This document shows positions 1 to 64,000 of a stretch of DNA of 64,000 bases, piece after piece (the stretch's first letter is position 1; each line of letters starts with the position of its first letter). The position numbers and the translations under genes are program-made. A model generated the notes under the pieces. The model was not told where the DNA came from and searched no databases. It worked only from the letters and a program-made list of their open reading frames with translations. The stretch comes from Chara braunii. Taxonomy: Eukaryota > Plantae > Charophyceae. The stretch is from positions 3,937,098-4,001,097 of the forward strand of contig BFEA01000040.1 of NCBI GenBank assembly GCA_003427395.1. The letters run 5' to 3'.

Positions 1-12019: not shown

Positions 12020-12320
12020 ACAAATACCCATATTTTGCGTTTGATTAGTGGTCGTCCGCTAGTCTTGTTTGTGGAGGGCGATCTCCCATTTGACTTCTAC
12101 CCTCACCGCAATGCCCATATGTTGTGCTCGATTAGCGGCTATCCGCTGGTTTTGTTCGTGGCCTGTTTGCTGACATTGCACTGAACTTTTTTGGTTTGGC
12201 CCATGGGTCGTCATGGCTTGACGACCGGGTGAACTACCGTTTGGCTTCTGCCCTCACTGCAATGGCCATATTTGATGCTTGATTAGCTGCCATCCGTTGG
12301 TTTTTCGTGGCTTGTTTTTC
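12020..12320 (+). repeat. Three imperfect copies of CCATAT..TG..TGATTAG....TCCG.T.G..TT.TT.GTGG
   Basis: Copies start at ~12027, ~12113 and ~12265. Confidence 0.7.
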
Positions 12321-13569
12321 ATAGCTATTTTACGAAAATCCTTTGAGCTTCTGCGTCCGTTGTTCTTGCGTACCTAAACGAAAATTTGTGACCACTGACA
12401 TGATATTGATTCATAACAAACCATGGCCTCGGAGGCCTGCGAAGCAAACACATTGAGCAACGTGCTGCACCAATGCTTCCTCTCTGGAAAGGAGGAGGCT
12501 GGCATCGCAGCACAATACATACACACTTCACGGGATGGGTTGCTCGAGGAGGCTCCATCTATTGGTGGGGAGCATCACCTGCTGGAAAACGGGTCTAGCG
12601 TCCCTGTAAACAACCAAATGTCATATAACATGCCACATGTTCATCCTACTATAATCCTGAGCAATTGATGAGCCAACACGTAGGCACGCTCAATTCCACC
12701 TAATGAGCAGCATTGATTGCCCTCAACCGAGGGGATTAACTACCCATCACACTAAAGATATAAACCCTCATCTTATTCTAGAAAAAGACTTACTGCGCCA
12801 TGAGGGGAAAATGTAATCAAAGTAGGGAGGTAGAAAGTCAATTGAACCTAGATTCATCATTGTGACCCACTTTACAGAACAACAGTGAACCACATAGGCT
12901 GCCCCATTGCATAACACTACAGTAACTATTCCTTCGGCGCTGCCGCGTGACGAATTTGTAACGCGACTGAAATGACAATCCCTGCGTGGGAGCCATATTT
13001 ACGAAATTCATACATACTGGGATCGCCAATTACTCGTGACAAGTTAAGATCACCAATTACACGTGGCGAACAGATAAGCAAGCCCATACCCAAGGCATGG
13101 TTATTTTGTTGCCACATGGCCAAACTTTGTGGCCACATCCCATCTTTCTATCTAGCATTCTCTAACCTACCCCTTCGCGCCACCATCTCTCTCATCGCAC
13201 CCCCACATCCTTCCTGTTTTCCACTCACTCCATTCGGTTACCCCACTTGCCCATCCCCCCAATCAAAATCCAACGAACTAAAGGGAAACAAGAAGGAAAG
13301 GAAGGGGAAGAGGGGGGAAAGAGAATCCCAAATCGCACTTGCCCCACCATGAGAATCATCATTGTTATTCTTGTTGTTGTTGTTGTTGTCACCGGCAGCG
13401 TTGTTTTTTTTTTTTGTTGCTGATGTAATCAATATTTATCCCCAACGAGCACGAACTCGAAATCCCTCCTTCCCTGCAGTTGTCCTGCACGGTCTTATCA
13501 TCGTTGGGGCAGTAAGTGTTATCAATATTAATGGCCTGTACATATGTGCGCGTCGTTTCAGTAGGCCTG

Positions 13570-13582
13570 TCGTTGTCGTTGT

Positions 13583-13615
<33 letters not shown>

Positions 13616-13623
13616 CGTTGTCG

Positions 13624-13663
<40 letters not shown>

Positions 13664-13690
13664 CGTTGTTGTTGCTGTTGTTGTTTTTGT
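13570..13690 (+). repeat. (GTT)n microsatellite
   Basis: Seen directly; explains the poly-V, poly-N, poly-T and poly-L ORFs. Confidence 0.97.
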
Positions 13691-13879
13691 TATTGCAGAG
13701 ATCGACGGTGTAGGCGAAATCGTTGTCGTCGTTTCTCTCAGTTTTGATAGCGTTGTCCGCGACGTAGCTAATGTCGTGTACGCCATCCTCAATTTCGTCG
13801 TCTTCTTCGTAGCATCGGTCTCCCATCGTAGCGCAAAGAGCTTGCCCCTCCTCAAGCTCCATATAGTAGTACTGCATCA

Positions 13880-15460
13880 GGCTTTGCAACCGTAGTTGAT
13901 CCATGCGTACTTCCTGATGGGGGAAAGGCCCCTTCTCCAATCCCCATGTAATCTCCATAAGACTTCGCTGTGCATCTGGGACATGGATAGTAGGGACTGG
14001 ATCACAAGAGACCAACTTAAGGAAAGCTGAGGTATTGCCATAAACTGGAGGAAGCCTTGGAAAACTTGATAGAATATATTCCCCTACACTGGTGGAAAAT
14101 CCTAAGAAAGGGACCCTCGATACGAGAGTCGGACTTGGTTCTAATTCGGGGTCGTCAGGGAGAAGTGGGCAACGTGGTGCGCAGAGACCCGACAGGATCG
14201 GTGGCAGTAGACATCTTCACAATCTGCAATGATAACTCACTCCAAAAGGTTAACCCCGAACAGATACAACTAGTCGAAGAGAAGGAACTCTCAAGAATTA
14301 GAGTGTTGAGGGAGGACGAGAGATGGGTGACGTTCTCTCCGGACACGCCGATTTCTCAATTGTCATTGGACCCATGGGAATGGGTATCGACAAACACGAT
14401 AGGCAGGGGCAGAACCAGCACTAAAACGCTATCTAATATCATAGTCAAAGCAACATACAGAATGCTCCGACCGAAAACCAACTTGCGGGACCGGGTGGAA
14501 ACGAGATGGATAGATCACTTGAACATTAGCAAAGAAGCGCTGAGAAATGTTAAATGCTTCCAATTAACCAAATCTAAACGTGCCAACCTGGTCTCCTTAC
14601 AATGGCAAATGGAACACAGGTGCCTACCAACTAGCAATTGGCTGATTGACAGGACCAACCTTGAACAGAAAGGACTCGCCCTACCCTGGTGTAGATTATG
14701 CACGAATGCATTCCCATTAAGAAAAAGACCAGAGACAATAGAACATATATTCCTCCAATGCCCGGGCGCTGTATGGCTCTGGCGATGGTGGGATAGAATC
14801 TAGGACCAACTGGGAACAGGGACACCCTGGCCATGGGACTGAAGGGCCCTGATGTTGGAAAAATGGCCCTTGGAACAACCTGATGACTTTACCCTTAATA
14901 TGTTTAAACAAGGACGCAGGGCAGTTATATGGGCACTATGGAAACGACGCTGCACCTATGAGATGGAGGGAGTGAGGTTGGAAGGGCCAGAATTTACGAA
15001 GAGCATACAGAAACAGATCCAGACAAACATAATAGCAAGATGGGAGGAAGTCAAAATGCAAATCAAACACACACACACTCAAAACGAAATAAAGGAAAAA
15101 ATCCAAAGATTCTGCAGAGAATGGCTCGAGGGGGAAACGGGGGGGAGGATGGGGAAAGTGGAATGGAAAGGAGGAGAAAAGGGGCAGAAGGAGGGGCAGG
15201 ACAGCGAGCAGATAACCAGAGACTATAGACTCCTCTTCAATGATTGGACCAAGCTAGAAGATTCAATTCCATTGAGGCCAAGCGTACAATTCCCTGACTT
15301 CATCCCCCCCCTGCAAATGGTTTTGTAAGCAAGGCATGGTATGAGGTAGAGTGAGGAGTGGTTTCATAAGAGTAGCTAGACTGCTAGAGCCTATGGATAC
15401 CATCAGGCGGCCCAACGAAGGGCTGAAGAGGCAGATCTAGCAAAGTCTATTAGTTCTCAA
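13880..15460 (+). mobile_element. LINE ORF2 C-terminal remnant plus 3' UTR
   Basis: IWDMDSRDWITRDQL; LQWQMEHRCLPT; PWCRLC...ETIEHIFLQCPGAVWLW (zf-RVT-type); IWALWKRRC (14852-15328). Confidence 0.85.
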
Positions 15461-16009
15461 GGATTAGATGTGCATATTGTACTCAGAATTTGGAAGAGGG
15501 GGAACCAAGAAGAGATAGCAGACATCTGGCGCCAGGTNNNNNNNNNNNNNNNNNNNNNNNNNNNNNNNNNNNNNNNNNNNNNNNNNNNNNNNNNNNNNNN
15601 NNNNNNNNNNNNNNNNNNNNNNNNNNNNNNNNNNNNNNNNNNNNNNNNNNNNNNNNNNNNNNNNNNNNNNNNNNNNNNNNNNNNNNNNNNNNNNNNNNNN
15701 NNNNNNNNNNNNNNNNNNNNNNNNNNNNNNNNNNNNNNNNNNNNNNNNNNNNNNNNNNNNNNNNNNNNNNNNNNNNNNNNNNNNNNNNNNNNNNNNNNNN
15801 NNNNNNNNNNNNNNNNNNNNNNNNNNNNNNNNNNNNNNNNNNNNNNNNNNNNNNNNNNNNNNNNNNNNNNNNNNNNNNNNNNNNNNNNNNNNNNNNNNNN
15901 NNNNNNNNNNNNNNNNNNNNNNNNNNNNNNNNNNNNNNNNNNNNNNNNNNNNNNNNNNNNNNNNNNNNNNNNNNNNNNNNNNNNNNNNNNNNNNNNNNNN
16001 NNNNNNNNN

Positions 16010-16041
<32 letters not shown>

Positions 16042-16043
<2 letters not shown>

Positions 16044-18830
16044 CTTCGCTATGCATCCTGGATCCATGATCGCGACGGCACCATCCTTTCGGTCGCCACC
16101 AATCTCAACTTCGCCACCAACCGACTTAGACGCGCGCTGCTCACTTGAACTGTAGTAAGCCATGCGGTAGCACCCGTCCGCTGTTCATCCAGACTCGCCA
16201 TCGCCAGATTCGCCATCACCAACCACCGCTCTGCACACCCGTGTCGTTATTGTCACAATCGGTCGAGAAAGAACACGCTAACTCTCCTGAATTATCTTGC
16301 AGCAATCGCGTCGATGTGTCGTCGCCTAAGCTGCCACGTGCGAACCCCGCATACGCCCAGTCCAGACGCTGGGCGGGCAGTAGGACAACCAGGCGCAGTG
16401 ATGGCGGATGCCCACCACTGCTCCAGTCCACGCAGTACGGACGGGCCCTGCCGACCGGTCAGTGGCACAGATTAGTGCTGTTCGCGCGCTCGGATTTTCG
16501 GGTTTTTTTTTTTTCCCAAGTGGCCGGAGGAGACGCTACTTTCACTCAGAAAGAGCGATGGCGTAGGACAATTGCATCGGGTTGGGACTTAAGAGGGGCC
16601 GCATCAGACCTGAAGGGGCAAATATGATTTCCTATTTAGCCCCTTCACACTGTCTACGAGATTGGATGACAAAAGTGCTTCAGATGGAGCGTTCGACGAT
16701 GGTGGAAGGCAAACCCTCTCGGGTGCTGTACAAATCATGGCAAAGCCCGGCAGAACAAGCTGAGGGCCGCCAACAGCAGCAGGCAAACATTTTTTTTTGG
16801 ATTCGTGTACTGAGAGTTCCATACCTGGCTATGACTTTTCTGCTCAGGGCGGTCAAAGCCCAGTATGGGGAGGTCCTCAAAGCTCACTCCCCCGAACGAA
16901 TCCTAGGTTGGTAAATCGTAGGTATGACCTACAGCCTGCGGCGAAATCTAGGGTGTCCAAATTTTTGAAACTCTGCACGCCGCATGGATGGGTCAAAGTT
17001 GATGTCATCACCCAGGATACGGATTGGTGCTAGGACTGCAGATGGTATGGTCATAAGACTGGTGCAGAGGAATGTCCGAATAAGAAAAGAAACCCGACGA
17101 CTTCTACCTACGCAGATGCGTTGAAGAAACCTGGGGCTGAAGGGGCCGGGCCATTGGAGGAAGGTGGGTCCCCTCCCCCCCCCCCTTGCCCTGACCCTGA
17201 CACAGCCTGTGGTCTCTTCTTCGCCCTCGCTTTCAGTGGCAATGTTTGGTGTGGAGCCAACGTCAGTCCCAATACCGGCTTCTCAACCGACGTCTGATCC
17301 AATGTAGGTGCTGATCTCTATGCCCGTGTCAACTCCTGTGTCGACTCCACGGACCTTGTCCTTGTCTCTTGTTCCGGACCAACAGGGCGGGCAATCTGCT
17401 GGCATTGTTCTTACCACAGTCTCGACCGCAATCCTAATTTCCCAGGAGCCATCCTCAATGCCAGGAGTGGCCTCCCCACCTGAGACCACTCACCTGCAAC
17501 AAATGGTGACACTGATCCCCTTCACTCAAGTGTCACTTGGGATGTCTGCTTCGACTTTGGTCCAGGTGACCCCGACTCAGCCGGGACCTTAAGAATATAT
17601 GCCACTCCAGAAAGGACCCACTGCACCGGTGAAAAGAAAACTGCTGGTCGGAGGACCAAGAGCTGCAAAGCCTCATTCCGAGTCATCCGTACACATCTTC
17701 TCAGAATAAGAAAGGGAATACGGGTCGGGATCCCATGCATATGCAAAGGGGAGACATGACAGAAGATGAGGACTCGAGCCGACGGACCACTCACAGCAAC
17801 AGGACCGGGAGCAGCAGGCTGTTGCAGCGGGAGGCAATTTGCCGCCCGACCTACCGCAACAGGTGGCAATCCACCCAAACAATGAACCGGACATGGACAA
17901 AGGAGGGTCTGTTGACCCGAAGAGAGCCCAGACATTTCCGGGCTCTATCCAAAAAGCAATGCAGGACGGTTAGCTGTGTGTCGTCATCCCACTCGTTTTT
18001 AAGGCGGAAGACGACATACTCCAACTTATGGGGGCGACGACACAGAATGAAGTTCTGACGATCCCCTACTTTGAGCTTCATGAAAATCCTCTCCCGGCTG
18101 TGGCTCACCGTGAAGTCAACAAATGACTGACCCCGGCTTACAAAACACGCTCTTTTCCTGATATGGATTGGGTCCGTCTCATGCCAACCAACGATGCAGG
18201 AAAAACATTTATTTTGTTGTTCCCCTTCATTGATGTGATCGTTAACGCGGCTGCAGGGGCTGAAGTCCCATTATCGGGCCTCTGTGGAATCCCTCTGCAA
18301 CTGATGAAGAACCCGACGGGGCAAATGGCAGTTGGAACCAAAATCTATGACTGCTGGTCGGCCAGTTTACTGACCCAAGTGGAGAAACACATCCCTTGGC
18401 ACAAGAGCATTTTGTCAGCGAATTTTCTTAAGCTCAAGTGTCGTTCGTGGGAGGATGTACTGTCATGTTAGATCAAATACGAATGGTTTGAAATTCAAGG
18501 AATGTTCGGGGTCTGGGATCTCGCAGAGTAGCTGCTAAAGGATCCCTCATCAAGACCCTTATGCAAAATAAGGGAGCTCAGATCGCTTTGTGGCAGGAAA
18601 CTAAATTGGATGCCTCTGCAATAGAGGAACAACGGGGTTGGTGGGCGGGCTTTGATTTTTGGGCTTCCTGCACAGGGAGCGTGGGGAGGAGTGACAATCT
18701 TGTTTACCGCTTCCTTCCCGTATGAGATTACAGGTTAGCACCTCGCGCCCCGCGGATGGCCAGGCCCGCCCGCCAGGAATCGCGCAAGTTTCGGAGTTAT
18801 GGTGGCCCAACGTGTATGCATGACCAACAA
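16042..18830 (+). mobile_element. Decayed LINE ORF1 plus start of the AP endonuclease
   Basis: Zinc knuckle WC*DCRWYGHKTGAEECP (~17023-17080); NVRGL endonuclease start (~18500); GGVTILF and NVYA remnants (~18685-18820). Confidence 0.65.
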
Positions 18831-19249
18831 CCTTGACCATCGGTGAACCCCGGACATGCATGTACCGGAGTGGGAAGACCCATGTGGACCTCGCACGATG
18901 CAGTGACGCCAGTGCATACGTCAGAAGCAAAGGGAGTTGATTACGTGGTGAAGAAGAGTCTCATCGATCAGGTTGTGTAGACGACACTAATCGTTGGAGA
19001 CGAGATTGCTAAAGAAAGACAAAGTGAAGGGACACACAAGTTACGATTTACACATGTACCGTGGTTTGATAGACGAGGGGCAAACGTGGGAGCGAACGTG
19101 GACGACCTAACAGTACAGAAGGGGCAAACTGGTCACAGGCGTGTGCGGCATCTCCAAGCAACATAGCGTGGGGGTGTAACATGAGGAGCTTCCCGAGGTG
19201 CTAACCTCAGGAAACAACAGCCGGTACAAGAAGTTGGCCCGGGCGTCTT

Positions 19250-19560
19250 GGTGAGGTGAGGATAAGCTGCTCCTCTTAATCACTGTGCTAAATCGGGGAG
19301 CCGAGAGTATGATTTGGCGTGGCACTGGCAGGTCTGCTACAACCAATCAAGGCGAGTGAATGACGCCCGGGGTGGTGATGCTTGTCCGGAAAAATCGCCA
19401 CAAGACACAGACATCTAGGCGAGGTGAGGAAAGTTGCTCCTATCAGCAACTGTGTTGAATCGGGGTGCCGCGAGAATGATCTGGCGTGGCAGTGGTAGGT
19501 CTGCTACAACCAATCAATGCTAGCGAACGAGGCGTGGGGTGGCGATGCTTGTCCGAGTAA
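19250..19560 (+). repeat. ~170-bp tandem duplication
   Basis: GAGGTGAGGA..AG.TGCTCCT...GGCGTGGCA.TGG.AGGTCTGCTACAACCAATCAA...GGGGTGG.GATGCTTGTCCG occurs twice. Confidence 0.85.
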
Positions 19561-19759
19561 AACCAACTCAAGACACAAGACAAGTCACCGAGTTAATATT
19601 CCAAGGGGACATGTGGACAGACGACAACGGGGGAAGTGTGGGATTCGGACAGAGAGTGAATTGGGTCAAAGGAGAGTGAACGGGGTGAGGGGTGTTGATG
19701 AGAGTCTGAAGAGGATCGACCCAAGACACGTCACCGACCGAACACACGCAGGGGATACA

Positions 19760-19917
19760 TCGAGAGACAACAAAGGGGAAGGGAGGACTCCGGACAGAAA
19801 GCACATCAGGCGAGAGACAACAAAGGGAGAACTTAGGACTCTGGACAGGGAGAAAGCACATCAGGCGAGAGACAACAAAGAGAGAACTTAGGACTCTGGA
19901 CAGGAAAGTACATCAGG
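19760..19917 (+). repeat. ~52-bp tandem repeat x3
   Basis: CGAGAGACAACAAAG...AGGACTC.GGACAG..AAAG.ACATCAGG units. Confidence 0.9.
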
Positions 19918-22900
19918 TTACACGTTTCTGTACACCCCCTGGCCCCACTCTTGTACGTGCACACCCTCTCTCATATGATAATTGCCCCGTTCCCCTCCGT
20001 ACCCTATAACCTGTCCCCCGCCTAATCCCAAGTATTCCACACCCACAGATCTACGACGATTTGCCCCGTGGGATCCACCTTTGTCGGTCATTTTCCACTG
20101 CCACATGGGTGGACCACATCACGCAATAGAAGACTACCTAATGTAATGAACGTGGAAAACTTCAATCACATCTTCTGTTAAACAGGAAAATGACAACACC
20201 AGGATGGTTGTCACTGTCGACGCCGCCCAACAACTTCCACATGTCATCACTCAAACTGTGAATGAGAGAGTGTCCCTGAGGAAGGCACACAGTATAGCTG
20301 AACCACAAAAGTCGGATGGACCGAATAATACTGATCCAACCCGGCCTCGGGATGACAAAATGATATATGGACAACTGTCTGCTGCAGGGAGGGACAAAGA
20401 TGTGCCCCCAGATAATGAACCTGCCCCTTCCTCTCGTTCGACCAAACACAATACAACTGGAGGGTTGACCAAAGGGCAGGGTCGTACTTTTGTTGCACAA
20501 CAGAAGACAACAGAGTGCAACAATCAGGCCTGCCAACTAGCCAAGAAAGGGCAACAAGGGCAGGCACCCACCACATGGAGGGATAAAGTGGCACCCCCTA
20601 GGGGAGAATTTGCACCGGCCCCTACCCCCTCCTCCTCATCAAATGGAGCGAGAAAGCCACCACCGCAACTGATTACCGCTCTCTCAGCGCCTGGACGAGT
20701 CGACCCGCATAGATCATCTGCTCTAGCCTCCATCGTTCCACTTAAGAGCCACCTGATACAACAACTCTATGTCGAGCCGGAAAGGAAATTCCAAGTGAGG
20801 GAGGGACACATATACCCTCACTCCATATTCTCACCCCGCGCCCGGCCATACATTCCAGCCTGCGCAATCGGCAATCCCAGTAAATGAGAAAATCAAATGG
20901 ATCACCGAAAAGCTTAGGAGGATCAAACCATATCGACAATTAGTGAATGACCACTTTCTCATTGAAGTGGACAGCCACGATTGTGTCACAATCGTCGCCC
21001 TCTACCACACAGATAAACAGTTGCTCTTGAGAAATAGACAGCTACAGTTTAGAGGAAGACAGGTGCAGCTTACAGCGTGGTCTCCGGCTGACCCGCAATC
21101 AACAAATGAGAAAATGAAGTACCTCATGAAGTCGAATTTTTCGGTTGAATTCCAATTTGGACCGTTGTGCATGCAAGGAGCCATCCTCGCCCACTTGGAG
21201 GACATCGCCCATGTCAAAGGTTATATCACTGACCTGCCCCAATTCCTGGGGAAGAGAGATGATTCGCTGTTGGTTGCAGTGGATTGGGATCCCGAATACC
21301 CTTTCCCCATCAACGAGGAATGGAGGTACTCTCTCAGGCGTAAAGAGTTTTCGGTCCCAATCAGTCATTCCCAAGACCCATGGTGTTATGCTTGCAAACA
21401 AAGAGGGAACCTATGCACAAATGCATCCTGCCCCAAAAATGGTTGCAAGTTCAGGATCAAAGGACTTGTGACTCCCCACCACACAGATAAAGAGTGCTGG
21501 TATCCGAAGGAACTGGAACTCCAAGGCTGGATGTTTAAAGCCTATGCTGACGGACGCCCCGGGAAATGGATATGGCAAGGAAAGGGCTGTCCAGTGGCAT
21601 CCCCCTCGGGGTGATACATGACCGTCGACCACTAGAAAACCACAGCATTCGGAATAACCAGAACCAGCAGGACGTTGCCCAAAACACAAAGCTGCAGCCC
21701 GGAAAGTCGGCCAAATCGGCCAAGTCGGGCCCCACCCCCCCACAACAGACCTACATGCCTAAACTAAAAACACAGACACAGGCTGTCGCACAACAGTCGC
21801 AGGAGGGCACAACAAATGGCCAAGGGCAGCAACAGATAGTAAAAATACAAAAACATGACATACCGATGAAACCCGACAACTCTGGGCAGCAGAACAACCA
21901 GAACATACACGTTGAACAAATGGGCCCAACTCAAAATGCTTTGGACCCAACAACCTCTGTTGATGCAGCCACAACACACGGGCATCAGAACACACATGCT
22001 AAATAGTTGGGCCCAACTTTGAATGTTATGGGTCGTGCTGAAGAAGCTACCACACACCCACATGTAAATCTGCAGAATACACGCACAACCACAATCGTAA
22101 GGAAAGAAGGAAAGTTTGGGTCAGCAACAAATAGAAAGGACAGTCGGCCCGGGATTGGACAAGAAACAGGAAAAGGAAAAAAAAAAAAAATGGATTCTGC
22201 GGGCCCAACAAACAGGCCCAACCGCAAACGCCAATGTGGTTGCCGCCATAGGCAAACAGAAAATCCAAGGCAAACAACGGCAGCTAGGCAAGGGCACTGA
22301 AGCACATGACAAGGAAGGTTTGGAGAAACTGCAAACACTCATCGTTGTCCAACACAAAGCGCAAAATAAGAAGCTGGCTCCGTCTGCCAGTCCTGCTGCA
22401 TCGGTACCGCCTCCGTCCCCAAATGGGCAACTACAACTGCCCGGGGGTACAGTGTCGACAACAGAAGTGGAAGAACTCGTCCACCAGGTATGTCCCATCC
22501 CCCTCCAAGTAACAGACCCACAATCCGAAGTTCTAGTTCTGTCAGAAATAGAGGGAGGGCATCTGCACGAGGAACATGACAAAGACACAAGCGCTGCACA
22601 ACAGGGGGGCCGCACAAGCATTCACGAAGGTGCAAGGAGTAGGTTAAACCCCCGGGCAATGTGGCTTAGAGCCAACTCCCTGTTGACCAAATCAAAGGTG
22701 CAGCTTTTTCCCAATATTGGGAATCGACAGACGCTAGGCAACTTCACGGAGAAATTGGAGATAAACTGACGCAATGTGGGCACCGCGAGCTGCAACAAAC
22801 ACTTCCACACCCAAGTCAAGAGGGGATACGGAAACTGCATGCACAGCCGTGCAATCGACAACTACCCTCCCTCGACCGGTCACCTGTCACGACGGGTCAT

Positions 22901-25479
22901 ATGTTGACCGTTATCTCGGAAGTCATGGGAAGTCAAGTTCATAACCCCCCAGCAACCTCATGACCCGGTGCGTGTACGGCTGAGGAGACTCGAGCACAAG
23001 GAGATAATGAAGCCACTGTTGTGGCTACAACACAGCCAGGAAAGCTAATGTTGCAACCGCAACAACAACAACTCGACTTCCAACAACAGCCCCTCCTGCC
23101 CGCTTCAAGCAAGCATCACCAGCAAGGGCAGGACCAGCAACAACAACAGTTACTGTGCTTGCAGCAACCCCTGCCGAGCGCATCGGCCCTCGCCCGTCCT
23201 CCCCGCCACGTCACGCTGTCGTCGCAGGAGTTTAAACAAAAACCAAAACCAAACAGAACAACTCAAGAACGACGCAGAATATCCTGCATGCCGTCGAAAC
23301 GGGTGCGGTCGCATCGTCCCCTCGCCGCTCTGGCCGGGTGCGCCAGCTATACTTCCCGTGGTCCCCTACGATAGGATAGGTTCCCGCGGGGCATAAGCTT
23401 GCTTCCCTAAGGGGTTGTCACCACCCTTAGGGGCGTATCCCTACCGAGCTACCGACCCACATGCGAAAGCTTTTAAATGCAGTCGCAGAGGTAGGTCAAC
23501 CGAGGGCGTTTGCTCGTTCGCTGTAGTATAGATACGCTTAGTTAACGCCAAGCGGACCCGAACATCGTCCGTTCCTAGGGCGCTGATCTCCTAAGTACGA
23601 AGCGTACACCGGTCGATTAGGACGGTCTCAACCAAGCGTGAAACCCAAATAGTTATCCTAGTCCCTTAGACATATAGCCAAAGAGAATGATAACATTCAC
23701 AAACAATTACATCAAAAGAAGTCGACCGTAGTCAACAGGAATATATATCCCATCGAAAATGATAATTGAAAGAAACAATTCATCATTCAATAACACAAGA
23801 TCAGAATAAAATTCGACCACCGCGGGTCGCACACCATAAAACAATCAAACAACCGCCAACAACGAGTTGACTACTGATAATAACCTCAATGCAACCGACA
23901 AGGTAGTCNNNNNNNNNNNNNNNNNNNNNNNNNNNNNNNNNNNNNNNNNNNNNNNNNNNNNNNNNNNNNNNNNNNNNNNNNNNNNNNNNNNNNNNNNNNN
24001 NNNNNNNNNNNNNNNNNNNNNNNNNNNNNNNNNNNNNNNNNNNNNNNNNNNNNNNNNNNNNNNNNNNNNNNNNNNNNNNNNNNNNNNNNNNNNNNNNNNN
24101 NNNNNNNNNNNNNNNNNNNNNNNNNNNNNNNNNNNNNNNNNNNNNNNNNNNNNNNNNNNNNNNNNNNNNNNNNNNNNNNNNNNNNNNNNNNNNNNNNNNN
24201 NNNNNNNNNNNNNNNNNNNNNNNNNNNNNNNNNNNNNNNNNNNNNNNNNNNNNNNNNNNNNNNNNNNNNNNNNNNNNNNNNNNNNNNNNNNNNNNNNNNN
24301 NNNNNNNNNNNNNNNNNNNNNNNNNNNNNNNNNNNNNNNNNNNNNNNNNNNNNNNNNNNNNNNNNNNNNNNNNNNNNNNNNNNNNNNNNNNNNNNNNNNN
24401 NNNNNNNNNNNNNNNNNNNNNNNNNNNNNNNNNNNNNNNNNNNNNNNNNNNNNNNNNNNNNNNNNNNNNNNNNNNNNNNNNNNNNNNNNNNNNNNNNNNN
24501 NNNNNNNNNNNNNNNNNNNNNNNNNNNNNNNNNNNNNNNNNNNNNNNNNNNNNNNNNNNNNNNNNNNNNNNNNNNNNNNNNNNNNNNNNNNNNNNNNNNN
24601 NNNNNNNNNNNNNNNNNNNNNNNNNNNNNNNNNNNNNNNNNNNNNNNNNNNNNNNNNNNNNNNNNNNNNNNNNNNNNNNNNNNNNNNNNNNNNNNNNNNN
24701 NNNNNNNNNNNNNNNNNNNNNNNNNNNNNNNNNTTTTCACTCATGCATGACGCCCACAACCCCACTCAACCTTTCTCCTGAACATTCAAAGCAAAATGGT
24801 CAAGCAATGTGTGGGTGCACACAGGTGTGAAGGGAGTCTGAGTCGTCCACTGACGGACCTTGAGTGAAGTGGTGTCGAACGCGTTGTGGCTCCCTCAAGA
24901 AAGCCAAATGACATATACGCGTCACCGAAGAAACCGCAGTCCCAAGGTAAGTTTTGAACCAACTGATTGCCCTTGTCTGTTCCCGACTCGCAAGTTTCAC
25001 TCGCGGCAGTCCCAAGTGCGAAGATGGCAAGCCGCACTCGTCCCAAAAAAATCCACCGCGTCCTGCGTCGATCCCAACCGATCCCAGCCGGTCCCAAGTG
25101 GTCCCGCACTACTGCTAGTGTTGGGTAGTCTCATCTACAAAACATTAATTTCATATGCTGCATAAAAAATAAACCCGCCCGTCGCGCTCAGATTTCGTAT
25201 CGTCGCATGCCATCAACCGCCACCATGTCACGCTACTGTTGCCGTACACACCAATGGTAGCAGACCGTCACCAAGAAAAGCAGACGCCTCGCCAAAACAA
25301 AAAAAAACTTTCAGCGCCGTAAAAAAAAACCTCCACTGCCGCGCCGCACGTCCTACCATCGTGCCGCATTTCCATTGCGGTGTCGAACTCTCGTCGAAAA
25401 ATGGCAGCACGTCGTCGCTTTGTGCCCTGTCAAAAAAAAAAAAAAAAAAAAAAACGCCAGCGCTCCGCCATGCCGTACC

Positions 25480-25720
25480 AGCGTAGAAAAAAGAAGGCAG
25501 CGCCTCGCCGTGTTGTACCACCGCAAAAAGACAGCAGCGTTTCGCCATGTCGTACTACCGCAAAAAGACGGCAGCACTTCACTTCGTTATACTACTGTGC
25601 CATACTACCGCAAAAAGACGGCAGCACTTCGCCGCGTTATACTACCGTGCCGTCAAAACGACAGCGTCACTCTTCAAAACAAAGTGCTGCCAACCTGCCG
25701 TCAAAACGGCAGCGTAACTT
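25480..25720 (+). repeat. Imperfect tandem array in the LTR (CCGCAAAAAGACGGCAGCAC..TACTA); second copy at ~31660-31905
   Basis: Units of ~37-50 bp seen directly in both LTRs. Confidence 0.85.
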
Positions 25721-26531
25721 TTCAAAATAAAGGTGTCGGGCCGACGTCGTGGTATTTCGGCAGCATAACCCCACAAAAATGGGTTATGGTTGCCGAAAAT
25801 ATCGGTCGGCACACCTCCACCAGTTGTCGTGCTCCCCACTGCTCCTTGCCACGCTCCGCTGCCGCTCCTCACCATGATGTCGCAGAGTCCCACCAGACCA
25901 GTCTGCCAAGGGGTGGACCAGAGTGCTCCAGCCAAGGCTATGGTTGTCTCCTCCTTCGTCGCTCCGCTCATCTGCAGTCCTCCGGCTCTGCCGGCAGCAC
26001 TCCTGCCTCCTCTCAAGCACTCCAGCAATGAGGCAAGTGTGTTGTCGCACACAGGCAGCCGGAGGCAAGTGTGAGGCAACTGGGGGACAGCTGCCTCTTT
26101 TGTAGTGGCTAAGGAGGCCAGCAGCAGCCTCAGCTGCCCCCAGGAAAAATTTGTCACTCGCCTGGGCCCGTTGATATGAGGCAGATCAACGGACTGAGGT
26201 TGTCTCACCTCAGCCACACACCTAGGGTGGCAGTTGTACTCAACTGCCCCCGTCTTTTTTTCCCTTTTCCCTGCACTCAGCCCCGCACTTAGTGCAGATT
26301 CAGCGGGAAAATGGTTGTTTTCAACCAAGTTCCCCTCATTACCCCTTCATCTCCCCAGCCTCTGGCCTGAGTCACATTCAGGCCAGTTTGGCGTGTATCT
26401 GATCATAGCCGCGGCCACATTCGTGGCCATGGCTTTTTCATTTTTCCTTTTTTTTTTTCTTTTTTTTTTTTTTGTATTACGTCGGCTTTGCCACCGGTCA
26501 CGTCTCATCGTGGCCTGCTATGGGACATCGA

Positions 26532-26562
26532 GGTACAGACCCGGGTTCAAATCCCTACCGGG
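26532..26562 (+). pseudogene. tRNA 3'-half fragment (Gly-GCC-like; B box) in LTR A; second copy at 32713-32743
   Basis: GGTACAGACCCGGGTTCAAATCCC compared with plant tRNA-Gly(GCC) GGTACAGACCCGGGTTCGATTCCC (recalled sequence); the 5' half is not recognisable. Confidence 0.6.
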
Positions 26563-26615
26563 ATTTTGGACTATTTCTCGATTTATGCGTGTCATCCTTG
26601 TGCAAGGGTCAAGCT
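26563..26615 (-). ncRNA. U6: U6 3'-half fragment in LTR A
   Basis: Reverse complement AGCTTGACCCTTGCACAAGGATGACACGCATAAATCGAGAAATAGTCCAAAAT matches U6 from the AGC triad to the 3' end. Confidence 0.9.
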
Positions 26616-26854
26616 GCAGCCAAGCGGCCGTTCCCGGCTGTGAGATTCGATGATCTCGCGGCCGAGAATGGCCATGCTTCATGTTGGTGCAGTGGGCAGC
26701 TCCAAAGGAAAAGGAGCTAGCCCAGATTGCTTATCACCCGGCTCGATCCGTGAATCTGCGGGTAGAAGTTTGGTAGTTATACCTACTGGGCTACCTCCTA
26801 TCTCATATACGGATGAGAACAACCCACATATATGAAGGGTTACAAGGCCGTGCA

Positions 26855-27085
26855 GGCTGCCATCCAGGCCAGCGGACTTCTACTGCTTCAATCTGCGGCT
26901 GGCTGGTTGTTGGCTGATTGCTCGCTGATTGCTGGCCGACTGATTGCAGGCTGATTGCTGGCCGGCTGGCTGCACGCTGGGTGGCTGCAGGTTGGGTGGC
27001 TGGCTGATTGCTGGCCGACTATCTACAGGCTGGTTGTTGGCCGGCTGGCTGCACACTGGGTGGCTGCAGGCTGGGTGGCTGGTTG
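26855..27085 (+). repeat. GGCTG/GCTGATTGCTGG-rich degenerate tandem array; also at ~33075-33225
   Basis: Seen directly at the U3-proximal end of both LTRs. Confidence 0.85.
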
Positions 27086-29335
27086 GCGAGCCCTACGCTT
27101 GCCGCACCCTGCAGCTACCGTGCCATCAATTTCAGCCCTTGGTGCGGACGCCCGTGTCCTAAAAAAAAATAATAATAATAACTTCCTACTCACCTCTCGT
27201 CGCGGCCTCCGGTAAGGTCGCCACTTTGAACGCACTTAGGCCCTAAATCGTGCGGCCTACCGCCACGCGCCACCTTCTTAGGTAGGGTAGGTATAATCCT
27301 ATTAGTCCCTCGACCAAACTATTCCATAGCTCCGTCAGATGCCGTGATTAGTGGTCACACCACTGATTACCACTATTTCAGTCGGACGTCAGCGACGTCT
27401 AGCTTAAAAAAAAAAAGTTTAAGCCTACCGGTCATAGGTCTGTCTAGACAACTTTGGCAACGTCAGTCTCGTCAAGTCCTTCAATTCCACAAAAAAATCG
27501 GATAGCGTCCGACGTTGAAAACCCCGGCAAATACCCTTGTCAAGGTATTTGCCTTGACAACATTTCCGGACCCCATTGAACGACGTCCTCGTCGTTCACC
27601 ATCAAAATAGAATCAAGATCCTCATAAAATTTCCATGTAAAAGCAACGATCACAATACACAACAATTCCAACAATTGTTCGGAACTAAGCCGGAACTTTT
27701 AGAACAATATAACAACAAAATTGGATTTAGCGTCCAGGAGCCTCACTTAAAACTCTGGACATAGCCTCCAGAAGCCTTACAATTCAACAAAATACCACCA
27801 GATATAGCCTTTGGCGAGCCTTCCATTCCTATAACATATAAGTGGGTAAAATGATACCAGATTAGCCTCTGGCAAACCGTAATCAAACTTGGACCCAGGT
27901 CTAGCCCCTGGAAGCCTTCAATTTAGAGGAACTTTTTCAGAATGATCCCAACATCATCCCACTGGCGGCCACTCAATACAAACGTTAGTCTCTCTTGAAT
28001 GATGCCGGAAGCCCTCCGACAATACAAAAAAAATCACTCAAGCCAATATCCATTACTGTCACTACTATACCACAGTAATGTGCTAAAAAGAGTGAGCGAG
28101 GAATAGCCCCTGACAGACCTTTCAAAAAATTTTAATCATTCAAGAGAGAAATCATTCTTCCAAAGTCCCTCGACCAAGTTCGACATTACATTCGTCCTCA
28201 CTTAAGTCATCGTGCCCGATATTTCTGACACCCCTTGTGAATGCGTCGAGGAGTGGTGTAATCCGTATGAGCAAAGTATCTCGATATCAAGCCCTGCTTA
28301 AGATTCGAGCCTCGCCACATTCTTTCCGATTCCAATGTTTTCGATCTCATTAGTCTTTTGCGTGCAGAGTACAACTGCCCCACCTAAAATAACCGAGGCT
28401 GGCTAGACCCCGGTCATAGAGGTACGGTGACCATGCTTGACACGAGGTTAGGTAGCCACTCCTCCCCTTGAGGCAAACGATAGTCGTCTACCCTACAAGC
28501 ATCATTCTAATAAGACCTCAACACGTTCCTCCCTTTCAGTGATAATGTAGTCCTCCTTCCCTTAAACCACATAGGGTATAGAAGACAATATCCCACTATG
28601 GACCAGGAGCATAGCTCCGGCGTGGGCCTCACTACCACCTACGTAGCTCACAAATCCATCAGAAATTTATCGAGACATGATAACGCCTTCAAGACTTACT
28701 TAAAAAATATGCAAAAACAACAATACAACTTACAACAAATGCTTTCACACGAAATTTATAACGATCCAAGCAAAATAAATCTTCAACAATAAATCAGATG
28801 CCTTCAATCATAGAAATGCATCAATAAAACGGATAATCTCGAAATGAATGAGAGTCTGGGTAAACTGATGGATCGAAATATTCATCATTCTAATATCGGA
28901 CGTATGACTAAATAAATCTGCTAAATAATATCAAAAGGAAGTCAACGTTTGGTTGACAACTTTTCAAAATAGTTCTAACCAATAAGAATTTACGCAAGAA
29001 TTATAAGTAAAAATAATACCTCAAAGTTCATGATAAACGATATAATTAAGATATGGCACATGAAAACGGTAATTTTTAACACAATAACTCGTATATCAAA
29101 ACAATAACAAACTACGACACAATTAATATCAAGATATTATGAATTTAAACCTAACTTGAACGTTCAAAAATAACCAAAATAATCTCAAAAAAGAAATCCG
29201 GAAATAATTTCATCGAAACAAAATGATAATAAAATCAATCAATGAAGATAAAATAATGAGAATACGATAAATATATTCACTATAACATAAAATATCTGAG
29301 TGTCGTTCCGCTAGGGACAAAGGTAGTTTACCTTT

Positions 29336-29354
29336 ATCCCCGGCAACGGCGCCA
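29336..29354 (-). promoter_or_regulatory. Primer-binding site complementary to the tRNA-Asp 3' end
   Basis: Reverse complement TGGCGCCGTTGCCGGGGAT lies 2 nt after the LTR end ...CGACA; this PBS is typical of Athila-type elements. Confidence 0.9.
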
Positions 29355-29356
29355 CC

Positions 29357-32300
29357 TGTCGAGCTCATCGGCCCTCGCGCGGGCGAGGGCCCTCCCGGCC
29401 ACGTCACGCAGGAGTTTAAACAAAAATCAAAACCAAACAGAACAACTCAAGAACGACCCCGCATGTCGTCGAAACGGGTGCAGTCACGTCATCCCCGCGC
29501 CGCTCTGGTCAGGTGCGCCAGCTATACTTCCCGCGGTCCCCTACGACAGGATAGGTTTCCGCGAGGCATAAGCTTGTTTCCCTAAGGGGTTGTCACCACC
29601 TTTAAGGGCGTATCCCTACCGAGCTACCGACCCACATGCGAAAGTTTTTAAATGTAGTCGCAGAGGTAGGTCAGCCGAGGGCGTTTGCTCGTTCGCTGTA
29701 GTATAGATACGCTTGGTTAACGCCAAGCGGACCCGAACGTCGTCCGTTCCTAGGGCGCTGATCTCCTAAGTACGAAGCGTACACCGATCGATTAGGACGG
29801 TCTCAACCAAGCGTGAAACCCAAATAGTTATCCTAGTCGCTTAGACATATAGCCAAAGAGAATTATAACATTCACAGACAATTACATCAAAAGAAGTCGA
29901 CCGTAGTCAACAGGAATATATATTGCATCGAAAATGATAATTGAAAGAAACAATTCATCATTCAATAACACAAGATCATAATAAAATCCGACCACCGCGG
30001 GTCGCACACCATAAAACAATCAAACAACCGCCAACAACGAGTTGANNNNNNNNNNNNNNNNNNNNNNNNNNNNNNNNNNNNNNNNNNNNNNNNNNNNNNN
30101 NNNNNNNNNNNNNNNNNNNNNNNNNNNNNNNNNNNNNNNNNNNNNNNNNNNNNNNNNNNNNNNNNNNNNNNNNNNNNNNNNNNNNNNNNNNNNNNNNNNN
30201 NNNNNNNNNNNNNNNNNNNNNNNNNNNNNNNNNNNNNNNNNNNNNNNNNNNNNNNNNNNNNNNNNNNNNNNNNNNNNNNNNNNNNNNNNNNNNNNNNNNN
30301 NNNNNNNNNNNNNNNNNNNNNNNNNNNNNNNNNNNNNNNNNNNNNNNNNNNNNNNNNNNNNNNNNNNNNNNNNNNNNNNNNNNNNNNNNNNNNNNNNNNN
30401 NNNNNNNNNNNNNNNNNNNNNNNNNNNNNNNNNNNNNNNNNNNNNNNNNNNNNNNNNNNNNNNNNNNNNNNNNNNNNNNNNNNNNNNNNNNNNNNNNNNN
30501 NNNNNNNNNNNNNNNNNNNNNNNNNNNNNNNNNNNNNNNNNNNNNNNNNNNNNNNNNNNNNNNNNNNNNNNNNNNNNNNNNNNNNNNNNNNNNNNNNNNN
30601 NNNNNNNNNNNNNNNNNNNNNNNNNNNNNNNNNNNNNNNNNNNNNNNNNNNNNNNNNNNNNNNNNNNNNNNNNNNNNNNNNNNNNNNNNNNNNNNNNNNN
30701 NNNNNNNNNNNNNNNNNNNNNNNNNNNNNNNNNNNNNNNNNNNNNNNNNNNNNNNNNNNNNNNNNNNNNNNNNNNNNNNNNNNNNNNNNNNNNNNNNNNN
30801 NNNNNNNNNNNNNNNNNNNNNNNNNNNNNNNNNNNNNNNNNNNNNNNNNNNNNNNNNNNNNNNNNNNNNNNNNNNNNNNNNNNNNNNNNNNNNNNNNNNN
30901 NNNNNNNNNNNNNNNTTTTCACTCATGCATGACGCCCACAACCCCACTCAACCTTTCTCCTGAACATTCAAAGCAAAATGGTCAAGCAATGTGTGGGTGC
31001 ACACAGGTGTAAAGGGAGTCTGAGTCGTCCACTGACTGACCTTGAGTGAAGTGGTGTCGAACGCGTCATGGCTCACTCAAGAAAGCCAAATGACATATAC
31101 GCGTCGCCGAAGAAACCGCAGTCCCGAGGTAAGTCTTGGACCAACGTTTTGCCCAGTCTGTTCCCGACTTGCAAGTTTCACTCACGGCAGTCCCAAGTGC
31201 GAAGATGGCAAGCCGTACTCGTCCCAAAAAAATCAACCGCGTCCTGTGTCGATCCGAATTGATCCCAGCCGGTCCCAAGTGGTCCCGCACTACTGCTAGT
31301 GTTGGGTAGTCTCATCTACAAAATATTTATTTCATATGCTGCATAAAAAATAAACCCGCCCATCGCGCTCAGATTTCGTATCGTGGCATGCCGTCAACCG
31401 CCACCATGTCACGCTACTGTTGCCGTACACACCAATGGTAGCAGACCTTCACCAAGAAAAGCAGACACCGCATTAAAAAAAAAATAAAAAATTCAGCGCC
31501 GTAAAAAAAAAAAACCACTGCCGCGCCGAACGTCTTACCGTCGTGCCACATTTCCATTGTCGTGCCGAACTCTCGTCGGAAAATGGCAGCACGTCGTCGC
31601 TCTGTGCCCTGTCAAAAAAAAAAAAAAAAAAAAAAAACGCCAGCGCTCCACCGTGTCGTACCACCGTAGAAAAAAGACGGCGGCGCCTCGCCGTGCTGTA
31701 CCACCGCCAAAAGACGGCAGCGCTTCGCCGTGTCGTACTACCGCAAAAAGACGGCAGCACTTCGCCACGTTATACTACTGTGCCGCACTACCGCAAAAAG
31801 ACGGCAACACTTCGCCGTGTTATACTACCATGCCGCGAAAACGGCAGCGTCACTCTTCAAAACAAAGTGTCGCCGACGTGCCGTCAAAACGGCAGCGTCA
31901 CCACTCAAAATAAAGGTGTCGGGCTGACGCCATGGTATTTCGGCAACATAACCCCACAAAAATGGGTTATGGTTGCCAAAAATATCGGTCGGCACACCTC
32001 CACCAGTTGTCTTGCTCCCCACTGCTCCTTGCCACACTCCGCTGCCGCTCCTCACCATGATGTCGCAGAGTCCCACCAGACCAGCCTACCAAGGGGTGGA
32101 GCAAAGTGCTCCAGCCAAGGCTATGGCTATCTCCTCCTTCGTCACTCCGCTCCTCTGCAGTCCTCCGGCTCCGCCGGCAGCACTCCTGCCTCCTCTCCAG
32201 CACTCCAGCAATGAGGCAATTGTGTTGTCGTACACTGGCAGTCGGAGGCAAGTGTGAGGCAGCTGGGGGACAGCTGCCTCTTTTGTAGTGGCTGAGGAGG

Positions 32301-33226
32301 CCAGCAGCAGCCTCTGCTGCCCCTAGGCAAAATTCGTCACTTGCCTGGGGCCGTTGATATGAGGCAGATCAACGGACTGAGGCTGTCTTACCTCAGCCAC
32401 ACACTTAGGGTGGCAGTTGTACTCAACTGCCCCCCTCTTTTTTCCCCTTTTCCCTGCACTCAGCCCCACACTGAGTGCAGGTTCAGCGGGAAAATGGTTG
32501 TTTTCAGCCAAGTTCCCCTCATTACCCCTTCATCTCCCATGCCTCTGGCCTGAGTCACATTCAGGCCAGTTTGGCGTGTATCTGATCATAGCCGCGGCCA
32601 CATTCGTGGCCGTGGCTTTTCCTTTTTCATTTTTTTATTTATTTATTTTTTTTTTTATTACGTTGGCTTTGCCAACGGCCACGTCCCATTGTGGCCTGCT
32701 ATGGCACATCGAGGTACAGACCCGGGTTCAAATCCCTACCGGGATTTTGGACCATTTCTCGATTTATGCGTGTAATCCTTGCGCAAGGGTCAAGCTGCAG
32801 CCAGGCGGCCCTTCCCGGCCGTGAGATTCGATGATCTCGCAGTCGAGAATGACCGTGCTTCATGCTGGTGCAGTGGGCAGCTCCAAAGGAAAAGGAGCTA
32901 GCCCAGACTGCTTATCCCCTGCTCGATCCCTGAATCTGCGGGTAGAAGTTTGGTAGTTGTACCTACTGGGCTACCTTATATCTCATATAGGGATGAGAGC
33001 AGCCCACATATATAAAGGGTTACGGGGCCCAGCAGGCTGCCATCCAGGTCAGCGGACTTCTACTGCTTCAATCTGCGGCTGGCTGGTTGCTGGCTGATTG
33101 TTGGCTGATTGCTGGCCGACTGGCTGCAGGCTGATTGCTGGCCGGCTGGCTGCAGGCTGATTGCTGGCCGGTTGGCTGCATGCTGGGTGGCTGCAGGCTG
33201 GGTGGCTGGCTGATTGCTGGCCGACA
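29357..33226 (-). repeat. 5' LTR (copy B, includes N gap)
   Basis: TGTCG...CGACA inverted termini; abuts the PBS. Confidence 0.8.
32744..32796 (-). ncRNA. U6: U6 3'-half fragment in LTR B
   Basis: Reverse complement AGCTTGACCCTTGCGCAAGGATTACACGCATAAATCGAGAAATGGTCCAAAAT. Confidence 0.9.
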
Positions 33227-36200
33227 CCGCAACAAACCTGCGACGCCCAAATGCAAATGCAACAGCAAGGTGCAAAACAATACCTCGATGATTCACAACT
33301 ACAAATGCAAATGCAAAGTCGCGGTGCTTAACTGCAAGTGCAACAACAACCGCGGGTGTTGGCTCTGGGGCAGCAGGACCAAGTCAGGAAGGCACAAGCA
33401 CTACTGCAACTGCGACAACACCGATGAGCAGATGCAGCAAGCACAGCAAGATCATGAACCGCAACTGCTGCAGGCACAACAGCAGAACCAGCACCCACTT
33501 GACGCCCAAATGTTGATGCAGCAACAACAACATCACATGCTCGTTCAGCATAAGGAACAGCGAGAACAACGAGCTGACCAACAGTACCTGCCATACGCCC
33601 AAGCGGCCCAACAGCAGCAGCAATGCCTGATGCAGCAACAGCAACATGAGATCCAGCAACGCCATCGGCATGACAACCAAACACAAGCGGTGCGACAACA
33701 ACAACACTTGCAATCGCACCCACAGCTTCAGCAATACATGCAGGCTGATGCACCCGCCTGCATCGACACACCAGCAGTTAAATTACGGGGAAGCATCGTA
33801 CCAACCACAACAACAAACACAACAACATACAAATTGTGAGGATCAACTTTGATACCTCCTACAAGCGCAGCGCAGTACCATCAACAACAACACCAACAAA
33901 GCGAGATGCAACAACAACAAATCCTGCAACATCTCCACTTGCACTAGTAACAACAATTGTGCTGCCAACAACAGCTCATCCTACAACAGCAACAACAACA
34001 GTTGCAGATGTTGTGGCACCACAAGCATGAGAGACAGCAGCACCAACAACATATCCTTGCACTGAACGACATCACCATGTTCCGGATGTGCTCCCAGCAA
34101 CAAAAGAGGCTGCTCAGACATTGCAAGACTTGGAGACTTAGTCTACGGCCCCGGATGAGCCTTCAGTGCCCTTCACTGATGAAGCAGGACTGCAACCACG
34201 ACCCTTAAACAACAGACATTGAAATGTTTCAGGCCCCGGTCCACCCCTGCAGGATAGCTTCCCCCCCCCTCCCCCCGCTCCACTCTCGGCCAATGTTGAG
34301 GTTAAACCAAAACTGGTCTTCTTAACCAAATAAACCCTAACAAAAATCTTTTCTATTGCAGCAGAGGGATCACACGACAGGCTCAATTCCAAATATTGGG
34401 TGAAGGCTAAAGAAGTGTTGATGTTCAGTCCACGGGTACTGGCCACTGTGGAAAAATACAAGGATATACCATCGATTGACTGGATGGACGTGGGGGCGGT
34501 GATTGTACTAGTGGTCAATGAATTCTTGGACAAAATTAAGCAGTACGCTAACAAGCAATTTCCCCCAAACCAGCCCAAACAAAGCCCGGACCACCAGGCC
34601 CCCCACGATGAAGCTTTCCTTCATGAGGGGTTGGCGTGGCCTAAGCTCTTGGTCCAGGAACTTTGCACTACCCTGCATGGCCCGCCCACTGCTGCAGCCC
34701 CCACCCAATCACCAGAAAACCAGAGCCAGCTCCTCACATGGGAGGGGGGGCCACGACAACCGGCACAACCGATGCACCACACAACACTCACAGATACTGC
34801 TACACACACAACACTTACAGACACTGTCGTGGTCCCTGCAAACCGGAGTCGTCGTCCACGCAAAATTGAAATTCTGCATGACGATGATGATAACAATGAC
34901 ATGGCACTGTGTCTGTATGATGAGGCACCAGACGACCCTCCCCTTGGGAAACTGAGGGACCGGGTGAGACTCCAAGACCCTGGAGGCTCCCTGGTGCAGG
35001 CGCCACCTGGTGTCATCATTTTCCCTCTGGCCAGGCAAAGTGAAGGAGGACAGTGGATGTTGGGGTTCGAAACCCCCCCCCACCGACCCCCCCAGCAACC
35101 CCCGAACTCGGAGGGTCTCACTGTGGAAGGATGAAGGGGGAACCCCTCCATAGTGGTGATCCTCAAACGGCTCAAATACTGGCGTCGAGAGATGCAAACA
35201 GAAAGACTTTTGGGAGCCGTGCTGCCACACTCGTTGTCCTTTCCGACAGGAGTTATACCGGTCATACTACTCATGAACTCTAACGCCAAACCTCAAAGCA
35301 CACAGACTGCCTATACCTGGTTTAACCATCATGAGCTCATGGACCTCTCCACTGACCGGTTCAGGACCAACTTTGCATGGACACTACGCAGAGTGTTGTT
35401 CTTCATGCAAATCCTCTTGGAGGATAACATGTTAGAAGAACACAACCATTGGGATGACCCACCCTTCGTCCTTCCAATAAAGAACTTAGACTCAGCCGTC
35501 ACTCGGTCACCACGGAAGAACACGTGCAATCTCTTGTGTCTGCACAAGTGCCAGTAGACATGTTGAGTATCAGTGACTAACCTAATGAACCAGGAAGAAG
35601 CACTGACCCCACAGACTGCCCTGCCGCTCCAGTTTCTTGAAAGGACACACCGTCACACTGACCCGTACCCCACACTCACTGCACAACCCTCCGGCCTGCG
35701 AGGGCCCCATGCTGAGAATGCAACCCCCCCCCCNNNNNNNNNNNNNNNNNNNNNNNNNNNNNNNNNNNNNNNNNNNNNNNNNNNNNNNNNNNNNNNNNNN
35801 NNNNNNNNNNNNNNNNNNNNNNNNNNNNNNNNNNNNNNNNNNNNNNNNNNNNNNNNNNNNNNNNNNNNNNNNNNNNNNNNNNNNNNNNNNNNNNNNNNNN
35901 NNNNNNNNNNNNNNNNNNNNNNNNNNNNNNNNNNNNNCCCCCCCCCCCCCCCCTTCCTTGCTCGTTCTCCCCCCACTTAGGATGCAGCCCCAATGGGCAG
36001 TAAAACTGGCTCGAGTAGACATAAATATCCGCTCTCCGAATGTCAATGGCCTCATACAGGCCACACAAACAAAAGAGGATGCATCTGGGATATGCTCAGA
36101 GGCACAAACAAGAGGTTGTGGGCAGATGCAATCTACATTCAAGAAATGCACCTGCAAGATACGTCAGTACACACAGCAAAGGCCAAAGCAATCTGGTCAT

Positions 36201-39200
36201 ACGCGTCCTTCACAACACATGCAATAGATAGAGCATCGGCGGGGGCCTCCATCCTCGAAACTCAAGCCACTGTGTGAATCTGACAAACTGCAAGGAAGAT
36301 GGGTATCCCTGAAAGTGGAGTTCGAGGAAGACGAGTTCTATCTGGTCATCGTGCATGCGCCTAACGACCCCATATCTAAGGTGGATTTTTGGCTCTCCCT
36401 CCACCAACAACTGTTGGACGATGCCCTTATCATATTGGCGGGAGACTTCAACACTGCGCTCGACCCTGTGATGGACCGCAGATCCACGTATCGACGACAG
36501 GATCAGGCATCCCCGTCATCAGCCCCCCCTTGGCCCGGATGTCCTCATCCGCAGACAGATTATGGTGGACACGCAACTTCAAGATGCATACCGATTGCTG
36601 CATCCTGCCCAAAAAGCCTTCACTTGTTTGTCCTCCAGGGGCGACCAGGGTCTGGCTAACTCACGAATTGACCTTACACCAGTGTCCAATGATCTGATGG
36701 GGCTAGTCACCATGATAGAGATAACAACTATCAGTCTATGTAAGTCTTTTGACCACAGGATGATAACACTGGGACTCTCATTCCGCAATCATATCTAACG
36801 AGGGACGGGCTTCTACAAACTCAACACCTCCCAACTCCCCCTCCCTAAATTCAAACACTTAATTAAGGAATTATGGGAATTCTGGCAAACTCAAAAACCC
36901 GAATCTGGGGAGAGGGCACATTGGTTCAACAAAGGTCTCACGCAGCTGAGGGAGAGAGCTAAAAAATTCTTCATCCAGCATGCCAGAGACCGAAAAGCCT
37001 TCCTGGAGAGCCTCATGCAAGACCTCGAAGAATGGGATGATGAGCTGATGAAAGACCCCCTACACCGCCCCTCATATCACAGATTACAAGATGCTCGCGA
37101 CCACCTCCAGGATTAGTTAGATAGACAGGCGCAGGCATGGAGAGTGCAGGCCGAGATAAAGAAAAAACACACCGGAAGAACAATGACAAAGACTTTTTTT
37201 AACAAGGCCAAAGCAAGATCGAGGACGATTACTGTTCCCAAACTTAACCACCTGCTGGACAGCAACGCCCTGTCGGCAACCAATGCTTACACAATAGTGG
37301 ACTTCGAGGCCACGTACTACGAAAACCTCTTTACATCTGAAACGTCTGGCAAACACCCAGATGAGGTCCACCAAGAGAGAGACGCACTGCTGAAAACCAT
37401 TCAATCTCGCCTGACACAAGACCGAAGGGACGCTCTGGACAAGCCCATATCCCCCAAGGAGGTATGGGAGGCACTGTAAGGTATGGAAGATGAGAAAACA
37501 CCCGGAATCGACTCTTTCCCGAAATAATTCTAGGTGCAGTTATGGGACCTTTTGCGCCACGATATCATGGAGTTAATAAAGGCAATACAAAAAGAGGGTT
37601 CCTTTGGAGGGATGATTGGTCAGGGTGTCACAACCCTCCTTTTCAAGAAAGGGGATAGAGAGAACGTAAGGAACTACAGACCTATTACTCTTCTCCCTAT
37701 CCCCTACAAATTGGTGGCCAAAGTCCTCACCAATAGACTGCTACCCTTGATGAACTTACTGATCCACCCGGATCAAACGGGATTTATGCCCAATCGCAAT
37801 ATTCACTATTATCCAGGACAATATTCTCCTGGTCAACGAGACCATCAAATACGCCCGTCAGAGAAAAGTCAAAGCGGCAATCCTCTTTATAGACTTTGAA
37901 AAGGTGTACGATCACGTTGATTGGGACTTTCTCAACATGTGCCTGGCAAAAATGAACTTTGGTCCGTCCTTTTGTCAATGGGTGCACCTTCTCCACAGGT
38001 CGGCCACGACTAACATAATGCTCAATGGTCACCTCTCACCGCCCATCCATCTTTAGAGATCGGTGCGTCAGGGAGACCCCATTGCACCCTTGTTATTCGT
38101 CATTGTCATGGAGGCCTTGACATCTATGATCCGATCTCACCCTCAAATCAGCAAAGTGCCTATCCCAGACATACCCCAGCATCTCATACCTGTGACATCG
38201 CTCTTTGCAGATGACCTCACAGTTCTCATGCGTGCTGATCCAACCAGCCTCCAAGCCCTCACCCAAGTCATACACCTTTTTTCATTGGCGGCAGACATGA
38301 AGGTCAATTGGGGCTCCAACACAGAGGGGTGGTGGCTCCACCCACACTGAGAACCCCCCCCACCCGAACCAAGTGTAGCACGGGTCCGCAAAGAAGAAGC
38401 CATAAGGATTTTGGGTGTGAGACTGACAGTGAAGGGACCCCCGGCCAACCATGGCGACATGTTGGTCAATATGGCAGTGGACCGGTAGGCCAAATGGGAA
38501 GGATTGCACACATCATTGGTGGGACGCGCCTTGGCAATTAACAGTGTCATCCTCGCGGCCATATAGTACAAATTGGCAGTATGGCCACTAAGTAAATAAC
38601 AGCATGCCAGACTGAAGAAGGCACTCACAACATATCTGTGGAAAAATAGTGTGAAAACCCAACATTGTCTCAATAGAGTGAAATGGGAGGTGGTCACAGC
38701 CCAGGACTAAAGGGGGGTTGGGGATTCTGGACCCTCAGAGAGAGAGCGAGACACTCATCTTTAAGGTCCTTATCCAACTACTAATGGGGAATGATATCCC
38801 TTGGGAGCCGCTGGCCTGTCTGCAAATTGCCAGCCTGGTCCCACAATCATAGGTGCCTGGAACAGTGCATCCGTTCCAATGGCTGACAAATAACCACTGG
38901 TCCATTCCAGTGCCTCCGAAGCAAGCGCAATCAGAGAGTCCAACACATGCAACAAAGTTGGACATGTCGGTGGATCTACTCTGGCCCTACATGCTCAAAC
39001 TTTGGAGGCGGAAAGGGCCACAACAGAAACCCCCCCCAACAAATGGCATGATGTATGGAGGCAATTTGGCAACCCGCTTATCCTTCAAGAAACAGGCGGT
39101 CCATTTCCCCTTACTACGAACTCTCTATGGCTCAATTGGACCATAAAAAGAGTTTTCACAGTAGGGGACATGTGGGACGAGGAGAGTGGGGATTGGGCAA

Positions 39201-41251
39201 CCCCCGACCAGCTCCAAAACAAACTCAAGTATGTCAAAAATATTGAAGCAAAAGCCGGTTTGCTAAGAGAGGTCCTCCCTCTCGCCTGGTGCCTGACCCT
39301 GCAGAAGAGCCCGATAGTCGAAAAAGACGACTGGGTGGTTAGATATTCAGACTTGACCATCCCCCCCGTCATCTTTAAAGTCAAAAACAATGTGGATGGT
39401 GTCTGTGCGTTGGAAGCCTATGAACCACAAATGCCTGGGTGAAGTTTTCCAAACTAACAAAGAATGACGACTTGGACTCTGTACATGGGTGGGACGGTTT
39501 GATGCAGGTGAGGGTGGTAGGAGATTCACAAAACAGCCACCACATATTTCAGCCAGCCACGCCTGTGGTCAAAATCCCCTTTGACCCGACTGAGTGGGAA
39601 TGACCAGACACTCGACCTATGCAAATATGGGAGTACACGATCAAAGGGGGATACGGAGCATCGCAACAAGACCAGCAAATCAACAACACAATTGCAGATA
39701 GATGGGCATGCGACTCGCCGTTCGAACCAAAACTGTCACAATCTTTCACCTGGTCCAGATTTGCGAAGATCATGCCGACAAGCCACAGGTCTCTGCAGTG
39801 GCAGATCTTGCACCGTTGCCTCCCCACCCCCGACTGACTTGTCTCTAGAACAGATGTGGAACAAAAAGGGGAGTTGTCTCCCATTTGTGCATACTACATA
39901 AGAACTCAGATGTCGGCCCGTGCGACCCCCGAGCACTGCCTGTTGGCATGTCCAATGGTCACCCAACTGTAGCAGTGGTGGAACGCTGACTTCCACTCCC
40001 TCACAGGTTATCATATCCCTTGGGACGTTCGTCTTCTGCTCCTGGGAGACAACTGCCACTTGCAGGCACACTGGTCCCCATTCGCGACCAACCTGTTTTC
40101 ATATACACGGTTGCACATCCTTATGCTGGCTTGGAGGGCCAGATGCTCCTTTGAAAGAAAGGAGCACCAATTCGACCTGCAACAGGCACAACAAACTATC
40201 GAAGAACAGATCGGGACCAAGACTCGAGAAGCATGGAGGTCAATGAAAAGCGACCTTCTTGAGGAGAAAGACTTCACCGCCATGCAAGCAATCCGAGACT
40301 CCTACATGCTGACCTGGCAGGATCCTAACAAAATATTATCTGAACTAGACACCGCCCTCAATATCACGTGGAAACCTTGGAGGAACACGGAACCCAGATG
40401 GCAAAGGAGACCCTTCTCCGAATTCCAAGTCCCTTACCTCCAACCCAACTTTGTCCTCCTTTCGTCTCCTCAAGCATAACATGTCAGAGGCCACCTTCTC
40501 GTCCCCCCTCTCCCCCCCCCTCTTCCCTTCCCCGCCCGCCTTTCCGTCCCTTCCCTTACCCCCCTTCCCTCCCCTATCTAACCGCCCGCTGGGGACAATA
40601 CGAGCAATGGGATCGATCCCTCAGACTGTGCAAGGTGCATGGACAACTATGGAGGACTGGTGACTAATAGACATAAAGACAACGACCACTGCACGAAGGA
40701 CCGACATGAGTCTACCTGCAACGAACTCAGACCCGAAGGACAGACATGCGTCGGCTTGAGGACAACGGTCACGATCAGCAAACCCTATGGGTTTAAGGTT
40801 GAAAGCTTGCAATGAAGGAGTCCAATGGAACTTCATTGGGGAAGGAGAACACATAAAAATTGATTTGTGTGACGAATGAAGCTACGAACGTGCTTTGTAC
40901 TGGTTTAACAGGATATAGGGTGTAAAGGGTTTTATAAGGACAGACATAGTAATAATCAAACAGAGGGGCTGTTTAAATAGGGTTGGGTTAATAGATGAAT
41001 TATGGGCTCCAAAAAAGGGAAGGGTGACACTAGCAGCTCCATGGGACAAAGGAGTCTCAGGATGAGACAATAATGACCACAGCCTTAGGAAACACCAAAC
41101 AACAATCTCAGTGTTACAAGATGTATTAATGAGACGCTGGACCCGGTTTCCAGCAGGTGCCGCTCCCCACCAATAGATGGAGCAACCCGAAAGGTAAGCC
41201 CTCAATTATAGAGATATCACAAGGGCTATTCTCGCAAAAAAAAAAAAAAAA

Positions 41252-43175
41252 AGTTACAGATTACAATTGGGACCACAATAATAAATGGTTATGGGTGCGT
41301 TTCCAAGTGGGCTCTGAGAATTGGGTTATTTTCAACATTTATGTTCCGACGACACAATCAGCTCGTTTGAAACTTTTTCATTCCCCCCCATCATGGCTTT
41401 TGCCAGACGTGGATCACTTGGTCCTGGGGGGTGATTGGAACATTACCATGCTCCCTGGGACTGACTCCCCTCGTCTGGGGCCTTTATCCCGAGACTCGGT
41501 GAGGCTTTCCAATTTTCTCCAAAACTCAGGATTTATTGATGCCTATCGCCTGATATATCCTTGCGACAGATCATACACATGGTTTGCGTCAGGGTCGATG
41601 TGTCAAACATGTCTGCCTTCTAGCCGTATAGACGGTATAGGTATGTTCTTTGTGGCAGATGAACTGCCCCCGCTTATTTTCAAATGCAACGTGGTTCCTT
41701 ATGATGGTTCTGGTCGCTTACCTTTATTTCTAGAGTTTTTTATACACCCGACAATAAGGGCGAGATTAGATCGGGTCACACTTCCCAAATGGGTAGTGTC
41801 CTCACAATTGATGGCGCACTTCATGAACGAATTCTGGCCCAAATGGTGCCAAACACGACCGCAAAAGGTGGCGAGGTCCTAGCAAACGCAGTTTAAAGAG
41901 GACATGGCCGTTGTAGTTTGTAGGGTCACATAGTAGCATCCTGACGAGTTTGCTTTGATGACAGAGCTTGAACGAGCCAGACAGAACTGAACTTATGTCG
42001 GTTTGCTTGCAATGAGAGAGAGCACATCGAACGTGAATTTCTTGGTTAGTCAAAGGAGAGCGTATGACGACGGCGTTTTTTGGCAGCCGAAAAAACCTGC
42101 TTCAAGCTTATTTAATATCGTCATTGAGCCATCCTCTTAACAATCAGGCCCCATTGGCTGAAATGACTCCACTGATCATCACATACGCCAAACTTTTTTA
42201 TTAGCACCTGCTCACATCCCATACCCAGTATACAGTTGGACAACTGTTACTGAACCTCCAGGAAACAATATGGACCACTCTGGATCGTCATTTGACGGAC
42301 CACTCTGGATCGTCATTTGACGGACCAACAGAGATTGCGATTAGAAGCACATATAACAATTGAAGAAGTGGTGCGAGCAAGCAAATATATTCCCCCGCGT
42401 AAAACTCCGGGGATGGATCGCTTGCCGACCACATTTTTACAACGTTTTTTCCCCTATCTATACCCTGATCTTTTGAAAATGATGCAAGCCATATGGAATG
42501 GATCCCCCCCATCACAAGCAATGTTACAACTTACAAGGAATAATAACTTGTATATACAAAAAAGGAGAAGTGACTAATATACGAAACTAACGACCGACCA
42601 CATTATGTCGAGTCTCTATAAAACTTTTGGAAACATTTTGGCTCATCGGTTACAAACTGCCATGACATCTCTAATTCATCCATCGCAAATAGGGTTTTTG
42701 CAAGGTAGACAAATATTGCACAATGTAGTGTTTGTCGAGCAACTTATGGAAATGGTTGGGTCAGGGGAAGAACAAATTGCTATTCTTTTGTTGGACCTTG
42801 AAAAAGCTTACGACAGGGTTGGCTGGGAGTTCTTGCAGGCAACCTTGATAAGTTTCGGTTTTGGTCCGCTGTTTGCACGAGCAGTTGTTTCACTGCTCAC
42901 CACAACAACTTCGTTATTATGTATTAACGGAGCGTTGTCCACCCATATTGCCCTCACCCGGTCGGTGCAACAGGGTTGCCCGGTCGCATCTTATACGTTA
43001 TACGTCTTGTATGTGAAAGTAATGCACGGAATGGTAAGAGCAAACCCTGAAGTACTTGGACTTTTGCTACCTTTTGGGGACAGATTCAAAACTGAAGCCT
43101 TTGCGGATGACTCAGTCGCACTCACCCCGTTAGATGACGCAACGTTCCAAGCACTCCAACAAGCCCAAGGCTATT
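41252..43175 (+). mobile_element. Decayed LINE ORF2 fragment (APE + RT)
   Basis: FNIYVP, LGGDWN, FIDAYR, YTW, SRID; KTPGMD; LDLEKAYDRVGW; VQQGCP; FADD. Truncated at both ends. Confidence 0.9.
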
Positions 43176-46100
43176 GACCCTGTTATCGCCTCGTAGACAC
43201 ACATAGACCCATCAATGATCTGTTTGAGAAAATTTAATGTGTCTGAATCCTTAGAAGATTTACAAAGTGAGTGGTCAGGGAAGGACCACAGAGACTCTTG
43301 GGTGATGATCAACAAAGGTCCTAGGGGTGAACATTTTGTAGTAGAGGTTGATGTAGGTGGCTGCAAAGTGGGCGCCTTCGCAGACATAGGCTCTACACAA
43401 AACTTCATCAGTCGTGCTTCAAGTTGTGTGGACAAACTGCACTTAGGGGACCAAGTGCAGCGGCTAAGCAGATTTGTAGCATCGAGGTTAGCCAACAAGC
43501 ATAGTATGATTGTCCAAGACTATGTCAAGGACGCAGTCTGCACCTTCTCTTGTGGAGGAGGGGAACTGAGACACAGGATATCATTCCTTGTTAGTGACGA
43601 GCTGCCATTCAATATACTACTAGGCATGTACTACCTCGAGGTTGCTTAACCTCAATTCGATTGGGATAGGAAGGTGATGATCCACAAGTTGTCTAATGGA
43701 AGAATCGTTAGACTGCAGAAGTTTAAAACTAGCAGTCTAGTGGAGAACTATGGCTGCATGTGTGTATTTTCTTTCTATAACTATTATAAGTTGAATCACA
43801 AGGAGGGCATGTACCTATTTTTTATCTATGAGAAAGGGGAGGCCGTAAAATCACCCCCGAGATAAAAACAGTCGTTGCTCAATATCCTAACCTTTTTTAG
43901 GAGCCTAGGGTTGTGGTAGAAAGGGAGGTGGTCCATGCAATAGAAATCATCCCTCGTAGCAAAGTACCTGGAGGACAGATCTATAGGATGTCTCATGAGG
44001 AGTTAGATGAGCTCCGCCGCTAGCTCAAGGAGTTCACATAGAAAGGTTGGATTCGGCCTAGTATGTCCCCTTATGGAGCGCCAGTTCTCTTCGTCCCAAA
44101 GAAAGGGGGGACCCTAAGGATGTGCATTGACTATAGAGGTCGCAATGACATCACCGTTAAAAACGCAAAGCCTCTACCCCGGATCGATGACCTTTTGGAT
44201 AGAGTGCAGGGATGTCGGTACTTCACAAAGATAGATTTGAAGTCCGAGTACCATCAAATTGTCATTAGACCTTATGGTCAACATAAAACCGTTTTTCATA
44301 TCAGGTACGGTTTGTACGAGTTTCTGGTGATGCCTTTTGGACTATGCCATGCCCCGGGTACATTTCAGCACGCAATGAGTTTCATATTTTATAACTACTT
44401 AGATAAGTTTATCGTCGTGTACGTCGACGATATCCTAATTTTTAGTAGGACTGTAGAGGAGCACGTCGAGCACTTAAAAATAGTGCTAGGACTCATAAGA
44501 CAACACCAGTATAAGGTAAACTTGGAAAAATACGAAATCGGTCGCACCAAGATCTTATACATGGGGCATGTAATCTCCGCGGAAGGGTTAAGGCCTAACG
44601 ATGCTAAAGTGGTCAGCATACATGACTGCCCAGACCTCGGACTGTTACTGAGGTCCGATCGTTTTGGGGGATGGCGGGCTACAACCGCCCGTTTGTAAAG
44701 AACTATAGTACTATAACTTCCCCATTAACCGACCTAAGCCGCCTCGACACCCCTTGGGAGTGGACCGAAGAGTGAGAGGTATCCTTCAAGAAATTGAAGT
44801 ATGCCCTGACACACTATGAAGTCCTCAAACTTTCGGATCCTGAGCAACCCTTTGTAGTGACCACGGACGCCAGACAATATGGCATAGGCGTGGTTCTTGC
44901 GCAAAAGAAAGGGAAAAAGTTGAGGTCCATTGAGTACATGAGTAAAAAGATGTTATCTCAAAAACTAGCTAAGTCCACGTACGACTGAGAGCTATATGCC
45001 CTCTATAGAGCGCTAGTCCATTAGAGGCACCACCTCCTAGGCAAATTCTTCTATGTGAGATTTGACCATGAAACCTTGCGCCGAATCAAGACACAGTCTG
45101 CACTCTCAGATGCCTTAAAAAGGTGGATTGAAGTCATAAACATGTATGACTTCAAGCTTGACCCTGCAAAGGGAGAATACAATAAGGTGGTTGATTCACT
45201 ATCGCGAAAGGCAGATTATCTGGGCGCTATCGTACCAAATACCCTTACAAGGGTATTTGGCGTGCTTTTTGTAAGTCACGCCGGTGCGACCTCGTCCGAA
45301 GTAGACGGCGCACTCGCGGGTGAGAGTTGGGTCATTGTCCGGGTGAGCATAGCGCGCGAGGTAATGACGGCAAGGAGCAACCATGCACGACCTGGGAGTT
45401 TACGGCTCTACAGGCCAGCGGGACGTGCGGCCCCTCGCCCCATTACTTTTTTGTTTCCTCGCATTTTTTCTTCTTTTTATTAATTTTATTATTTTACTTT
45501 TATTTTTACGGTTATCTTTGACCCGGTGACCGGGTCCGAGACCGACGTCGGGCACCCAGGTCTGGCTCGGCTACTACTTCGTTGGACACGGGTGGCCATT
45601 ACGGCAGTCGAGGACCTTGATCACGCGCCTCTTTCGACAGACCCGCTTGGGTTCCGGCGTGTCCTGGATGTTGGCAAAATTCCTTTGTCTACCCGTCTTG
45701 ATACTTGGAATGGGGCATGCGAGCCGGTGGGTAATTAGCCCACGAGGCGGAAAGAAACCTTGGTGGCGGGGGTCGCTGCGGGCGCACCGTCCGCCAACCA
45801 CGGTTTGCTGTGACAGGTTCTAGTGTGAGCGTGCCCACTGGGACACAATAGAAAAATTCCCACGAGAAATGAAAGTTGAAAAAACATTCCATTAAAAAAA
45901 AATCCTTCCTATTTATAAAATTATCATTCCAATGTTCGTTCAATTCTAAAATTTTCAGTTTTATTTGATAAGTTCCCGTCTAAATATGATCTTTCCCTTC
46001 CAACTACATCTATTTTTTCAAGATGGAATGAAAGTTTGGACGACTTTATGAAATGTTTTAATTAAATTTTCATTCTACTACAACAAATATCTTCTAATTT

Positions 46101-46752
46101 AGATTGGATTAACTTATTTATGACTGAAAATCCGTACTTATAATTATAGTCCAATTAATATATTTTATAAACTCATCTAAACTTTCATTCCATCTCTAGC
46201 ATGCAGTCCAAATAAGAAGGGATACCATGTTCTTGGAATGAAAGTTTGCAAGTAAGATGAAAAATTTTAAAATCGGAATGACATTTTTTAAGATGGAATG
46301 AAAATTTGAAATTTAGATTGTAATTTTACTATAGAATGATTATTTAATTCTGGGAAATTTTTCGTTGCACATAGGATGATGAACTATGCCTGGGCGGGGC
46401 CAAGGGGCACCGGTAAAAGGTTGCCGCAGTGTTGGCTACACGGCCCAAGCTGTCCCAGCAGCACGCCACTTCAGCCTGCAAAGTTATCAGTTAAAGATTT
46501 GCTACAGCGGGGCCACGGGGCACCGGTGGGAGACTGTCGCAGTTTTGGTTGTGCAGCAAACTATCCCAGCAGTAGGTGAGATGGAACCCGCCCCCACGTC
46601 GGCCTTCAAAGTTCTCATTTGAATATTTGCTACTACCGCCAAGATCAGCACCAGGACCTGCGGGGTGGTGGAAGCCTGGGCAGCCATGGCCAAGGGATAT
46701 ACCGCTCGTTCACCTTAGCCTGCTGTGAAAAGTGAGAAGGTTGGGTGTGAGA

Positions 46753-47075
46753 AGGCCTGTGGGACCAACAGTTGCGGACCCATCTCAGTTCGTACACCCG
46801 CGAATGCTGAAAATAGGCCTGTGGGAACTGCTGCCGGCGGGCCTAGCTCAGTGGTACCCCCATGAGCTCTTGAACAGGCCTGTGGGACCAGCTCCTGCGA
46901 ACCTAGGTTAGACTGGTACACCCACCGACTGTGTGAAACAGACCTGTGGGACCAGCACCTGAGGACCTAGCTCAGACTAGTACACTCACAAACTGTGAAA
47001 AATAGGCCTATGGGAACAGTCACGGGCGAGCCTAGTTCATTTGATACACCCACGAACTGTTGAAATGCAGACCTG
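46753..47075 (+). repeat. ~62-bp tandem array x5
   Basis: AGGCCTGTGGGA.CAG....GCG..CCTAG.TCAG..GTACACCCAC.A.CTG.GAAA units. Confidence 0.9.
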
Positions 47076-48321
47076 AGCTCGAACGCCACTAAAGGTGGGT
47101 GAATGAGAGTTTGCGCCGCATGCTGAAATACCGCTACTTTTATTTTTATTTTTATTTTTTTACTATTATTTTTATTATTTTACTTATTTCGTGAGGTGGG
47201 ACTGAGACTTTGCCTCTGACCCTGGATCCAAGGTGCAGGTGTTGCGGCAAGGCCGGTGCCCTCCCACTTGCTGCAGCGACAGAACTGTCGTGACGGCCGA
47301 GCAATAGGCCGGGCGCTTGGGCGGCATCCATTCGGGACTGATTGATTCAGCAAGTGAGTTCATACACACTCCTTTGCAGATTCTTGACTTTGGCGATCAC
47401 CAGCCTGCAGTCTGTGCCATTTGATACCCGTCTGCTGTACGGGATTAGCGCACGGTTTGGCAGTAGGTGGAGAGAGGAACAGGGCGAACTAACCTGGACA
47501 GGGATTTGCGCGGGGTGTCTGCGGGGCGAGGGAGAAAGACGCAACGACGAGAAGGAAGAAGCTATGGCGGAAGTGAAAATTATACAGCCCCCCCGTTCCT
47601 TGGTGGAATCAGTGGGGGAGAGATTGCAGATAGGGTTTTTTGCATAGGGCGAATGCAATGGTAGGGTTATTTTAGTCAGAGAGTTGGTGTAGGAGGAGTT
47701 AGTGTAGAAAAGAGGTGTGCAGGAGATCGCGGAGATGAAGAAAAAGGGGAGTGGGAAAATGTGTATCTTGCTCGTTTCCGGACGGAATCGAGGGAGGGAG
47801 GACTCGAATCGGGGGTTTTCGGACCTGGTGACCCCGATTCTGAAGTCATGTTTAGTGGAAAGTCAGTAGATAGTGAGTTAGAAGAAAAAGGTGTGCGCAG
47901 AGGGGTCGAGGAGAAAAAGAGAGTGAGAGAGCAGAAGTAGAAACGACATAGCTCACCCGTTTCTCGACGAAAACGAGCGACGGAGGAACCTAAACGGGGG
48001 TTTTGAGGCGCTGCAAAGTGAATGGTCTTGACAAAATTGGATTTAGCCCTGCGGTCTGGCCGGTATGACCAGCAGGGGCTGCGCCCGAGAATAAGACTTC
48101 CTTTGGTGAAAATATGTAATGAATCTTTCAACTTTTTAAGAAAATATTCATTCTCATTTTACACATCTGATGAAACTAGTAGCAGGGCCATGTTTGTTTG
48201 GCTGATGTCCGTGCCACTTACAATGATCATCCTCATTTTATCGCTGCTCCTCGGTGATTGCGAATGATCCTAGTTGTGAAGACGGTCAGGTACGTTCATA
48301 CACTGAGGCTGCGCCCTGCGT

Positions 48322-48341
48322 AGAGAGAGAGAGAAAGAGAA

Positions 48342-48400
<59 letters not shown>
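48322..48400 (+). repeat. (GA)n microsatellite
   Basis: Seen directly. Confidence 0.95.
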
Positions 48401-48407
<7 letters not shown>

Positions 48408-51400
48408 GTGCAGAGGGGTGTGGGTGAACTGAGAAGGAAAGCCCATGCTGCTCTGCTTCATGGTCTGCGGCACTGTTGGGTCTGGGTCCGTACGAATCTG
48501 GCCGGTAAGGCGGCCAGATACATCGGAATGGAGGAGGCCGAGTTGACTAAACGAGAGGGATAGAAGGAGAGGGTTCGAGATGCATACCTGAGCTCGAACA
48601 GTGAGTGAGCAGCGACAGGAGAGCACGTCAGCGGGAAGGAAGTTTACCTGGTCAAGTTGCAGTCGTGGTCAAGAAGTTGCGAAGTCTGCAGTAAGATGCA
48701 ACACATCAGTAAACCGTGTGCAGCAACGAATAATTGATGAAGGAGTGTTTTTTTTGTTCTGTGCCATTGGTGCATAATTGTTTTTAGTTGGTGGAGTGAT
48801 TCGGCTGATTGGTTCTTATGCGCGAACGTGATCTCAGCTTGCCAAACAGCTATACGGGGACCTGTCTTTTGGCCAGCCTCTTACAGGGAACTGTTGATTG
48901 CGGGGGCCCTCTGCAGCAACACCGCCCGCCAATCTCTGTTTGTTGGGATATGTGAAGGGATGAACCGGGTCATGGCAGTGGACAACGGGGCTGACATCTG
49001 CACATACTTTGGTTGTTGTTGCAGACGTCCGTGTTTTTCTTCGATGTGGCCATGGAATTAGGGTCTGCAGATGCCTTTTGGTTGTTGTTGTGGCATGCTC
49101 GGACAGTGCACGGATGCTGTGAGGCGGACTATTATTGCAGCTATGGAGCTTCAAGTTTGTGTTGCTGCTGTGCACCGATACTGTTGCGGAAGGCTTCAAA
49201 CAGCAAACCATTGAACTCCATGACATAGCTTAATTGCAATTTCGTTGTGCGCTTACCACACGTTAGTTGGGCATCTGCTGCTCGACATTATGCTTGCGTT
49301 TTGCTTATCCTGTGTATTACTGTGTTATCCATTAATATGTTGCTAGTGCGGTACTGAAGCGTGGTACCTTGTTTCCAGTATACTACTACGGTACCTTGTG
49401 GCAGCGTGCAATCGCTGTATGTATAGTTCTTATTTGAGTTACGTTGTGTTCTGCCTGCGGTTTGGATAGAGCACGGGGGTGTAATCTATTTGAACTCACT
49501 TGTACGATGCAGCGTAACGGCAGTTTAGACTAGTAGTGGCATCTTGGCCAGGGGAAACGACGCTGCAATCGAGGGAAGTAATCAGAGTCTGCAACGGGGT
49601 TACCGGTGCGTCTTGGAGGTTCGTCAAAGTTGATTATCCTACTGCATTTTGGCCGCGGGTTGACCGGCATACTGCGTATTTGACCATCATTGCGGGGCCC
49701 TCAGGCGAGTGAAGGAATCAAGGCCCTCTCATGCGAGTCTGAGAGCACCTCTCTTCTATCTGAGTGACTCAGTCTCTCTCCTTCTGCCTTTCTAACTCTC
49801 AGTCTAGTCTTTTGGTTCCGAGAGGAAGGCGACAGGTGGAATTGAAACCCGTAATCCGTGCCAAGGCCTCTGTGGGAGGTTCGCCCCACCGATTGCGGGA
49901 GCTTTGCCAGGGTTCAGGCGGGACCCTGGAAGCAGGGAACTATGAGGTAGGCTGATGCGATCTCCCTTAGGATCCCGTATACCCCTATCTATATCACCCT
50001 TCATCTAGTTTGATTGAGTTTTGACTTTTTGTGTATTTCCTTGACTTTAATTCAGGACTTTAACTTAATCAGAGGAAATTTATTATATTTGTGTAGATTT
50101 ATCTGTCTGAAATGAAATCCACGATGTCTGTTTGCGATGATTTGAACTGGGGCTGGAAATGAGGTCCTCAAGACTGATCCGGTCGCCACGTGTTGGAGTT
50201 ATAAGAGTTAGTTCAATTCCTGCATTTTATAAGTTAAGTTTATTTTACTTAGTTTAAGTTATCGCATTTTCTTGGATCGTTTACTTTACTCGGCGCTGTA
50301 TATTAAATTTTGGAAAGCTACTTGTCCTACGGGAAGCGATGCCAAAATTTCTACAAAACCAAGGAGTTAGTCAAATTTTGACTTTCAAAAGTTCAAATTT
50401 TGTCTGAGTTTATAGTTGGCTTAGTTAAAATCTGGGAGGTCTACTTTTCTAAGGGAGGTGCTGTCCAAATTTTTACTAAATCAGGGAGTTGGACAAAATT
50501 TGACTTTGTGAGGTCAAAGTTATTTATGAGTTTTATATTTAGTCTCGTATAAATTCTGAAAAAAATATTTTTTCTATAGGAAGCGCTGTCGAAATTCTCT
50601 TAGTTTTGAAGAGTTTGATTATATTCTGGTTGGAGAAGTCTTGGCAATCCACCCTGTATAGGGGAGATGCTACCATAATTTTTCTTATTCTCTGAAACTC
50701 ATTTAAGAGATAGATTTAAGATCTAGTCTTACGAGGTTTTGAGTAAGATGTGATATAGGGATTTATTCTCCGTACACTTAAAGTTCAAGTATTTGGGATT
50801 TGGGCTGTATTGTGTAAGAGGTCCTTCTTGGTCGCCTTTTATTTAATATCTGACTAGTCCAACTCGGTCCTACGAGGATCATCTTCTGTTATCTTTGATA
50901 ACAGGTCGGTTGGTTGATTGCCGACTCGTCGGCTCACGACACAACTTTGATATTATGTTTCTTTGAAGGTTTTAACCAGACTTCTTTTAATGACCATTAT
51001 AAAGAACTGATGAATGTTTATGGAGAATTAGACAATGGTTGGGCCTGAGCGTGTGAGGCGTGACGCGAGTTACAGGGAATAATAAAGTTGACCACATTGG
51101 TGCATGACAATGTGACTTTCGTAAGTGTTTGTGTTTTATGCAGATTAGTATTTTGGAGCTTGGTATATGAGTCTTACTTTGGAGGTAGTGAGAATGACAA
51201 TCATGTGTCGTGCGATTTGCATACCTGATGGGTTTATTTTCCCTTCTTTTATTTATCCCGAGTTCTGAATTAATATGGGTCTTGGGATGCGTGTTTATTT
51301 ACTGAGTGATTTTGCTTGTTAACTTTTATAGTTGGACATTGATGTCCGTGACAGCCATCAAAGTCAAACCCCTTGACTTCTCTCCAGACCCTGGATGATG

Positions 51401-53765
51401 GAGTCTGTCTCCATGACCATAAGGGTTGACTGCCACCACAGGTCGGAACCTGTGTACCACCCGTTCTCCGCAGGGTGCAGAAAAGGGTGTGGTTCTCAAC
51501 CGCCTTGGCGGTTGTCTAACGTCGAGAGATTAACCCCTCAAGGCGCGTGTCAACCGACACTTGAGTGTTGAACACGACCCTCGAGACTATCGAGGATCGC
51601 GCGAATATGGGTACTACATAGTACGTCATCATTGCAACTGCTTGCGAATGCTTGCATGGCTATTCGATATGAGAAAGTCTTGCATTCGCGCAGTTTTATA
51701 TTAAGACGCGAGCGATACTTAACCGATTTCCGTATGAGAAGGTTATGGGTTGGATACTAAAGGGACTAAGAGTGTTTTTGTTTTGGGTGATTGATCTGAC
51801 TTTTGTTCTGGCGTGGTGTAACGCATGGTAAGAAGGATGCATCCTAGTCGACCGACGACGAGTCGCGCTTGGGACTTCAGCCCCCCAGTGCGTCGGCTTG
51901 CGTACGGGTCCGATAAAGGCGTGGAACCTCGCGTACCCCCTATGCTACAGCGTACGAGAAAATGTCCTCAGCTGGTCCACCTCTGCGATTGCATGTAAAA
52001 ACTTTCGTATTGTGGACTGGTAGCTCGGTGGGGATACGCCCACCTAAGGGGTGGTGACAGCTCCCGCAAGTGGACGTAAGTTGTACCTCGCGTGGCTCTA
52101 TCATGTCGTTGGGGTTGGTGAGAGGTATGGCTGGCGCACTCGGCCGGAGTGGCAACGCTCTACGACTGAAGTCTTGCCGAATCCTGAGTGACGAGATCGG
52201 AAACGTCCCCCCGTTACTGCGGGGACCGTGTGCTCGACAACGCGCTGATAACTGAGTTTGGTATATCTGACGATGTAACTCGATCCTTGGTGGAAGCCTA
52301 TTGGGAAGACACAGTTATGTCAGAGATCATCCGTAAGTTAGAAGCTAAGGACAAAGTCACTTCTGACAAATTTACGGTAGTCAATGGCTTGTTGTTCCTT
52401 GAGAAGGCTGGGAATAAACGACTGTGTGTGCCAGATAGAAATCTTTGCATAATTTGTTTCTAGGAGAATGTCGTGATGCAACTGTTAATTTCGGTTATAA
52501 GAAGACTTCAGCTAATCTAGTGCGCAAATTATGGTGGCCCTCTAGGATTCAAGATGCGAAGAAATACGTTGAGACTTACCATGTTTCTGGACGGTGCTGG
52601 TCAAAGTGTGTCCATGGACTTCATGGATACTCTTGTGACCAGCAAGAATGGTAAAAGACACATCTTTGTCATAGTGGATCAATTTACCAAGTACGCTAGA
52701 CTGATCGCCATGTCAGAAACAACGAAAACTGACTATGTCATCAAACTGTTTATAGGCAATTGGTTACGCGATTTTGAACTCTCTATGTCTATTGTAAGCG
52801 ATAGGGATGTGAGATTCACCAGTGAACTGAGGCAATCAACAGCCCAACAAATGGGCACCCGACTGCAAATGACATCAGGGAATCACCCTGAGTCAAATGG
52901 CCAGGCAGAAGAAATGAACCGAGTAGTGCAGCACCTGCTTCTGCATTACATCAAGCCAAGTCAGGATGACTGGGACGAGAAACTACCTCTCATCGCTAGC
53001 CTATACAACAACGCTGTGCACAACACTACTGGTATGACTCCCAACCAATTGGATCTTGGTTGGAAACCCAGAACTGGACTTGACTTTCTTCTACCTGAGA
53101 GGCAGCCGACTGCAACACCTGGCAGCATAAAATTTGTTGTCAAGTATAAATAGATGCTACAGCAGGTCCTTGAACACATTAGGAAGTCTCAAGATGCTAT
53201 GATTGCATATGAGAACAAGCATAGACGGCCTTCTAATTTTTCAGGTAGGGGACAGAGTCTGGGTTAAGTCATCTGAACAGGGTCAGGAATTGGGAATTTT
53301 ACAAAAATTAATGCCTCAATATTTCGGTCCCTGGGAGGTCCTAGACAGTTGGGGATCAGATAGACAAACCTTCTTATGTGATTCGCATCCCTGCTCACCT
53401 ATGCACACACCCAATCTTTCACACTTCAAAGCTGGCACCTTTTGCAGAAACTGCACAGTTTCCCTCCAGACTATTGATGTTGCCCCCAACCATGGATAAT
53501 GAAGTCTACATCGACGAAATTGTGGAGCATCGGACGATGCCAGTGCCTAAACCTCCAGGCAGAGGCCGACCTCCAAAGCCAAGGATGCAGTATCGTGTCA
53601 GATTCAGACATCATACTGATCCCTGTGAAGATCGGTGGTTTACCAAAGAAGAACTCCAGCAAACAGCTTCCCTAGTGATTGCAGGCTACGAAAGAGCACT
53701 CAAGGGAAAGTTGCCTGCAGATTAAGGGACTTCTCAGGGGACTATCGAAGTGAACGAGGAGGGAA

Positions 53766-54623
53766 TGCGAGGATGTGGCTCCTCTGCAGGCCTGAGGGGC
53801 CCCTTATGCAAGTGTGCCCGCCCTAAGTGAAGGCGGGCATAACAAGTCACGAGAGGCCAAATACTGTCAATTTCGTATTTGGGGGCTCAGGCAGTTGTGT
53901 CGCGTCAGTTGGTTGAGGGAACCAAGACCCGGGCAGCACATACTTTCCACGGCCTTCTAGGCCTTTTCTGAAATACAGGCCCTGGGCCACATTCGCAGCA
54001 ACATACACAGACAGTTGGGAGGCGTAACTGAACGAGGCCCAACAGTATCAGAGGCCCAGCTACCTGGGGCCTACAGAAAGCCTCTGGGCACAGGCCCAGC
54101 CCAGCCAGGCCGCAGGCCAGGCCAGACTCTTTCCATATAGGAAAGAGTTCGCTGCCGGGCAGCTGACTCGGGCACTTGCCAGTTTGCGGCAGCGCTTCTG
54201 GAGCAATTGCTCGCGTGCTGCTGCTAGCGCTGTGGCAAGGTGTGGTGCACGTGCGGTCGTGTGGGAAGAAGGGCGCAACTGAGGGCAGTGCCATAGCCCA
54301 GCTTCCATAGCTGGCTGGCCTTGGACATACAGCAAGGCGCAGTGGTGGTCTTCGGGTGTATAGAGGGAAGACAAGGGAGACAGACGAGGGAGAGAGAGAG
54401 ATAGAGATGAGGATGATGATGTGCGGGCTCATACCTGGTATTGGCGATGGTCTGAATTGGGCGACGTCTTCATGTACTTCGGTGGCTGCCGACGTCAACA
54501 GTTGGCTTGTCAATTCTTGGGCAGACAGTAGCTGTGCGGGAGTAGTCTGGGCGCCGAGCGCCAAGTAGGGGGAAGGGCCTGGACTCTTATGTTGGTGGAG
54601 ACAAAAGTAAGCTCTCATTGACA
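53766..54623 (+). repeat. 3' LTR of the gypsy element
   Basis: Begins TG directly after the PPT; candidate end CATTGACA; no partner LTR in the window to confirm. Confidence 0.6.
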
Positions 54624-56043
54624 TTCGGTTTCAGTGTTAGGATTCTCCATTCAATTTGGTGTATTATTGGTGCAATGCTACTTTCTGGACACACTGGAAC
54701 TTTCTGGCCTTCAAGGTGATTGTGCAATCTGGATTCTGTCTTTTTTTTTTTTTTTTTTTTTTTTTTCCTAAATGGGAACAAAGCTCCAATCTATTCATGG
54801 GGATTCTGTCATCTCTCTATTGCTCATTTTCCTTCCACTTGGACCAGTTTTGATTTTTTGAAGAATACTTCAGAAAAAAAGGTGTTTTTCTCCCTCTCTT
54901 CCAGTAGGGATCTTTACTTTTATTACAGGCCCAGCGCCCAAGGCAAGATAGAAGAAAGAAAACATTTTTGAAGAGAACTGGCAAGGCAAGATACAAGAAA
55001 AAGCATTGTCTAGAGAAAACCAGGGATGTCTAAGTTCACTTTTTGTCTCCTTTTTTTTTCTTTTTTTTTTTTAATACAAGGGGAGGCCAGAGTGTGGTAT
55101 GATCCAGGCACTCCGGCCTGGTTCATACGACAGCCTCTTTTGAATTATAAAAGCCGGAAAACAGGTCCGGCGTCCCTCACATCATAGAAAAGGTTACAGT
55201 CCATTCCGAAACTGCACAACAAATTAAATTTTAACGAAATGCCAAAATCCCTATTGTGCAGAATACGGATAATCCTAAAGAAAAGACAGCAAAAACAAGC
55301 CCTACAAAGGCAAAGCCTACCACCCTTGAATATCAGCCAGCCTGCGACCCGGATTCCAGAATTTGCCATTTGCAATTTCCAAAATTTTGAAACCAAAAAA
55401 AGAACAGACAAGCAAGCTTTTCCCATTTCGAAAAGCTACCTGTCGAAACGGAACGAGACAAGTAAAAAAAAAAAAAAAAAAAAAAGAACTGACACAAAAG
55501 ACAAAGGACATAAACTTTGAGGGCGACAAAAGCAAGAACAGGAAGATAAGAAAAACAAAAACAAGCATTAAATTTTAAAATTTAAAACAAAAAAAAGGGG
55601 AAACTGTGGCTGTGACACACCTTTAGTTTGAAATAGGCAAGAAAAAGGCAAAGTGACAGCGGTGTCATGGTGTCAGTTCTGGCATGTATAAGTTTAGCAG
55701 GGGTCTAAAACTTCACCAGTCATTACCTCCAGCGGCGCTTGGCAGATTTAGGGGGGTCGCCTTTTTTTCTTCCGATTCGGGAACAACTGCTAAAGTTGCC
55801 TATTCTTTTTTTCTTTTTTTTTTTTTATTATTATTATTTAAGTAGCCTTTTCTGAACGTTGGGTGTGACTGCAACGTACTTGCCCCCCCCCCCTCCCCCT
55901 CCAAAAAAAAAGAAAAAAAAAGCTGACAAATTTCAACGCAAGAATGGCTTTTTGGAGACTCTTATAGATCTCCACTGCGTAGTCCGATCTCTGTGTCCAG
56001 ATCCCTACGAAGAAGATCCTATGTGCGAACTTTGTCCTAACAT

Positions 56044-56044
<1 letters not shown>

Positions 56045-56076
<32 letters not shown>
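56045..56076 (+). repeat. (CA)n microsatellite
   Basis: Seen directly. Confidence 0.95.
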
Positions 56077-56077
<1 letters not shown>

Positions 56078-56213
56078 GCCTCTTTGATTTCTGGGAGGGT
56101 ACCAGTCCAGTTACTCATCCCCGGCAAGCAGATGGAAAGTACAGATCACAAGAGAAGGATAGGATCCAGACCGTCATCAGAACCGCAAATGGGTATTGGG
56201 CGACTAAGCTCTA

Positions 56214-56318
56214 CCGTCTTCACCCAAATAGAACGCCCGGTCATTATGGCTGCATCTGGACTGAACTTCGCCCCAAATATGGCTATAATGACCGGGCATT
56301 CTATTGGGGTGAAGACGG
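56214..56318. mobile_element. ~105-bp Tc1/mariner-type MITE
   Basis: TA|CCGTCTTCACCCAAATAGAACGCCCGGTCATTATGGC ... GCTATAATGACCGGGCATTCTATTGGGGTGAAGACGG|TA. Confidence 0.8.
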
Positions 56319-57323
56319 TAGTGCCGCCGAAACATCCTACTGCCTCCACACGTCCTTTCCGCTCCCCCGCCCCTCCCCCCCCAACACAACTCTCCCCTTC
56401 CCCCTCACCCAACTGCATCCCCTCCCAAAAACGGCTTCTAGCTTCGAAAGTCCCCTGGGGACACTACCGCACACTACTGACACAATTCTAGATCCTCCAG
56501 ACAGTACTGTAGAGTGTGCACAATGTTTCTGAATTTTGAGGGAAAAAAAAGAAAAGAAAAGAGAAAAGAGGGTACACATCTGACAGGATGAAAGATTGCA
56601 CTGAGCAGCCCCCCCCCCCCCCACCCCACCCAAAGCTAGGCTTTTTTTTTTCTTTTTTCTTTTCCGGTCAGGATTTGAGCCCATGATCTGTGTAATTATC
56701 AATACGTCTAACAGTGCCTGCGGCATTCAGCCACGTGGGTGAGATGATATCTCACAGCCGGCAGCTGCGACGAGGATTGAACTGACAGTGGATAGTGTTT
56801 GGGACTTCGGATCATGGGCGTGGTGCCAAATGTGCAAATTGAGAATGAATATTCTTTTAGAACATGGAAAGATACATCGTCATACTTTTTGTCCTTTGTA
56901 CCTGCGGTGAGTAGTGGAGAGAGGCCCAATGCTTGGAAAATCATAACTGGTTGATGGACTGGTGCTGTCTTGCTGTCAGGGGTTCAGTGTTAGTTTTTTT
57001 TTTTTTTTTTTTTTTTAGATTGGTCAGACAGCTCAGTGGGGTTGCTTCAGGAAATTATAAAAGGTATAGCTAGGCTGCCAGCTGTCCGATGGGGAGACGT
57101 CTCCCCCGGGCAAGTAGCCATGCGGTCACCTGCACGGGGCACCTCCTGCAGGCAAAAATCAGCCTTTTTTTTGTTTTTGGGTGGCACATCCCCAGAGGAG
57201 CCCATTTTTGGGGCTCCTTTCTTTATTGACTGTTGGCTGTCAAGGTGGGGGAAGGGCAGTATAGTACATTGTTTTTTAAGGGGCTGAAGGGTTCTAAAGG
57301 GGGGTACCTTAGGGTGATTCTCT

Positions 57324-57324
<1 letters not shown>

Positions 57325-57357
<33 letters not shown>

Positions 57358-60300
57358 GGGAACAAAACTCCAATCTATTCGTGGGGAGCAGCACGTGCTG
57401 GGAACCGGGCCCAGCGTCCCATATAGATATTTACATAGAATTTTGAAGGGATTTTGAAAGCTTGCAATACCGGGGCCACTACCCGGCTTAGGCTAAGAGC
57501 TAGATTAAGGAGTACAAACAAGCTACCGAAAATAGGCAAAAATTTCAGGAAAAGACTCAGACGGAGTCAGACCCCCCTCCATCCTCTTTATCTCACTCCC
57601 GCTGCTGCTGTACCCTATTTCCATCCTACCAGCTAGCCCCCTCACTGGTAGGACGCTTGATATCCCGCCATCTACTTCCAGCACCAACCAGCGTCGTTCT
57701 GACCGCAGATCTATGAATATAACAGCCAGAAGCAACTGAATAGAATTTTGAAGGTTTGAGATACCGGGGCCATTGCCCGGCTTTGGTGAAAAGAAAACAG
57801 TCAGCCCTCCTCCCATTTCCTTTCACCCACTACTCTTCTTCATCTCCCGACGAGCCGACCTCCTCCACGACATAGTTCGGGAGAGAAGAACAATAGACCA
57901 ACGACCTCACCAAAATCCCATAGCGATGAAAAGCAGACTTCAATTCTTCCTCTTCCTACGACAGGCCAACCTCCTCCACCACATAGTTCGAAGGAGGAGG
58001 AAGAAGTAGTTCACTCCATCGCAAAACAGGCGCAACACCCTAACCTCCCATCCCCTTACCACCTTCCGGCGCAGACTTATAACAGCTAAGCGACCATCTC
58101 AACTGCAGTTGTGCCCTAATCCAATCCCGCCAGCTAGCCCTCCTCACCAGCAGGACGCAATGTTACCAATCAAAAAAAACTTCCCCCTTCCACTTCAGTC
58201 CCACGCCTGTTCCATAGGCAGGTAAAAGACAACTGATCCCCACTCTTCCTAGATCCCCTTATTCAACTGCATCCTTCGACAAGCCGACCTCCTCCACCCA
58301 TAGTTTGCGAGATGAAGAAAAATGAAGCAGACAACCCTCGACTTCCTCTTGCGACAAGCCGACCTCCTCCACCACATAGTTCGCAAAAGAAAAACGAAAG
58401 TATCCACCATCTGAAACTTGCCAACCCTACCCTCAGATACTGATCAGAACCTTCACCTGCCTGCCCCAAACCAAAACTAACTCATGAGGGGAGGTAAACT
58501 TCATGCAATCCGAATTTAAAACTGAGTTAGAATCACTATTGAGAATCTAGTTCTAGAGATTAGAATGTGAAGTTTGATTTATTGGTAAAGGATTAACGTT
58601 CGGCGCAGCGCGACCGGGAGCGCTGCGCCCCCACCGAAGCAACTTCAGACACAAAGCGGCGTGACGCGGGATGTGTCGGAGAGCCAAACGATGCGATGGG
58701 CGGAGACGCAAGGATGCGAGGTGAGTGAAGGGCACGTACGGAAGAGCTGGCGACAAGGTGGACGGTGGGATATGGCGGCGTAAGGTATAGGAGATGGAGT
58801 ATGTTGGGCAGTGACGAGGAACATCCACGGGCAGATGGGCAGGGAGTGTGGAGTCGCCGGACTAGGTTAGGGCTTGTCATCCTTGGTTGAAAACCCTTCC
58901 GTCTTCCTCAACAGTAGGGTATGGGTATAGTTGAGGTGGTTTTGAACCCCCTGGGGCAACTCGTCAACAAGTTTGGCGAGGGGGTGTCACACCGTCTTTG
59001 ATTTTCTTTGGGGGATTGAAGATGGCCGATCTTGTCCTTGGTGCCTGCTTTGCTTTGAGCCTAGATGTTGGCTGAGGGAGGAAAGGAGTTTTCCTTCCCT
59101 AAGGATGCAGGGGTAGGGTTTGAGGGGTGCGAGGTAACTGTGGTTTGGTTGAGGAAAAAGAGATGAGAGCTGACTGTTTTTTATTGGATTAGGATTCTGC
59201 CCACGCATGGCTTGGATGTCTGATTTGGGGTTGTTCTTCTTTGAATTTTTTCAGAGCTCCCATACAAAATTGCTTGTATTAGTCCACGTTTTTTGCATCA
59301 GTCTACACTTAGTGTTCTTCTAATCCTCTCAGATAGTTTCTGGATGAAATTTTCCTCAATACTTGTATTTCGTGAGCAAGAGTCATAATTTGGAACTCGT
59401 AGTTAGAATTTTTTCAACAAGGCTTTCTCAATTCTCAATTTCCATAATCGTTTTTCTCTAGTTTCATTCTCAATTTTTTCCGAATGTTTCTGATCTATCT
59501 TTGATTTTCTTCTTAATTTTTCTACGGTAGAGGTTCGAAATCTAATGAACATCGTTTTTTGAATACCTAATTCTAACTTCGTATTATCTCGTATCCCTTT
59601 TCTTAAATAGTATATCTTGTATAAATCTAATTCCTGTTTGTAATCGAATTCTTACGTGTTGTGAGCCGATACGTGTTTTTTCTAAATTCGACTTAATTTT
59701 ATTCAATAGACTGAGATGGTCAAATAAAATCTTCCGTAGAGTTTGGGGTTTTCTTGCTTTGAAGTAGGGGGTGGAAGGCATCAAAGGATTCTTTGCAAGG
59801 ATAGAGAGGGGGTAAAATAGGGCTGGTCAACGGGTACCGGCTAGATGTGATTGGCGTTGGGTAGTTAGGTTGTCCAATGGGTACCGGTTGTTGAGGGCGA
59901 CCTTTAGCGCGATTGGCGTTGGGCAGTGTTGTTCACTTCCTTGATGACGGAGACTGAAATTCTTATGGGGGCAAGGAATTTCATGGTGATGATGGTGCAT
60001 CCCCCCTGCTGAGATACGCTATTCTCTGGGCTCCTTACGAGGATGGAGTTGGGAAGGTGAATAAGGTTCTTCCCTTCGATGATGGAGGCGGGATCTTTCA
60101 ATTCATTTGTTTCAGGGTTTGCCGGTTTCCTATTTTTGTTCTATAATTCGTCGGAGGATTGTCAGAGGTTCGTCAAGTTGTCAAAAGTCGTCAGAGTTTT
60201 TTTTTTTAGCCAAGTCCTGGTAATGGCTCTGACATCTTATTTTTCTCCTATTAAAACCTAACGGGACATCTTATGGAACTTTGGGGACCTGCTTTGAAGT

Positions 60301-61471
60301 AAGGGGCCAGGGGCATCAAATGATTTTTTACAAGGACGGAGAGTGGGAGGAAATAGGGCTGCTCGATGGGTACCGACTAGAGGGGTCTCTTATCAGATGC
60401 GATTGGTGTCAGGTAGTTTACGCTGGCTGATGGGTACCGGCTGATGAGAGGGAATTCTTGCGCGATTGGCGTTGGGTAGTGCTAGTTCACCACCTTGACG
60501 ACGGAGACTGGGATTCTTGTGGGGGCAAAGAATCTTAGGGTGATGATGGTGCTCGACCCCCGTGGAGAAGAAGCTCTCTGAAGTTCTTCACGACGACGAA
60601 GTTGGGAATGGACAGAGGTGATTGGGAAGGAGGAAGTTGGTGGTGGATGCAATTGGCGCTGAAATTTCGGCGGGTACCGGCCACTGGCCGCTAACTTCAC
60701 CTGAATCAGTTTGCCTTTCTTCTCTTCAATGATGGATGGAGGCAGGATTGTTCTGTGGGGCTATTTTTCCAAAAAGAGGTTGAGTGGGATGAATAGATGG
60801 TTGGATATCAAGCATCCTACTAGTGAGGGGGCTAGCTTGTAGGATGGAAATCGGGCACAGCAGCAGTGGAGATGGTGGCTCTGCTGCAGTAAGTCTTGCC
60901 GGAGTGAGGTAAAGTGGATATGATGGGGGGGTCTCTGAGTTGTTTTCTGAATTTTGCCTAATTTGAAGCTTCTTAAAAAACAAGAAAATAAGGTGAGTGG
61001 AAGATGGTGGGTTATCATGCGTCCTACCAGTGAGGGGGCTAGCTGGTAGGATGGGAGTATGGCATAGCAACAGCAGAGATGGTGGCTCCACTGCAGTCAG
61101 TCTTGCCAGAGTGAGGTAAAGTGGATTGATGGGGGATCTTCTGAGTTGTTTCTGAATTTTGCTTAATCATGAAGTTGTCATAGACATGTCTGAAGTAGCC
61201 TCAATTCTCTAAGCCGAAGTCGGGTAATCACCCCGGTATCTCAGCCTTCATAGTAGTTCTTCGTCTCATTTTCATGAAATTTTCTGATGAGTTTTCTGAA
61301 CGTACTCGTTATGGGACGTTGGGCCTGGTTCCCAGTTTGTGCCAATTTGTGAGGATATGGTTGTATCTATGGGACGTTGGACCCGGTTTCCAGCAGGTGC
61401 TGCTTCCCACCAATAGATGGAGTTCGGTTTTTTGAAAAAAAGAAAAAAAAAAGAAAAAAAAAAAAAAAAAA
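57325..61471. mobile_element. Head-to-head pair of related non-coding retroposed elements with outward-facing tails
   Basis: Tail motif plus poly(T) at 57325-57420 (minus strand) and tail plus poly(A) at 61371-61471 (plus strand); 57540-57680 is inverted-homologous to 60790-61165; internal duplications at 59755-60010/60290-60560 and 60795-60960/61000-61165. Confidence 0.6.
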
Positions 61472-63325
61472 GTATCAGTATCAAGAGACTGAAGAATATA
61501 AAAAAACAAAATACGAAGTATTTCGATTTTCAAAATAGGGAAACAATTTCCAAATTAAGAGTTAGACATATGCGATGACTTTTAGATTTAGGTATCCAAA
61601 GGGATTTTCGAATCTGATTATCAAACCACGATTTGATAATCGTGGAATAATCTAGTTAGGGTGATGGGTTTAATTAGGAAATGTAATTATGAAAACACAC
61701 TCGAATTTATTGTTGATATGTGATTGATATGTGATTGATATCAGGGGTAGGAAATCAGAGCACAGATTTCATACGTATTGGAATTGAATTCCGATTTCCG
61801 AAATCAAGGATAAGGAGTGATCTTGAAAATGGTTATGAGGATCAAATTCAAAAACTTATACAGAAGATCAAACAGAGATTTTACATGCAACCACGATTAG
61901 GCATCTGAGGCACAAACTAGAAAAATCAGGAGAAGGAGGGTAACGAGAAAGTCGTGAGGGAACGTTCCTCTCCCCATGGATAGGATTATAGTACTACATG
62001 CAACCCTTGGCAATGAAGGTTGTGTGTCTCAATCCACAAACCATGAATACGAAGTGCATCTTGATCGGTAAGATACTGCATGCTGCTCCTCTTCATTCCT
62101 TTCACCGCCTATCTCCTTCAACAGCCCCTCACAATCCTCATCGTCCTCTTATCACAAGATGTTCTATCATATTGTCATGAAGAATCCAGAGGTCCAATGT
62201 AGAACACACTACAAAACGACACTGTTTCACTTGAGTAACTGTGCGACGCGGAACTTGAGGATACCATATCGAAAAGACTTCCTCAACCCCCTCCTCAACC
62301 CTGCTTCCTACACGCCAACCCCACCACCCTCGAGAGAGAGACACCAGACTCTCCCCATCTGCTAGCCACGAAGGCAGCAACCGCCCCTCACTCCAAGATG
62401 TCAAGGTCAACAGCGCGAAGGCCCCTATGGCCATCCATGACAAAACGAAGCAATGGATGGTATGGTCACACCTCGTCGAACCCGTCGATGAGTCACCATA
62501 GGAAGTTCAGGTTTTTGGAAGAAACGTCCGCCAACAGCATTAAGCAGCAGATTGGAGAGGGGGGGAGGAAAACCGAATTACCCCGCCGCAATCCTCACGC
62601 TTCACCATCACCGCTTTCCTTACGGCTCGCTTGCTCCGCCTCACGACCTTCGGCACACTCGTTCTCTGCTGGGACGGTAGCCACACGGCCTCCAATGCTC
62701 CTCCAACGAATGTTGATGTCACCCTCAAACAAAAGATGTTTGCATTGCAATTTTACACAACTGTTACATTTTATTTCTTCCCAGACTTTATCCTCTTTTT
62801 TTCTGGTGATGGGGCTGTTTAGAACCCAGCACGGGGCTCATGCCGGGCCCGACACCCGAGCATTATTGAAGGCGTGCAAACTGGTAGCCAAAGGCATTAA
62901 TGTTCTGCTGTGGCGAATCTCAGAGAAATCACATTTTAACTTGAAAAGTACGAATCTTCTTAAGAAATGGATCACTAAGCTGAATCAGATTCGGGTAGGG
63001 AAGATCGTGGATGGTATAATGTTGTCTACAATCTTCCACGTTAAAGAAATGTTCATGAAGCTGCCTCATGATGAAATTTTTAAACCACCAGTACTTGGTC
63101 CAGCTATCGGACATTTCTAGTTGGATGAATTTTGATGCTCCTTTAGTGGCCCGTACGTTTCTTAAAATCATGGCGCGTTAACGGGCCCTACTTTAGGAAG
63201 TACTCAGTCTGGTGGTTTAAGGTAGTTGAATGGTTTAAGTACTTTAGCATATCCCTGGTTGAAGTACTGGTGGCCAAGGGACATAATGTTGTCCGAGTCA
63301 ACAAAAGACAACAGGGTAGATGCAA

Positions 63326-63328
<3 letters not shown>

Positions 63329-63376
<48 letters not shown>
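63329..63376 (+). repeat. (GA)n microsatellite
   Basis: Seen directly. Confidence 0.95.
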
Positions 63377-63377
<1 letters not shown>

Positions 63378-64000
63378 AGCACTCAGAGTTTGTGATGACA
63401 AGGACAGGGTAAATGCAAGGAAGCACACATAGTGAAGACCACCTCCTCAACTCTTGTCATCACGACGTGTGCATTGCAGACTTCTTCCATGGAAGGGATG
63501 ATGCTGCTTTTAAGAACTTGAACGCGCAGCCGTACCCACTTCCATCTTCCAAGATGATAATGTACATCCACACTAGCCATACGTGGCAACCTCGACCACA
63601 CTCCCATACACAACTTGCCTAATTTGAAGAAAAAAAAAAGTCATTCAAGTCGTTCAAATTTTTTTGCACAAAATGTGAGGCTTTACTCTCGAGGAGGACA
63701 TAATGGGTGTAAATCAGAAGTATCGGCATGCATAACACACACTAGCATCGCCCTTCTGCCTCGTCCACTCAGGCGACGTCCCTTTATCTCTCAACTGATA
63801 TATATAGTTGCTCCTCAAGTTGCTTCCTACATTCCAAAAAACCCAGGCCCACATCTACTCACCGTCGAACATCCTCCTTCCCATGGTCCTACCGCCTCTC
63901 AATCGTTACTCCCACAAAAACTTTTGTCGGTCTGCTGATATCCGTTCGTTCGTACCCGTAGTTCCATACCTTGAAAACAGTTGAAATTGCCCCTAATCCT

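Follow-up and report, generated by a model that had tools for sequence, protein, structure and literature searches.

A cassette of U6 and tRNA-like sequence in both LTRs of a Chara braunii retrotransposon, probably a U6 chimeric retropseudogene

The window analysed here, a stretch of 64 kb from Chara braunii, contains a true U6 snRNA gene and, at some distance, an LTR retrotransposon of 10 kb. Both LTRs of this element carry a cassette in which the 3' half of U6 is joined to a tRNA-like piece. The U6 gene and the features of the host element are the following.

4503..4603, minus strand: true U6 snRNA gene (Rfam, 106 bits), the reference for the U6 fragment
23172..33226, minus strand: whole LTR retrotransposon, 10 kb
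29357..33226, minus strand: 5' LTR, start TGTCGG, end CTCGACA, length about 3.9 kb
23172..27085, minus strand: 3' LTR, its TGTCGG start matched at about 27022, with 15-nt tandem-repeat similarity on to about 27085
29336..29354, minus strand: primer binding site TGGCGCCGTTGCCGGGGAT, complementing the 3' end of tRNA-Asp, 2 nt past the 5' LTR
27091..27112, minus strand: weak candidate polypurine tract, 16 purines in 22 positions (73%)
23164-23168 and 33229-33233: possible target duplication of 5 bp (GCAAC), separated from the TG/CA ends by 2-3 C

Self-comparison of the window yields two direct repeats at an offset of 6.18 kb (23170-23870/29355-30045 and 24734-27043/30916-33223; 91-94% identity). 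These repeats are true LTRs, because the pair is approximately 92% identical across 2.3 kb plus 0.7 kb, has the termini TGTCG...CGACA on the minus strand and adjoins a tRNA-Asp primer binding site. The latter is identical in 19 of 19 positions to the primer binding site of the FIDEL element, which was assigned to tRNA-Asp (PMC2844528). Both this site and the plant-type U6 of the window agree with a streptophyte host. With an LTR divergence of about 8% the element is old. Its interior (27086-29356, 2.3 kb) has no sense-strand open stretch longer than 59 amino acids and no Pfam match, and the element is therefore non-autonomous or decayed. The upstream ends of the LTRs consist of arrays of roughly 15-nt units of the GGCTGGCTGCAGGCTGATTGCTGGCC type (26905-27085 and 33074-33227); since the lengths of these arrays are unequal between the two LTRs, the start of the 3' LTR is blurred. 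Masked or unassembled runs of N occupy the same relative place in both repeats (23910-24733 in the 3' LTR and 30047-30915 in the 5' LTR).

Within the LTRs the cassette has the layout below, with copy A in the 3' LTR and copy B in the 5' LTR.

26825..26833, minus strand: TATA-type 9-mer ATATATGTG, copy A
26680..26824, minus strand: hairpin-rich LTR stretch, copy A, holding a T4 run at 26712-26709
26669..26679, minus strand: upstream direct repeat AAGCATGGCCA, candidate 5' target-site duplication, resembling U6 AGCAUGGCC
26616..26668, minus strand: segment X, a 53-nt stem (TTCTCGGC/GCCGGGAA and GAGAT/ATCTC), then a 15-nt linker
26566..26615, minus strand: 3' half of U6 snRNA in sense orientation, from the AGC region to GTCCAA
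26474..26565, minus strand: segment Y, beginning with the antisense tRNA-like piece and continuing for about 60 nt more
26436..26473, minus strand: A-rich tail, copy A, about 38 nt
26424..26435, minus strand: downstream direct repeat AAGCCATGGCCA, candidate 3' target-site duplication
32607..33013, minus strand: complete cassette, copy B
33005-33013, minus strand: TATA-type 9-mer, copy B
32850-32860, minus strand: upstream repeat, copy B
32797-32849, minus strand: segment X, copy B
32747-32796, minus strand: U6 part, copy B
32656-32746, minus strand: segment Y, copy B
32619-32655, minus strand: A-tract, copy B
32607-32618, minus strand: downstream repeat, copy B

An earlier reading made from the letters of the DNA alone (the sequence-only reading) had described a small-RNA cassette in both LTRs with its parts in this order, and the second copy at 32607-33013 bears it out. 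The same is true for the proposed sequence of some 60 nt beyond the tRNA piece followed by an A-tract, which lies at 26473-26436, and for the run of hairpins, which fold better than their shuffled counterparts (MFE z-scores of -3.0 and -4.5). No similarity above chance was found between X and Y when an inverted repeat or a common tRNA origin was sought. Segment Y has no other match within the 64-kb window, including the tail of a poly(A) element at about 41.2 kb; an origin of Y from the 3' tail of that element was rejected, as the two show no resemblance. Neither did the window hold any further copy of the complete unit of X, U6, Y and A-tract beyond the two LTR copies, and an exact-match scan of JGI metagenome contigs gave no match to the U6-Y junction.

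The U6 part is of U6 origin with certainty. Compared to the Rfam U6 model (RF00026) it gives local matches only, with 30.0 and 25.7 bits and about model positions 51-105 aligned, and the last 35 nt of the part in copy A are identical in 35 of 35 positions to the true U6 gene at 4509-4543. Thus the claim that the LTRs contain U6 from the AGC triad to its 3' end was correct, with the restriction that the opening 15 nt (AGCTTGACCC...) are degenerate and contain 3-4 mismatches. In an alignment to the U6 gene of the window, the 5' stem-loop, the ACAGAGA box and the terminal U-tract are all absent from the fragment. It ends with GTCCAA, directly joined to AATCCC, and the junction (26566/26565 in copy A) is the same in both copies. 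As judged from its sequence the fragment is not a U6 gene, because its score stays below the Rfam gathering score of 44 bits and because the 5' stem-loop, ACAGAGA and U-tail are missing.

The tRNA-like piece is shorter. Positions 26532-26548 of the plus strand agree in all 17 nt with the plant tRNA-Gly(GCC) sequence given in PMC6037947 and comprise the 3' strand of the anticodon stem, the variable loop, the T-stem and TTC. By our own rough estimate the probability of a 17-nt match to some tRNA within a stretch of 350 nt is about 1 in 10,000, and a B-box consensus is found at 26544-26554, antisense to the unit. The acceptor side and the 5' half show no match to tRNA-Gly in a by-eye comparison with the printed 71-nt sequence. 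The Rfam tRNA model gave no match even at E<=10 over the 261 nt scanned, and ARAGORN sees the tRNA part only at thresholds of 80%, at which it reports 54 matches in the window compared to 37 in a shuffle. A cloverleaf from this relaxed ARAGORN search, ending exactly at the junction, was rejected as noise on the same count (54 versus 37). We consider the tRNA-Gly fragment to be short but real in statistical terms, and the piece it belongs to is not a tRNA gene. Of the proposed T-arm and variable-loop segment the exact 17-mer and the B-box stand, while the tRNA model and the acceptor side do not support it. The search with Rfam models that had been suggested as a check therefore ended with U6 below the gathering score of 44 and nothing for tRNA at E<=10.

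To describe the abundance of these parts we used reads from two DNA runs of Chara braunii (X1 and X2); all depths given here are summed over contigs at 85% likeness and do not represent copy number. The U6 part (26565-26608) reaches a summed depth of approximately 45,000 and 96,000 in the two runs, compared to about 1,300-6,000 for most neighbouring LTR bins. In both DNA runs this 3' part of U6 is roughly 10-70 times deeper than most of the surrounding LTR. At 26564/26565 many contigs leave the LTR sequence, 56-146 per listed position; the two positions combined give 143 contigs for run X1 and 239 for run X2. The departing contigs read GTCCAA-TT and then poly(A), in U6 sense, which is the end of most U6 copies, and others run upstream as normal U6. 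Just 10-11 contigs extend into Y, and X is covered by 19-25. These exits indicate a very large number of poly(A)-tailed U6 retrocopies in the DNA, with the junction between U6 and Y as a minor, family-specific form. Poly(A)-tailed U6 ends occur in oligo-dT RNA reads too. Together this suggests a very large-scale retroposition of U6 in Chara braunii, and possibly the presence of adenylated U6 RNA.

Over X and Y the depth amounts to about 1,330-1,450 (X1) and about 760-820 (X2). Just upstream in the LTR it is 444-656 (X1) and 118-139 (X2), and downstream it is 4,000-26,000. Due to these unequal depths the LTR presents itself as a mosaic of modules differing in abundance. The occurrence of the cassette in many copies of the family, which had been put forward, is supported by the 10-25 distinct contigs that cover X and the tRNA-like part in these public DNA runs. 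Read joints connecting 26636 to 27056/27059 were examined as potential deletion variants and rejected: we take them for cross-matches of GGCTGCAG motifs in the linker with the LTR tandem repeats, as their sides measure only 20-27 nt. A different joint, in a single DNA contig, connects 27574 to 29337; the interior is missing there over 1,762 nt, as far as the primer binding site, and shorter deletion derivatives of the element thus exist. At the primer binding site and the adjoining LTR end (29259-29400) the summed depth is about 26,000-29,000 and greatly exceeds that of the remaining element. This terminus is common to many other elements.

The two copies of the cassette have drifted apart neutrally. 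Between them X, U6 and Y together are 92.3% identical, compared to 91.7% for the whole aligned LTR (Fisher p 0.89), and by part the values are 94% for U6 and 92% for Y. Among the predicted base pairs that changed between the copies (n=11), 7 have lost their pairing and a compensatory change occurs in only 1. The sequence-only reading had proposed to compare the conservation of the U6 and tRNA segments with the flanking LTR; this comparison was run, and it gives divergence at the background rate and no sign of selection.

We regard it as probable, with a real margin of doubt, that the cassette is passive cargo, namely a chimeric, poly(A)-tailed retrocopy, itself probably made by a LINE, which came to lie in an ancestral LTR and was amplified with it. 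The chimera would comprise the 53-nt stem of X, the 3'-terminal 50 nt of U6 in sense orientation and the 3' end of another RNA containing the antisense tRNA-Gly-like piece. Target-primed reverse transcription of the LINE type with template switching would most likely have generated it. It may then have landed, in a single insertion, in the LTR of an ancestor of the element at 23172-33226. As the LTRs are regenerated from one template in each cycle, the insert would thereby have been copied to both LTRs and to other copies of the family. The involvement of LINE machinery, the arrival by one insertion and the order of these events are what we infer. The fallback of the sequence-only reading, a neutral template-switch relic amplified together with the LTR, fits best with this.

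Several observations are arguments for a retrocopy. Both copies have an A-tract of about 38 nt and an abutting repeat of 11-12 nt. The U6 part, cut exactly before the U-tail, joins foreign sequence as in known U6 chimeras, and the combination of U6 in sense with tRNA in antisense orientation is that of mammalian LINE-1 chimeras. Poly(A)-tailed U6 copies are abundant in the reads, and the window itself provides a precedent at 7761-7841. Finally, there is no sign of selection, and the fragment is unusable either as U6 or as tRNA.

The direct repeat (AAGCATGGCCA/AAGCCATGGCCA) abuts the A-tail on one side and the 5' edge of X on the other. If the insertion is indeed nested, an empty site would carry a single AAGCCAYGGCCA. 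Shuffled sequences or random queries give an equally good match in about 5% of cases (p ~0.05, copy A) and copy B is weaker, so that the repeat is only suggestive of a target-site duplication. This marginal significance, and the weaker repeat in copy B, count against the retrocopy. On the same side stands that no empty site, a copy of the family lacking the unit, was encountered. The upstream repeat also equals U6 AGCAUGGCC, and it could be that a U6 sequence was split by X instead; X may then have been inserted into U6 sequence, or may stem from a second switch within it, and would not be the 5' end of the unit. It further counts against the retrocopy that its U6 is 5'-truncated and has no U-tail, unlike the known U6/LINE chimeras. 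An origin of the junction from a tRNA-primed cDNA of U6 was also considered and rejected, since it predicts a complement of the U-tail, which is missing, and would leave the A-tail unexplained.

The precedent just mentioned is a U6 retrocopy on the plus strand (7761-7841, within 7748-7854), 3'-truncated near position 85 of U6. A direct repeat of 13 bp, AAAAGCGGCGAGC on one side and AAAAGCCGCGAGC on the other, encloses it with 12 of 13 positions identical, and it is thus a LINE-type processed U6 copy with target-site duplication.

The main rival, which we nevertheless consider rather unlikely, is that no LINE was involved and the element's own reverse transcriptase patched co-packaged U6 and tRNA into the LTR by a non-homologous strand switch. 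Retroviral particles package U6 (approximately 1 per virion) and about 50 tRNAs, and template switching at microhomologies introduces patches of host RNA into retroviral genomes (PMC4997597). Copies of snRNA have also been reported in association with LTR elements (Giles 2004, as cited in PMC4476161). However, such a patch would leave unexplained the 38-nt A-tail right behind it and the flanking direct repeat, and poly(A)-tailed U6 copies are so numerous that some are likely to have landed in LTRs by chance.

We judge it unlikely that X, U6, Y and the A-tract form a composite family of their own, SINE-like or mobilised repeatedly, of which a member is nested here in an LTR. The sequence-only reading had named an independent SINE with its own target-site duplications, found mostly outside these LTRs, as an outcome that would speak against it. 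Part of this applies, as the unit ends in a poly(A) tail of its own and is bracketed by a candidate for a target duplication. The 64-kb window holds no other copy. X and Y are 2-6 times deeper than the LTR stretch just upstream, which would agree with additional copies elsewhere; yet this depth is a sum over contigs and not a copy number, the downstream LTR is far deeper still, and only 10-25 contigs cover X and Y. A SINE-like unit would also be expected to have a sense-oriented head with A and B boxes, whereas the sole B-box here is antisense.

Quite improbable, in our opinion, is a broader liaison in which U6-derived modules are kept in LTRs as helpful for packaging, nuclear retention or recruitment of reverse transcriptase, or in which the unit belongs to an undescribed charophyte family of U6 composite retroposons. 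If true, the hundredfold excess of U6 DNA in the reads would reflect an unusual relationship between U6 and retroelements in this lineage.

The weakest candidate is a functional part of the LTR, either a Pol III-type small RNA started from a U6-like TATA or a cis element for U6 3'-end proteins, U4 or tRNA annealing. The 9-mer ATATATGTG agrees in every position with the TATA upstream of the true U6 gene and occurs only 3 times in the window, at 26833-26825 and 33013-33005 on the minus strand and at 4635-4627, the latter 24-32 nt upstream of the true gene (4603-4503). There is no similarity around it between the LTR and the gene beyond the 9-mer itself, and being chosen after the fact the shared motif is weak evidence. 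In the LTR it is located more than 200 nt from the U6 part, compared to about 30 nt at the real gene. A Pol III transcript starting about 30 nt past the TATA would meet the T4 run at 26712-26709 before reaching X and U6, and no T-run follows the U6 or the tRNA part. The U6-like promoter that had been proposed for the LTR is therefore not borne out: only the 9-mer is shared, and the T4 run intervenes. The upstream element TCCCACATCG of land-plant U6 genes was tried as a promoter test and discarded, as its matches occur at chance frequency and none lies upstream of the true U6 TATA.

In oligo-dT RNA from two runs of Chara braunii most LTR bins contain 0-5 reads in either orientation, with the reservation that such libraries are blind to small non-adenylated RNAs. 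The only RNA peak near the cassette lies on the U6 part, where 95% and 84% of the placed reads continue into unlike sequence, which indicates an origin at other loci. The suggested functions (binding of U6 3'-end proteins, pairing with U4, annealing of tRNA) thus find no support: the fragment is internal and has lost the U-tail that 3'-end binding proteins need, it diverges at the background rate with pairs broken and not compensated, and no specific transcripts were seen. The cassette does not look like a working small-RNA gene. In spite of the identical 9-mer, the better-than-shuffled folding and the retention of the cassette in both LTRs and other family copies, we consider a functional role very improbable.

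Among known systems the cassette comes closest to the U6/LINE chimeric retropseudogenes, which, together with three-part chimeras, were reportedly described by Buzdin in 2002-2003 and Gogvadze in 2005-2007. In such chimeras the 3' end of U6 is joined to the 3' part of another RNA, and three-part forms occur (Doucet 2015, PMC4476161); in mammalian LINE-1 chimeras U6 is sense and the tRNA halves are mostly antisense (PMC13174262). The cassette shares with them the sense U6, its 3' end joined to the 3' part of another RNA, the poly(A), the multi-part form and the antisense tRNA piece, and where they have a duplication of 11-13 bp a candidate repeat of 11-12 nt brackets the unit here. It differs from them in containing only the last 50 nt of U6 without U-tail instead of a full-length U6 with some U-tail, in a partner that is no recognisable LINE, and in the tRNA piece between U6 and the tail. 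Furthermore, it lies within an LTR, which amplified it, and the host is a streptophyte alga and not a mammal.

The host-RNA patches made by retroviral reverse transcriptase (review PMC4997597), and the snRNA pseudogenes beside LTR elements (Giles 2004), are similar in that U6 and tRNA sequence lies inside an LTR element. Those patches come with neither a poly(A) tail nor a target duplication, whereas the present unit has the tail and a candidate for the duplication. SINEU families also place snRNA-derived sequence within a short, poly(A)-tailed retroposed unit; their heads, however, derive from U1 or U2 and stand at the 5' end of the element (Kojima 2015, PMC4494074), while here it is the 3' half of U6 in an internal position. 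The Cassandra TRIMs with their 5S rRNA resemble our case in having a segment derived from a Pol III RNA in both LTRs of a non-autonomous element. In Cassandra this is a near-complete 5S with internal promoter boxes, conserved across many plants. The Chara element instead carries a promoter-less half of U6 and a 17-nt tRNA core, both drifting neutrally, in LTRs of about 3.9 kb that are not those of a TRIM. The cassette does not make these LTRs ones of the Cassandra type, in which a Pol III gene is functional; it is probably a U6 chimeric retropseudogene. We found no report of U6 in Chara repeats in the literature.

On its own the cassette would be an ordinary by-product of reverse transcription, a one-off chimeric retrocopy which was multiplied simply because it landed in an LTR. 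The wider pattern of abundant, often poly(A)-tailed U6-derived DNA in the reads of Chara braunii merits a survey.

Some minor observations were made along the way. An ATG open reading frame of 54 amino acids runs over X, U6 and the start of Y (26518-26682 and 32699-32863, minus strand) and is open in both copies; it is taken as a coincidence. A homologue search with a plus-strand open reading frame of 139 amino acids spanning the cassette gave no match. Both LTRs contain a pure run of 23-24 A (25432-25454 and 31614-31637, plus strand, opposite to the element strand) amid repeated GC-rich and A-run units; this run may be a simple repeat or may have been the tail of a further nested retrocopy. 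At 47310-47461 on the minus strand, far from rDNA, lies a fragment of large-subunit rRNA of 150 nt (Rfam 56.7 bits, model positions 1187-1339), which may represent another reverse-transcribed scrap of host RNA.
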